This document shows positions 1 through 64,000 of a stretch of 64,000 nt of DNA, one piece after another. The number at the start of each line of letters is the position of its first letter. The stretch's first letter is position 1. The translations under genes and the position numbers were made by a program. The DNA comes from Anthoceros angustus (taxonomy: Eukaryota > Plantae > Anthocerotophyta). The notes under the pieces are model-generated. The model was not told the DNA's origin, did not search any database, and saw nothing but the letters and a program-made list of their open reading frames with translations. The DNA is taken from the NCBI GenBank assembly GCA_010909165.1, contig MU008161.1, forward strand, positions 1,550,001-1,614,000, in the 5' to 3' direction.

Positions 1-354
1 CACCTTGCTCGCCGGCGCAGACACACCATCTTGCGACTGCTTCTTGGCTTCCACGGCAAACCGGAATCTTCCGAGCCGGCCGCATCCGGCCCCCACGAAG
101 ACGGACGAGCATAGAAGGGGAGCAAAATCTGCGCTGAACCCCGACGCCGAACGGAGCGGCCAGGCCGCACCAGATTGAGCCGGGCAGCGGACCTGAAGCC
201 CAGCCTGGGGCCGCGGCCCGGGCCCCCACGCTCCCTTCCAACATTGGTGCACAGCCAGACAGGAAGAGGAGCGGAATTCCCTAGACGAGCAAGACGCACC
301 GGCACCGGCAGCAGCAGGCGCTGCGGCAGCTTGAGGCGGGTTTGAAAGCGCCAT
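1..354 (-). CDS. 5' part of a gene running off the window; Ala/Ser-rich transit-peptide-like N-terminus
   Basis: Manual translation from ATG at 354 is open to base 1: MALSNPPQAAAAPAAAGAGASCSSREFRSSS...GRLGRFRFAVEAKKQSQDGVSAPASKV. It is absent from the ORF track because there is no stop in the window. Product not identifiable. Confidence 0.5.
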   Translation of the reverse strand, partial: MALSNPPQAAAAPAAAGAGASCSSREFRSSSCLAVHQCWKGAWGPGPRPQAGLQVRCPAQSGAAWPLRSASGFSADFAPLLCSSVFVGAGCGRLGRFRFAVEAKKQSQDGVSAPASKV

Positions 355-604
355 GCCTGCGCAATCCCGGCCTAGCACCAACCATCCAAGCCCTTCGCAC
401 GGGGCAGCGTGTCCCGCATGGCCCAAGCCGGCGGCACCCAAAACCCAGAACCTTCCACTGCAAACGTGCGCCCCCCGGGATCTAACTAAAACTCGTCCGG
501 GGCTCCTGCAAAGCTCTGAGATGTGTCTCAGGCTTGGCCCAAGGCCAGCGCTACCGCGTCACCGCGCACTGAAATCTCTAAAGCCCAAATCGCACCAGCA
601 GGAG

Positions 605-709
605 CGAATTGAGACTTCTTTTTTCATCCGCGAATCGAAACCTCTTTTGCATCCGCGAATCGAAACTTCTTTTGCATCCGCGAATCGAAACTTCTTTTGC
701 ATCCGCGAA
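605..709. repeat. 25-bp tandem repeat (GCATCCGCGAATCGAAACTTCTTTT), about 4 copies
   Basis: CATCCGCGAA recurs at 625, 650, 675 and 700 with no unique spacers. Confidence 0.9.
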
Positions 710-821
710 CTGACGCTTCCAATACGAAATATATAGAATCCTTACCGCTAAATCTGACGCTTCCGCAAGGTTCAGCAACCACCAACGCTTCCTCAATCGT
801 ACACACATCGTGAACCCGTTA

Positions 822-1544
822 TACAGTCAAACCCCTCTAATTGGGACCCCTATAAATGGGAACCCCCTTTAAATGGGACGCTCGGGCTTACTCCCTTGAA
901 TGTGCTACATGCTAAATGGGAAACCCTCTAATTTGTAAATGGGAACATGTCTCCCAAACATTCAATGCAAGTACACCTCTGTAAAAGGGAAAATACATAT
1001 TTTAAAAAAAATAAAAAATTGAGGAAATCGTCTTATCGAGATTACGTATATTCCTACAGAGGACCAAATATGGCAGCATTAATCCCTCCGCCTGTCAATG
1101 AGGAGGGTGAGGAGAATGATACAGTGTCAGTGGAGACCATAGCGCCAAGACCGCGTACGACAAAGGATGCTGTAGATAATGCTATGAGGATAGCGAAGAT
1201 GTTTTGGGAACAGATGCCACATAACACTCTTGATGCTTTGAAGTTGCATTCTCGGTTGGATGAAAGTAACTCGGCATCAATCAAGATTGATGATTATTTT
1301 AACCCGCAAACTAGAATTAGGTTGGCAGCTATGTAGTATGAGGAAGCATTTTGGATTTTTTGGATTTTTTGGATTTTTTTTGATTTTTTGGAAGCTTTTA
1401 AGCTCTTTCAAATGTTTGATTTAAAGGATTTTTTGATTTTTAAATATTTTTATTTTCAAAAGATGAAAATGCCTAAGCAGGAACCCTCTAAATGGGACGA
1501 TTTTTTGCTACTCCCAATTGTTCCCAATTAGAGGTCTCGATCAG
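822..1544 (+). mobile_element. Non-autonomous pogo/Tc1-mariner-like DNA transposon remnant
   Basis: Left end TA+CAGTCAAACCCCTCTAATTGGGA (822-846). Inverted TCCCAATTAGAGG at 1522-1534, with the outer right TIR decayed. Subterminal AAATGGGA/CCCTCTAA motifs occur at both ends. Internal ORF 947-1336 ends ...SIKIDDYF, resembling the C-terminal tail of pogo-family transposases. Confidence 0.6.
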
Positions 1545-2090
1545 ACAACATTTATGTCGTTACTGCTTAGATACTATACCTTTATACTATTTAATCAAAT
1601 TCTAGATACCATATCTTTGACATAATGGATATATGGATTTTAACTCTCAATGGCACCTATTCGTGAAGACTCTTTATGCCTTACTTTGTTTTGGATTCTC
1701 TTGGTGAAAAATTACGTATCCTTGGGGTGCATAATGTTCCCCTTGTCCTATTGCATATGACATATGAACTTTGAATCATGAATCCTACATTGTTGTGGAC
1801 CACACCAAGGTTTCGAACCCAAATAGCAAAAAACGAGCACCGGCTCAACTCCAGCGACTTGAATTTAAGGTGCTTTTAAATCACCATGCAACCCCTCCCT
1901 TGTGTACCATGCTCTCGCTCCCCATGTGCCACCATACCGGTGGTCATACCGCCAACGGGCAGTCTGCATTCAGTCTTCATTCAAATTTTCTTTGAAGGGA
2001 AAATTATTTCGCCCACCACTCGATAAAAAAAGGTGACTTATGTGTTGTGCATATTCTCAAATCACCTTGTGCTCATAGAGACTAAAGTTA

Positions 2091-3203
2091 AAAACATCCC
2101 AACACCAAAGAAGACTTGTGTCTAAGAGTGCAAGAGTGCTGGCAACTTAAAGTTCATTATGTAGGTATACAAAATGTGTTTCAATTAAGAATAATGTGCG
2201 TTGCACATTGCCGATTACCTACCTAAGATAGTGTATCTTTTAGGCATAATAATGAGCTAGCGAGGAACCGGAGCCCTTATGTTCCAATAGAAGGAATCCA
2301 TAACTGCATCCCAAGCTACAAGGGGGCCTAAAAACTTCTATGTTGCCTATGGACCTTGGTGGCCCTCCACTCAATAGAAAAAAGGCCAGTTTTGTGCCAT
2401 GCCTATTCTCATACTATCACCTTGCGCTCATTGAGATTAAGTTCATTTCATCGCCATCATGGCACTTGCAAAGGGGACCACCTCACTCGTAACTCTACAA
2501 TCTAATTCAGACCCTACGCAGCCTTGGTGGCCTCAGATTCGGCTTGCTCCTTAATGCATACTAATCCCTTGGCACGCCCATACCTCACAGCCGCTCTCTT
2601 CTTCTCGGGCTAACAGTTTCTCTTTGTTTCTTGCTTGCGTCCTATTATCGATGGCGCACCTTGAATTCATCCTCTTTCGCCTCACAGCCCACGTCTAGAA
2701 GAAAGCTGCTTTCATTATTCGATGGGTAGGAGGATCCTGATATCATAACCTGAAATTATTATTTTGTAGATGGGTACTGGATGTTTGTATGCCCTCTCTC
2801 ATTGTTGATATGGTAGTCAATCACCCTAGGCCCGATTAACTTCTGTCATGAGTGCATACAGCAGCTGCAAAACTACCCTACTCTATTTTGTGGCCCTCAA
2901 ACAACAATTTCCTAACACCAAAGACGAAAAACATCTCAACAACAAAATTAAAAAACATCCCAACACCAAAGACGAAGTCTAACATCGCAACACCAAAGAA
3001 GACTTGTGTCTAGGAGTGCTGGCAACTTAAAACTCATTATGTAGGTATATAAAATGTGTTTCAATTAAGAATAATGTGATTTGCACATTGCCAATTACCT
3101 ACCTAAGATAGTGTATCTTTTAGGCATGATAATGAGCTGGCAAGGAGCTGGAGCCCTTATGTTCCAATAGAAGGAATCCTTAATTGCATCCCAAGCTATA
3201 AGG
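2091..3203. repeat. Dispersed ~240-bp direct duplication (2091-2323 vs 2951-3203) in AT-rich, probably TE-derived DNA
   Basis: Near-identical blocks AACATCCCAACACCAAAG...GTTCCAATAGAAGGAATCC...CCCAAGCTA. No intact ORF. Confidence 0.75.
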
Positions 3204-5894
3204 AGGAAGTCCTGAAAATCTCCATGTTGCCCATGGAGAGGTTGAAGAAGTGGGCTCAATATTGTGTCCTTATACCTCAAATGATGAGAAGAGAACGAAT
3301 CTGGATAATGGAAGTCTTGCCAGTTTCCCATTGAAATGTTGCGAAGGACGTAAGAGTCATAATTTGTACAAGAAGATGATCAAGATCTTATTCAATTTGC
3401 AAAAGACTTAGAGTAGAATCTGTCGGAAGTCCAAGATGCAAATGAGCCGGTTATAAGCGTCGAGCCATTTACAAGCGTATTTTTCCAACTACCCTCGGTG
3501 CCTAATTGTGAGGATGATCAGGACCTGATTCAATTTGCACAAGTGTTAGAGTAGGATCGTTCGAAAATCCAAGATCAACCTAAGGTTAAAAGTGTACCCT
3601 TCCAATCGTCGCCAGCGCCTAACTAAGCGCAACTCAAGATGTCCAAAAGCCTCAAAGAACAAGGCTAAGGATTGCCAAGAAAATGTTGCACATCTGAATG
3701 TTGCAATTAACAATGATCATGTCTAAACTAATTTGAACAAAAAATAGTGCAGAACATGCTGAAAGATGAAGATGGAGATAAGGTTATCTTGCTTGTGGCC
3801 GATGATGATGTTACTAAGAACAATATTGCTAAAATTAGAATCTACACAATTTCTAGAATGCAAGAGAGAGCAAAAAGGGGCAATGAATCAGCGAGTCCAT
3901 ACGGAGCTGCTGCAAATCCCAAAGCATAGAAAATTTGGACATGATGCAAGGAGAGAGCACCCGGTCGTCCAAGTTGACTAAACTTAATGATGAAAAAACA
4001 TATTTGAGTGTCAAAAGGTACTTAACCTAGGATAACCTCCATGTTTTAGGGTCTAAGGTTTAGGTTTGTTCAACTTTCTTTTTCTTTTTGTTCAACAAAT
4101 CAAAAAATCTAGTTCAATTCAGTGTTAAGATACGTCTCCAAGAGTCGTCTAAAAATCATGATAGGATAATCCGAATTATAAATCTTTGGATAGTTTTAGG
4201 TATTTCTACATTTTTACGATTGTTGCTTTGATAGCCATAACCAATTACTCTAGGCTAAGTCAAATTTTATCATCCTTAGCAAGTGTATGGTATTGCAAAA
4301 TTACATTGCTATGTTATGTAGTCCTTGAACAACTCCAAAGGGCAAAAATCATCTTATCATCAAAGAAGACAAGATTGTGTTCAGGAGAATTGGCATTATA
4401 AAAATTGATTATGTGGGTTTTCAGATTGTTTTGCAATTGAAAATAACGGGCGTTGCACGCTGTGGAATATCTAAGATGGTCTATCTTTGGGCACGAATGA
4501 TGGGCTGACAAAAAGCTAGAGCCCTCATGTATCAATGGAATGAAATTATCCTTCATTGCATCCTAAGGTACAAAGGGGAAGTATTGCCTGATGAAAACCT
4601 CTATTCCATGTTTAATTAACACTGATCAATGCTTAATTAACATAAGCACTTCAGATTATTAATACTAATTACTTACTTACATATAAGGAATTAGATAAAT
4701 TAACACAAATCAATCACTGAACCCAAGTGCTTAGATTAATATCACATGGTAAGACAAAATCCAATATAATATTTTGACTATTGAACTTTGCTTTCATTGC
4801 ATCATACGCAACATATTGTGCTATAAATCTTTCCACGTCTTCATACATATGAGACCAAAAGTAAGTGACTCTATCTTTTTGCCCTAGTGTTTTTCAAACT
4901 TTCACAACAATCATCTCCTTATCCGCTAATGTTGGCACTTCTCAAAGTTTCTCCCCTTCCTTGAGCAATATCTTGCCATCATGCCATGTATACCAAACCA
5001 TCTTGCGTTGGAGTTTTCCCATTGCTGACCCTTTGATACCCAACACCCAATGTTTCTTTTATATGCTGTGATGCTCCTGTGGTGTTGCTGAACACCAAGA
5101 TGTCATCAATATACCAACTCTAGGTCAACTATGTCATGAAAATAGATGGATGTATTTTTCAAGCCAAAGAGCATCATTTGCCACTCCCATAGTTGATCCT
5201 TCCCCCAAAATGTTGTCTTACTCTTGTCTTTCTCTTTTATGTCTTACAGTTGTCTCTCTCTTTTATGACAATTTGATTGAATCCTAACCAATCAAGCGTA
5301 GTGACATACTTGGCTTTCTCTACAGCGTTGAAGATCTCATCTGGTGCAAGCAGAGGTATCTCTTCATTGGGGTGACGTTCATCGAGTGGTCTATAGTCCC
5401 CACATATGCAACGATTTTTTCACTGGATACTTCATCTTTCTTCAATGGCAAAACAATAGCGGCTGCGTCTTTGATCAGCCCAACGGATGTGAGCTCCGGA
5501 CACCGTTTGTCTACTACGTCCCACTCCACCGAATGACGAGGATGTAATTTCTCTTCCTTGTAAGGAAGATGTGATATGTTTTGTAGTGTGGTTGGGATCG
5601 CAATAAGCTAAATCTCAGGATGGTGCAAGACCACCCTTGAAAGGACGAAATATAACACTCTTGTAAGGGGATAATTCTTTTTTTTAAATGCATGAAGACA
5701 TCTTTAATTAGAATAAATCTAGAGTCACAAAATAGGGGTCACACCCGACCCCGAAGAAGGCCAAGAGCCGAAAAAGCTCAAGTGACAAAACTGCGGAGGC
5801 GGAGGGATAGTAAGGATATGATACTCAGGCGGAGAATGTGCTAACAGTGCAGGCGGGTTGCGGTCAATTCCGACTTTGATCCACTCCGGGAGCG

Positions 5895-7804
5895 ATGGAG
5901 CCGGAGGGCGGACCAGGCCAAGGCCACGGTCCCGGCCCGGGCCGAATTCGAGGTCGAGGCTTCGCGGACGGGGAAGGGGAGCAGGATGATCGGCGGAGCC
6001 CCGCGTGGGCAGCGTTGGCGGGATCGGAATCCGGGTTCACTCCGGGCCGGGATGAGGAGCCCATGTTGCCGCGAGCTAGCGCTGCGAATGTCCGCGCTGC
6101 TGCAGGCCCAGCTGATGACGAGTGTGCACTTGTGACCAGCAGGAGGGAGCTGTGGGGGTGGTATCTCTACGAGGCCTCCAGCTCGGGATACAGTGGGTCC
6201 GTGCTGCCGGTGTTCCTGCCCCTGCTGGTGCTGACGCTGGCCACCAGCAGAGCCTGGAAGGAGCTGGGGTCGCACACCCCGCCTGCCTGCGACTCCACAA
6301 TCAAGATCGACTGCACCAAGTGCGTGCCCGGCAAGGGCGACCAGCTCTTCAACGCTTCCGGGTACGCGTGATGGGTAATGCGAGGTCCCGTGTCTCTCGT
6401 TCCTGTCGTTCGGCTCGACTGTTGCTGTGCTGGTAGCTCAGGGCTGTGGGAATGCTGTTGGGTTGTTGCAGGTTCCACGACCTTCCGCATCTGAGAATCC
6501 ATGTGGGAGGGCTGCCGCTCAACCCGGTCTCCTTCACCACCATCGCCATCGGGTTTTCCATCCTCTTCCAGCTCGTGGTCTTCGTCTCCTACGGCCCCTT
6601 CACCGACTACGGGAACTGGCGGCGGGCGGTGTGGCTGTGGGCGACTGCCGTCGGGGCGGCAGGCTGCGTTGCCTGCTTCGGCCTCTTCTCGCCTTACACC
6701 TGGTGGCTGTCAGGGGTCCTGCTCATCGTCACCAACGTGTGCTACGGAATAGCCTATATCTGCTACAACAGCTACCTGCCCTCGCTCACGGACACGTTGC
6801 CGGAGGTGAAGGAGTCGCGGCACCTGCCTTTGGAGAAGCAGGTGGAGATTCGGATCCAGGCAGAGAACAGAATCTCGCTGGCAGGGATAAACGTGGGGAA
6901 CCCGCTGGGAGCTGTCTGCATTTTGCTGTCCTTCACCGTGGCTCTTGTTCCTGGGATAGGAGACAACCTCGTCCTCCGCCTCACTTGCGTGATAGGCGGG
7001 CTGTGGTGGGCGCTGCTCTCCATCCCCAGCTTTTTGTGGGTCAGGAAAAGGCCTGGCCCTCCCCTTCCTGCGGGCGCCGGATTCTTCTTCGGGTGGCGGA
7101 AGGTGTGGACCCTCCTGCGAGAGTCCAGGAAGTATAAGTACGCTTTTCGATACCTGCTCATCTACTTCGTCTACTCCGACGGGTACACCACCTTGAACCA
7201 GGTGGGGGTTCTGTTTGCGCAGCAGGAGCTCTGCATGTCCACACCCCAGCTCGTGGGCCTGGTGGTGCTGGTTGGCTTCTTCGCATTTGTGGGCAATCCG
7301 GTGTACGCCTTGGTGCAGAACAGGATGAAGTGGAGCAACAATACCATGGTTATGCTGGGCCTGCTTTTCATGGGCACTTTGCCGGTATATGCAATTCTGG
7401 GGTACTTCAGTGGTGACACATGGGGACTCAAGACCAGCTTGGAGATGTTCATCTTCGCAGCTTGGTACGGGACTTCCTTCGGTGCCCTCTGCTCCTACTC
7501 TAGAACCCTGTATGTGGATCTCATCCCGGTGCAGCAAGAGGCTGCCATGTTCACGCTCTTTGCGCTCAGCTCCAAAGGAAGTTCGTGGCTGGGACCTTTG
7601 ATTGTTGCGCTGCTGTATCAGGTGTTTGGAAGCCTCAGGACAGCCTTCGTGTACGCCTTGATAGTCATCTGTGTTCCCATCCTCCTGCTCTACCTCTACA
7701 TCGATAACACTGAAGGCATGACAGACGCGGGCCGTGTTACGGATTCTTTCATTCGGCAAGATGAAGAAATGGCCGAGCGTGTCACCCAGAGCCCAGCACG
7801 ATAA
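5895..7804 (+). CDS. ATG22: Atg22/UMF1-like MFS transporter (vacuolar effluxer-like), 2 exons, ~599 aa
   Basis: join(5895..6361,6472..7804) with a frame-consistent GT-AG intron. Motifs RRELWGWYLYEASSSGY, Cys-containing loop, VSFTTIAIGFSILFQ..YGPFTDYGNWRR, FVYSDGYTT, FALSSKGSSWLGP; about 12 TM segments. Confidence 0.8.
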
Positions 7805-8209
7805 CAGTACGGTATTCGCTTCCATCAAATCCATTCTTTGTGGTTGTAGTACTTCAACCTGGGTCCTGCTCGTCCACTTGTATGTAACTGTATATGTACG
7901 TACGTCACTAAAGCAGCAGTCTCCTGAGCTGGTCCTGGAACTGCCTGATCACTTTTCAAGCCTTTTATTATTGGTACAGTGTGCCTGCAGACGAAGGCAT
8001 GGAATGTCCGTCAGGCTTGAGCCATCTGGATCAGAGCAGTGAGCAAAGGACAAGGTGTCAGAATTTTGTCAAGTCAAGAGAGCCGATTCCTAGTAAGTCT
8101 AAGGCTGAATCCGATTCCTAGGAAGACAGCCCGGTGTGAACCCACCCTAATCCCACTGGTTCCCGTGAGGCTATTGGGAAGGGCATAGCTCTGTCCCTAT
8201 AACGCAAGC

Positions 8210-8499
8210 ATGCAGATGGAGAGCATTGACGAGGTATGGGAATTCTACTGGAAGCAGCAGTCATGCTTCGCCATCTTCGTTCTCGTGAAACCCAAATTGG
8301 CCGGAGTTGGCTGTTGCTGGTGGTATCGCCGCTGGTGGGCTACGGGATGCCCTGGTACGGCCATTTCTTCGGGGAAGGAGAGAATCCCGCCACCTCCGGG
8401 CATCCTCTCTGGTCGCTTGCGTGCGACTACAGAATGCTTGGACCCATTCTGGCTGGCCGCATGGAGCGGGATATCAACCACTTAAAGTTGCCGGAGTGA
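8210..8499 (+). pseudogene. DUF962 (Mpo1-like small membrane protein) pseudogene
   Basis: MQMESIDEVWEFYWKQQS in one frame, then PLVGYGMPWYGHFFGEGENPATSGHPLWSLACDYRMLGPILAGRMERDI in another frame. The conserved TRRWHF segment is missing. Confidence 0.7.
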
Positions 8500-8581
8500 G
8501 CTATACGGGTGTTGCAATGGAAGCCCCCCTGAAGCCGCTCTGGTGGCCTGTTGTAGCCATGTCCATCTTGGTAAACAGCTG

Positions 8582-11500
8582 TTACAGCCGTGCTTCACTC
8601 CGGGGACGATTCTCATCCCCGACGAGAAAACTGTGCACCAGTCCGTCCATGTCTGTCCACCAGCTCTGGCCCGGCTGCTTCCATGCTCCGTCTCTTCGTC
8701 TCCTTGCCTGCATCTCCTTCGCCTGCTGCCACATCTCGGCACTGGTGTATATGTTCGACATCAACACATATGCTGCCGCATCTTTCTTGTCCAGCTTCAC
8801 CGCTTCCTCGAAAGCCTGGCGTCCCACCTCCACGTTGCTCCACTTTCTGCAAGCACTCAACAGAGTGTGCCAAACTGCGGCATCCGGCGCTACAGGCATT
8901 CTCCTTATTAACGCCAGTGCCTCGTCCAATTGTCCTGCTCGACCCAGGAGATCCACCATGCACGTACAGTGGTCCGCCGTGGGGATGATGCCGTAATCTC
9001 TGCTCATTGCCTCGAAGTACTCTCGGCCCTTGTTCACTAGACCTGTGTGACTGCATACTGTTAGTACGCTAAGGAACGTGATGCTGTCTGGCTGTATTCC
9101 ATCCTCTCTCATTTTCACAACTAAGTCAAAAACCTCGTCACCGGATCCTTGACGAGTGTATCCTGCAATCAGTGCACTCCAAGTGACAACATCTCTTTCG
9201 GGCAACGCATCAAACACCTGCTGTGCATCAACCATACTCCCCAACTTTGCATACATGTTTATCAAACTGTTGCCCACGGTGATATCAGTATGAAGGCCTT
9301 GATCTTCAACCTGTGAATGCAGCTCCCTTCCCACATGCAAAGCTGCCACACTTACACATGCCTGAAGGAGGCACACACATGTTACACAATCGAGTGCGAC
9401 AGCCCCTTCTTGTTGCATGGCCCTGTAAAGACTAAGAGCTTCCTGCCCCCTGCCCTGCTGGGAATATGCTGCTATCATGGCACTCCACGTTACCACATTT
9501 TTTTCACCCAGTTCGCCAAACAAGTCCTGAGCATCCTCCAAGCTGCCACACTTTGCATACATATTTACCAGGCTTCCACCCACAACCACATCTGCCTGCA
9601 ATCCTTGATGTCGAATCTGAGCATGTAACTGCTTTCCCATCTCCAAAGCGGGGGTGCCCAAATATGAACATGCCTGCAGTAGGCACACAAATGTCACGGA
9701 GTCCGGTGCAACTATTCCTTCCTCTTTCATAACATTGTAGAGATGAAGGGCTTCCTGGCCCATGCCCTGCTGGGAATAACCTGCTATCATGGCATTCCAC
9801 GTTACCACGTTCTTTTGACTCAGCCCTTCAAACATGCTCTGTGCATCCTCTAGGCTACCGCACTTTGCATACATGTTTACCAAGCTGTTGGCCACAAATA
9901 CATCATCCTCAAATCCTTGTTCTCTAAGTTCCGCATGAAGCTGCTTGCCCTTGTCTAAAGCTGGGGTACCGACACTTGCGCATGCCTGCAAGAGGGATAC
10001 AAATGTCACAGAATTGGGTGCATCCATACCCTCTTCCTGCATTGCATTGAGAAGATGAAGGGCTTCTTGCCCCATGCCCCTCTGGGAATATCCTGCTATC
10101 ATAGCATTCCATGTCACCACATCTTTGTGAGGAAGTCCGTCAAACACAGCTTGAGCATCCTTGATGCTCCCACACTTTGCATACATGTTCACCAAGCTGT
10201 TGCCTACAAACACATCAGCCTCAAGGCCCCGTTCTCCAATGTGTGCATGCAGCTTTCTTCCTTTCTCCAAAGCCTGGGTGTCCACACTTGCACATGCTTG
10301 GAGGAGCGGCACAAATGTCCCAGAATTCGGTGCAGCAATACCTTCTTCTTGCATATCCCTGTATAGATGAAGGGCTTCCTGCCCCATCCCTTGCTGGGAA
10401 TAGCCTGAAATCATGGCATTCCACGTCACAACATTCTTCCGAGGAAGTCTGTCAAACACTTCACGAGCATCCCCTATGCTGCCACACTTTGCATACATGT
10501 TAACCAGACTGCTGGCTACAAAAGCATCAACTTGAAGTCCTTGTTCTTTGATTTGTGCATGAAGCTGCTTTCCCTTCTCCAAGGCCGGACTGCCTAATCG
10601 AGCACATGCCTGCAGGAGGCCCACAAACGTCACAGAATCCGGTGCAACCACACCTTCTTCTTGCATAGCGTTGTAAAGACGAAGGGCTTCCTGCACCATG
10701 CTGTGCTGGGAATATCCTGCTATCATGGCACTCCACGTTACCACAGTTTTTTGCCGAAGTGTGTCAAACACACCCTGAGCATCTTCTAGGCTGCCGCACT
10801 TTGCATACATATTTACCAGGCTGTTGGCTATAAACACATCAGACTGAAGCCCTAGTTTTCTAATTTGTGCATGGAGCTGCCTCCCTTGTTCCAAAGCCGA
10901 GTTCCCCACATGTGCACATGCCTGCAGGACGGACACAAACGTCACAGAATCAGGTGCAACAATGCCTTCTTCTTGCATAGCCCTGAAGAGACGAAGGGCT
11001 TCCAGGCCCATGCCTTTTTGGGAATATCCAGCAATCATGGCACTCCAGGTCACCACATCCTTACTAGGAAGCCCGTCAAACACTCGCTGGGCATCTTGCA
11101 AGCTGCCACACTTCGCATACATGTCCACCAAGCAACTAGAAACAAACAGATTGAGCTCAACGTCACTAGCCAACAGGTCAGCATGCACTCGCTGCCCCGA
11201 CTTCAAATCTCCTCCCTTTGCACAAGCTTGCAGAGCTGCTACGAACACATGGCTATCTGGTTTCACGTCTGACCTTCGCATCCGATCATACAGTTGCAGG
11301 GCCTGGTTATCTTGTCCCTGCTTAACATGAGCAGAAATTATAGAAGACCACATGAACGCATCTGGTTTGTCAACTAAAGAGAACACATCCATCCCTTCCT
11401 GCAACCTGGCATGAGAGGCATACGTGCGGAGGATGTGGTTGCACAGGAACGTGTCCGACTCATAGCCCTTCTTCAAACTCAGAGCATGAACGCGGCGACT

Positions 11501-12022
11501 CAGGGGTAGATCCTTCCTCGCTTTACATTGTTTGAGGACCGTGTAAAAGAGAGCCTTGGAAACATGAACATCTATGTGCACCAGAACACCCAGAGCCTCT
11601 ACGGCCTCATGTACCTGCCCCTGCTGACATAGTTCTCGCACAGTTTCAGACGTCACCCCACTTTCATAGGCCGCAGGCTTGCCAGGGACGCCATCATCTG
11701 GCACACTGGAGCTGGACGCAGGAGAACGTGCACCATCAGCCAGCTTCGAATCCACCCCTGCCGGGACCTGCTGGGACTCCGGCGAGTCCGGCGACATGCG
11801 GCTCTCCTCATGGTGCCTGTCATCCTGGACCAATGCGGAGTGTTTCCACAAGAGCTGCTGATTGCTGGAACGCCCAATTCCAGCCAGACATCCTGTTGCA
11901 CGGGCTGGCTCTCTCGCCACGATGCTGCACTTTGCAGCTTCGTTGTTTGCCAACGGTTTGTTGCGTGAAGTCAACTGGGCGAGTGGTCTTCCCAGCATAC
12001 CCCTTACCCTCCACACAGCCAT
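8582..12022 (-). CDS. PLS-class PPR RNA-editing factor (26 PPR motifs, E1-E2-E+ with WW-type PG box), 1146 aa, intronless
   Basis: P/L/S triplets (VVTWxAMIAGYSQ; TFVxLLQAC; SLVNMYAKCGS). C-terminus WKQPGQSWWTDMDGLVHSFLVGDENRP. Arg-rich organelle-targeting-like N-terminus. Confidence 0.95.
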   Translation of the reverse strand: MAVWRVRGMLGRPLAQLTSRNKPLANNEAAKCSIVAREPARATGCLAGIGRSSNQQLLWKHSALVQDDRHHEESRMSPDSPESQQVPAGVDSKLADGARSPASSSSVPDDGVPGKPAAYESGVTSETVRELCQQGQVHEAVEALGVLVHIDVHVSKALFYTVLKQCKARKDLPLSRRVHALSLKKGYESDTFLCNHILRTYASHARLQEGMDVFSLVDKPDAFMWSSIISAHVKQGQDNQALQLYDRMRRSDVKPDSHVFVAALQACAKGGDLKSGQRVHADLLASDVELNLFVSSCLVDMYAKCGSLQDAQRVFDGLPSKDVVTWSAMIAGYSQKGMGLEALRLFRAMQEEGIVAPDSVTFVSVLQACAHVGNSALEQGRQLHAQIRKLGLQSDVFIANSLVNMYAKCGSLEDAQGVFDTLRQKTVVTWSAMIAGYSQHSMVQEALRLYNAMQEEGVVAPDSVTFVGLLQACARLGSPALEKGKQLHAQIKEQGLQVDAFVASSLVNMYAKCGSIGDAREVFDRLPRKNVVTWNAMISGYSQQGMGQEALHLYRDMQEEGIAAPNSGTFVPLLQACASVDTQALEKGRKLHAHIGERGLEADVFVGNSLVNMYAKCGSIKDAQAVFDGLPHKDVVTWNAMIAGYSQRGMGQEALHLLNAMQEEGMDAPNSVTFVSLLQACASVGTPALDKGKQLHAELREQGFEDDVFVANSLVNMYAKCGSLEDAQSMFEGLSQKNVVTWNAMIAGYSQQGMGQEALHLYNVMKEEGIVAPDSVTFVCLLQACSYLGTPALEMGKQLHAQIRHQGLQADVVVGGSLVNMYAKCGSLEDAQDLFGELGEKNVVTWSAMIAAYSQQGRGQEALSLYRAMQQEGAVALDCVTCVCLLQACVSVAALHVGRELHSQVEDQGLHTDITVGNSLINMYAKLGSMVDAQQVFDALPERDVVTWSALIAGYTRQGSGDEVFDLVVKMREDGIQPDSITFLSVLTVCSHTGLVNKGREYFEAMSRDYGIIPTADHCTCMVDLLGRAGQLDEALALIRRMPVAPDAAVWHTLLSACRKWSNVEVGRQAFEEAVKLDKKDAAAYVLMSNIYTSAEMWQQAKEMQARRRRDGAWKQPGQSWWTDMDGLVHSFLVGDENRPRSEARL

Positions 12023-12233
12023 GGCTCTCGCATGAGCCCACGGATGCTAGGGCCCCGCACCCGCACCTGCAGCAGAGGTTGCTCCAGAGCTGCACCAGCA
12101 CGATTGACACATAACATGCGTCTGGCAGACGTCTACGAGCTCTCTGCAGATGGTTTGGATGGTTACAGGCGATCCTTGCCCATTCTGATTCGCCCTTCAG
12201 TACCAAGGCCATGCTCCTGCTTTCTCCCGTCAA

Positions 12234-12640
12234 TCAAATCGCCTGCTCCTGCCTTTGGATAATACGCAGATCCTTCCCAGCCGCACTCTCTTTCAGGACC
12301 GTAGAAAAAGACAGACTTGGTGACAAGAAAATCACTGTGTACCAGAACTCCAAGCTGCCCCGCCCACACAGTTCGCTCACACTTTCCGCCGTGACGTCCA
12401 ATTCGAGTTCTGCAGGCCTGAGAGGACCATGATCATCCGCCACTCTCCAGTCGGATTTAGGGGGACGACAAACCATCGGCAAAGGTACTGTACCTGGCGG
12501 CTTCTTTGTCTACCAATCGTTGGGATGAAAAATTTCATCGCCACTAAGGACGGAATGGGGTAATGGACTGATCGGACAAGGACAAAAGAAGAATGTGTTG
12601 AACGTGATGCGCTTTCTCCTTTTGCACTAGCTGCTGACAT
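12234..12640 (-). pseudogene. Degenerate PPR N-terminal fragment (third paralog relic)
   Basis: VTAESVSELCGRG...FSTVLKESAAGKDL resembles VTSETVRELCQQG...FYTVLKQCKARKDL of the adjacent PPR; broken across frames. Confidence 0.5.
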
Positions 12641-13378
12641 CTTATTATCTCCACATGATTACAACTTCCTTCGACAAGATGATCAGAGCACCGGGATTGG
12701 CTTGGCTTCCTCGTAGTCTACCAATCAAGAAACAGTTGTCTTAAAAGGGAAAACCACCTAGGCAAATGATCACACAAGCACGCAAGAGTTCAGAAAGAAT
12801 GGTAAAACAAACGGGAAGGTAAAGCAGACAGGGGAGGCGATTCATACCCTGCAGACGCTCATGGTGTCACATCACGACGTCACGTATGGAGCAACGCGCC
12901 GATGAGAAGCATCACACCCTGGAATGTCCTGCGAGCAGCAAATTATTAGATAGTATCCTCCTGGCTGGTGCAAAGAGGGCGAGCATCCTACTACGTCTCC
13001 ACGTGAAAGCGAAGATCATACATCTAAATCGGCAAGCTCCGCTCGTTTCAGCTGTGGTCAGAGACAACTCCAAACTTGTGCCCACATGGCAAGGTTTTAC
13101 ATTCAGGGGATTTCCCGTCTGTACACTGCGGAATTGGGAGGTCGAAAGATGTTTTGATGCGTCCACACTCTCCTAGTTTTTTCGACATCATCCAAGGCCC
13201 GCCAGTAGGACCTTCGAAGACTAGCAGCTGCGTCATCATCCTGCAGCGCGAGGGTGGGTCATGCGCATCAGAAAAAGGCATCTGTGAAACAACGGGACGC
13301 CCACCTCACCAGAGAGCCAACAAGCTTCACCTCCCTGAGCAAAGCTGGAAGAGAGAAGCAAAGCGAGCAGATGCCGAG

Positions 13379-13714
13379 CTAAACCTGAAAAATTGGCCTT
13401 TTGCCAAGGCGCTTTATTTCTCGATCCAATCTTCCAGTCAACATAAGGCCAAACATCTTGTAGTCACACACAAACGACCACAGCGGGTGATTGAAGGTTG
13501 CTGATGAGTTCCCTTCGATGAAAAGATGGCTGTACCATGCCAAGCCATAGCCAAACAGAGGCGCAAAGATGAAGAGCCACCACTTCACAACAAAGGCAGC
13601 CAGGAAGAAGAGCGTGAACATCCCCGTGCCACAGAAATGCCACCGCCTGGTCGCTGCCTTGGTGTGCTGATTCATGTAGAAAGGCCAGAACTCCTCCAAG
13701 CTTCTGAACTGCAT
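13379..13714 (-). CDS. DUF962 (Mpo1-like) small membrane protein, 111 aa
   Basis: MQFRSLEEFWPFYMNQHTKAATRRWHFCGTG...GYGLAWYSHLFIEGN..ATFNHPLWSFVCDYKMFGLMLTGRLDREIKRLGKRP is the typical short plant DUF962 protein. Confidence 0.9.
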   Translation of the reverse strand: MQFRSLEEFWPFYMNQHTKAATRRWHFCGTGMFTLFFLAAFVVKWWLFIFAPLFGYGLAWYSHLFIEGNSSATFNHPLWSFVCDYKMFGLMLTGRLDREIKRLGKRPIFQV

Positions 13715-14625
13715 CGTCCCGGACTCCACCGCAAGAAACCTCACCTGCCCTGAAAACCCTAGTGCGGGCACCACATCAGGCCAGCGCTCCCGTCCCGGTC
13801 CCGGGGCTCAGATCAAACCATGGCAAGCCGATCACGTCCGCTTCTGCATCCGGAGATTAGTCTCACGCAGTCCTGCGGCTCATCCTTCCGCCGTCCGCCA
13901 CAAACCCAGGCTCTGGGCCCGAACGCAACTCCACCCAACACCAGCACAAGCTGCTTCTCTTGTCAAGAACACCACCTCTGCTGCCACCATGCCCAGCCCG
14001 GGCACCGCCCCCTGCATGCGAGCTTTTGGAAAGTGCGACGACCATTATGCTCCGTTAAACGCCTGATTCCATGATGGACCCAGTTGATGGGGAGGAGTTC
14101 ATGCCTTCTTCGTCCATGTATACATTGCTTCTTGGTTGCCACTTGTCATGTGGTGCGAGGAGGAAAGCACGTGCACATACATTTGCTAACTGCATCGAAG
14201 CTTGGTAACTTGGCACCTGATTTGTTCAGCCTCCTGGTCTGCAGCGCGACCATCTACATATGTATCCTCGGACAAGGACGATCTGTTAGTCTGCTCACAT
14301 CCGAATGCTTCGACCTGTGGTTAGGTTTCACGCCTGCTCCAGCGAGCCATGCCTGCCTGCAGCGTTGCAATTCACGGGCAACAGGATCCTTTGCGGGGAC
14401 AGTTTCTGCGGGCCCAACAAAACAAGTACCTGTTCCTTTGAAGAGGAGCTGACTTCAATGAAGCAACCGTTCGCAAACAGCCCAGTATGGCTTGATCTTC
14501 TCGAGGTGGGCACATCTGGAATCCGCATGGGTCGCGTTGGGAGATGGGTCCTGGCCAGGTGCAGCTCTGGAGCAAGCTCTGGGGCGGGTGGGGGGACCCA
14601 GCATCCGTAGGCTCATGCGAGAGCC

Positions 14626-17600
14626 ATGGCTGTGTGGAGGGTGACAGGTTTGCTGGGAAGGCCCCTCGCCCAGCTGACTTCACGGAAGCAGATGCTGGCA
14701 AACAACGAAGCTGCCAGGTGCAGCATATTGGCGGGAGAGCCAGCCCGTGCGACAGGGGGTCTGGCTGGAATCGGGTCTTCCAGCGACCAGCAGCTCTTGT
14801 GGGAGCAGTTTGCGTCGGACTCTGCATTGTTGGTTCAGGATGGCAGGCAATCGCGGGATTCCCGAAACAGGGAGTCTCAGCAGGTCCTCTGGTTGAACGA
14901 CCGGTACAAGCCGGCAGGGATGGATTCCAAGCTGGCTGCTGGTGCACCTGCTCTTGCGTCCAGCTGGAGCGTGCCGGATGATGGCGTCAGTGAAGTGACG
15001 GCTGGAATCGTGAGAGAACTATGTCAGCAGGGGCAGGTCAGTGAGGCCGTTGAGGCTCTGGGTGTTCTGGTGCATACAGGGTGTTATGTTTCCAAGGCTC
15101 TGTTTTGTACGGTCCTTAAAGAATGTATGGCGCGGAGGGATCTGCCTCTGAGTCGCCGTGTCCATGCTCTCAGTTTGAAGAAAGGGGTTGAGTCCGATAT
15201 GTTCTTGTGCAACCACATTCTGCGAATGTATTCTTCTCATGGCAGGTTGCAGGAAGCTGTGGATGTGTTCACTGAGCTTGCTGAACCAGATGCCTTCGCG
15301 TGGTCTACCATAATTTCTGCGCATGTTAAACAGGGACAAGATAGACAGGCCATACAACTGTATCATCGGATGCGAAGGTCAGACGTGAAGCCAGATGGCC
15401 ATGTGTTTGCCGCGGCTCTCCAGGCCTGTGCAAAGGGAGCGGACTTGAAATCTGGGCAGCTGGTGCATGCTGATGTGTTAGCTGCTGGGGTTGTTCCTGA
15501 TTTGTATGTTCGTAGCTCCTTGGTGGATATGTATGCCAAGTGTGGCAGCTTAGAAGCCGCTAAGAGAGAGTTCAATGAAATTGATAAAAAAAATGTGGTA
15601 ACGTGGAATGCTTTGATAGCTGGGTATGCCCAGCAGGGCCTGGGGCAGGAAGCCCTTGATCTCTACAAGCTTATGCAAAAAGAAGGTATAGTTGCACCTG
15701 ATTCTGTCACATTTTTGGGCCTCCTGCAAGCGTGTGCCCGTCTGGGGCCTCCAGCTTTGGAGAAGGGGAGGGAGCTTCATGTAGAAATTAGAAACCGCAG
15801 GCTTCAAGGTGAATTGTTTGTAGCCGGCAGTGTGGTGAACATGTACGCAAAGTGTGGCAGTCTAGAAGATGCTCGGGGCGTGTTTGATGGACTTGCACAC
15901 AAAGATGTTGTGACGTGGAGTGCCTTGATAACAGGATATTCCCAGCAGGGTAAGGGGCTAGAAGCTTTTCGTCTTCTCAAGGCCATGCAAGAAGAAGGGC
16001 TCACTGCATCCAGCACTGTGACATTTGTGTCCCTCCTGCAGGCATGTGCAAGTGCAGGCTCCCTGGCGTTGGAGAATGGGAAACGCCTTCATGCACAAAT
16101 CAGAGAGCGAGGGCTTCAGGCTCTTGTAGTTGTAGGTGGGAGCCTAGTGAACATGTATGCAAAGTGTGGCAGTCTAGAGGATGCTCGGGCTGTCTTTGAC
16201 GAACTTGGTCACAAAGATGTGGTGACTTGGAATGCCATGATAGCAGGATATTCCCAGCAGGGTCTGGGGCAGGAGGCCCTTCAACTTTACAGGGCTATGG
16301 AAGAAGGTATGACTTCACCTGGTGCTGCAACCTTTGTGTCCCTCCTGCAGGCATGTGCAAGCATGGGGACCCAGGGTTTGGAAGAGGGAAGCATCTTCAT
16401 GCACGTATCAGAGAACAAGGGCTTCAGGGTGATGTAATTGTAAGTGGGAGCCTGTTGACCATGTATGCCAAGTGCGGCAGTCTGGAGGATGCCGAGGCGT
16501 GTTTGACGGATTTCGTCAAAAAAATGTGGTGATGTGGAATGCCATGATCGCAGGATATTCCCAGCAGAGCATGGGGCATGAAGCCCTTGGTCTTTACGAT
16601 GCTATGCAAGAAGAGGGTATGGCTGCACCTAACTCTGTAACATTTTCATCCCTCCTGCAGGCATGCGCAAGTGTGGGCACCCTGGCTTTGGAGAAGGGTA
16701 AGCAGCTTCATGCGCAAATCAGAGAACAAGGACTGCAAGCTGATGTGTTTGTAGGTAGTAGTTTGGTCTACATGTATGCAAAGTGTGGCAGTCTGACGGA
16801 TGCTCGGGCCGTGTTTGACGGGCTTGGTCAAAAAACTGTGGTGACCTGGAGCTCCATGATAGCAGGATATGCCCAGCAGGGCATGGGTCAGGAAGCTCTT
16901 GGTCTTTATGCTGCAATGCAAGAAGAAGGCATGGCTGCCAATTCTGTGACATTTGTGTGCCTGCTGCAGGCATGTGCCAGTGTGGCAGCTTAGAAGCCGC
17001 TAAGAGAGAGTTCAATGAAATTGATAAAAAATGTGGTAACGTGGAATGCTTTGATAGCTGGGTATGCCCAGCAGGGCCTGGGGCAGGAAGCCCTTGATCT
17101 CTACAAGCTTATGCAAAAGAAGGTATAGTTGCACCTGATTCTGTCACATTTTGGGCCTCCTGCAAGCGTGTGCCCGTCTGGGGCCTCCAGCTTTGGAGAA
17201 GGGAGGGAGCTTCATGTAGAAATTAGAAACCGCAGGCTTCAAGGTGAATTGTTTGTAGCCGGCAGTGTGGTGAACATGTACGCAAAGTGTGGCAGTCTAG
17301 AAGATGCTCAGGGCGTGTTTGATGGACTTGCACACAAAGATGTTGTGACGTGGAGTGCCTTGATAACAGGATATTCCCAGCAGGGTAAGGGGCTAGAAGC
17401 TTTTCGTCTTCTCAAGGCCATGCAAGAAGAAGGGCTCACTGCATCCAGCACTGTGACATTTGTGTCCCTCCTGCAGGCATGTGCAAGTGCAGGCTCCTGG
17501 CGTTGGAGAATGGGAAACGCCTTCATGCACAAATCAGAGAGCGAGGGCTTCAGGCTCTTGTAGTTGTAGGTGGGAGCCTAGTGAACATGTATGCAAAGTG

Positions 17601-19506
17601 TGGCAGTCTAGAGGATGCTCGGGCTGTCTTTGACGAACTTGGTCACAAAGATGTGGTGACTTGGAATGCCATGATAGCAGGATATTCCCAGCAGGGTCTG
17701 GGGCAGGAGGCCCTTCAACTTTACAGGGCTATGGAAGAAGGTATGACTTCACCCGGTGCTGCAACCTTTGTGTCCCTCCTGCAGGCATGTGCAAGCATGG
17801 GGACCCAGGGTTTGGAAGAGGGGAAGCATCTTCATGCACGTATCAGAGAACAAGGGCTTCAGGGTGATGTAATTGTAAGTGGGAGCCTGTTGACCATGTA
17901 TGCCAAGTGCGGCAGTCTGGAGGATGCCCGAGGCGTGTTTGACGGATTTCGTCAAAAAAATGTGGTGATGTGGAATGCCATGATCGCAGGATATTCCCAG
18001 CAGAGCATGGGGCATGAAGCCCTTGGTCTTTACGATGCTATGCAAGAAGAGGGTATGGCTGCACCTAACTCTGTAACATTTTCATCCCTCCTGCAGGCAT
18101 GCGCAAGTGTGGGCACCCTGGCTTTGGAGAAGGGTAAGCAGCTTCATGCGCAAATCAGAGAACAAGGACTGCAAGCTGATGTGTTTGTAGGTAGTAGTTT
18201 GGTCTACATGTATGCAAAGTGTGGCAGTCTGACGGATGCTCGGGCCGTGTTTGACGGGCTTGGTCAAAAAACTGTGGTGACCTGGAGCTCCATGATAGCA
18301 GGATATGCCCAGCAGGGCATGGGTCAGGAAGCTCTTGGTCTTTATGCTGCAATGCAAGAAGAAGGCATGGCTGCCAATTCTGTGACATTTGTGTGCCTGC
18401 TGCAGGCATGTGCCAGTGTGGGCAGCTCGGCTTTGGAGAAGGGCAAGCAGATTCATGCGCAGATTCGAGAACGAGGTTTTGAGTCTGATCTTGTTATAGG
18501 GGGGAGCCTCGTAAACATGTATGCAAAGTGTGGCAGTGTAGAGGATGCTCGAGGTGTATTTGACACTCTCCCTAAAAAAAATGTGGTGACATGGACTGCC
18601 ATGATAGCAGGATATTCTCAGACGGGCATGGGGCGGGAAGCCATTAGTCTGTACAGGGCCATGCAAGAGGAGGGCGTGGCTGCACCCGATTGTGTGACAT
18701 TTGTATGTCTCCTCCAGGCATGTGCAACTGTGGCCGCTTTGCATCTGGGCGTGCAGCTTCATGCACAGATAAAGGAACAAGGGCTTCAATCTGATGTGCT
18801 TATAGCGGGCAGCTTGATACACATGTATGGGAAGTGCGGTAGCATGGTAGCCGCACAGCAGGTGTTTGAGGAAATGCCCGAAAAGGGTGTCGTCATCTGG
18901 AATGCACTGATCGCTGGATACGCTCGCCAAGGAGACAGTCAAGCAGTCTTTGCCTTGATTTCTAGAATGAATAAAGAAGGCATACAGCCAGACGGCGTCA
19001 CATTCCTCAGTGTATTAACAGCATGCAGTCATACAGGGGAAGTGAATAAGGGGCGAGATTACTTTGACACTATGAGCAGACACTATGGCATCATGCCTAC
19101 GGCTGACCATTACACATGCATGGTGGATCTCATGAGTCGTGCAGGAAAACTGGATGAGGCACTAGTCTGGATAGGGGCAATGCCCGTCGTGCCTAATGCT
19201 TCAGTTTGGCACACGCTATTGAACGCATGTCGAAAGTGGAGCAATGTAGAGGTGGGACGCCATGCTTTCCAAGAAGCAATGAAGCTAGACAGCAAAGACG
19301 CCTCAGCATATGTGTTGATGTCCAACATATACACCAATGCCGATAAGTGGGAGCAGGCACAGGATCTGCAAGCGAGGAGGAGAGGAATTGGTGCCTGGAA
19401 ACAGCCGGGCCAGAGCTGGTGGACGGACGTGGAGGGGCTGGTCCACAGCTTTTGTGTCGGGGACAAGAATCATCCGGAGGCTGAAACGGGCCTTCTCCAA
19501 TCATGA
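14626..19506 (+). CDS. PLS-class PPR editing factor (E+, WW-type), paralog of 8582-12022; as assembled it is broken by a 1.44-kb internal tandem duplication with frameshifts
   Basis: ORF pieces 14626-16437, 16472-16993, 17129-17563 and 17479-19506. N-terminus MAVWRVTGLLGRPLAQLTSR; C-terminus PGQSWWTDVEGLVHSFCVGDKNHPE. Collapsing the duplication gives 3447 nt (1148 aa, 26 motifs). Confidence 0.85.
15541..18416 (+). repeat. Tandem duplication of a ~1442-bp PPR segment (15541-16980 and 16981-18416)
   Basis: TGTGGCAGCTTAGAAGCCGCTAAGAGAGAG begins both copies. The differences I found are homopolymer deletions and 2 substitutions. Confidence 0.95.
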
Positions 19507-19730
19507 TGAATGAAATGAAAATGTTCCACGACTGGGCTCGTTATCACGCCACAGATCTGATGGTGGAGAAGCCAGCCGGCCATAGCACATGCCCTACAAA
19601 CCATGTACCCGAGGAGGGCAGAGACTTATTGTGAAATCTGCGGGCCACCTGGGAGCACTGCTACCTGCAGCGATGACAGACGGATTCTTGTGTGCAACAC
19701 TCGAGGCCGGGAAGGCTGGCTGACTGGTAT
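19507..19730 (+). pseudogene. Decayed DYW-domain relic downstream of the PPR stop codon
   Basis: Across frames: EKPA / AIAHALQT / PEEGRDLL*NLRATWEHC / RRILVCNTRGR, co-linear with the DYW consensus EKLAIAFGL..P.G..I..NLRVC.DCH...REI.VRD. Confidence 0.4.
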
Positions 19731-20247
19731 GTTCAGACAGACATTTCATGCACTTCATGCATGTCTCTGTGCCTTAAGTGCACGCATTTGACATGTTGCT
19801 TGATTTTGCAGAGGTTTACGGTGGCTGAACTGCAACGACTACGTCTCGAATAACCAGTTCGTAAAGACGTTGTCCAAGATTTACCCTTAACGTCTAAGAC
19901 CTCCAATATATAGATACGGCTTAGGGCTTTGCCATCCTGCATCTTTGTATGTGGTCGCAGCTACCTTTGCCTGCGGTCGCTGCGAATAGATGTCACATGC
20001 TTTGCCTCGTATCTGACGGGCGACATTATGCAAAGGTTGTAACTGTATCGAATACATTTTCCTATGTCTCTTTCACACCGCACGCGTGCAGTCACAAAGC
20101 AGCGATGGACTGTGCCCGCAAGTGCTTTTAGATCCGCGAGGTAACGGTTCGAAACTGGGAATCCCATTGGTCGGAACACAAATTCGGTGACCATGATCCT
20201 GTTGTCTTCCTCCTGCTAACCTATCCGTCGACCGGCTTGAGCTACTG

Positions 20248-22035
20248 TCAGCTCCTTTCCGGTAAAACAGTGGAGGCCGCTTTAACCAGCATTTCAAGAG
20301 CGGGTGGGACAGCCTGCGCGCATTGCTGCAACAAATCCACTAGCTGTTCTGCAAGAGGGGCCATACCACCAGAGCAGATGCTGTACACCCTCCCATGGAT
20401 GGTCTCACTGGACATGCCTGTGAGCACAATACAGTATGCCGAGAAGCTGGAAGGGAAATCGTAGAAGATGACGTTGGAAACATTGATTGATTTCAGGGGG
20501 AAGCGGCCCAGCATGCTCTCTACCAACACGAGAGTATCCACCTCGCCTTCCTGGAACTTCTTCACCACTGGAAGATCTGCCAGCTCCTGTTGTTCTTTAC
20601 AGGCTGTTAAATCCTCTACGCTCAACCCTGCCTGAAGCATAGAAGCAAAGAGGTTTGGCACGTTCTCTCTGCGCTTAAGAACCACCAACATCCTAGGACC
20701 GGACCTAGACTGCACTTGCCGAGTTCTCACTTCCTCGAGAATCTTGTCAAACTTGACAAGTTTCTTGTTGTCATGGATCACCACGGAGACAGCTTGTGTA
20801 ATGCAAGCACTTCGCAAGGCCGTTGAGCTGTAGGATGTGACTCTGACAACAGGGTCCTTCATGAATAGCCGAGCAGTTCTGACGACGTTGCCAGGAAAGG
20901 CCTTACTGAGAACAACCATCTGCCTGCTGGAGTGCACAGTGGCTTCGATTCTAATGAGCTCTGACTCGAAGCCTTGAGCCAGCATGTCATCTAAACCATC
21001 CAAGACCAGAAACGATACCCCCGTCAGCTTGAGGGCATCCAGAGCCACGAGCTCGCAGAGTCTTTCTGGTGTTGCTACAATCATTTCCGGTGTCTGTGCT
21101 TGTAGACCTTCCAATTGTCGATCAATACCCGTGCCTGTGTGCACTCCTACACACGATATCTGCAGCAACTTCTTCAACACCTTCGCAGCAAGCCTCACCT
21201 GCTGCACCTGATCCTGCGAGGCAACCAGAATTACTGCAACGGGCTTCTTGTCAGAGGCTGCCACACCACGACCCACAATATGAGCAGCGGCGGCAGGAAT
21301 GTAACACAGCATCCTCTTCTCCGGAGCCAGCTCAAACGCTCCCAAGACATCAAGACCTCTTCCGCACGCGCTCCAGCACTGCTTCTCTAACTTCCCACCC
21401 ATGCCCCCCGAATTTGCTGACAAAATGCCATGCAGAGATATCTGAAATGCCAGCCCTGCAGCCTTGTCCTCCTTCAAGTTCCTAATGTTAGCATCAGCCG
21501 GGGGCTTGGATGTGTTGGCTCGCCACACAAATCTGGAAGGCACATGTCCATTGCCTGAAGGCAGAACACTTTTCTTCACTGCACCCTCAACCAAATCAAG
21601 ACCTGTTCGCTGTGGCTTCCCTATCCCCCCTCCTCCAGCCTGCGTCTCTACAAAACTGTGAAGCCCCTCAATCAGCTGTTCCACTTTCCGCCGCTTCCTG
21701 GACGTGGCATCCTCGTCAACTTTCTCCTGCCCCTTGCCCTGCACCCCTTCATCTCTTTTCCTCTTGATTGCCCTGATCCCTTCAGAAGGCGGAGCATCCT
21801 CGCCATTGCCCCTCTTCTTCTTTTGCTTACTGGACCCTGTGTCGTTGAAGGGATCCTGGGGAGTAGGCAGGGTGTAGCACATCCCCTCACATTTTCGCCG
21901 CGTCCCGAGCTTCCGCCTCCGCCGATGCTCTTGTGTTCCTTGCACAGCTTCAGCAGTGTCTGCCCCAGCCCTCCTTGCCCTCTTCCGGACCGCCTTGTTT
22001 CGCTTCTTCAACAGAGCATCGTCCCCCTTCGCCAT
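20248..22035 (-). CDS. DEAD-box-like protein with degenerate catalytic motifs and basic N-terminus (At2g28600-like), 595 aa
   Basis: MAKGDDALLKKRNKAVRKR...RRKCEGMCYTLPTPQDPFND; IVATPERL; LVLDGLDDML in place of DEAD; no GKT, SAT or HRIGR motifs. Confidence 0.85.
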   Translation of the reverse strand: MAKGDDALLKKRNKAVRKRARRAGADTAEAVQGTQEHRRRRKLGTRRKCEGMCYTLPTPQDPFNDTGSSKQKKKRGNGEDAPPSEGIRAIKRKRDEGVQGKGQEKVDEDATSRKRRKVEQLIEGLHSFVETQAGGGGIGKPQRTGLDLVEGAVKKSVLPSGNGHVPSRFVWRANTSKPPADANIRNLKEDKAAGLAFQISLHGILSANSGGMGGKLEKQCWSACGRGLDVLGAFELAPEKRMLCYIPAAAAHIVGRGVAASDKKPVAVILVASQDQVQQVRLAAKVLKKLLQISCVGVHTGTGIDRQLEGLQAQTPEMIVATPERLCELVALDALKLTGVSFLVLDGLDDMLAQGFESELIRIEATVHSSRQMVVLSKAFPGNVVRTARLFMKDPVVRVTSYSSTALRSACITQAVSVVIHDNKKLVKFDKILEEVRTRQVQSRSGPRMLVVLKRRENVPNLFASMLQAGLSVEDLTACKEQQELADLPVVKKFQEGEVDTLVLVESMLGRFPLKSINVSNVIFYDFPSSFSAYCIVLTGMSSETIHGRVYSICSGGMAPLAEQLVDLLQQCAQAVPPALEMLVKAASTVLPERS

Positions 22036-22065
22036 CTCCCCTTACGCATCCCAGCGACTCGCTCC

Positions 22066-22074
22066 AAACCCTAA
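22066..22074. promoter_or_regulatory. Telo-box (AAACCCTAA) ~30 bp upstream of the DEAD-like ATG
   Basis: Exact motif present. Telo-boxes are typical of plant ribosome-biogenesis/translation genes. Function not demonstrated. Confidence 0.4.
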
Positions 22075-22422
22075 TACATCCCGATTTCAACGTCAGACAC
22101 AGCTGACACACAGTGTTTCATGATCCCATAGCCACAGCCAAATGGGATGGAGAGCTACTGGAGGAGCCAAAACCTAAACCTATTCTGCGAGAGCTGATCT
22201 CACATGCAAGCAGCCGGGCGAGCAGGACAACGCCAAGTGAGACAAAGAGACGATTCCCTGAAATTGTGGCGCACAGAGCTCGTGAGTCAGATGCAGCAGA
22301 AGGGGCGCGCTTGCAATAAGCGCTCCAGGAGCTTCTCCCGCACCCGGCTAGCTATTGAAGGAGCCTGACCTCAATGCGACAGCTTCAAGCCTGCTGATCA
22401 TCCCTGCTTGCCTGCTTGCTTG

Positions 22423-22520
22423 CCAGCCTCGAGCCTCGCAGCGCAAAGCAGTCCAGCCTCGAGCCTCGCAGCGCAAAGCAGTCCAGCCTCGAGCCTCGCA
22501 GCTCAAACCAGTCCAGCCTC
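22423..22520. repeat. 30-bp tandem repeat x3.3 (CCAGCCTCGAGCCTCGCAGCGCAAAGCAGT) immediately 5' of the PEAMT ATG
   Basis: Units start at 22423, 22453 and 22483, with a partial unit at 22513. Confidence 0.9.
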
Positions 22521-22527
22521 CTGCACC

Positions 22528-24006
22528 ATGGCTCTCACTTGTGAGCGCAGCTTGCAGAAAGATTACTGGAAGGAGCACACGCTTGTATTGAGCGTGGAGG
22601 CTATGATGTTGGACAGCCAAGCGGCGCAGCTGGACAAGGAGGAGAGGCCGGAAATTCTGGGCCTGCTGCCTCCTTTCAGTGGCAAGTCTGTGATCGAGCT
22701 GGGAGCTGGCATTGGGAGATTCACCGGGGAGCTTGCCAAGACTGCTGGCCGTGTTGTGGCTATGGATTTCATGGAGGACGCCATCAAGAAGAACGAGGAA
22801 GTGAACGGACATCACAAGAACGTGGAGTTCAAGTGCAAGGATGTGACCTCCTCGGATCTGGGAATTCCAGACGCGTCGGCGGATCTGGTCTTCTCCAACT
22901 GGCTGCTCATGTACCTGGCGGATGAGGAGGTGGAGGAGCTGGCCTCCAAGATGATTGCATGGCTGAAGGTGGGAGGATTTTTGTTTTTCCGGGAATCCTG
23001 CTACCACCAGTCAGGGGACCACAAGAGGAAGAGCAACCCGACGCATTACCGAGATCCCAGCTTCTACAACAAAATCTTCGAGGAGTGCCATATCCAGGAG
23101 GAAGACGGCAGCTACTCGGAGCTGCAACTGGTGCAGTGCAAATGCGTCGGGGCTTATGTGCGCAACAAGCGAAACCAGAATCAGATTTGTTGGCTCTGGA
23201 CGAAGGTGCCCTCATCTGCTCCGGAGGATAAGAGCGTGCAGCGGTTCCTGGACACTGTGCAGTACACGCAGACAGGCATTCTGCGGTACGAGCGCATCTT
23301 TGGGAATGGCTTTGTGAGCACGGGAGGTTTGGAAACCACCAAAGAGTTCGTGTCCAAGTTGCATCTGCGAAAAGGGCAGAAAGTTCTGGATGTCGGATGC
23401 GGAATCGGTGGAGGTGACTTCTACATGGCTAACACCTGTGAGGTTGAGGTGGTTGGCATCGACCTCTCCGTGAACATGATCTCCATCGCGCTGGGAAGAG
23501 CCATCGGTCTCCAGTGCAGCGTCGAGTTCGAAATCTGCGATTGCACGAAGAAGGTGTACCCTGACAGCTCATTCGATGTGATATACAGCCGGGACACTCT
23601 CCTGCACATCCACGACAAGCCCGCACTGTTCCGGAACTTCTACAAGTGGTTGAAGCCCGGAGGCAAGGTGCTCATCAGCGACTATTGCCGAGCTCCAGAG
23701 ACTCCATCCGAGGGCTTCAGCCAGTACATCAAGCAGCGCGGCTATGACCTACACGGCGTGCAGCAGTATGGCCAGATGCTGCAAGACGCAGGCTTCGAGA
23801 TCGTCGTTGCCGAGGACCGCACTGAGCAGTTCGTGGAGGTGCTCACCAAGGAGCTGGAGGCGACGCTTAGGACCAAGGACGCCTTCGTGCGGGACTTCTC
23901 GGAGGAGGACTACGACGCCATCGTGAGTGGATGGCAGTCCAAGCTACAGAGGTGTGCGAAGGGTGAGCAAAAATGGGGCCTCTTCCTTGCAAACAAAAGC
24001 AAGTGA
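22528..24006 (+). CDS. PEAMT: Phosphoethanolamine N-methyltransferase (two SAM-methyltransferase domains), 492 aa, intronless
   Basis: [36 protein letters not shown]; [11 protein letters not shown]; [11 protein letters not shown]; GFVSTGG; [11 protein letters not shown]; [12 protein letters not shown]; GEQKWGLF. Confidence 0.95.
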
Positions 24007-24870
24007 GGTACTGGGGTGAGTCTGATCCATCGACGAAGCATATGCCCAGCACCCAGTTCCGGATGCTTGAAGGGACCGCAGGAAATCCGAATCTGTGGAT
24101 ACTGTACTTTGCACTTCCTTGCCGAGCATAGCATCCTGAGTTGGATATCCGTTCCCGTTCTGTGATGTCGTAAGGCCCTTATGGTGATTTATGTTTTTGC
24201 TTCGCTTCCTCTGTTTTTGGGGGAAGCGGGATACTGTATTTGGGAGCTGTGATTCAGAGCTTGCTGAATTTGTTCTTTATAGACAGCATCTCCTTCAAAT
24301 TCTCACGTCAACACTTCAGAGCAGTTCATTTCAGGAGAAATCTTGTTCTTCCGGTGGCCACTGGGCTTCAGCTTCTCGACTCCCATGACGGTTTTTCGTC
24401 TCATCAGTGGACATCAATAGAATACTAGAATTCCTTTCCACAGTTTATTGCATTGCTGGAAAGGCAACAGCTAGCCTAGATATGTACTCTAGGCAGTCTA
24501 TGTGCAGCAGGTAGTATGCTGCTACGGGACCGGGTCCTCTTGCATCGCCTATCATGCTCGCATGCTGCATGTGAGTACACGTGAATTTTGTCCTGAAGCC
24601 TTCCAATTTGGCCTTTGCGTAGGTGGTACGAATGGCATCTTCTCTATCATCCCTCCTTGCTGTTGCAGCGCGTTTTTGGACCGATGCCCGTTGTCTGTTT
24701 TCGAGTTGACACAGTACAACCAACCACCTTATGGATGCATCTATGTATGTACAGTCACGTAACCAGCGATGGTCGCCCATACATACGTATGAGGCATCAT
24801 AAACGCTGGCAGGATGACGGAGCACGAGGGCAGCGAAGTGAATGTTGTTAGTGCGTGGACACGCCACAAC

Positions 24871-27800
24871 TCATGACAATTGGGAGTAGAGCCGTTGTGT
24901 CCTGAATGTCAAGAGCATGCTGGCCGCAGCTCCAGCAACACAGATCAAAGCCAGAAACCGCAACGAAAACTGGAAACACCGGTGCCCATAGCAAGTGTGC
25001 TGATCATCGAATTGAGGGTCCAGACTTTCCTCGTGGAGCCGTTCCACCTCCTCGTCATACAGGAAACCAATCAGCTTCGCGGACAGCAGGAAGGCGCCCA
25101 CTGGCGAGCAGGACCTGTCATGGGCACACAGCGTGCTAATCGTGGGAAACCCAGACAGGTGGCTGGAGCAAGGTGGTAACTACTTGCGGGGAAGCACTTA
25201 CACAATGGTCTTGTAGATCGCTGCAAAGTGGCGCAACCCGAATACTTCCGACAGGATCGCAGGTGTCAAAGCCCAGAACGATCCATAGCAAAACCCCACC
25301 ACGGCTGACCCTACGTACAGGAGAGAGACACCTGTGCAGCAGATGTAAGTTAGTTCCTGTCTATTCCAAAGCCATGTCATGGAGCCGTGTGTGTGTTGGA
25401 CTTACGGCCGAGTGACAGCAACAGGCAGCCCCCGGCCAGAGCTGCTTGTGATAGGAAGATGCATATGGGTCGTGGATAGCCTGCTCGCACCATCGCATCA
25501 GAGCCGTATCTATCAGGCCAACAGAGAAACCCGTGGGGTTTAAAGGTGGTCTTTCTGGAAGGGCCAAGGATCGAAGGTGATGCAGGCAAGGCAGACTTAC
25601 CCAGCAGCCAGGCGACCAAAGCAGCTCCAGATGCTTATCAGACCCACGTACAGTTCCACATTTCTGGAAAGGAGAGCTTTTCCCATCTGCAAAATGCCAC
25701 AATGCCACATTCGACAAGGCTTCCCGAACAGTATGCAGCCTGCCCCTCTACGTCCAGAAAAGGTCAGGAGAGGTTCCAAGATTGTGCCCACCTGAGCCAA
25801 GTTGTTGATAACAGCTAGACCACTGCCTGGACCAGTCATCATAACCAGAGCCAGCAACCTACATGAAAGGTGCAGGCACATACAGGCAAGCCATCAGTTT
25901 ATAGTGCCCTGATGCTGTGAATGACTCGCAGTCTGCTCATAAGTGGGTGGTTTAGCAGCACTCACCAATAGTCGAGTTGCTGCATACTTTGCCATAATGT
26001 CAAGTCGCTGGGCATTACTTCTTCCTGCAAAGAGGTAAGGTCTTCTACATTGAAGCTTTCGCTGACGGCGTTCTGTGCTTTCAGTGGTATGGTGTCGTCT
26101 TCAGGCCCTTCAATGTGCAGAAAATGAACTTTCTCAGCCCACAGCTCATACTCGGTGGCTGTGTACTTGGAAGCCTTCTACTTCAAGGACTTCGGTGACC
26201 TGACCTGACCTGACTGATCACCACCGGAGTTTTTCTTTGGCACATCATATTCTATTGATTCTGGTGTCGTGCCATCACCTGATTCCTCTGTTGGTACTGC
26301 TTCAGGTTTTATATATGGAAGATCACTCGTATGAGGTGGCAGTCTGCACCCTTTCAGACTAGCAGCAAGAAAGGGGAGCAATCGGCTTGAGACCTGTGGA
26401 TTGCACACGAATGTGTTAGTTAGCACAGCTTCTTTCACTCCTCACTCTGGAAGTTGATGGAAACCTGCTGAGCTGATAGACACATGCTCAGATTGAACCT
26501 CTGGCTTGTAGTAATGGCAAGAAACCTTTTTGGTGGGATGCATTCTATCAAAGGCAACTTGTCAACTGTTACACAAACATACAAGAAAGGTAACTCACCA
26601 TCAAGGTATAGGTTACCACCAGGATGATGATCATAGAGAAAGCGAAGAACATAAGCACAGGTTTATCCACTTGTAACAAGGCCTGCGCATCTTTGTCGAA
26701 GGTTGACCACAGTTCAGTTGCTTCAGCAGAATGAGTCTGTCAACTCAACATTTCTCCCACAAAGCTCCACCTAACAGCTCAACGGCCAGGTAAAATTTGA
26801 ATCAACAACTAACATATCACCTGAGTGACAATCGCCACCAGAAGGAACACGGCAAGTACGATTACGCCACCCTGGACCAGACCAAATGACGGAGAATTAA
26901 AGTCTCTGTATGCAAGGATATGGGCCCTTCCAATGTAAATTCCACCCACAGCATAATTCTACACATGCTTCCAGAACGTACATATGCAGATTGAAATCGC
27001 TGCTTAGCATTCTCATCCTTAGGATATGTTGAAGGCACAATGAAGAATGCTAAAAGCAAGCCCACAATGGAAGGCGTGAAAGCAACCATGAGAACAAACT
27101 CGTCGACATCTGGTTGGAGAAATGCCTTGTAAATCTGTGCAAACAAGTGGCAGTGCCGAACGATGTTTGCTGTCAGCACAACAAAAAAACTCACCCCAGC
27201 CCATATCATGCAAACAACCATAGCTGAGATGACACTTCGGCAAAGGTTCATGCTTTACCGTCACAAACATTGCGCCACTAATACCAATCTGTGCTTTCAA
27301 GAGACCTACTACAGTACCACGGCTTTCCTTGAAATTCTGCAAACTGACCAGTCGGAATATCAAAAGCGCTTCAGTCTCACAATCACCTAGTCGAGAATCT
27401 TTGGCGGGTGAGCAACAAAAAAAGCACCAGGTCTGTGTTTCGCAATGTGCAGCAACTGGCAGATAGTTGTGACCACAAACCTGGTCATCATGCAGGCCGT
27501 GTCCATCCAACTGTCACCACCGACACCTACTGCTATAGATGTACACACCTACCTTCCAATCACAGCTATCAGGAGAAACAGCGTTCACAAATGAAACTAA
27601 AACATCCAAAACGTGGCAAGAACTTGGATCAGAGTGCTTGACACAATACCAGCCAGAAGGGCGTTTCAACTCTCTCCGTGACTGTCAACCACACCTACAC
27701 GAACATGGGCGTGTTCAAGTACGAGAAAGATGGAGAAAGCTGAGATGACCAGCTTAGGAGCCAGACATATCACAACAAACGCAACCTGCTGATCAGAGAT

Positions 27801-28195
27801 CCACTGACCATAAAATAGCCTAGGAAATGCAACGAAGCTCCCACAGAAATGGTCACCCAAGGTGCATAATGGTTGTACAGGAGGCCACCAATTATGCCAA
27901 TGCAATAGCCGAAGTCCTTAGCAGCTCCGACATCATCCGTCTTCTCTTGCGTATAGTCCAGAGCGTCCTTTAAATGCTCACTGTAAACTGCGTATGTGTA
28001 AGTCAGGCCCCCGCAGCCCTGCATCAAAACAGGGACATGAGCTGCAGTCAAATTGCAATCTCGGATTGACGACTACCGGAAACAGCGACAGGCATGCCGA
28101 CACCTCGGCACATCATACGCAAGTGCATCAACCACGAAAAACCCCAGTACCTGGATCAGCATTGCTGCAGCCAAACCAGTCCATCGGTTTCTCAT
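24871..28195 (-). CDS. Nodulin-like/NFD4-like MFS transporter (multi-exon), copy 1
   Basis: Exon 1 28195-28151 MRNRWTGLAAAMLIQ; exon 2 from 28018 GCGGLTYTYAVYSEHLK..AAKDFG; later exons GTVVGLLKAQIGISGAMF, LISIWSCFGRLAAGY, GFCYGSFWALTPAILSEVFGLRHF; last exon ends RTQRLYSQLS*. Confidence 0.85.
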
Positions 28196-30817
28196 TTTCT
28201 CCAGGGACAGAGACCTGCTCCCCGAGTTCGCGTCCGTCGATCAAGTTTAATCCCGGTTCGAGTTCGAGGAGCTTGCACATCGATACACAATGGCCATCAA
28301 CGTTGGCCCGTACGAGTACGATGTACGCCCGGGAGTGCCACATCATCATCCGTTGGGACACCGGGATGGAAGGCAAATCGGAAGCACAGCACTTCCGCCC
28401 GGCATTTCCGTCCAAAAACCGGAGGAGGTTGGCCTCCGTGATGACGTGGCCTTATGGGAAACATCATAGGCCATTGGGTGTCGACGGAAAGCGTTCGGGG
28501 AAGGCAGACGTATAGAGTAGGTAGACGGAAAAGAAAGGATGGAATACGTATCAGTTCACCTATCTGAATCACATCCTTCCCATCAGAGGACCCGCGGCCA
28601 GGAGCTATGTTTAGCGAAGCCAGCCAGATCCAGCGCTCTGCCAGAGCTGTGTTTAGCGAAGCCAGCCAGCGCGGGGGGAACGAACGTGAATCTCGGCATG
28701 ATATGCGTGGATCAACAACACCTCTATAGAACTCCAGTAACAGAGAGTAACAAATGGTACTGGAATATAACTCCGCCAGGATATTCGGCGCTTTGACACA
28801 AGAAACGAGGTGGCCAGGAGTTGAACTAATGATCTGCTGGATGGCAGTCAGCTGCCCTACCACTGAGCCACACGGAAAAGACAAATTACACGGATGTTCA
28901 CTTTTATTTATGCACTGAGTTGTACCTCTGCTGTGGGGTTTTGTTGAGGAGACAACACCCTCCCGCCGACGAGGTGGTCGATGACGGGGGCCGATGCTGC
29001 GAGGAAGGCCACGCACTGCCGACGCACCTCCCTGACAGATATCTCAATACACTCTGCTGTGTTGGAATAGGGAGCCGCATTTTTTGTGATCATGAAGCAG
29101 GTGAACTGGCTGGTAGTGTTTGCTTACGGTCTGTTTGTGTGAAGTGGTACAGATCCAATTTCCGTGACAGGCAAGTGTGATTTGGATCTGTACCATGGAA
29201 TAGGTCTGTGTAGCACATGATAACATGGATCAACAAAACATTTCTGGCAAGTTCATTTGGCTTAAGGTCCTTGTTGCAGTTCAGATCTAACCTTGCATGT
29301 GGCCGCTTCATGGATACCATTTGTCATAAGCTCACTCATGGTCTTTGAGCTTCGTAGGAACACAATGAATTGTGGTACCACTGTGAAGGATGCTTGCTAC
29401 ACAATTACTGGGACTCTGAATTATTTACCTCTTGTGTCTTCTGGCAGGCAATTGCAGGCATCCTCGAAGCCAAGGTCATTCAAAGCACACCGTTCATGTG
29501 TCCGCGCCTTCTCTACTGAAGAAAACCTCAAGAAGGGCTTCCTACGCTGCTGTCCTGACATTTTCCGGAACTATGGGAAAGCAGGAGCGCAAGCAGGTAC
29601 CCAATCTGAGCATGTTGGTTGTCCAAGTAGACAAGCCAAACATCCTGTGTTGTGCCAGAGTAGGCAAGATCCGTTCTCGATACCCAATCTGACAGCTGAC
29701 ATGAATCTTCTGACCAAATTGATATCATCAAATGCTTTCTCTCGAGCTTTTACAAGGTGAGGTTCCCCAGGAGAAGGGGCAGGAGGGGTAGGAGGGGGAG
29801 AACGGCATCGATGTGTTATAACGTGGACAGTATTGATAGCAGAAAAACCCCAGCAAGGCATGAGGCCAGCAGCCCTTCCATCCCTACCGTGTCGTGCGCA
29901 CGAAGAAGGCTTGATTCGGTTTACCCATCTTTTGTTGGGGTCACACAACCTACCGCTTGCGCAGCCCACATGAATTTGGGAGCCGCGCTCAAGCAGACAG
30001 GCGCGGAGGGATCAGGCCTGCCATACCGGTGGCCATGGTCATTTGTTTAAGGTCAGCAAACATCACAGCCGTGGAGGAGACGCTGGCCAGGTTATAATGG
30101 CCATGGCGCGTCAGCACATGGATGCAACGAGCGCGAGGACGAGTGATGTGAATTTCAGCATCTCCCCCTGGGCCAGCAGCTGAAGGCGCTCGGCACGGCT
30201 TGCGAATTCAGGCCAAGCACCGATTGACGCAGGCCATGTGACCGATGGACGCAGGCCATTGGAAGTACTGTTTCAGCCTTGCTTGACTTTTGGGATGCTT
30301 TCATTCCCAACCTGAAAGCTATATACATATGTGCACCAGTCCATCCCTGTCTGCCCACCAGCCCTGACCCGGCTGCTTCCAGGCCCTCATTCTTTTTCTC
30401 CTTGCCAGCAACTCCAGTGCCTGCTCCCACATGTGGGCACCGACGTATAACTTGCACGTCATCACTTATGCTGCAGGCATACGTGGTACAGGGGAAGGCA
30501 GGCGTGGTACATTCTATCTAAATTATCCTTCCCATAAACGACTCCCGCGCCACGACACAATAAAGATCCGCCACCAAAGCTGTGTTGGTGAAGCCAGCCA
30601 GCCAGCCCCTGGGGGAATGACAACAATAACTTAATTTGTGTCCGTGGGGGAACGAACGCGGGCCACACATTGCCAGAGCCGGAGCTGGAAATGCAAGATC
30701 ACATGAAATGCATGCACATGGATCTCGCTGGGAAAGGTGTCTACCTTTGATGAGCCAGCAAAGCTTAGCTTCCTGCACAGCTCAAGCTGAACGCCGCCTC
30801 TGATGACAACCGTTATG

Positions 30818-32981
30818 TTATCTGAGTCTCATTGGCTGTGTCACATTTCCCGAATCCGAGCTGGAAGTTCCCCTGGTCGTTGAACCAGAATCTCCCAACA
30901 GGATGCCGTAACCTTGCATCTCGATCATCCTGTCTTCACAGTCGATGACATCAGCCTTGCTGTAAAACTCCTCAGCCTTCAGCAGCTTGGATCCCTTGAT
31001 CGCTTGCAGCATTTCCACGACTTCACTCATGGACGGTCTTGAGGTTCTTGACGACCCCACGCATGCCGCCGCAACCTGCCACCACAAACTGTTAGTCTCC
31101 TTTCTGCTGTCAGCTGATCTGAAGGGCTCCTTACAGCTGTAAGCTGACTCACCTGTGCAACTGCCCCAACTGCATGGAGCTCCTCTGCTGAAAGCGTGGA
31201 CAACATATGCGAGTCAACAATTTCGTGGACCCTCCCACTCTTGATCAAGGGGATTGAGGACAAAGCAAGGTTCGGCTCCTCTTCAGGTTTGGAATAGTCC
31301 ATCGGCTTCTTGGACGTGATCAGCTCCAGTAGTACAACCCCAAAGCTGTACACATCTGTTTTATCGGTGAGCTTGCAGTTGCGGTAATATTCCGGATCCA
31401 GATAGCCAGGAGTTCCCTTCACGAGTGTGAACACGTGTGTATCTTCCAAAGCCACCAGCTTGGAAAGCCCAAAGTCCGCAACTTTGCCGTTCAAGGCGTG
31501 GTCTAGTAGGATATTGGCAGACTTGACATCACGATGGATTATTGGTGGTGTTGCCTGAACATGCAAGTACTTGAGTGCCTCAGCTGTTTGAAGAGCAATC
31601 CTGAACCTTGTCTTCCAATCAAGCCCGGTGCCGAGGCCATCCTGCAAAGTGCCATTGGGTACGAACTCAAACACCAGCAACGGAATTTCCCCCTCGATGC
31701 AGCAGCCTAGAAGCTTGACGAGATTCCTGTGGTTCACTTGCGAGAGGATGTCCACCTCGTTTACGAACGACTCCACATCTTCGGCATGCTTTCCCATTTT
31801 AATGGCCACGGTTCTGCCATCATCCAAAGTCCCTTTATACACTGTGCCAAACCCTCCTCTCCCAACCTCGTTATCTGCGGAGAAGCTGCTTGTTGCTCGA
31901 TCCAGCTCAGCATAGGTGAAGAAGGTGCCTGTAGTGAGTCGAGCGGCACTCCCCTTCAACATGCCATTGATGGCAGGCGATCGGGCTTGACCAGAATTGC
32001 CGAATCTACGACTAGTCACAACATGTCGTTCAGAATACCTGCCTCTGGGTTTAGATCCATACTGCCGCCGATAGTACCGAAACCCTACAAAGGCTAGAAC
32101 AACAATTGAGATGACGACGGTAGACACCGCTACCGCTGCACCCACCAGAACAGATTGCTAACGTTCAGTTGCCAGAGCTTTCTTCAGTACTCAACACCAG
32201 AAGAAACCTGGACAGCAAGCAACATGGGTCTACCTGCCACTGGGAACGTCTTCCCCTTCTTCCCCTGATCGGTACTGGTATTCGAGCTGCCTTCCCCTGC
32301 CAAGGCCCATTCGCGTTCAGACAGGTTCCTTCTACATACCAAGCAACAGTGGAGGACAAGGAGAGGGAGCAGGACCAGGAGCGGGAGCTTTCTGAACCGG
32401 AGGCGGTGAAGGCGAAGGCGAAGGCGAAGGCGCAGGCGAAGGCGCAGGCGAAGACAGGACCCTGACGAAAAACTGCATTCCATCCAGGCAGTCTGCACTA
32501 GTGTCGGTACTGGTTTGCCCGGAGCTGATGAGGTATACCGTGCCAGCGAAGGGAAGAATGAGCGTGAAATCGCCTGACCCGTTGAAAGGATTACCCCTGT
32601 TCGCGATCGAGCAGCTCGTCAGGTCACTGGCTGACCAGAGCTGTGTCACGTCATGGATTTTGTTGTCGAACAGGAACCCTAAGGCCATGGCAACATTAAC
32701 AGGCAGCCACCGAGATAGGATGAAACGCCATGAACAAGCATGGCAGCCAGCCGCTGCAAACAGCACACCATCTTACACAAGGAATCGTTGACGTAGAGCG
32801 TCACATTCTCTGCCCACTTCTGGTAGAAGCTCGCGTCGGCCTCAGGAAACCAGTTGGGGTTGGATTCTAAGCCTCCGACACGGTACTTGACAGCCTGGGC
32901 GTGATCCACAGGAGCGGCAGCCAACATGAGAGCGAGCAGCGCGAGTGCCATCCCCATCCTGGCCATCCTTGACGACGCCAT
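30818..32981 (-). CDS. Receptor-like kinase with phytocyanin (plastocyanin-like/ENODL) ectodomain, Pro-rich stalk, TM helix and WAK/LRK10L-like kinase; 5 exons, ~615 aa
   Basis: complement(join(30818..31075,31153..32135,32234..32296,32340..32678,32777..32981)); all introns are GT-AG and frame-consistent. Signal peptide; YRVGG..W..Y.KWA..V.DSLWF; C..GM motif; SPAPSP repeats; TM AVAVSTVVISIVVLAFVGF; kinase GRGGFG, VAIK, HRDVKSAN, DFG, GTPGYLDPEY. Confidence 0.85.
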
Positions 32982-33628
32982 CTCTGGCTATGCCGAGCCT
33001 CCTCCAACTGCAACTTGGTAACCACGTGCACTCTCGAGGCTGCTGGCTACCGCATAATCTTCTAGCGCTGTCGTTTGGCAGCACAGCTTCCTTTCACTTT
33101 CCTTAGCTGCTGCGACCGCGACCGCGGCCGTGCAATCTTAGCTCCATGTGCAGGCTGCAATCCGTTGTATAAAGGGACAAGTGACAGTAAAATATGCTTG
33201 CCCTCCTTGAAACTTCGATGGCTGGCGAGAAGGCGAGAACTGGGGCTGGCTTGAACGCTTCAACTTTGAACTTGGAGATGCTGCGCACTTCCAGGGCCCG
33301 AAGGCTCCAAGAAATATCAGATAGTAGGAGCGTGAGACGTACAATAGACTCGACTTGACTTGACTCGACTCGACTTGATTCGACTTGACAGAGCTGGAAG
33401 TGCCTGGGTATCGATTCGATGGGAATTATGGGATCCGGGTAGCCCGCGGGGAACAAACGTAAGTCTCAGCCTCGGATGGTCTGCGAAAGTTCACAATGTA
33501 CTCTAGCATAGGAATGCGTTAACGGTTGAACACTAGTAGGGGAATGCGTTTACGGTTAAATAGTGGCGTGCACATAGGAGGCAACCAGGACTGAACTGAT
33601 GACCTATCGGACTGCAGCCCATTGCCCT

Positions 33629-33709
<81 letters not shown>

Positions 33710-33725
33710 CCAACAACAACAACAA
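33629..33725. repeat. (AAC)n microsatellite, about 31-32 units with one interruption
   Basis: Directly visible. Confidence 0.98.
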
Positions 33726-33869
33726 TTTTATTGATGTCCACTAACTAAGGATGGATATAGCGTAAAAAAGAGTGAAAAAATTGAGTACACATACATACAT
33801 ATGAAGTAGAGAGGCGCTAATTGTGTGATACAAACAAGAAGGCAATCGAAATAATCAATGACCAGTGTC

Positions 33870-34385
33870 ACGAAGAGGTCGGGGTTGAGGCTGATCACCA
33901 AGGAACTCATCACCAAGAAAAAAGGCCACGTATCCACGGCTCGAACAGCCTTAAAAGCTGGCAATTTCCTCCTTATTTTGCAACTACCCAAAGCATGAGC
34001 ACCCTTGAAAGCAGGTAATTTCTTCTTCTTATTTTACCACTGCCCAAGGCATGAGACTCCAAAATAACCAACTGATCACCATGAAAAAAAGGCCACCTAG
34101 CCCAAGGGCAGGAGCAGCCGTAAAAGCAATTTCTTGTTCTTGTTTTACCGCTGCCCAAGGCATGAGGCTCCAAAATAACCAATTGATCACTACGAAAAAA
34201 AGGCCACCTGTCCCCAAGGGCAGGAGCAGCCCTAAAAGCAGGCAATTTCTTCTTCTTATTTTACCACTGTCAAGGTAGCCGTAAAAACAAATAATTCCTC
34301 CTTTATTATTTTACTACTGCCCAGGCACGAGCAGCCTTAAAAGCACGTAATTTCTCTTATTATTTTGCCACTGCACGGGTCTACT
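33870..34385. repeat. Degenerate tandem repeat array (~55-bp sub-unit, ~110-bp higher-order unit)
   Basis: Recurring AAAAGGCCAC, CTGCCCAAGGCATGAG, GGAGCAGCC.TAAAAGCA and AATTTCTTCTTCTTATTTTACCACTG blocks. Confidence 0.7.
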
Positions 34386-34833
34386 ACCACTGAGCTATAC
34401 CATGTGAGGTGACACAATTTTAAGCGAAATGACATATATACTTCGTTTTTTCTTAAATGCTTTTATCTACGCACCTAATCACTGAAGAGAAAGCAGGTAA
34501 CTTGCGTGCGCGTAGTGCCAGTCAGGCTCCAGGAGGTCAGCAACGAGCCCGCGTGGTTGCGAGTCTGATTCCGGCTTTGCTAAGCTCGCAAAGTTGAGCT
34601 GGTTACTGGACAGGGAACTCGTGGACGCTTCATAGGATGCAAGATCAGCGTTGCACAGGCAAGATCAGCGTTGTACAGATCTGCGCGTCGCCTCTGTGAT
34701 GCGATGCCATTCCGAAGGCTCAGTGTCCGGCAATGCGTTCCGGGGACGAGTGGTGGCTGCCGGGAATGGTGCACGCAGGGATTCCGCAACTGACCTGCCC
34801 AAGGTGCCAGCTTGCAAGAGCAGGGGGGTTGTG

Positions 34834-37800
34834 ATGGTCACTCAGAACATGGAGGGCAAGAATTGGAGGTTTTGGCCAAAGTGGGATCGATGGATATGCC
34901 TGTCGGCTTCTATGGTTCTCATGGTAAGGCCGATGGTGCCAATTACGTAGCTCTTCTACGGCAGGTGACATGGTCCTTGCCGGCCGAATCTGAGCTGATC
35001 GTGTGATACGTCCGTTTCCAGGGTTGCAATGGCTTGACCTACACATACGCGATCTACAGTGAGCATTTGAAGCAGAAGCTTCACTATGGTCAGGAGCAGA
35101 TTGACGATATAGGAGCGGCTAAGGATTTTGGGGCAATTTTGGGAGTTCTGTCGGGGATATTGTACAACTTTTATCCACCTTGGGTTACGGTTTCAATTGG
35201 CGGGGTACTCCACTTAATTGGCTATGGCATGGTAGGTCTTCTCCCAGCATATGAACTCATGAGCAGCTCTCGTGGTGCGTGTGTCACATCTGTGCTGACC
35301 AAGATGATTGCGTAATTGTCGAATTCAGGTCTACTTGACGCTCATGGGCAAAGTCTCATCATCATTGTGGATGGTATGTCTGCCTTGTCTCGGAAATTCG
35401 GTTCTGGATTATGCCGGAATGCTATTGAAGTTTTAGGATGTTGCTCTTATTAATTTGTCTGTGTGGTTGCCTGGGAAAGGTAGCTGTGTTTGTATTCTGC
35501 CTTGGGCGTGGGTGGTGATGGCTTTGTTGACACAGCGGCGATCATGACCAGGTACTTGTTTTCTCATCAAATTCCACCTTGGACACTCTTGGGTAGAGAA
35601 TGCGTGAATAATTTGATCCGTTTTGCCAGTGTTCAGAATTTCGATGATCATCCTGGCACGGCCATGGGCATCATCAAGGCCCAAGTGGGAATAAGTGGTG
35701 GAATGTTTGTCGTGGTATTTTGCTCTCTCCCTACCAGCACCTCTCAACTGTACTGAGTGACATGAAGTAGTGTGGAGCTTCTGCCTATGTTATGCTGACA
35801 CTTTCAGATTTCTTGCTTGACCAGATATATGACGCGTTTCTTGAGCCAGATGTGGAGAGATATCTGTTGTTGGTGACCCTTGTTCCATCCATAGCATATT
35901 TTCTCGGGGCATTTCCTACCAGGCCATTTCTGGGTGAAAGTCTTCACCACGACAAGTCCGATGATACTCAACGATTTTCAGTTTCTTATGTAATTTTCTC
36001 CACCAACGTTAAAAAAATTCTACATTCCATGAACATCGACTTGTTCTGAACTAGTAGCGGTATATGCGTGTCTTGCAGGGCTTGACAGTGTTCCTTGGTC
36101 TGTTTCTAATGGTCACATATACAGTCAAGGTAAGCTGAGCTCTTTGACTTAAGCCAAAGTATGATTCTTGTAAGTATACATACTGGAAAAGGCTTTGTCT
36201 TTTCACACACAGTCTTACATGTGAGACTGGTTGCTGGCAACCATGGAATTCTCAGGCAACCTCGAGCCTAGCAGAGCATATGATGGGCCCTGTTGCACTC
36301 GTGATGGTTTTTACTGTCATTGTCTTATACACGGTGCCGGTATGCTTCCTTAACACAAGTACTCAGATTATACTTAAGTTTCTCTATTGTTGTCTTTGGC
36401 TATGCACTGCATGATGTAGCTGTTGCCGGACAGTATCATGTGCCCAGAAACATTTGAATTTTTCTTGTGCTCCTGCTTGTAAACTACTGTGAAATCAAGT
36501 CTGAGACCTTAGCCATCCGGCTTCAAATTCAGGTCGTTTGCAGACCTGTCAGCCTTCTGGAGGGCTTGTTTTCTAGAAAGCCCTCAAGAAAAGCTGAGAG
36601 TTTGGAGCTTGACACCGATCCAGAAAACAGGGTGGGCAGCAGCAAGATGATTGAAATTCAACCTTTGGTCCTTTCTGAAAAAGCTCGTTCTTTTGATGAG
36701 GATCTCGGATCCGAGGATGACCATGAAGCTCTGCTGGCAACCATGTCTTTATCTGAGCTATCACCGCACTTCGAGAAGATTGTTGAGCCAACGCTGTGGG
36801 AATCTCTTACAGGCCTGGACTTTTGGTATGTGGCAGTTGCTTGTGATTCTGCTTGTTATTATGCTAGCTGTCCCATGGACTGACTATGAACACTGCTTCT
36901 CCTCTGTTGTCTGACTTTTGCATCTAGGCTCGTAACATTTGTGGTGATGGTGGGAGGAGGGACTGGACTCGCTATTATTAATAACTTCGCGCAGGTGAGA
37001 AGTCAAAATCCAGCTCGAGTTTACTCTACATGCCTGAGCGTATTCTAAGTCTATTTTGGAGTTTGTCATAGGAACCACACTAAGAAGGGCAGCGCCTGCA
37101 GGCAGGGTGGTTGTTGTTTGAAATCTGCTGAGGGCATTATTTGTTGGCAGAGGAAAGTAATGGCATCCATTGCACTGTTTCTTTGGTGGTTCTAATGAAA
37201 CTTGCTGATGACATTGGTGGGATGTCCAGATTGGGAAGTCATTAGGTACTGATGGCGTGGACCTGTATGTGGGACTGATCAGCATTTGGAGCTGTTTCGG
37301 ACGTCTTCTAGCCGGGTACACCTTACCCTCTGCATGCCTTCCAGTAGGAACAATAGAGACACGTAAAGTAGTTCTGATCCTATCCACCCTTAGTCGTGTT
37401 TACAGTTTTGGATCGGACTACCTACTCGGAAGAGGTTATCCAAGGCCGTTCTGTCTCTTCATCTCCCAAATGATCATGACAGTCAACTGCATACTACTAG
37501 CTACTGGAGGTACCTGAGCACTACCACCCCTCTGTGTCCAATATTTGTCTTTGTTAAGACCCTTTTCGAACATAATTTGGGCCCTTCCTGTCGTGCCAGG
37601 AGCGGAAAGTTTATACCTGGGATCAGCCTTGGTAGGATTGTCTTACGGTTCCTATTGGAGTCTTACTCCCCCAATAACCTCAGAAATCTTCGGATTGCGG
37701 CATTTCACGTCCCTCTACAAGATCATGACGTAAGTGACCTGCCTGCTTCTTGCTATGTGTCATGCGTTGAGAGCCGGCTGACCATGAAAAGGTGATTGCA

Positions 37801-38054
37801 GGTTTAGCTCTCCTGTAGGAGCCTACCTTTTATCTGCTAAAGTAGTAGGTAGCCTTTACGACAAGGAAGCCAGCGTGTACCAGGCATCCATGATTGGCAA
37901 ACCTGGGTTTGATCTTGGAGAAAACAACTGCATGGGACCCCGGTGCTTCAGCGGGGCGTTAGTCTTTCTGGCTGCAGCCAGTTTCACGGGCGCTCTTGCT
38001 AGTCTCTGGTTCACTTCCCGAACCAAGAAATTCTATTCTAACCAAAGACACTAA
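34834..38054 (+). CDS. Nodulin-like/NFD4-like MFS transporter (multi-exon), copy 2
   Basis: Exon 1 (ATG 34834 or 34849) ..WDRWICLSASMVLM ends 34923; exon 2 from 35022 GCNGLTYTYAIYSEHLK..AAKDFG; later GTAMGIIKAQVGISGGMF, LISIWSCFGRLLAGY, GLSYGSYWSLTPPITSEIFGLRHF; stop TAA at 38052-38054. Confidence 0.85.
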
Positions 38055-38072
38055 ATAACATGGAAGGAAGCC

Positions 38073-38492
38073 TCATTCCCTTTTGGCAGATGTCCCAGCG
38101 GAGAGATTTTCAAACAGGATCTGCACCTCCTTCAACCCTGCACGAGGTGATGCCCGTTGAGTCAGGAATTGGGATAGCATTTGGAGGCCCTGATTCGTGG
38201 TCTCCTGCTGTATCTTAAACGCCTCTATTCTCTGCTCCAGGTCCCGGACCAGGATGACAAGTTTTTCCATTTCCAACCTTTCCTGGGTTCCTTGTGTTCG
38301 AATGGTTGCAATTTCGGACATAGTCTCGTCTAGTTTCCCAGATATATGGTCCAGCCGAGAGCGGAGATCTTTGCCGGCGTCTACCAGTACATCGTGTACG
38401 TGTGCGAATTCATCCGTGAAAGCATCGTAAACCTGACTTAGTTCGACGTCCTCGTCTTGTCCTTCTTCGGAGCCGCTGGCAACAGAGTCCAT
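38073..38492 (-). CDS. Uncharacterised small coiled-coil protein, 139 aa
   Basis: ATG-initiated ORF with acidic N-terminus and heptad-like LRSRLDHISGKLDETMSEI..LVRDLEQRIEAFKIQQE. No family recognised. Confidence 0.55.
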   Translation of the reverse strand: MDSVASGSEEGQDEDVELSQVYDAFTDEFAHVHDVLVDAGKDLRSRLDHISGKLDETMSEIATIRTQGTQERLEMEKLVILVRDLEQRIEAFKIQQETTNQGLQMLSQFLTQRASPRAGLKEVQILFENLSAGTSAKRE

Positions 38493-38643
38493 CGTGTTTT
38501 TCTTCTGCTGTGCGAATCCAAAACGACAGGTGCGAATGCTTGAATGACTCTGAGCACATCCTGCCGCTGCGCCGCTTCGCCCCCCGTTGGTGCGGAACGG
38601 AGCCCGTTGGACTTCATCTCTCCCGTTGGCCGGTGGTTGTTAT

Positions 38644-38655
38644 TAGGGTTGGGCC
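38644..38655. promoter_or_regulatory. Overlapping telo-box-like (TAGGGTT) and site II (TGGGCC) elements
   Basis: TATTAGGGTTGGGCC lies ~90 bp upstream of the RBM34-like ATG; this is the classic motif pair for ribosome-biogenesis genes. Confidence 0.45.
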
Positions 38656-38739
38656 TGCGGTACACCTTTTGCGGTTCTGCCTGTTCGGATCTTGTTGGGA
38701 TCGAAGTTTCCCCATTGCACTGCGGCGCCCCATGTGGCA

Positions 38740-40949
38740 ATGACGACCGGAGGAGCGGAGGGTGAGAAAGATTTGTTCGGGGCTTCCTCTTCTGGAGGCT
38801 TATCCATATTTGTGAACAATCCGTATCAAAGGCGGGCTGATCCGGTGGAGCCGACGGAGGCTCCTCCTGCTGAGGAGAAGAGGAGGATCAGGAAGAAGAG
38901 GCTGAGCAGCGAGAGTGGTGCAGAAGGCAGGGAGGCGTTCGGGGATAGTGCTAGGAAGTACAGGAAGCTTGAAGAAATTCCGCAGTTGGCCCACAAGGAT
39001 AGTGTAACCCCTGCTGAAGCCGGGGATGCACAGGCAGGAAAGGGTGACGTTAGGAGACGGAAAAGGAAGGTGGCAGAGAAGGGGGAGGAGGGCGGGGTAG
39101 GGGTAGACGTAGGGGCGAAGACGGGTAGTAATATTGTGGGTGATGAAGGAGTCGTCGAGAAGAAGAGTAAGAAGAAGAAGAAACGGAAGCAGGAAGATGG
39201 GAAGGAGCAATTAAACGAGGGTGGGCCGATAGGGGGGGAAGGGTTATCGAATGGCCAAAATGTGGAGAGTGCAGAAGCTGTCGGCGAGGAGAAGAAAGCA
39301 GGTGGGAAGACACGCCGTGCTGGTTCCAAAGGGGCGGTGCAGGTGGAGAAGGAAGAGGATTTCGGTGAGGAGGCTGCAGTCGCTGGCGGGAATGTGGAGG
39401 CTGCTAGTCCAGGAAAGCGAAAGCGAGGTGAGAGTGATGAACTCGTCGTGAAGAAGAAGGCGAGAGCAAGCGCTGAAGAGGAACAGGAACGATTGCTTCG
39501 CACAATTTTTGTTGGGAATTTGCCGACCACTGTGAAAAAGAGGGATCTGATTACAGAGTTCTCCCAGTTCGGAGCAATTGAGTCGGCGCGGTTACGGAGT
39601 GTTCCGTTAGTTGATGTAAGTTTGCGTTGTGTGAGCAGGGTGTGATTGATTTGCAAGGGATGTTGCACTTGCTTACTGAGGGTTTGTCCGTGTCCTGCGA
39701 TCACCAGACGAAACTCCCCAGAAGGGCTGGTGTCATTACCGGGAAACTGAACGAGCAACGAAGCAGGTATGTGGCACAGCTGAGCGTCGTGGCCGAGTTG
39801 TGGCAGTGGGATGGTGTGACTGATATTCATGTTCCCTATTTGCCTGCAGCCTCAACGCCTATGTCGTATTTACCTCGCAGGAAAGTGCAACGGCTGCACT
39901 GGTTCACAACATGAAAGAGGTATGTACGGTCTAGAACTGGTGCGGCCTTGCATTGCTGCATGCCCCCTGTCTCCTTTATCTCAGGAGCGTTTCTCGGCAA
40001 CTTGGAATGTGTCTGCAGTTTCAGGGTAAACACATTCGTGTGGATATGGCTTCGGCTCCAAGCAAAGCAGGAAGCAACTCTGTTACGTATGACAAGACTC
40101 GAAGCCTTTTTGTTGGGAATCTCCCATTCGATGTAGAGGTATGCATGCCTGCTTCCCTCTCATGTCACTCGTGGTGTTTACGATGCTTTCAACTCTTTTT
40201 TGAATTTGCTGGCAAGTTTGATCCCTCATTCCCCACCAACAAATGCTGTCGTCTCCGTCTCAGGACGAGGAATTGATAGCTGTATTTGCTGGACCCGAGA
40301 GTGAACTAGAGGGCGTCAGAATAGTTCGAGATCCCAAAACCAGCATTGGCAAAGGGTTTGCCTTCGTCCTCTTCAAAACAAAGGTAAGTCACATCCGATG
40401 CTGGCCCTGGCCCTGGTAATGGTCCTGTCCCACTTTCCTTACTCTCAGTGGCTTTGCTAACCATAGCGACGCGTACTCCTCCTGCAGGAGGCTGCCAGTC
40501 GAGCCCTTTCCAAGCGATCTGTAACCTTGAGAGATCGCAAGTTGCGTATTTACAGGCTGGGCAATTCCCATCAGATAGAGAAACAGAGGCAACATAACGA
40601 GCATAGGAAGAGCGCCTTGAAGAGGTCCTGGGAATCGAGTCGTGCTAGTGGGGACGAGCCTGCCTCAAAGAACCCTAGGGGACCTTTTCCATATGAAGGT
40701 GTGCGAGCAGGCAAACAGAAGGGGGGCAGGCCGGGAAAGCGGAACTCCGGGGTTGCCAAACCAGCGGCATCGAAGGGTGTGAAAAGGCGAGGAGATAATT
40801 CAGCCGAGCCCCCGAGGAAGAAGCGACCAGCTGTCCTGGCCCGGAAGGCGGCAGCATTGGGCAAGCCTGGAGGAGGGCAGCAGCCTTCTGTAGGAAAGAA
40901 ACGCAAAAGAGTCGAGAAGCCCAGTAAGGGCCGCAAGAAACAGAAGTAG
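38740..40949 (+). CDS. RBM34: RBM34/NOP12-like nucleolar RNA-binding protein (2 RRMs), multi-exon
   Basis: Lys/Glu-rich N-terminus; RLLRTIFVGNLP..FSQFGAIESARLRSVP; HIRVDMA; SLFVGNLPFDVE; VRIVRDPKTSIGKGFAFVLF; RKLRIYR; PYEGVRA; basic tail KGRKKQK*. Confidence 0.85.
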
Positions 40950-41977
40950 GTCGAACTGTAGTGACATCAAGAGCAGTCTCGTCGCCGCGAATTGGATTCC
41001 AAAGGCAGCTGTCGTGAAGGTTGTGAGCTGCTAGCCTTCTAGTGTACACTACCTAATGACCCACTGAGGATGATATACTCAATTCCTCGCTTTAAATTAT
41101 GTCTGAGCATACCTATTGTTTTCAATGATAAATACAGTACCCAATGGCCACAACAGTGTGAAGGAGTGCAGGTAACATCCACGTATGCAGCGGATGATAC
41201 GTGGGCCGGCCTGTCCCCCCTGGTCCGAGTTGGCAAGACGAAGGACAAAACGAAGCTGCTGGGCTTGATGCTCGCGGGTCTTCTAGACTATTTGTAGGCT
41301 GAGCATGCTCCTTCGTCTTCTCGGGGCTCCGGGGGCTGGACTAGTTAGAAGTTGAACTATCACGTTCGAAGGCACACGAGTCGCAGAGTCGCAGCTCACC
41401 CGCTTCCTGTTGCGTTCAATTGTCCGCTTCACTAAGTGGTGTCTCTCCTACGCCAAGGCGCTTGTAGGGATTGGGAGGCATCAGACGTGCTTGCAGGTCT
41501 GCTGCTCTTCTTCATGAAGGAAGCGTTTTGCTTGTCGCTCTCTACCCGTGTTGGTGGGGAAGCGGTCTTACCATGCATTAGATGTAACCTTCGAGGGAAT
41601 TTTTGAGTTTGTTTGCATGCAGCGCCAGCTCTTGCATTGCATTCTGTTTTTACACCAAGCTCCGGTGCTCCTGATGTCTCAACGGAGAATTCATGTCTCG
41701 GACCAGTCGGTGTAGCTTGCTTCCAGGTGTTGCAGTGTATAGTCCTGTGCTTAGTTCGTGGCAGTGGTTCTGCGTTTTGTTTGATGAGGCTAGGTTGTTG
41801 TCAATTCTTGCGGAGAGTAGAGGTGATCTTCCGCATAATGTTCGGGCACTCTACTGGCCTGAGTGTTTGGACTGGTTCAAGGTGAAAATTCTCAATGCTT
41901 ATTTAGTTTTATGACGGTCCTTTCGGTTGCAGGATTCCGATTTTAACATTGTGCTGACAGTCGGGGCTAGACCGAGC

Positions 41978-43844
41978 ATGGCAGCCTCTCTCCGGAGCCT
42001 TTACGCCGCCCCTGGCCATGTAGGTCAGGTGAATGCTGTCGCGGATAGTTTTGTAGGCTTGAGGCGGGTTGCCAGCGCCAAGTCATCTGGAAAGATCCAC
42101 TTGGCTGTTACTTCTGCTTTTCCAAGGTAGTGAAATCTGTCCCGTACATTCGGGAAGGTAATAGGTCTATGATTTGGAGTTGATGTGATTTAGGGACGGT
42201 AGAGGAGAAATCGTGGATTGATTGCCTTCGTGTGGTGATTCTCCGCAGTGTGAGGTGTATGGTGCTTGAAACTCAAAAGCAGTCAGCAAAGAAAACGCTT
42301 TTGCATGAACTGTACGAGCAGCAGAAGCAGAGTCCCTGGTATGACAATCTTAGCAGGCCAGTAACCAGTCTCCAACCATTCATCGAGAACGGTATTCGGG
42401 GGGTGACGAGTAATCCAACGGTATCCTTACTTTTATTGTTACTGGGTCATACTCAAGAGGGGATAGATGTCCTGGTTGAAGCTGAATCAATGCTCCTGTG
42501 ACTGTGGTTGCAGATATTCCAAAAGGCTATATCATCCTCGAGTGCCTATGACGATCAGTTCAGGTGGCTGATTCTGCTTCCATGTTGTGAAGTATTAATA
42601 GTCTTTGGCTGAAGGTTGTAGGTGCTGCTAGCTGAGCAACTTGTTTACAACTGCAGACAGCTGATACGTGAGGGTCGGAGCATTGAAGAAGCCTACTGGG
42701 GTTTGGTTGTGAAAGACATCCAAGATGCTTCTGAACTGTTTCGTCCGATCTATGATGAGAGTAAGGGTGAAGATGGTTTCATATCTGTGGAAGTCTCACC
42801 AAGACTTGCCAATGAGACAGAAGAAACAATAGCGGCAGCTAAGTCTCTGCACAAGTTGGTGAATCGACCGAATGTGTACATCAAGATCCCAGCCACTGCA
42901 GAGTGTGTTCCCTCCATCAAAAGCGTCATCTCATACGGCATTAGTGTGAATGTCACTGTAAGTTGCTCTTGCCATCAGGTGTTGCCTGCATTGTGGATCC
43001 ATGACCATGCCCTTAGCTGACTATTGCAAGTTGCCTACCAGCTCATTTTCTCCTTACCAAGGTACGAGGCGGTGATAGATGCTTATCTGGAAGGACTTGA
43101 AGCTTCGAGCCTGTCCGACTTGTCTGGCATCTCAAGCGTGGCTTCATTCTTTGTGAGCCGTGTTGACACATTAGTTGATAAGAAGCTGCAGCAGATTGGG
43201 ACAGCAGAAGCTCTTGCTCTTCAAGGAAAAGTAAGATGCGAATTACCTGCTACACAGAGGCCTTCTTTCCTTACTGCACTGCTCAGTAACATCGTCTGAT
43301 ACGACCCATCTGTCTGATTGCTGATCACAGGCTGCCCTTGCACAAGCTGCATTGGCTTACAAACTATATGAGACAAAGTTCTCAGGGCCTCGGTGGCAGG
43401 CCCTGGAAAAGCGAGGGGCAAGGAAGCAGAGATTGCTGTGGGCGTCCACAGGAGTTAAAAACCCGGCATACCCCGATACTCTCTACACCTCCCCCTTGAT
43501 CGGTCCTGACACTGTAAGTTAGCAACATGTAGCCTGCCAACTGACTCCTGGATGCATGTCTGAGCAGTTTGAAGATAACGGGGGATGCTTGCCTGTGCCG
43601 GCTGTAGGTAAACACAATGCCGGATAATGCAGTTCAAGCTTTCTTGGATCACGGTTCAGTTGCAAGAACCATCGACAGCAATCTAGAGGAAGCTGAAGCA
43701 GTGTATAAGAAAATTGAGGAATTGGGCATCCTGTGGTCCGACGTGAGCTCGCAGCTGGAGGTAGAGGGTGTGGACTCTTTCAAAAAGAGCTTTGACGACC
43801 TGCTGGTGAGCTTGGAGAAGAAGGCCGGTGCACTCAACTTATGA
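41978..43844 (+). CDS. TAL: Plastid transaldolase, multi-exon
   Basis: Transit peptide; [11 protein letters not shown]; [10 protein letters not shown]; [10 protein letters not shown]; [10 protein letters not shown]; ISVNVTLIFS; [10 protein letters not shown]; [13 protein letters not shown]. Confidence 0.92.
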
Positions 43845-44622
43845 GTGAGCTGGTGGTTAGTAGGTAGTGCAGACTCAACAGACTATGAAAGCGCCATGTC
43901 ATTGAGAGATGCATGTGACTGTGTGCATACCGTAGGCCTGGATGGGAGCTGTCCGTTGTTGGCCGCTCCCAACACAACTCCTTATAAGAGCGCTCTATGT
44001 ATGGCGTTCACGTACCTATATAATAGAAGCAGCCGAAGCTGGGCCCGACCTTGGTCAGGCATCCTCGGATGGGGTTTCATGTTATTACTTCCGAGTCCCC
44101 AGTACCCATGCAGTTCTCTCTCTGTTCCTCCTCTTCTCTCCTCTTCTTTCTGTGCTCTGTTGTGGGCCTCTCTTTTCCCTTTCCCTTGCCTTGCTCTCCC
44201 TTTCCCTTGCGCTTTGTCGTCGCAGCGCAAGCCTAGCGTAGCGCCTCTGCCTTGCTCCTTTTCACGGCTGTGCGCCGCCCTGGGTCCCTTGTGCGTGCTG
44301 CAGCATGGTGGATGCCATGTGGGCCTCCAGAATTGTGCATCCCCCCCTCCTGAGCATAGGGGCTCATCCCTGCCTCGACCCTCGCATGCGTCGCCAATTC
44401 ACGGCCATCCGATGTTGAATTTGTGGCTCCTGCAGCGCCTGGCGAGCAATGGTGCGTTCGCCCTTGTTGTTGTTGCTCTTTGCTGTTGATAAGAAGCCGA
44501 ATTGGCAGGTGCTTGCCCTTGCCCCTGCCTTTGCCCTTGCCCTCGTCTTCGGCCTCGCGTGGAGCCGTGTCTGCGGGTGAGCACAGCCTTTGGGCCTGGG
44601 GGGGAGCCTGGCGTTGCACAGG

Positions 44623-45747
44623 ATGGCCAAGGTTCGGCCAAAGGTGAAGAGAGCCAGGCTTGCCAAGGAGGAGGAGGGGAGGGAACTTATTCCTGCCCTT
44701 CCGGATGACCTGGGCCTGCTGTGTCTGGCTCGCGTGCCGCGATCTCACCACTACGCTCTCAGTGCTGTGTGCCGGAGTTGGAGAGAACTGCTGCAAAGTA
44801 AATATTTTTATGAGGCCAGGAAAAATCTGCTGCTGTCCGAGGAGTGGCTCTACCTTTGGACGCAGGACTCGTGCAATGTGTGGCATGGATTCGACCCCAA
44901 GGCGAATAAGTGGTTTGAGCTGCCTCCTCTGCCGGATGAACACAGGACTGCTCTCAGCTCTGCCTCAGCGGTTGTGGAGGGCAAATTGTTTGTGATTGGG
45001 GGGCAGCTTGACAGCGGCCAAGCCTGCAATTACGTCTCCTACTTCGACGTTCAACATTACCGCTGGAACTTGGCAGCTTCACTCAACATCCCTCGCGCCA
45101 AGTGCATGGCTGGCGTTGTGAATAATCAGCTGTACGTGGTAGGCGGTTCTACCGAGAAGGACTGCCCCGGAGCTACTGCTGAAGTCTACGATCCTGTCAG
45201 TAACAAGTGGAGATTGATTGCAAGCATGAAGGAGCCTATGGAACTTTATGACAGTGCTGTTCTGGGTGGCAAGTTTTATGTCGTGAACTCATCCAGTGAA
45301 AACCTCGTGGGCCTTGTCTATGACCCGCAGCTCGACGAGTGGGTCGACATGGCTAATGGTCTCAACACAGGTTGGCAGTCCAAAACAGCTGCTCTCAACG
45401 GCAAGCTCTATGCTGTGGGTGACTCGCACTCCATTGATGGTAAAAATGAGATCTCCGTATACAATGCCAGCAAGGACTATTGGGAATCCATCAAGGGGGT
45501 TCTGGATGAGAATGCCCCCGTGCTCTCATGGGGTCCAGAGCTCGTCAGCTTGGGTGGGCGTTTGTGCATTGTCGGCACTGCCGGTTTTCAACCCTTGCTT
45601 GGCTCAAGCCGAGCAGCAGTTGCAGTTGTTGAAATTGATGATTCCCCCAAGCCCACTGCTTCTCTCACCTTCTACGATGACATCACCAAGAAAATTCAGT
45701 TTGCTGATCCATTGCCCAGGGGTGCCTGCCAAGTTCTTTCTCTCTAA
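44623..45747 (+). CDS. F-box/kelch-repeat protein, ~374 aa
   Basis: LIPALPDDLGLLCLARVPR..VCRSWRELL F-box; kelch GG/YW motifs (LFVIGG, LYVVGG, AEVYDPVSNKW). The start may extend upstream through a short intron. Confidence 0.92.
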   Translation: MAKVRPKVKRARLAKEEEGRELIPALPDDLGLLCLARVPRSHHYALSAVCRSWRELLQSKYFYEARKNLLLSEEWLYLWTQDSCNVWHGFDPKANKWFELPPLPDEHRTALSSASAVVEGKLFVIGGQLDSGQACNYVSYFDVQHYRWNLAASLNIPRAKCMAGVVNNQLYVVGGSTEKDCPGATAEVYDPVSNKWRLIASMKEPMELYDSAVLGGKFYVVNSSSENLVGLVYDPQLDEWVDMANGLNTGWQSKTAALNGKLYAVGDSHSIDGKNEISVYNASKDYWESIKGVLDENAPVLSWGPELVSLGGRLCIVGTAGFQPLLGSSRAAVAVVEIDDSPKPTASLTFYDDITKKIQFADPLPRGACQVLSL

Positions 45748-46610
45748 TGACGCTCACGTCTGCCAGATTTTATTGCTCAAGATGTGTACATAAGCTCTAC
45801 TATGTAACCTTCACTTTCGAACTCATTCCGGTTATTGAAGACCCATTGGCATACAAGACATACACTGAGCTGTGATGTTTCGTTATTCTTTGCAGCATCT
45901 TCTCCATCTTTGGGTTGCATGGATAGCTCAAGAAAGAGCTGGACCTTAATTTCATTTGTTCCCGCCCGTGACTACTGCTTTGGTTTCGATAGGAGGCCAA
46001 GAGATCCTGGTGCTTTTCATGTCTGTCCAACTTGTTGATGGACTTGTCAGAGCAGAGGTTAGGTGTTTGACAGGCCTCACCATTCGTATCTATCTGGTAG
46101 GGAAGAACGATGTTGTAAGGGGACAGTTACTGGTACCTTGCCCTAGGAAGTAGCACCTTGATTATTTGTGGAAGCCCACTCACGTTCCCTGCAATTGCAG
46201 CATCTTTCCTTCTGGATAAACGTCGTAACTGCTTTTTGCCTATCCCCTTCTTTTCGGGAAAGCACATAGGATGAGTTGGTTTCCAAATTTCGAGTTTGTA
46301 TGACATGCGTCGCTGGAACCCACTATGCCATACCGATAAACTGTCAATGGTTTGCCGAGAACGAAGGAGTTCCTTTTTTAAAGGTTTGATAAAGAATTAT
46401 AATTTTTTCTCGTTTAACTCTTGATATTATTGATATATATACAATTTTAAGGTATACCGTAGAGGCCACCAGGGTTTGGCACCATTGTGCCGAACTCTTC
46501 AATGTTTTCCCAAGGAGTAGTTTAACTGCTCATTTGACGGGTTATTAAATTTTTGAATTAAACAAATAAGTAGATATTATTAATTGATAAATATTCGAAG
46601 GTGACGGATA

Positions 46611-46728
46611 GTAAGGAAAGAATGGATGCCTCATACCTCCTTTCTAGTGTAAGGAAAGAATGGATGCCTCATACCTCCTTTCTAGTGTACAGACCTCTAT
46701 GGTCTATACCCCTCTATGGTCTATACCC
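46611..46728. repeat. Adjacent perfect tandem duplications: 38 bp x2 and 17 bp x2
   Basis: GTAAGGAAAGAATGGATGCCTCATACCTCCTTTCTAGT starts at 46611 and 46649; CCTCTATGGTCTATACC twice at ~46694-46727. Confidence 0.9.
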
Positions 46729-46777
46729 GACTGCAGAGCACCTCCCTAATATGGATTGCGTAGACATCTTTGCAAAG

Positions 46778-49700
46778 TGTTGAGCTCATGCTCTTGTAGT
46801 CTCGATATACCTTCCAGCGGGCGTACGCCATTATGAAAAGGGGCACTCCACCCAATGGCTGCACAAGGTGTCCCACGCCACCTCGTCCTTAGTGTCCCAA
46901 CTCCATGCTTCAGCCTTGTGTATCTTCATCCAAAGTGGCCACACTTTCGTTGCGAAGCCCCTACATCTGCAATTTGTTCTATCTAAAAACAATCGGCTCA
47001 ATTTGTCCAACATCTCCTCCTTTGTCCTTGGCCTCTGCAAAAATTCCAAACTCTCGATGCGGGAGACTTCTACCTTGCAAGCACAATAGAGGGTCCCCAT
47101 GAAGACGCGGGCCCACTGGACAAATATGCATATATGACGCCTCCTCACAAAAAGCTGCCCTTCATCAAGGCCATAGATACCGCCTCTCCTAGCTGTGCAT
47201 GGGATCCTTAATGGCCTTCGACAATTCGACATGCCTTAGCATTGTAAACACACAGTAGCAAAGGCAGGCAGACCCTTTCACACACAATCTATGTGATCAA
47301 CTACGGGTTTCCTGCACACAACACCTAGCCAGTAAGAGCTACCATGAGGGCTTGGGGCCACTCGACAGGAGAGTACCATTTGACATGATGTAATGAGGGA
47401 GGGCAGGCACCGAAGTCCTTAGCACACAAGGCTAGTGCGTATCGCTTTCATAATGGAGCATGAAATCCCATGAATCCATAGCCTCTATCGGAAATGACAT
47501 CAAATTTGTTCCAAGGTGTCACACCCCAAGCATGCTAGGCTGCTATTATGGACCAATGGAACAAGTTATGATAGTAGTCAATCATCATGCTATCATCGCC
47601 CACAGAGCTTGGCAAGGATGACAGCAGCAGTTGGGGAGCGTGAAGAAGTGCTAAAGAGGAGCCATATGTTGAGAAAGGTAACCTTGCATGTGACGCACTT
47701 GAACAAAAACAACCCATGCTGCAAACTCACGTGAGTCTTTGTTTGCAAGTGCATCTTAGCTAACTCACTGTGTTGTGTGTAGGTGCTTTGAAAGTGTGGA
47801 GGCACCCAACATCCCAAACAAGGAGAATCACCAATCTTGTTCACCTTACGTAGATCATGTTATCAAGGCAGCCTGAGCTGGAGGGGATGTTGTCTTAGGA
47901 CAGAAATTTTTGCTGATCCTGGAGCTACACGGAGACTACACAAGCTAGCCGAAGGTGCGTCATCTATGAGGGAGATGGGTGCATGTAAAAAAGTGTTGTG
48001 GGCTAAATTTAAAGAAAACTGGTGGCTATGTTGCAAACATGAGACCTGGACGGCCACTGTGAAAACTGATAAGAAAGGCAAAGGAAACCGCATGAGGAGA
48101 ATGGTGGAACCGGTATATTAGAATCCTAGTATCTTAATGTGTGGCTTTTACTTTTTGTGGCTTACTCAAACCCTAAACCCTATCAAATCGCACTACAGGT
48201 GGTTGAATGTAATTCTGATGTGCTGGTGTGGGTCTACAAGCCTCATACGAGGGCAAAAGAGTCCTTCAACTGTCCAAGGCCATCAAGGAGGAGGGTTGTC
48301 GCTGGCGGACGGTGACTTTAGAAGAAGGTTGGGAGGGGCTACTAGGTGGAGTTGATGTTAAGGTAAACCTATCACGTAAGCTTGATCACTTCTTCTTCCG
48401 TGTGAGGAAGACCCATCAGTCTCGTGTGAAAATAGCATTGAAGTGCGAATGCGGATGGTGGATGTGGTGCGGAGAGGTGTGGTCTGTTTCGGGTAGGCAA
48501 TTACGTAGACTGTAATTTGATCGAATCCATAATCGTGAGGTCTCGCGTGAACTTAGCCATTAATGCGGCCCTCCTCAACAAATCTCACAATACCAGAATA
48601 CCGGTCTTGCTCGGGTTAAGTGTAATGGCAGCCAGGCTCACATGACAAAGCGGTGAAGGACCATGGAATTTATTATTTGTGTTGTGTACGGATTGTGAGT
48701 TTGCCGTCTCATTAGGTCTAGTCGATGTTAGTTTGAGTGTCACATGGGTACGTCTGATCTTACGCCATTCCATAGAGCTAGTAAAGCTGATTCCAAGTAG
48801 TCAAGATAAGTCGGGTATGCGTAATATACCACGAAATAATATTACCGTACATTAAAGGGTGTGGATAATTAGGGGCAAAGGGTAGAAGATATGGTGGAAT
48901 GATTGCATGGTATATGTGTAGACAAATAAAAAGAATTGAGAAATGATGTAATTATGAGGATGGAGTAAGAGAGGAGAGTTGTAGCTCCATGATATAGTGA
49001 TGTTGCAATTCTGGTGTGGGCAACATGAACAAATAATTATCAAAGAGGGTGTATTAGTGAGTGAGGTAAGAGGAGAGGCGGGTCTTATGGGGTGTTTCGA
49101 GAAGTGCGTTTATGATGGACCCACTCTTTAAGCAATGCAGCCCATAATTATGTAGGCTAGCCATAGAACATGAATTTACTTGTGACATGTTGGAGCGTTG
49201 GGCTCTGAAGTCATGCGGGCCTTTCAATGTATAGGACATTGCCCTAGGCTTTCAAGCTTTCTTTCTGCCGTGTGAATGGTGGTTGATGCTACTACTAACG
49301 GGCAAGGTGTTGGGTAGGCCCCGTTTCTATTTTCGATAGTGTCTCCAGGGGTGTGTTGTCGAACACTGTTTTCTATCATTCTTGCGGGAAACCGTGTCAT
49401 TGTTGAGCTCATGCTCAGTAGTCTATACCTTCCATGACGCCATTATGAAAAGGGCACTCCACCCAATGGTCGCACAAGGTGTCCCATACCTCGTCCTTAG
49501 TGTCCCAACTCCATGCTTCAGCCTTGTGTATCTTCATCCAAAGTGGCCACACTTTCGTTGCGAAGCCCCTACATCTGCAATTTGTTCTATCTAAAAACAA
49601 TCGGCTCAATTTGTCCAACATCTCCTCCTTTGTCCTTGGCCTCTGCAAAAATTCCAAACTCTCGATGCGGGAGACTTCTACCTTGCAAGCACAATAGAGG

Positions 49701-52700
49701 GTCCCCATGAAGCCGACCCTGGACAAATATGCATATATGGCCTCCTCACAAAAAGCTGCCCTTCATCAAGGCCATAGATACCGCCTCTCCTAGGCATGCA
49801 TGGGATCCTTAATGGCCTTGACAATTCGACATGCCTTAGCATTGTAAACACGAGCAAAGCGGTGACCCTTTCACACACAATCTATGTGATCAACTACGGG
49901 TTTCACACACAACACCTAGCCGAAGAGCTACCATGAGGGCTTGGGGCCACTGGAGAGTACCATTTGACATGATGTAATGAGGGAGGCGGGGCACAAGTCC
50001 TTCAACCGCCCAAGGCCATCAAGGAGGAGGGTTGTCATGGCGGACGGTGACTTTAGAAGAAGGTTGGGAGGGGCTACTAGGTGGAGTTGATGTTAAGGTA
50101 AACCTATCACGTAAGCTTGATCACTTCTTCTTCCGTGTGAGGAAGACCCATCAGTCTCGTGTGAAAATAGCATTGAAGTGCGAATGCGGATGGTGGATGT
50201 GGTGCGGAGAGGTGTGGTCTGTTTCGGGTAGGCAATTACGTAGACTGTAATTTGATCGAATCCCGCAATCTGTATAGTGAGGTCTCGCGTGAACTTAGCC
50301 ATTAATGCGGCCCTCCTCAACAAATCTCACAATACCAGAATACCGGTCTTGCTCGGGTTAAGTGTAATGGCAGCCAGGCTCACATGACAAACTGGTGAAG
50401 GACCATGGAATTTATGGCTTATTTGTGTACAGCGGTGTACGAGTTTGCTCGTCTCAGCTAGGTCTAGTCGATGTTAGTTTGAGTGTCACATGGGCTGATA
50501 CAGAGTCTTACGCCATTCCATAGAGCTAGTAAACGCGCTTGATTCCAAGTAGTCAGCATAAGTCGGAGTATGCCGTAATATACCACGAAATAATATTACC
50601 GTACATTAAAGGGTGTGGATAATTAGGGGCAAAGGGTAGAAGATATGGTGGAATGATTGCATGGTATATGTGTAGACAAATAAAAAGAATTGAGAAATGA
50701 TGTAATTATGAGGATGGAGTAAGAGAGGAGAGTTGTAGCTCCATGATATAGTGATGTTGCAATTCTGGTGTGGGCAACATGAACAAATAATTATCAAAAG
50801 AGGGTGTATTAGTGAGAGTGAGGTAAGAGGAGGGAGAGGCAGGTCTTATGGGGTGTTTCAGAAGAAGTGCGTTTATGATGGACCCACTCTTTAAGCAATG
50901 CAGGCCCATAATTATGTAGGCTAGCCATAGAACATGAATTTACTTGTGACATGTTGGAACGTTGGGCTCCTGAAGTGGTGCCTTTCAATGTATAGGACAT
51001 TGCCCTAGGCTTTCAAGCTTTCTTTCCTGAATGGTGGTTGATGCTACTACTAACGGGCAAGGTGTTCGTAGGCCCCTTTCCGTTTCTATTTTGCCGATAG
51101 TGTCTCCGGTGTGTTGTCGAACACTTTCTATCATTCTTTCTGAAACCGTGTCATTGTTGAGCTCATGCTCAGTAGTCTATACCTTCCATGACGCCATTAT
51201 GAAAAGGGCACTCCACCCAATGGCTGCACAAGGTGTCCCACGCCACCTCGTCCTTAGTGTCCCAACTCCATGCTTTTGTGTATCTTCATCCAAAGTGGCC
51301 ACACTTTCGTAAAGCCCTACATACGCAATTTGTTCTATCTAAAAACAATCGGCTCAATTGTCCAACATCTCCTCCTTTGTCCTTGGCCTCTGCAAAATTC
51401 CAAACTCGTCGGGAGACTTCTACCTTGCAAGCACAATAGAGGGTCCCCATGAAGACGCAGGCCCACTGGACAAATATGCATATATGACGCCTCACAAAAG
51501 CGCCCTTCATCAAGGCCATGAATCCGCCTCCTAGGCTGTGCATGGGATCCTTAATGGCCTTCGACAATTCGACATGCCTTAGCATTGTAAACACGAGCAA
51601 AGCGGTGACCCTTTCACACACAATCTATGTGATCAACTACGGGTTTCCTGCACACAACACCTAGCCAGTAAGAGCTACCATGAGGGCTTGGGGCCACTCG
51701 ACAGGAGAGTACCATTTGACATGATGTAATGAGGGAGGGCAGGCACCGAAGTCCTTAGCACACAAGGCTAGTGCGTATCGCTTTCATAATGGAGCATGAA
51801 ATCCCATGAATCCATAGCCTCTATCGGAAATGACATCAAATTTGTTCCAAGGTGTCACACCCCAAGCATGCTAGGCTGCTATTATGGACCAATGGAACAA
51901 GTTATGATAGTAGTCAATCATCATGCTATCATCGCCCACAGAGCTTGGCAAGGATGACAGCAGCAGGTGGGGAGCGTGAAGAAGTGCTAAAGAGGAGCCA
52001 TATGTTGAGAAAGGTAACCTTGCATGTGACGCACTTGAACAAAAACAACCCATGCTGCAAACTCACGTGAGTCTTTGTTTGCAAGTGCATCTTAGCTAAC
52101 TCACTGTGTTGTGTGTAGGTGCTTTGAAAGTGTGGAGGCACCCAACATCCCAAACAAGGAGAATCACCAATCTTGTTCACCTTACGTAGATCATGTTATC
52201 AAAACTGAGGTGGAGGATGTTGTCTTAGGACGGAAATTTTTGCTGATCCTGGAGCTAACGGAGACTACACAAGCTAGCCGGTGCATCTATGAGGGAGATG
52301 GGTGCATGTAAAAAGTGTTGTGGGCTAAATTTTAAAAAAGCGGTGGCTATGTTGCAAACATGAGACACGGAATGAAGGATAAGAAAAGGCAAAGGAAACC
52401 GCATGAGGAGAATGGTGGAACCGGTATATTAGAATCCTAGTATCTTAATGTGTGGCTTTTACTTTTGTGGCTTACTCAAACCCTAAAACCCTATCAAATC
52501 GCTTTCTGGTGGTTGAATGTAATTACGATGTCTGTGGGTCTACAAGCCTCATACGAGGGCAAAAGAGTCCTTCAAGGCCATCAAGGAGGAGGGTTGTCAT
52601 GGCGGACGGTGACTTTAGAAGAAGGTTGGGAGGGCTACTAGGTGGAGTTGATGTTAAGGTAACCTATCACGTAAGCTTGATCACTTCTTCTTCCGTGTGA

Positions 52701-54167
52701 GGAAGACCCATCGATCTCGTGTGAAAATAGCATTGAAGTGCGAATGCGGATGGTGGATGTGGTGCGGAGAGGTGTGGTCTGTTGCAGGCAATTACGTGGC
52801 GTAATTTGATCGAATCCATAATCAGATAGTGAGGTCTCGCGTGAACTTAGCCATTAATGCGCCTCCTCAACAAATCTCACAATACCGAATACCGGTCTTG
52901 CTCGGGTTAAGTGTAATGGCGGCCAGCTCACATGACAAGCGGTGAAGGACCATGGAATTTATGGCTGTCTCTTTGCTTCTGGTTTGCGTTGTCATGGGAG
53001 TTTGATACTTTTGCGATCTGATTTATGCGTGCATGGAAGAGCCTGGGCTGATGATCCGGGGCCATGCTGCAGGACGGTGTAGTGGAACGGCTCTTCCAAT
53101 ACGACTCGTCGGATGAGGAACGGCTGGAGACAACAAGAGTACCGGATGATGAAGAGGAGGAGGCTATGCAGGAGCTGTTGGATTTGAAGAGACTGAGAGA
53201 CCTTTCGGAGAGGAGGAAAGAAGCACGGCTGCTGTGCCTGAACCTAAACGTTTTAAAGGGTGTTCGAGGCTACTCGCTGGGCCACCACAAGGCCAAGAGC
53301 TGGGATGCCGATCACTTGGCGGCGGACCACGAGAAAGAGCATCACTCGGATAACGATCATTTCGACAAGAGAGCAGCGGAAGAGGCTGGATGTGCTGGTA
53401 GCCAGGAACCGCCGTAAAGAGCGAATGGTGACACCGAGGACCCTGATCCTTTCCATGCCAGCACTCAGAGGAAGTGGGAATCGAAGCATAAGCGGCAGGA
53501 TCACCGTAGGCACCTACGGCGCAGCATATGGCATCCCACGGGCAGAATTGCGGGGCCATCCGCAGCAGAGGAGGCGAGGAATGCGGTCGATCCCCAGGCG
53601 CGCGTGGTATTGCATTTATGGCTGTCTCTTTGCTTCTGGTTTGCGTTGTCATGGGAGTTTGATACTTTTGCGATCTGATTTATGCGTGCATGGAAGAGCC
53701 TGGGCTGATGATCCGGGGCCATGCTGCAGGACGGTGTAGTGGAACGGCTCTTCCAATACGACTCGTCGGATGAGGAACGGCTGGAGACAACAAGAGTACC
53801 GGATGATGAAGAGGAGGAGAGGCAGGTCTTATGGGGTGTTTCAGAAGAAGTGCGTTTATGATGGACCCACTCTTTAAGCAATGCAGGCCCATAATTATGT
53901 AGGCTAGCCATAGAACATGAATTTACTTGTGACATGTTGGAACGTTGGGCTCCGTGAAGCTGCAGGCCTTTCAATGTATAGGACATTGCCCTAGGCTTTC
54001 AAGCTTTCTTTCTGCCGTGTGAATGGTGGTTGACTGCTACTACTAACGGGCAAGGTGTTCAGGTAGGCCCCTTTCCGTTTCTATTTTGCTGATAGTGTCT
54101 CCGAGGTGTGTTGTCGAACACCTGTTTTCTATCATTCTTTGCTGGGAAACCGTGTCATTGTTGAGCT
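46778..54167. repeat. Imperfect tandem array of a ~2.6-kb unit (46778-49400; 49401-51154 with ~870-bp deletion; 51155-52966) plus an inserted mosaic of the downstream XS gene (52957-53820) and a unit tail (53821-54167)
   Basis: TGTTGAGCT marks unit boundaries at 46778, 49401, 51155 and 54159. Copies differ by dense small indels. No recognisable protein in the unit. Confidence 0.9.
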
Positions 54168-55286
54168 ATGTGCCTGCTGTTGCTGTTGGCTTGAAGCCAG
54201 GCACTTACATTGGCCGTCTTCATTGTTTATTAGAAGGTGTTGTAGAACTGTTTCCTTGAGCAAACCGCTGCTAACCTGAACTGTCACTTGTTTAGCTAAT
54301 AGGCAGGGATGAAGCTGGTAAAACACGAGACACCGAGTCTCTACTAATCCTATCATAACTTTGTGTGTGTACTAGCTAACCATGTGCCTACAATGCACCC
54401 CCATTTATTCCTGAAGCTACATAAGTTTCAACAGTCTATGTTGAGATGGTGGACTTGCCCATAGAAGCAACATAGTTAGGAGGCTTTGCAACAATTGGAA
54501 AACTAGGGCTTGCTTGAGGGAGGTTTGTACTTATTGGTTCTACATAAGTATATATTTTAATAAATGTTGAAATCTGATAAAAATTATTTTTAAAGAATGT
54601 TGAAATTTTGAGAAAGAGGAATATAGATGCTGAACCTATATGTTTTTCAAAGAATAGTTATTTCGACTTTACCCTACTGAACCACCCCTCGGGGTGCGGG
54701 AGCATTTGGATTGAATCATTTTGCGTTGATAAGGGGCTCGACCATTTCCTTAATGCAAGATGAAAATGTTCACGAGAAACTAGCCGATAGAAAATTTTAA
54801 TACCTAGATGTTATTTTAGTATAGGTAACCTAATGGTCAGGATTACGAATATGTGTCATGGCCTTCATTCTCTTGGTTCAAAGCCTTTGCTTTTTGGCGA
54901 GAAAAGGCTATCCCGGCGGCGGGGCTCTAGTTCTTTCAGAGAATCGGTTGGCAAGTGCGCGCTTGGGCACAAGAGGCTTGGTAGAGGTTATTAGGTGAGC
55001 TTAAGAGGACGCTATTTACAGGACGGCAACGAGCGTAAGAGACGTGGCGTCGTCGGCACCAGTTGTAGGTAGGCCTTTCCTCACCTCGGACCACGACGTA
55101 ATCGGGGCAATAGGTAGCTTCGGGGTTGGCATTCGTGGGGGGCTAGTCCCCTTGGCTCTTGGCCCTTTAGTGGGTTGTCCCCCCTCGGTTCGGGGTAGAT
55201 GGAGTTTTCCATCTCTTCTTTTTAATAAAGTCTCCATTGCCTCTTCGGTGAGCTTAATTTGCGAATACCCAAGAAAAGATATGCGC

Positions 55287-55754
55287 AAGTGGGTTTTGTG
55301 GATGCTCTGCGTTTGAGTAAGAAGCTGGAGGCCTGTCATGAAGATCCTGAGAAATTGATACGGGTAGACCACCGAAGGTATCGGACACTGGTTGATCCCC
55401 ATGAGGATGATGGCCTCAGCTCTAGTGATGACTCTGCATATAGCAGGCGTGAAGCAGAGCTTCCAGGTAACCAGGTAAGAAATGCCACGAGACTAGTATC
55501 AGGTTGATAAAGAAAAGGAGGAGATGGGAAGAACTTACACTGGAGGCTGAAAAATCCACAAGAGTGGGTAGATGTTGATCCGGTGAATGGATTATGTGAG
55601 AAATGGTCGAATACATTTACGCTTACTCAAGACCCTTCTTCTGTGGAGGTGCATCCCTGGAAGTTGACTGAGAAGGTCTTCCACTTCCTCTCAATGTCTC
55701 CATCAAGTTCACTGCCAGTTTCCGTTGAAGATCCTGTCAACAGCATCGATCAAA
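55287..55754 (+). repeat. Displaced near-identical copy of 57519-57989 (XS-gene segment)
   Basis: Identical from AAGTGGGTTTTGTGGATGCTCTG to AGCATCGATCAAA apart from a few small indels. Confidence 0.92.
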
Positions 55755-56464
55755 TTTTTGAGCAATCCTGACATGACATGCTGTAGTCCAAACATTTGAG
55801 AAAAACCCTTGTGCTTTATAGACCCGGCATCGTCACCACGCATGGATATGCCTAAAACCGCCGAGATTTTTCCATCAAGCAAGCAGGCCTAATAAGCACC
55901 ACCGCCTGCACCCGGCTGAAGGGCAGATACGCCACAAGTCACTGGAGTGCGCATTTGCGTCTGTCAGCTTCCCCGGCAGGACAGCAAAACACATACGGTC
56001 GTGATACGCACGTGCTGAGGACCTTAGCCGAAACGCCGGCTCCCAGTCATTGCAGTGAAGCTGTGCTGAAATAGAAAGAACTGAGCGCAACGTGCCGCAC
56101 GCTGCACTCGCACTCGGAGTCGAGCACTCAAGGGGAATTCTTGCGGCGGATATGGGACAGCGGACATGGAGCGCGCGTCTCAGGGACAGGAAAGATACGA
56201 GGCCAACCGACGCATTCCTTCAAGGACAACACCATCTTATCCGAAAGGGAAGGGCATTCGGGGCAGAGCATTGTGCAGAGGCTGGGCTTCTGTCGCTCGT
56301 GTTTTTGCTCTGGTAGGGCTGCTTCTGGGGTAGCGGGGCCGGATTACTCTGCCCTGTCGTTGCAACTGACAGGTCTGGAACGGGGTGGGAACTCCCACTC
56401 GAGCTCCCACTGGTTCCAGCCCCTTTTCTGCCTTAGCATTTCCTGTGCATGGGGTGAGCGCTCC

Positions 56465-59158
56465 ATGGACCATTCGATGAGCCCCGACGAACACGAACAC
56501 GAGCAAGAGCAAGAAAAGGGTGTTCGAGGCTACTCGCTGGGCCACCACAAGGCCAAGAGCTGGGATGCCGATCACTTGGCGGCGGACCACGAGAAAGAGC
56601 ATCACTCGGATAACGATCATTTCGACAAGAGAGAGCAGCGGAAGAGGCTGGATGTGCTGGTAGCCAGGAACCGCCGTAAAAGAGCGAATGGTGACACCGA
56701 GGACCCTGATCCTTTCCATGCCAGCACTCAGAGGAAGTGGGAATCGAAGCATAAGCGGCAGGATCACCGTAGGCACCTACGGCGCAGCATATGGCATCCC
56801 ACGGGCAGAATTGCGGGGCCATCCGCAGCAGAGGAGGCGAGGAATGCGGTCGATCCCCAGGCGCGCGTGGTATTGCATTTATGGCTGTCTCTTTGCTTCT
56901 GGTTTGCGTTGTCATGGGAGTTTGATACTTTTGCGATCTGATTTATGCGTGCATGGAAGAGCCTGGGCTGATGATCCGGGGCCATGCTGCAGGACGGTGT
57001 AGTGGAACGGCTCTTCCAATACGACTCGTCGGATGAGGAACGGCTGGAGACAACAAGAGAGTACCGGATGATGAAGAGGAGGAGGGAGGCTATGCGGGAG
57101 CTGTTGGATTTGAAGAGACTGAGAGACCTTTCGGAGAGGGAGGAAAGAAGCACGGCTGCTATTGTGCCTGAACCTAAACGTTTTAAAGGGTGGAAAGACA
57201 GGATGGTGCATGCCGAGAAGGTCCTTCACAGCAAGCACGAACCTGACCATGGCTATTACCGCGAGCTCTACTACGCGCTCAGGGCTGATCAACCTGGATC
57301 GCAGGAGAGAAGGGCAATTTATGGTGAACCTGGGCTGGACGGCGAGGAGGAGGTGGACGCGGAATCCTCGTTCCTCTGGCCTCCCGTGTTACTTGTGAAC
57401 AACGCAGCTGCTCACAAGGTGGAGGATGAGAGAGAGACGACGGGGACGCTGACGGAGGTGCGGGCGGTCTTTTCTGGGAAGCACAACAAACAGAATGTGG
57501 TGGTGTATCCTGCCACAGAAGTGGGTTTTGTGGATGCTCTGCGTTTGAGTAAGAAGCTGGAGGCCTGTCATGAAGATCCTGAGAAATTGATACGGGTAGA
57601 CCACCGAAGGTATCGGACACTGGTTGATCCCCATGAGGATGATGGCCTCAGCTCTAGTGATGACTCTGCATATAGCAGGCGTGAAGCAGAGCTTCCAGGT
57701 AACCGGAGTAAGAAATGCCACGAGACTAGTATCAGGTTGATAAAGAGAAAAGGAGGAGATGGGAAGAACTTACACTGGAGGCTGAAAAATCCACAAGAGT
57801 GGGTAGATGTTGATCCGGTGAATGGATTATGTGAGAAATGGTCGAATACATTTACGCTTACTCAAGACCCTTCTTCTGTGGAGGTGCATCCCTGGAAGTT
57901 GACTGAGAAGGTCTTCCACTTCCTCTCAATGTCTCCATCAAGTTCACTGCCAGTTTCCGTTGAAGATCCTGTCAACAGCATCGATCAAAGCATGTGAACA
58001 TGCAGAAGAGAATCCAGCTGCTACACATGTGCAGTCTGAGTTCAGTAGAGGTCTGCAGACATACTCTAATGCTGTCGATGCGGATCGTCTAGGCATGACC
58101 TGTTTGCTGACAGCGGCAATGGTGGATATGGTCAGCTGCATTGCCTTCCACGTAAAGCTAGATGAAATCTCAAGGCACTATCTGCGCATCTAGAGATGCC
58201 ATCTTGATTCTTCTCCTCCTTACCGAGGCTTCAGTTCCGATATGGATGATTCAGCAAAGGCAAGCAGACCTTAGATTCAAAGAACAGTTGCAGCAAACAA
58301 GACGGCAAAGCGCTTCAAGCAGGAAGAAGCTGGCAGATGAACTGAAAGCCATTGAGCACGAAATGAGACGGGACAAGCTCTTGTGGCTGCAGGAACTGAA
58401 GACTGTAAGGGATCGATTCGCAGACATGGCAGACGACATGAAGGATAACGAGTAAGGAACTGTAACTACGGAGGAATCTTCTCACCCTGTCAGAACGAGG
58501 TTAAAAAGCACCTGCATGTTTCGCAGGTCAAAGAGAGAGCTTGATCAGGAAATAAGAGCTATGCAACAAGAGCAGGAATATGAGCAGCAATATCAGGCAA
58601 ATGCAGATGAGGTTGATAGACAGAATGCAGAGAGATTTGACCGAGACTTTCTGTTCTTACAGAACAAGAAAAGGGCAGAGGTAGTCGCCTAGCAACCCAT
58701 CGTTCACATCTTGACAGCTAACTGCTTTGCAACCAGAGCCCTCGCCCTTTTCAACGCTCTGTGGGCTCACATTCTCCGTTTTTCCAGACTGAAGTTGAAG
58801 GACAGGCTCTTGTAAAGGAGTGGACCGCGGAAGAGAAGACCCTGGAAGGAGAGGTGGTTGAGGCAAGACGAACAAGAAAACAAATGAGGCGGCGACTGCA
58901 GCAAAAATTTCTGGACAGGTTATTGCCTACAACAATTTTGACTCTACTTTCCTGGTGGATGATCTCCCTAAGGGGCACAGTCAACACTTTGCTGACCTTG
59001 TCAGTCTGGCTTGGCTGCCTTCCTGCAGGAGGAATCAGCATATGGCAAATCTAGGGCATCTGTTGGACTCTGATATTGTCCACCATTCCGACTATCTGAA
59101 CGTGGATGAGCAACCCCTGGAGATCGCTGGCGTAGTCAATGATGTGAAGGGATTTTGA
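56465..59158 (+). CDS. XS-domain protein with C-terminal coiled coil (SGS3/IDN2-FDM-like), multi-exon; 3' exon structure uncertain
   Basis: Exon 1 56465-56866, exon 2 from 56993. MVHAEK..HGYYRELYYAL (zf-XS tail-like), FLWPPVLLVNN and VVVYPATEVGFVDALRLSKKL (XS-like), GKNLHWRL, then coiled-coil exons at 58.2-58.9 kb. Confidence 0.6.
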
Positions 59159-59491
59159 AGCTGTTTTTTTGAGACACGAGGTTAAGTGTCTGAATAAGAG
59201 ACACACATGATGTCAGGTCGCATATTCAAGTCTCACAATTGATGTACCAGCTTATTTGCAGTTCGGGACTGCCTCCTCTTAAACTCCTAGACTGTTCATG
59301 TACTTCTTTCGCTGGCGACATATGATCACAGATAATTGGGACAACCAAGGACAACGTATGCTCAGTGTTTCTCAGTTGATGTGCAGGCTGTAGCTCATAA
59401 CACATCTTTTATGACAGTAGGAGTGTTAGTATATACAAAGGATGCCACGAACTTGTGGGCAACTCTGTTTGCGTCTGGTCACTGGTGGCCC

Positions 59492-60811
59492 TCAGACTTT
59501 GACCTTCAGTCTGCCCGACTGTTTTCCGTCCCGCTTTGTCCCTTCCTCGTCATCGGATGAGTCAGATTCGTAGCCATTGCCCCTGGCAATCACAGTCTTC
59601 ACTTTCTTCTTTTTCTCCTTTTCGTCACTACTTGATTCAGGATCCTCACCTTTGCTTTTCTTCTTCGGCTCCTCGTCGTCACTTGAGTCGGTCTCAGAGT
59701 CCTCAGAGGCCTCCAACTTGGAACTACTTGCCTTGGCCAGTTTCCTACTCTTCTTGGTGTCCTTCTCATCGTCACTTGAGTCGGTCTCAGAGTCCTCGGA
59801 GGCCCCCAACTTGGAACTACTTGCCTTGGCCAGCTTCCTACTCTTCTTGGTGTCCTTCTCATCGTCACTTGAGTCGGTCTCAGAGTCCTCCAAGTTGGGA
59901 CTGCTTGCCTTCGCCAGCTGCCGACTTTTCTTATTATCCTTCTCATCGTCACTTGAGTCGGTCTCCGAGTCGTCCAAGTTGGACCTACTTGCCTTCGCCG
60001 GTTTCCTATTCTTCTTGGTATCCTTCTCATTGTCACTTCTATCCGTGTCAGAGTCGACCTCGATCTCAGATTTCAACTTGCGTCGGCTGGTCTTCTCCTT
60101 CTCGTCTTTGTCGGACTCACTCCCACTGGACTCGCTGTCCTCAACAGCTATCTTCTTCGTCTTTTTCTTCTTCTCATTCTCCTCATCTTCATCGCTGGAA
60201 TCAACAAGGACATTGACAGCTTTCTTCCCTCTCCGGCCCATGCTTCTCTCCTCTTCCTCACTAGAATCATCTTCGTCGCTTGAGTCGCCACGCGAAAGAG
60301 CTTTCGTGCCCTTCACTTTCTTCTTCAGTTTGCTGGTATGCTCCTCGTCACTCTCATCGCTGTCTCTGCTGGCAGCTCCCTTCCTTTCGTCCTCATCGTC
60401 ACTAGAATCACTTTCCTCACTCAAGCCACTCTTCACTCTCACCTTTCCCTCCTTGCGTTTCTTCTTCGTAGCCTTCTCCGCATCGCTATTGTCGCTGCTG
60501 TCCTCAGCCTCGTACTTCGACCCCCGACGAACTTCGCTCTCAACCTCACTGCTGTCGCTGTCTTCAGAGTCATAGATCAACTTTCCCCGTTTCTCCTCCT
60601 TCACATACACCGCGGAGCTGGCCCTACAAACAGCAAACCTCCCCGCCTCCCGACCCGAAGCTCGGAGGCTTGACGACAAGCCAGCCGTGGCCTTCACTCT
60701 CACACTGACTCGTGCAGTCCGGAGAAAGACCACAGGAGCCAGCCTCAAGACTCTGTAAGGAGAAGCCAGACTTGCTGCGCCATGTCGTCCAACAACTTTG
60801 ATTGCCTCCAT
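59492..60811 (-). CDS. Plastid-type transit peptide plus Ser/Asp/Glu/Lys-rich low-complexity repeat protein, ~439 aa
   Basis: MEAIKVVGRHGAASLASPYRVLRLAPVVFLRTARVSVRVKA..CRASSA, then alternating acidic-Ser and Lys blocks. SETDSSDDE repeats at 93/93/84-bp spacing (59685-59965). Confidence 0.65.
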   Translation of the reverse strand: MEAIKVVGRHGAASLASPYRVLRLAPVVFLRTARVSVRVKATAGLSSSLRASGREAGRFAVCRASSAVYVKEEKRGKLIYDSEDSDSSEVESEVRRGSKYEAEDSSDNSDAEKATKKKRKEGKVRVKSGLSEESDSSDDEDERKGAASRDSDESDEEHTSKLKKKVKGTKALSRGDSSDEDDSSEEEERSMGRRGKKAVNVLVDSSDEDEENEKKKKTKKIAVEDSESSGSESDKDEKEKTSRRKLKSEIEVDSDTDRSDNEKDTKKNRKPAKASRSNLDDSETDSSDDEKDNKKSRQLAKASSPNLEDSETDSSDDEKDTKKSRKLAKASSSKLGASEDSETDSSDDEKDTKKSRKLAKASSSKLEASEDSETDSSDDEEPKKKSKGEDPESSSDEKEKKKKVKTVIARGNGYESDSSDDEEGTKRDGKQSGRLKVKV

Positions 60812-61761
60812 AACAAAGAGCAGAATAGCACCTGCAACCGGAAAGCAAGAATTAGAAGCCGCATTCGCCTGGCAAAACGGGAGAAACAGTTCCACTCCCA
60901 TCCCTTGTCGATGCTGTCGCCGGCACCGACAACTGAACGCATGTCTGCGCATTACGTCAGAGTTCCGGCAAGCATAGCATCACCTTCACCAGCTGCTCAT
61001 CCCCTGCGCTCGAGGAGGACGAGGGAGGCAAACCTGAAAGGAACTGCGAAGACAGAGTTGCGTGCGACACCGAGCTGCTTCTCCGCCTCAAGCAGGCCGC
61101 CTGTGACTGACTCCGAGCCGTCCAGAAGCGAGTGAGGAGGAAGACAGTCCGACGTGGAGCGGGAAGAAGATATTGCGCGCGTGCCCCCCACGCGGCTCAG
61201 TAAAACTCTTGTACCCTCGTAAGTAAGAGCCTGAAGCTTTTGCACCGTTCATTCTGAGCTATAGAAAATTTTCGAAGCGTTTCATTCACGGTTACACACT
61301 AGAAAATCCTGCAAAGTGTTCATTTGACGTGGGGGCTTCCCAACCGACCTTATACGTAGAAGGCTCTACATAGGAAGGCTCAGGTCTGTAGTGTAAGCTC
61401 CGTCCCTGTTACCAGACCCTTGAAACTCTCGGTTAGGGGAGCCGCGCGTCAGCTCTGCTGACGCATTAATTAAGATTTTGATATCGTTAAAGAACAGAGT
61501 TTTAGCCTACACTCTGTAGGCAGATGTTGCTGGACCGCAATTGCAGGGGAAATTTCCTCGCACCAAATTCGTGTGCTCTAGTCTGCATGCAGACTGATCA
61601 AAAGCCTGAGGTGCACACAAGTGACTCGTAGCTGTGCAGTGTGGCTTTATTGGGGTTGTTAGGAATGTAGGGTTTATGCAGGGTTTATCAGCAAGTTTGG
61701 TGGCAAGGGACTTGAGCGTGTCTAGGTACTCTGACGTCGTGGTTCGGAGGTGGTTTTGGCC

Positions 61762-63713
61762 ATGCCCTGTGGCTGTGGTACTGGTTTCAGAGCTGTCCGA
61801 GTCGTTGGGTTTGGTGGATATTTTCCTTTATTCAATTTGAGGAGTTCTGTGAAGCATAAGAAAGGTAGCTCCATGAGGACTCTCCTTCCTCCTGCTTGTG
61901 GTGGTGGTCGGCAGCTCCAGCCTCGAGGGATCAATCTTCCATCCGTTGAGCTGGGATTAGCGGACAGCAGTAGTGGAGTTGGGAAAAGTGGCGTTGTGGG
62001 AATCGCCCACAAGGAGCTGTTTCATTCTAGTTCAAAATGTACGGTGACAGTGGTGGAGAACAGAAGAGCGAGTGTTAAGCAAAGTTGTGGGTCCACTGTT
62101 TTGCATGGATTTGAGGTTTGCAATTTTGGAAGGACGGGTTGGGTCACGCAGGATGTGTCGAACGCCTCCTTTTCTGCCACGGGTTATGGTGGGAGAACTC
62201 AGGGAAGAAGACCGTCTTTAAGCGATGTAGCAGGTACTTCTTCTGTAGTGGATGATCTAACTGATGAAGATGTTAGTGCTAGTGACGAGACTTCTGACGA
62301 GGAGGAGCAGGAGAAACAGGGGAAGAAGGAAAGAAAGAAGTTGTTGAAGGAAATGAAGAAACTTGTGAAGCAGGAGGTGAAAAAGGAGGTGAAGAAGGAG
62401 ATGAGGAAGATGCTCGCAGAAGCTCAGGATGATATTGAATCAGAACTTGAAGAGGATGACTCTGAGCTTCTTGTGGAGGTGGAGGAGATGATGTTGGAGA
62501 AGGAGGTGGTGGAGACAACTTTAACCATAGAAAGTACGAGACGCTGAATGTTAACTATTGAGGCATAAGATGAAAGAGAGGGGGTTGAATAGGGAACTTG
62601 GGTAGGGCATGTGAGCAAGCAGCATCTTTGTGGCGTGCTCCAGCGCATCCGTTAATCTTCTAGCATGTAAGGTGAGCCCTCCCGACTGACTGACTTTCTT
62701 GATTTTATCGTGGACTGAAGTGACAGAAAATGAGCTGGAGGAAGAGCTTGAGGGTGAGGACATTGAGGAGGACGAGGGCATTGAGGAAGCTGAGGACAAT
62801 GAGGATGAGGTGGAAGACTTCTGGGAGGATGATAAACCTGCGGATCCACAGGTCTTGTATCCGGACCGTATCTGTCAGACATGCATTTCCTCGTGCTCGA
62901 ATCTTCCATGCTAAGCATTCCAAGTGTTAATCGGGTATCTCAGGCAGGTGATGGTGAAGATGGAGGTGGGATGGTGCTGGGAGATGCGGAATGGGGGCAA
63001 AGGGCGCTAAGTTTGGCCACGGAGACCCTAGAAAGCACCTTCAGTAGTACCTTCGCTCTATACGCGTTCAAACTTTCGAAAGATGCAGGCTTAATTCGTG
63101 TTCGACTTGACAAGCTCACTGATAAGTATGACTCCCTTTTCAACAAGGTTGTCCCAGCAGAGTTAGTTAAGTGGCCACGGAATTCACCCATTCCTTGTGT
63201 TTGATGGCTGCTCTTGTCTACCCTGTAGGTATGGGTCTCCGTCCCTCACCGAAATTGAGAAGTTTTCCTCTGTGTATGGGAAGAGGCTGCAAGAGGAAGG
63301 CCTGGCCGGCACGATACCTGATAACCTAGCCCTGGAGGTAACGGTCCCACCTGGTTGTTCTCGGTCGCATATAGCTTGAACTTACCCTTTTCTTATGGGT
63401 TGAGCACTTGCAGGTGTCATCTCCTGGAGCCGAGCGGGTTGTGAAGGTTCCCCATGATCTCCAGCGTTTCAAGGACCTCCCCATGTATGTCCGCTATTCG
63501 GATGTGGGCGGTGATGGCGAGGCTTCTGACAAGGATAGTATTCTGCAGGTAGAGAAGGTAGAAGCAGATATGGCTGTGTGGAAACTTGCCAACGTAAGAG
63601 CCAACAGAGAAGTAGGTGGCAGAGGTAGACCCCTCAACAAGAAGCAAAAGGAGTGGAGGCTGGAGCTTCCTTTTTCTGCTACAAAGCTTGTGAGGCTTTA
63701 CCTGGATGTGTGA
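61762..63713 (+). CDS. Plastid RimP/UPF0090-like ribosome maturation factor with long acidic N-terminal extension, multi-exon
   Basis: GDGEDGGGMVLGDAEWGQRALSLA; IRVRLDKLTDKYGSPSLTEIEKF; LALEVSSPGAERVVKVPHDLQRFKDLPMYVRY; WKLANVRANR..GRPLNKKQKEWRLELPF. N-terminal exon boundaries are less certain. Confidence 0.8.
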
Positions 63714-64000
63714 AACGGAGCGGAGCAGTCTGCAAGTGCTTTCATCAGATATGGCTCTCAGCCAAGGCTTGTTCCCTGAATCCAGGATATGCATCCACCC
63801 ACGTATGTGATACCAATGTATGTGAGCCTGAGGGCATGTACTGTACGTGGCATGTGTATGTATTTGAATTTTGCGAAATGGAGCGTGGCCCACATGTGGC
63901 CCAGCCTGCTCCTCGTCCATCCAAGCAGCAAGCTCCCTCCTGCACGAACGTTGCGTCCCCTTTGTCGGTTTCGCTGGATGAATCTGTCCTGTGCTGGCGT

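Follow-up and report, generated by a model that had tools for sequence, protein, structure and literature searches.

The minus strand of the 64,000-nt window (the whole stretch of Anthoceros angustus DNA that was analysed) carries one expressed gene which probably encodes a 603-residue type-I receptor-like kinase (RLK) with a copper-less phytocyanin-type ectodomain as its partner-binding module. Such a natural kinase fusion argues that a copper-less phytocyanin can be the partner-binding outer end of a signalling receptor.

Gene model and protein layout

The locus is a real, spliced and transcribed single gene, and its coordinates are exact (Table 1). Its bounds are the ATG at 32981 and the TAA at 30820-30818. 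The coding sequence of 1812 nt (603 codons and the stop) is split over five exons, of which exon 2 (32678-32376) and exon 4 (32135-31153) are each divided into two rows in Table 1. In-frame stops occur inside none of the five exons, all four coding introns have GT..AG borders, and the codons split by introns are TGG, GGG and GCG. A tblastn search did not detect a paralogue within the 64-kb window. Transcript evidence came from the spliced contigs of a single public A. angustus run (X1, library type presumed to be RNA), which were compared with the window.

Table 1. Features of the phytocyanin-kinase gene, given in window positions.
Feature	Positions	Strand	Description and basis
5' UTR	at least 32982..33291	-	contig record 7 of run X1 continuous over 32916-33291
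Exon 1	32777..32981	-	start codon, signal peptide, first phytocyanin-like strands (VGG..W..YxxWA..VNDSL); from translation
Intron 1	32679..32776	-	98 nt, GT..AG, phase 1; joint in X1 contig
Exon 2, first part	32461..32678	-	remainder of phytocyanin-like domain; profile matches and alignments
Exon 2, second part	32376..32460	-	Ser/Pro/Ala-rich stalk with SPAPSP-type glycomodules; translation and hexamer repeat
Intron 2	32297..32375	-	79 nt, GT..AG, phase 1; X1 loose end
Exon 3	32234..32296	-	63-nt mini-exon, extracellular juxtamembrane linker, NTS sequon
Intron 3	32136..32233	-	98 nt, GT..AG, phase 1; joint in X1 contig, depth 46, side 64
Transmembrane helix	32080..32135	-	18 hydrophobic residues, then RYYRRQ; translation and hydropathy
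Rest of exon 4	31153..32079	-	cytosolic juxtamembrane segment, then kinase subdomains I-X; matched by Pfam at about 31878-31255
Intron 4	31076..31152	-	77 nt, GT..AG, phase 0; joint in X1 contig, depth 83
Exon 5, coding part	30818..31075	-	kinase subdomain XI (RPSM..VVEML), C-terminal tail, stop TAA
3' UTR intron	30609..30744	-	136 nt, GT..AG, 73 nt past the stop codon; joint in X1 contig record 1

A simple hydropathy reading of the translation revealed a type-I receptor layout of signal peptide, extracellular region, single transmembrane helix and cytosolic kinase. The signal peptide comprises approximately residues 1-30, ends in AQA and has a hydrophobic core with a mean Kyte-Doolittle value of 2.1. 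It is followed by a domain of about 110 residues, which is spread over exons 1 and 2, and by the stalk, which is encoded in part by a hexamer tandem repeat (32408-32453, 7.7 copies). The transmembrane stretch has a mean value of 2.7 and is flanked by basic residues on its cytosolic side, with a cytosolic part of about 390 residues, kinase included, behind it. The spliced translation displays the order that a previous reading of the window, made from the sequence only, had proposed (signal peptide, phytocyanin-like domain, AGP/extensin-like stalk, transmembrane helix, RD kinase). In place of the GPI-anchor signal usual for phytocyanins, the protein has the transmembrane helix and the kinase.

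Kinase domain and related proteins

Judging by its motifs, the kinase is an intact, catalytically complete Ser/Thr enzyme of the RD type. The Pfam search of exon 4 retrieved Pkinase (PF00069, E 4.1e-44) and PK_Tyr_Ser-Thr (PF07714, E 5.1e-44). The GxGxxG (GRGGFG), VAIK, HRD and DFG motifs were located in exon 4 and the RPSM motif in exon 5. Among named proteins, those closest to it are of the WAK, WAKL and LRK10L groups (50-58% identity) and include WAK3, WAKL14 and WAKL20 of Selaginella. In a quick maximum likelihood tree, which has no outgroup and was built only from matches of the same search, the gene is found in a starred clade together with Selaginella WAK/WAKL proteins. Both the E values of about 4e-44 with the motifs and best named relatives, and the phylogeny which the earlier reading had suggested, are in line with its assignment of the kinase to the RD kinases of the WAK/LRK10L type.

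Proteins combining both domains were detected in other bryophytes. The Ceratodon purpureus protein M758_5G193500 (P0105) is annotated with PF02298 (28.8 bits) and a kinase, and a Calypogeia fissa protein (P0013) likewise contains PF02298 (16 bits) and a kinase. The latter shares 48% identity over 326 residues with the exon 4 region, and exon 5 is collinear with its C-terminus (residues 486-503). The nearest relative, the Logan contig L001, comprises an exon-1-like and an exon-2-like exon, the latter with 39% identity (E 7e-6 in a search of 1.84 billion proteins), and its second domain matches PF02298 with 24.6 bits, above the gathering cut-off of 20.8 bits. Its kinase is 75% identical to that of the A. 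angustus gene, and its ectodomain 39-53%, with the disulfide kept. A phmmer search with exon 2 against 1.84 billion representatives yielded one true relative (P0123); a bacterial PPC-repeat protein (P0124) obtained in the same search was judged spurious. Used as the query of a word search, the Ceratodon ectodomain retrieved, apart from itself, a single Logan relative and a blue copper protein of Nelumbo, too few matches to show the phyletic spread.

The domain combination also appears in two bulk surveys: of the 40,418 RLKs that RLPredictiOme tabulates from 80 species, 12 are classed as "Plastocyanin-like-RLK" (PMC9603095), and Cu_bind_like is given as an ectodomain of RLKs in the metaRLK preprint (10.1101/2023.12.21.572927). 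The phytocyanin-kinase combination is therefore rare yet not new, and the novelty claimed for it previously is not upheld, since the Ceratodon annotation, the Calypogeia protein, L001 and both surveys already contain it. A functional study of phytocyanin-kinase receptors was not found.

Proposed mode of action

With regard to localisation, glycosylation, ligand binding and activation mode we infer a working model in which the Ser/Pro/Ala stalk, probably hydroxylated and O-glycosylated, would hold the copper-less domain above the membrane. There the domain may bind a cell-wall or secreted partner and would have no part in electron transfer. Once the domain is occupied or clustered, the kinase would presumably be activated through trans-phosphorylation, like other RD receptor kinases.

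Alternatively, the outer part could be mainly a wall tether and not a ligand sensor, with the stalk and the ENODL-like domain anchoring the kinase to the wall/AGP matrix, as has been proposed for PERKs and WAKs. The SPAPSP stalk, the WAK/WAKL-type kinase lineage and the common occurrence in plants of chimeric AGPs with a kinase (PMC5266747) would fit such a function. A protein of this kind would report wall integrity mechanically. Against the tether stands the globular domain, which is conserved in L001 together with its disulfide at the 39-53% identity noted above, and this conservation suggests a constraint on a folded binding surface. It seems unlikely that the outer part acts mainly as a tether.

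Identity of the extracellular domain

The ectodomain very probably adopts the fold of a phytocyanin-type cupredoxin. Its identity as a phytocyanin is well supported but not proven: single exons stay below the Pfam threshold, and the assignment rests on several lines of evidence taken together. In a search of exon 2 against 24,736 Pfam families PF02298 was the sole family reported (12.5 bits, E 0.15, profile positions 26-77 of 84; gathering cut-off 20.8 bits), the E value being equivalent to about 6e-6 for a single family named beforehand. This weak match was obtained only from the trimmed exon 2 piece and the raw ORF; Pfam returned nothing for exon 1 alone, and no PF02298 for the long exon 2 piece.

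Scored separately, exon 1 and exon 2 abut collinearly on phytocyanin profiles (17-39/41-90 and 21-43/45-118), and their summed score exceeds that of 1000 out of 1000 shuffles with three profiles. Exon 1 corresponds in alignments to the N-terminal region of phytocyanins and was matched by BLASTP to residues 38-100 of the Ceratodon protein (E 3e-4). The hhalign comparison gave P 4e-4 for exon 1 and, for the exon 2 domain, a probability of 91.7% (P 7.7e-7, 74 columns), which leans on the moss RLK ectodomains since against the Nelumbo domains alone the value was 8.6% (P 0.004). According to protein-language-model features the three nearest named clusters all belong to PF02298, followed by other cupredoxins.

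That the domain is instead an unrelated small beta-sandwich, with motif matches arising by chance or convergence, appears quite improbable. The sub-threshold Pfam scores of the pieces and the low hhalign value against Nelumbo would be compatible with it, as would the failure of phmmer and of a two-sequence profile to match any solved phytocyanin among the PDB sequences. (PDB sequence matches of exon 2 to an LRR Rab-family protein and to Pizza designs were judged spurious.) VIA-align, used with a low-confidence model of exon 2 only (pLDDT 68), likewise found only generic beta-sandwiches (Z <= 4.2). However, Foldseek with the same low-confidence model placed exactly the solved phytocyanins at the top (ranks 1-5 and 8), at E 0.23-1.5 and with zero matches at E <= 0.001. 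Besides the collinear exon matches, the exclusive Pfam report and the language-model neighbours, the homologous kinases bearing Pfam-significant PF02298 domains and the occurrence of the Cys pair, the His and the Met at the expected columns also argue for a phytocyanin.

Splicing and integrity of the transcript

Introns 1, 3 and 4 as well as the 3' UTR intron appear as joints in X1 contigs, and contig record 1 extends past the latter beyond 30500. Intron 2 is documented by a loose end at 32297, the 28 letters of which match 32377-32404 exactly and uniquely. One spliced contig connects exon 4 with exon 3 (joint 32135/32234) and with 28 nt of exon 2, so that the bounds of exon 3 are set by this joint and the loose end, consistent with the frame. 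A candidate exon 2 donor at 32340/32339, which would have dispensed with the mini-exon, was overruled by the same data; these place the donor at 32376/32375 with the 63-nt exon 3 downstream. The contigs show introns 1 to 4, the frames are open, and the claim that one protein is spliced together by four frame-consistent GT-AG introns is borne out.

It is very improbable that the locus consists of two genes, one for a secreted phytocyanin-AGP and another, further downstream, for a kinase, or of a non-functional chimera, with the fusion being a read-through or assembly artefact. Unspliced X1 pieces exist across intron 1 (record 5) and intron 2 (record 3), and retention of intron 2 would stop the reading frame at 32334-32332, beyond the stalk. 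Moreover, none of the X1 contigs covers the entire coding sequence, with coverage holes at 32394-32458 (the SP repeat), 31910-32003 and 31628-31721. The spliced contig of exons 2, 3 and 4, however, uses canonical sites and has a depth of 46 as opposed to 15 for the unspliced intron 2 piece. In addition, ahead of the transmembrane helix exons 3 and 4 offer no separate start codon and signal, all exon frames are open, and the same order of parts recurs in the moss, the liverwort and L001.

The degenerate copper site

The copper site was read by aligning the domain with a canonical blue copper protein of Nelumbo and with ectodomains of moss RLKs. Both disulfide Cys, one within LTSCS and the other within ADC, fall on invariant columns, and two ligands are retained, namely the first His (in KIHDV) and the Met (in DGMQF). 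The ligand Cys is replaced by Ser (YLIS vs FYIC) and the second His by Asp (ADC vs QHC). Two of the four type-1 copper ligands are consequently gone, and the four-ligand set (His, Cys, His and Met or Gln) of the copper-binding phytocyanins stellacyanin, uclacyanin and plantacyanin is incomplete. The alignment agrees with what had been stated beforehand on the retained and lost positions. In cupredoxins the ligand Cys is generally regarded as indispensable for the type-1 copper site.

A domain that still binds metal via the kept His and Met together with new ligands, making the protein a sensor of copper or redox state, would accord with the metaRLK preprint, which proposes metal as the signal for Cu_bind_like RLKs (10.1101/2023.12.21.572927). 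With the thiolate Cys and the second His replaced, and with both ligands absent from the L001 and Ceratodon ectodomains as well, such a function is highly unlikely.

Implications and comparison with known systems

It is a tentative and rather doubtful reading that phytocyanin/ENODL-type domains are true receptor sensing modules which were joined to WAK-type kinases in an old seed-free plant lineage. If true, the GPI-anchored ENODLs acting beside receptor kinases in flowering plants would be a split version of the same signalling unit, and the gene family would offer a direct handle on the binding partners of ENODL domains. The natural fusion itself provides, in kinase activation, a simple read-out for finding the partner of the domain. 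The value of the single locus is limited by the fact that the architecture is annotated in moss and listed in the two surveys; what the locus adds is a transcript-supported gene model and an account, at the level of single residues, of how the copper site has degenerated.

A review describes ENODL11-15 in pollen tube reception, with EN15 named as the interacting protein (PMC5159419). The "Rosetta stone" link that the sequence-only reading drew from the fusion to ENODL and FERONIA is speculation and holds as an analogy only. With a kinase of WAK/WAKL type and no malectin-like domain, the fusion is uninformative on FERONIA binding specifically.

The RLPredictiOme and metaRLK entries share the domain combination with the A. 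angustus gene, and it is by this combination that they were compared. They derive from Pfam/SMART annotation of predicted proteomes and are table rows without gene structures, residue analysis or experiments. The Ceratodon and Calypogeia proteins exhibit the same order of phytocyanin-like domain, linker, transmembrane helix and WAK/WAKL-type RD kinase. Their kinases are 54-57% identical to the A. angustus kinase and their ectodomains are copper-less too, whereas ectodomain similarity is weak (29-40% over parts). The quick tree of the kinases does not group the moss pair with the A. angustus gene, so the architecture may have arisen more than once or been lost.

PERKs resemble the A. angustus protein in the Pro-rich, probably O-glycosylated extracellular stretch directly ahead of the transmembrane helix and kinase. 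Unlike the latter, they do not possess a globular ectodomain, and in the quick tree the A. angustus kinase stands apart from the PERK-named matches. The kinases of the WAK/WAKL and LRK10L members of the RLK/Pelle family are the closest to it, being of the RD type and in the same tree clade. The ectodomain differs from that of WAK/WAKL proteins in lacking GUB_WAK_bind (PF13947) and EGF domains, neither of which was detected by Pfam on any exon.

The outer part has its counterpart in the early nodulin-like proteins (ENODLs), the copper-less subfamily of phytocyanins (PF02298). These likewise have a signal peptide, and their single phytocyanin-type domain retains the conserved Cys pair but only some of the copper ligands; a Ser/Pro/Ala AGP-like region comes next. 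Compared with ENODLs, the A. angustus domain has a longer loop from the lost Cys position to the second Cys, and its single exons stay below the Pfam threshold of the family. ENODLs end in a GPI-anchor signal, whereas the A. angustus protein continues into a transmembrane helix and a kinase.

Gene structure and transcript evidence

Exon-by-exon translation resolved a single gene on the minus strand, reaching from 32981 to 30818, whose five coding exons (E1-E5) measure 205, 303, 63, 983 and 258 nt (1812 nt in sum). None of the five contains an internal stop according to the frame check, and the introns lie in phases 1, 1, 1 and 0 with the split codons TGG, GGG and GCG.

Coordinates of the receptor kinase gene and its neighbours in the window
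Feature	Position	Strand	Remarks
E1	32981-32777	minus	hydrophobic signal-like peptide ending AQA, then VGG..W..YxxWA..VNDSL (translation)
Intron 1	joint 32677/32776	minus	X1 contig
E2	32678-32376	minus	remainder of small Cys-containing domain and Ser/Pro/Ala run (translation)
Intron 2	32375-32297	minus	X1 loose end at 32297
E3	32296-32234	minus	63-nt mini-exon, bounded by X1 joint and loose end
Intron 3	joint 32135/32234	minus	X1 contig
E4	32135-31153	minus	18 hydrophobic residues, then RYYRRQ, then kinase (translation)
Intron 4	joint 31073/31151	minus	X1 contig
E5	31075-30818	minus	kinase end RPSM..VVEML, tail, TAA (translation)
3'UTR intron	30609-30744	minus	136 nt, GT..AG; joint 30607/30744, X1 contig
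PPR gene	8582-12022	minus	long intronless ORF, PLS-type pentatricopeptide repeat
PPR gene	14626-16437	plus	long intronless ORF, PLS-type pentatricopeptide repeat
PPR gene	17479-19506	plus	long intronless ORF, PLS-type pentatricopeptide repeat
Adjoining ORF	20248-22035	minus	DEAD-box helicase domain
532-aa ORF	22408-24006	plus	two tandem SAM-methyltransferase domains

The gene is covered by spliced contigs of X1, a public run of the same organism whose library type is RNA by guess only; 14 of the 22 pieces placed on the window are at least 99% identical. After shifts, all X1 joints show CT..AC ends on the plus strand, corresponding to GT..AG on the strand of the gene. The 28 letters of the loose end are identical to 32377-32404 and match nowhere else, which defines intron 2 as well as the mini-exon, so that one contig connects E2 with its stalk through the mini-exon to the exon for the transmembrane helix and kinase. 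A gene model lacking E3 was ruled out by the X1 reads. Gaps between the contigs fall on the SP repeat and on two sites within the kinase, the coding sequence being covered piecewise and not by one molecule. The joints of introns 1, 3 and 4, the loose end for intron 2 and the open frames bear out the four frame-consistent GT-AG introns proposed by the sequence-only reading.

Unspliced X1 pieces were detected at 32268-32393 (intron 2) and 32649-32805 (intron 1) at a depth of 15-17 versus 27-46 for the spliced ones. They may reflect retention of intron 2, pre-mRNA or DNA carry-over, which are indistinguishable in these data. If intron 2 were retained, the reading frame would close at 32334-32332, giving a protein with phytocyanin domain and stalk but no kinase. 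The 3'UTR intron starts 73 nt after the stop codon, and the 3'UTR is long since the contig carrying this intron extends past 30500. Given the junction 73 nt past the stop, the mRNA could be a target of nonsense-mediated decay.

Contigs of X2 and X3, runs of two other organisms, lie on the kinase exons (30986-31880) with 90-95% identity and show odd non-canonical "joints" in the ectodomain region; they are read as related genes aligned to the gene and not as splice forms. An (ACA)32 microsatellite (33629-33725) and a GACTC-based repeat (33347-33389) are located just upstream of the 5'UTR.

The phytocyanin-like ectodomain

E1 and E2 were each tested alone, as separate exons. Pfam matched no family to E1 alone and a sole family to E2, namely PF02298 (Cu_bind_like; 12.5 bits against a cut-off of 20.8 bits, profile positions 26-77 of 84), the E-value of 0.15 being corrected for 24,736 families and corresponding to approximately 6e-6 for the one family named beforehand by the sequence-only reading. 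A phmmer search with E2 against 1.84 billion representatives yielded a single true relative, P0123 (39% identity, E 6.9e-6), whose source is the genomic Logan contig L001 (SRR33208241). Positions 970-3409 of L001 hold a close relative with two tandem phytocyanin-like domains before the kinase. An E1-like exon comes first, followed by the E2-like one, a further domain piece and a kinase of the same type; this second domain piece matches PF02298 at 24.6 bits, above the Pfam threshold. PF02298 was also detected in Ceratodon purpureus M758_5G193500, a kinase match (28.8 bits, together with a kinase), and in the Calypogeia protein P0013 (16 bits).

A profile of E2 and P0123 matched two Nelumbo blue-copper domains combined with two moss RLK ectodomains at a probability of 91.7% (P 7.7e-7, 74 columns) and the Nelumbo pair alone at 8.6% (P 0.004), while the E1 profile matched the N-terminal profile with P 4e-4. 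When the exons were scored apart with three small HMMs, E1 was placed at 17-39 or 21-43 and E2 abutting it at 41-90 or 45-118; for each HMM the summed score exceeded 1000 of 1000 shuffles. Protein-language-model features ranked three PF02298 clusters first (0.85-0.86), which is a lead only.

The AlphaFold model of E2 alone was of low confidence (pLDDT 68) and possibly biased, as the folding alignment contained phytocyanins. Foldseek found nothing significant with this model, ranks 1-5 and 8 being occupied by mavicyanin, stellacyanin, umecyanin, cucumber basic protein and plantacyanin, and VIA-align did not single out phytocyanins (Z at most 4.2). Taking all evidence together, the ectodomain very probably has a phytocyanin fold.

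According to the alignments a His (KIHDV) and a Met (DGMQF) occupy ligand columns and both disulfide Cys are retained, whereas the ligand Cys is replaced by Ser (YLIS versus FYIC in canonical proteins) and the second His by Asp (ADC versus QHC), exactly as the sequence-only reading had described. The relatives in L001 and Ceratodon are likewise ligand-deficient; in L001 neither domain (first, ITSS..SNC; second, FID..TSC) has the copper Cys or the second His. In cupredoxins the type-1 site is not known to form without the thiolate Cys. Lacking it, the domain is best read as a putative binding module, as in ENODLs.

The kinase and its relatives

E4 matched Pkinase (E 4.1e-44) and PK_Tyr_Ser-Thr (E 5.1e-44) in Pfam and contains the kinase motifs GRGGFG, VAIK, HRD and DFG, and the E5 product is collinear with the C-terminal end of a homologue from a liverwort. 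In a word search the raw E4 ORF was matched by plant kinases named WAK, WAKL and LRK10L (50-58% identity). In a quick, unrooted maximum likelihood tree of 76 kinase domains, all taken from the matches of one search, the gene pairs with L001 (75% identity), and this pair is the sister group of two proteins from Calypogeia fissa (SH-aLRT 93), all inside a starred clade that includes Selaginella WAK/WAKL proteins. The Pfam E-values, motifs, named matches and tree clade agree with the intact kinase originally proposed, here assigned to the WAK/WAKL type.

The top-scoring database match, P0001 from Calypogeia fissa (639 aa), contains two tandem kinase domains and no ectodomain; it probably represents two adjacent genes of the family fused by annotation.

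Neighbouring genes

No paralogue of the gene was found elsewhere within the window. Two of the three PPR ORFs possess an E motif of the sort present in organelle RNA-editing factors. The PPR genes are consistent with a land plant that bears no seeds, and the nearest kinases come from a liverwort and from the assembly behind L001. The layout of the tandem SAM-methyltransferase ORF resembles phosphoethanolamine N-methyltransferase.

Comparison with known receptor kinases

We found no paper in the literature describing or testing a phytocyanin-RLK. The architecture is not the novelty it was first taken for, since two surveys already list the combination: of the 40,418 RLKs that RLPredictiOme records in 80 Phytozome species, 12 are entered as "Plastocyanin-like-RLK" (PMC9603095), and the metaRLK preprint lists Cu_bind_like as one of the ectodomain families in Pfam "not previously reported" for RLKs, proposing that such receptors sense metal (10.1101/2023.12.21.572927). 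The gene therefore belongs to a kind already catalogued, though unstudied.

The fusion had furthermore been interpreted as a "Rosetta stone" linking ENODLs to FERONIA. A review describes ENODL11-15 as required in pollen tube reception, with an interaction partner for EN15 at least (PMC5159419). The kinase fused here is of the WAK/WAKL type and no malectin-like domain accompanies it. The fusion carries no particular information on FERONIA; it shows that a phytocyanin-like domain can form the outer end of a receptor.
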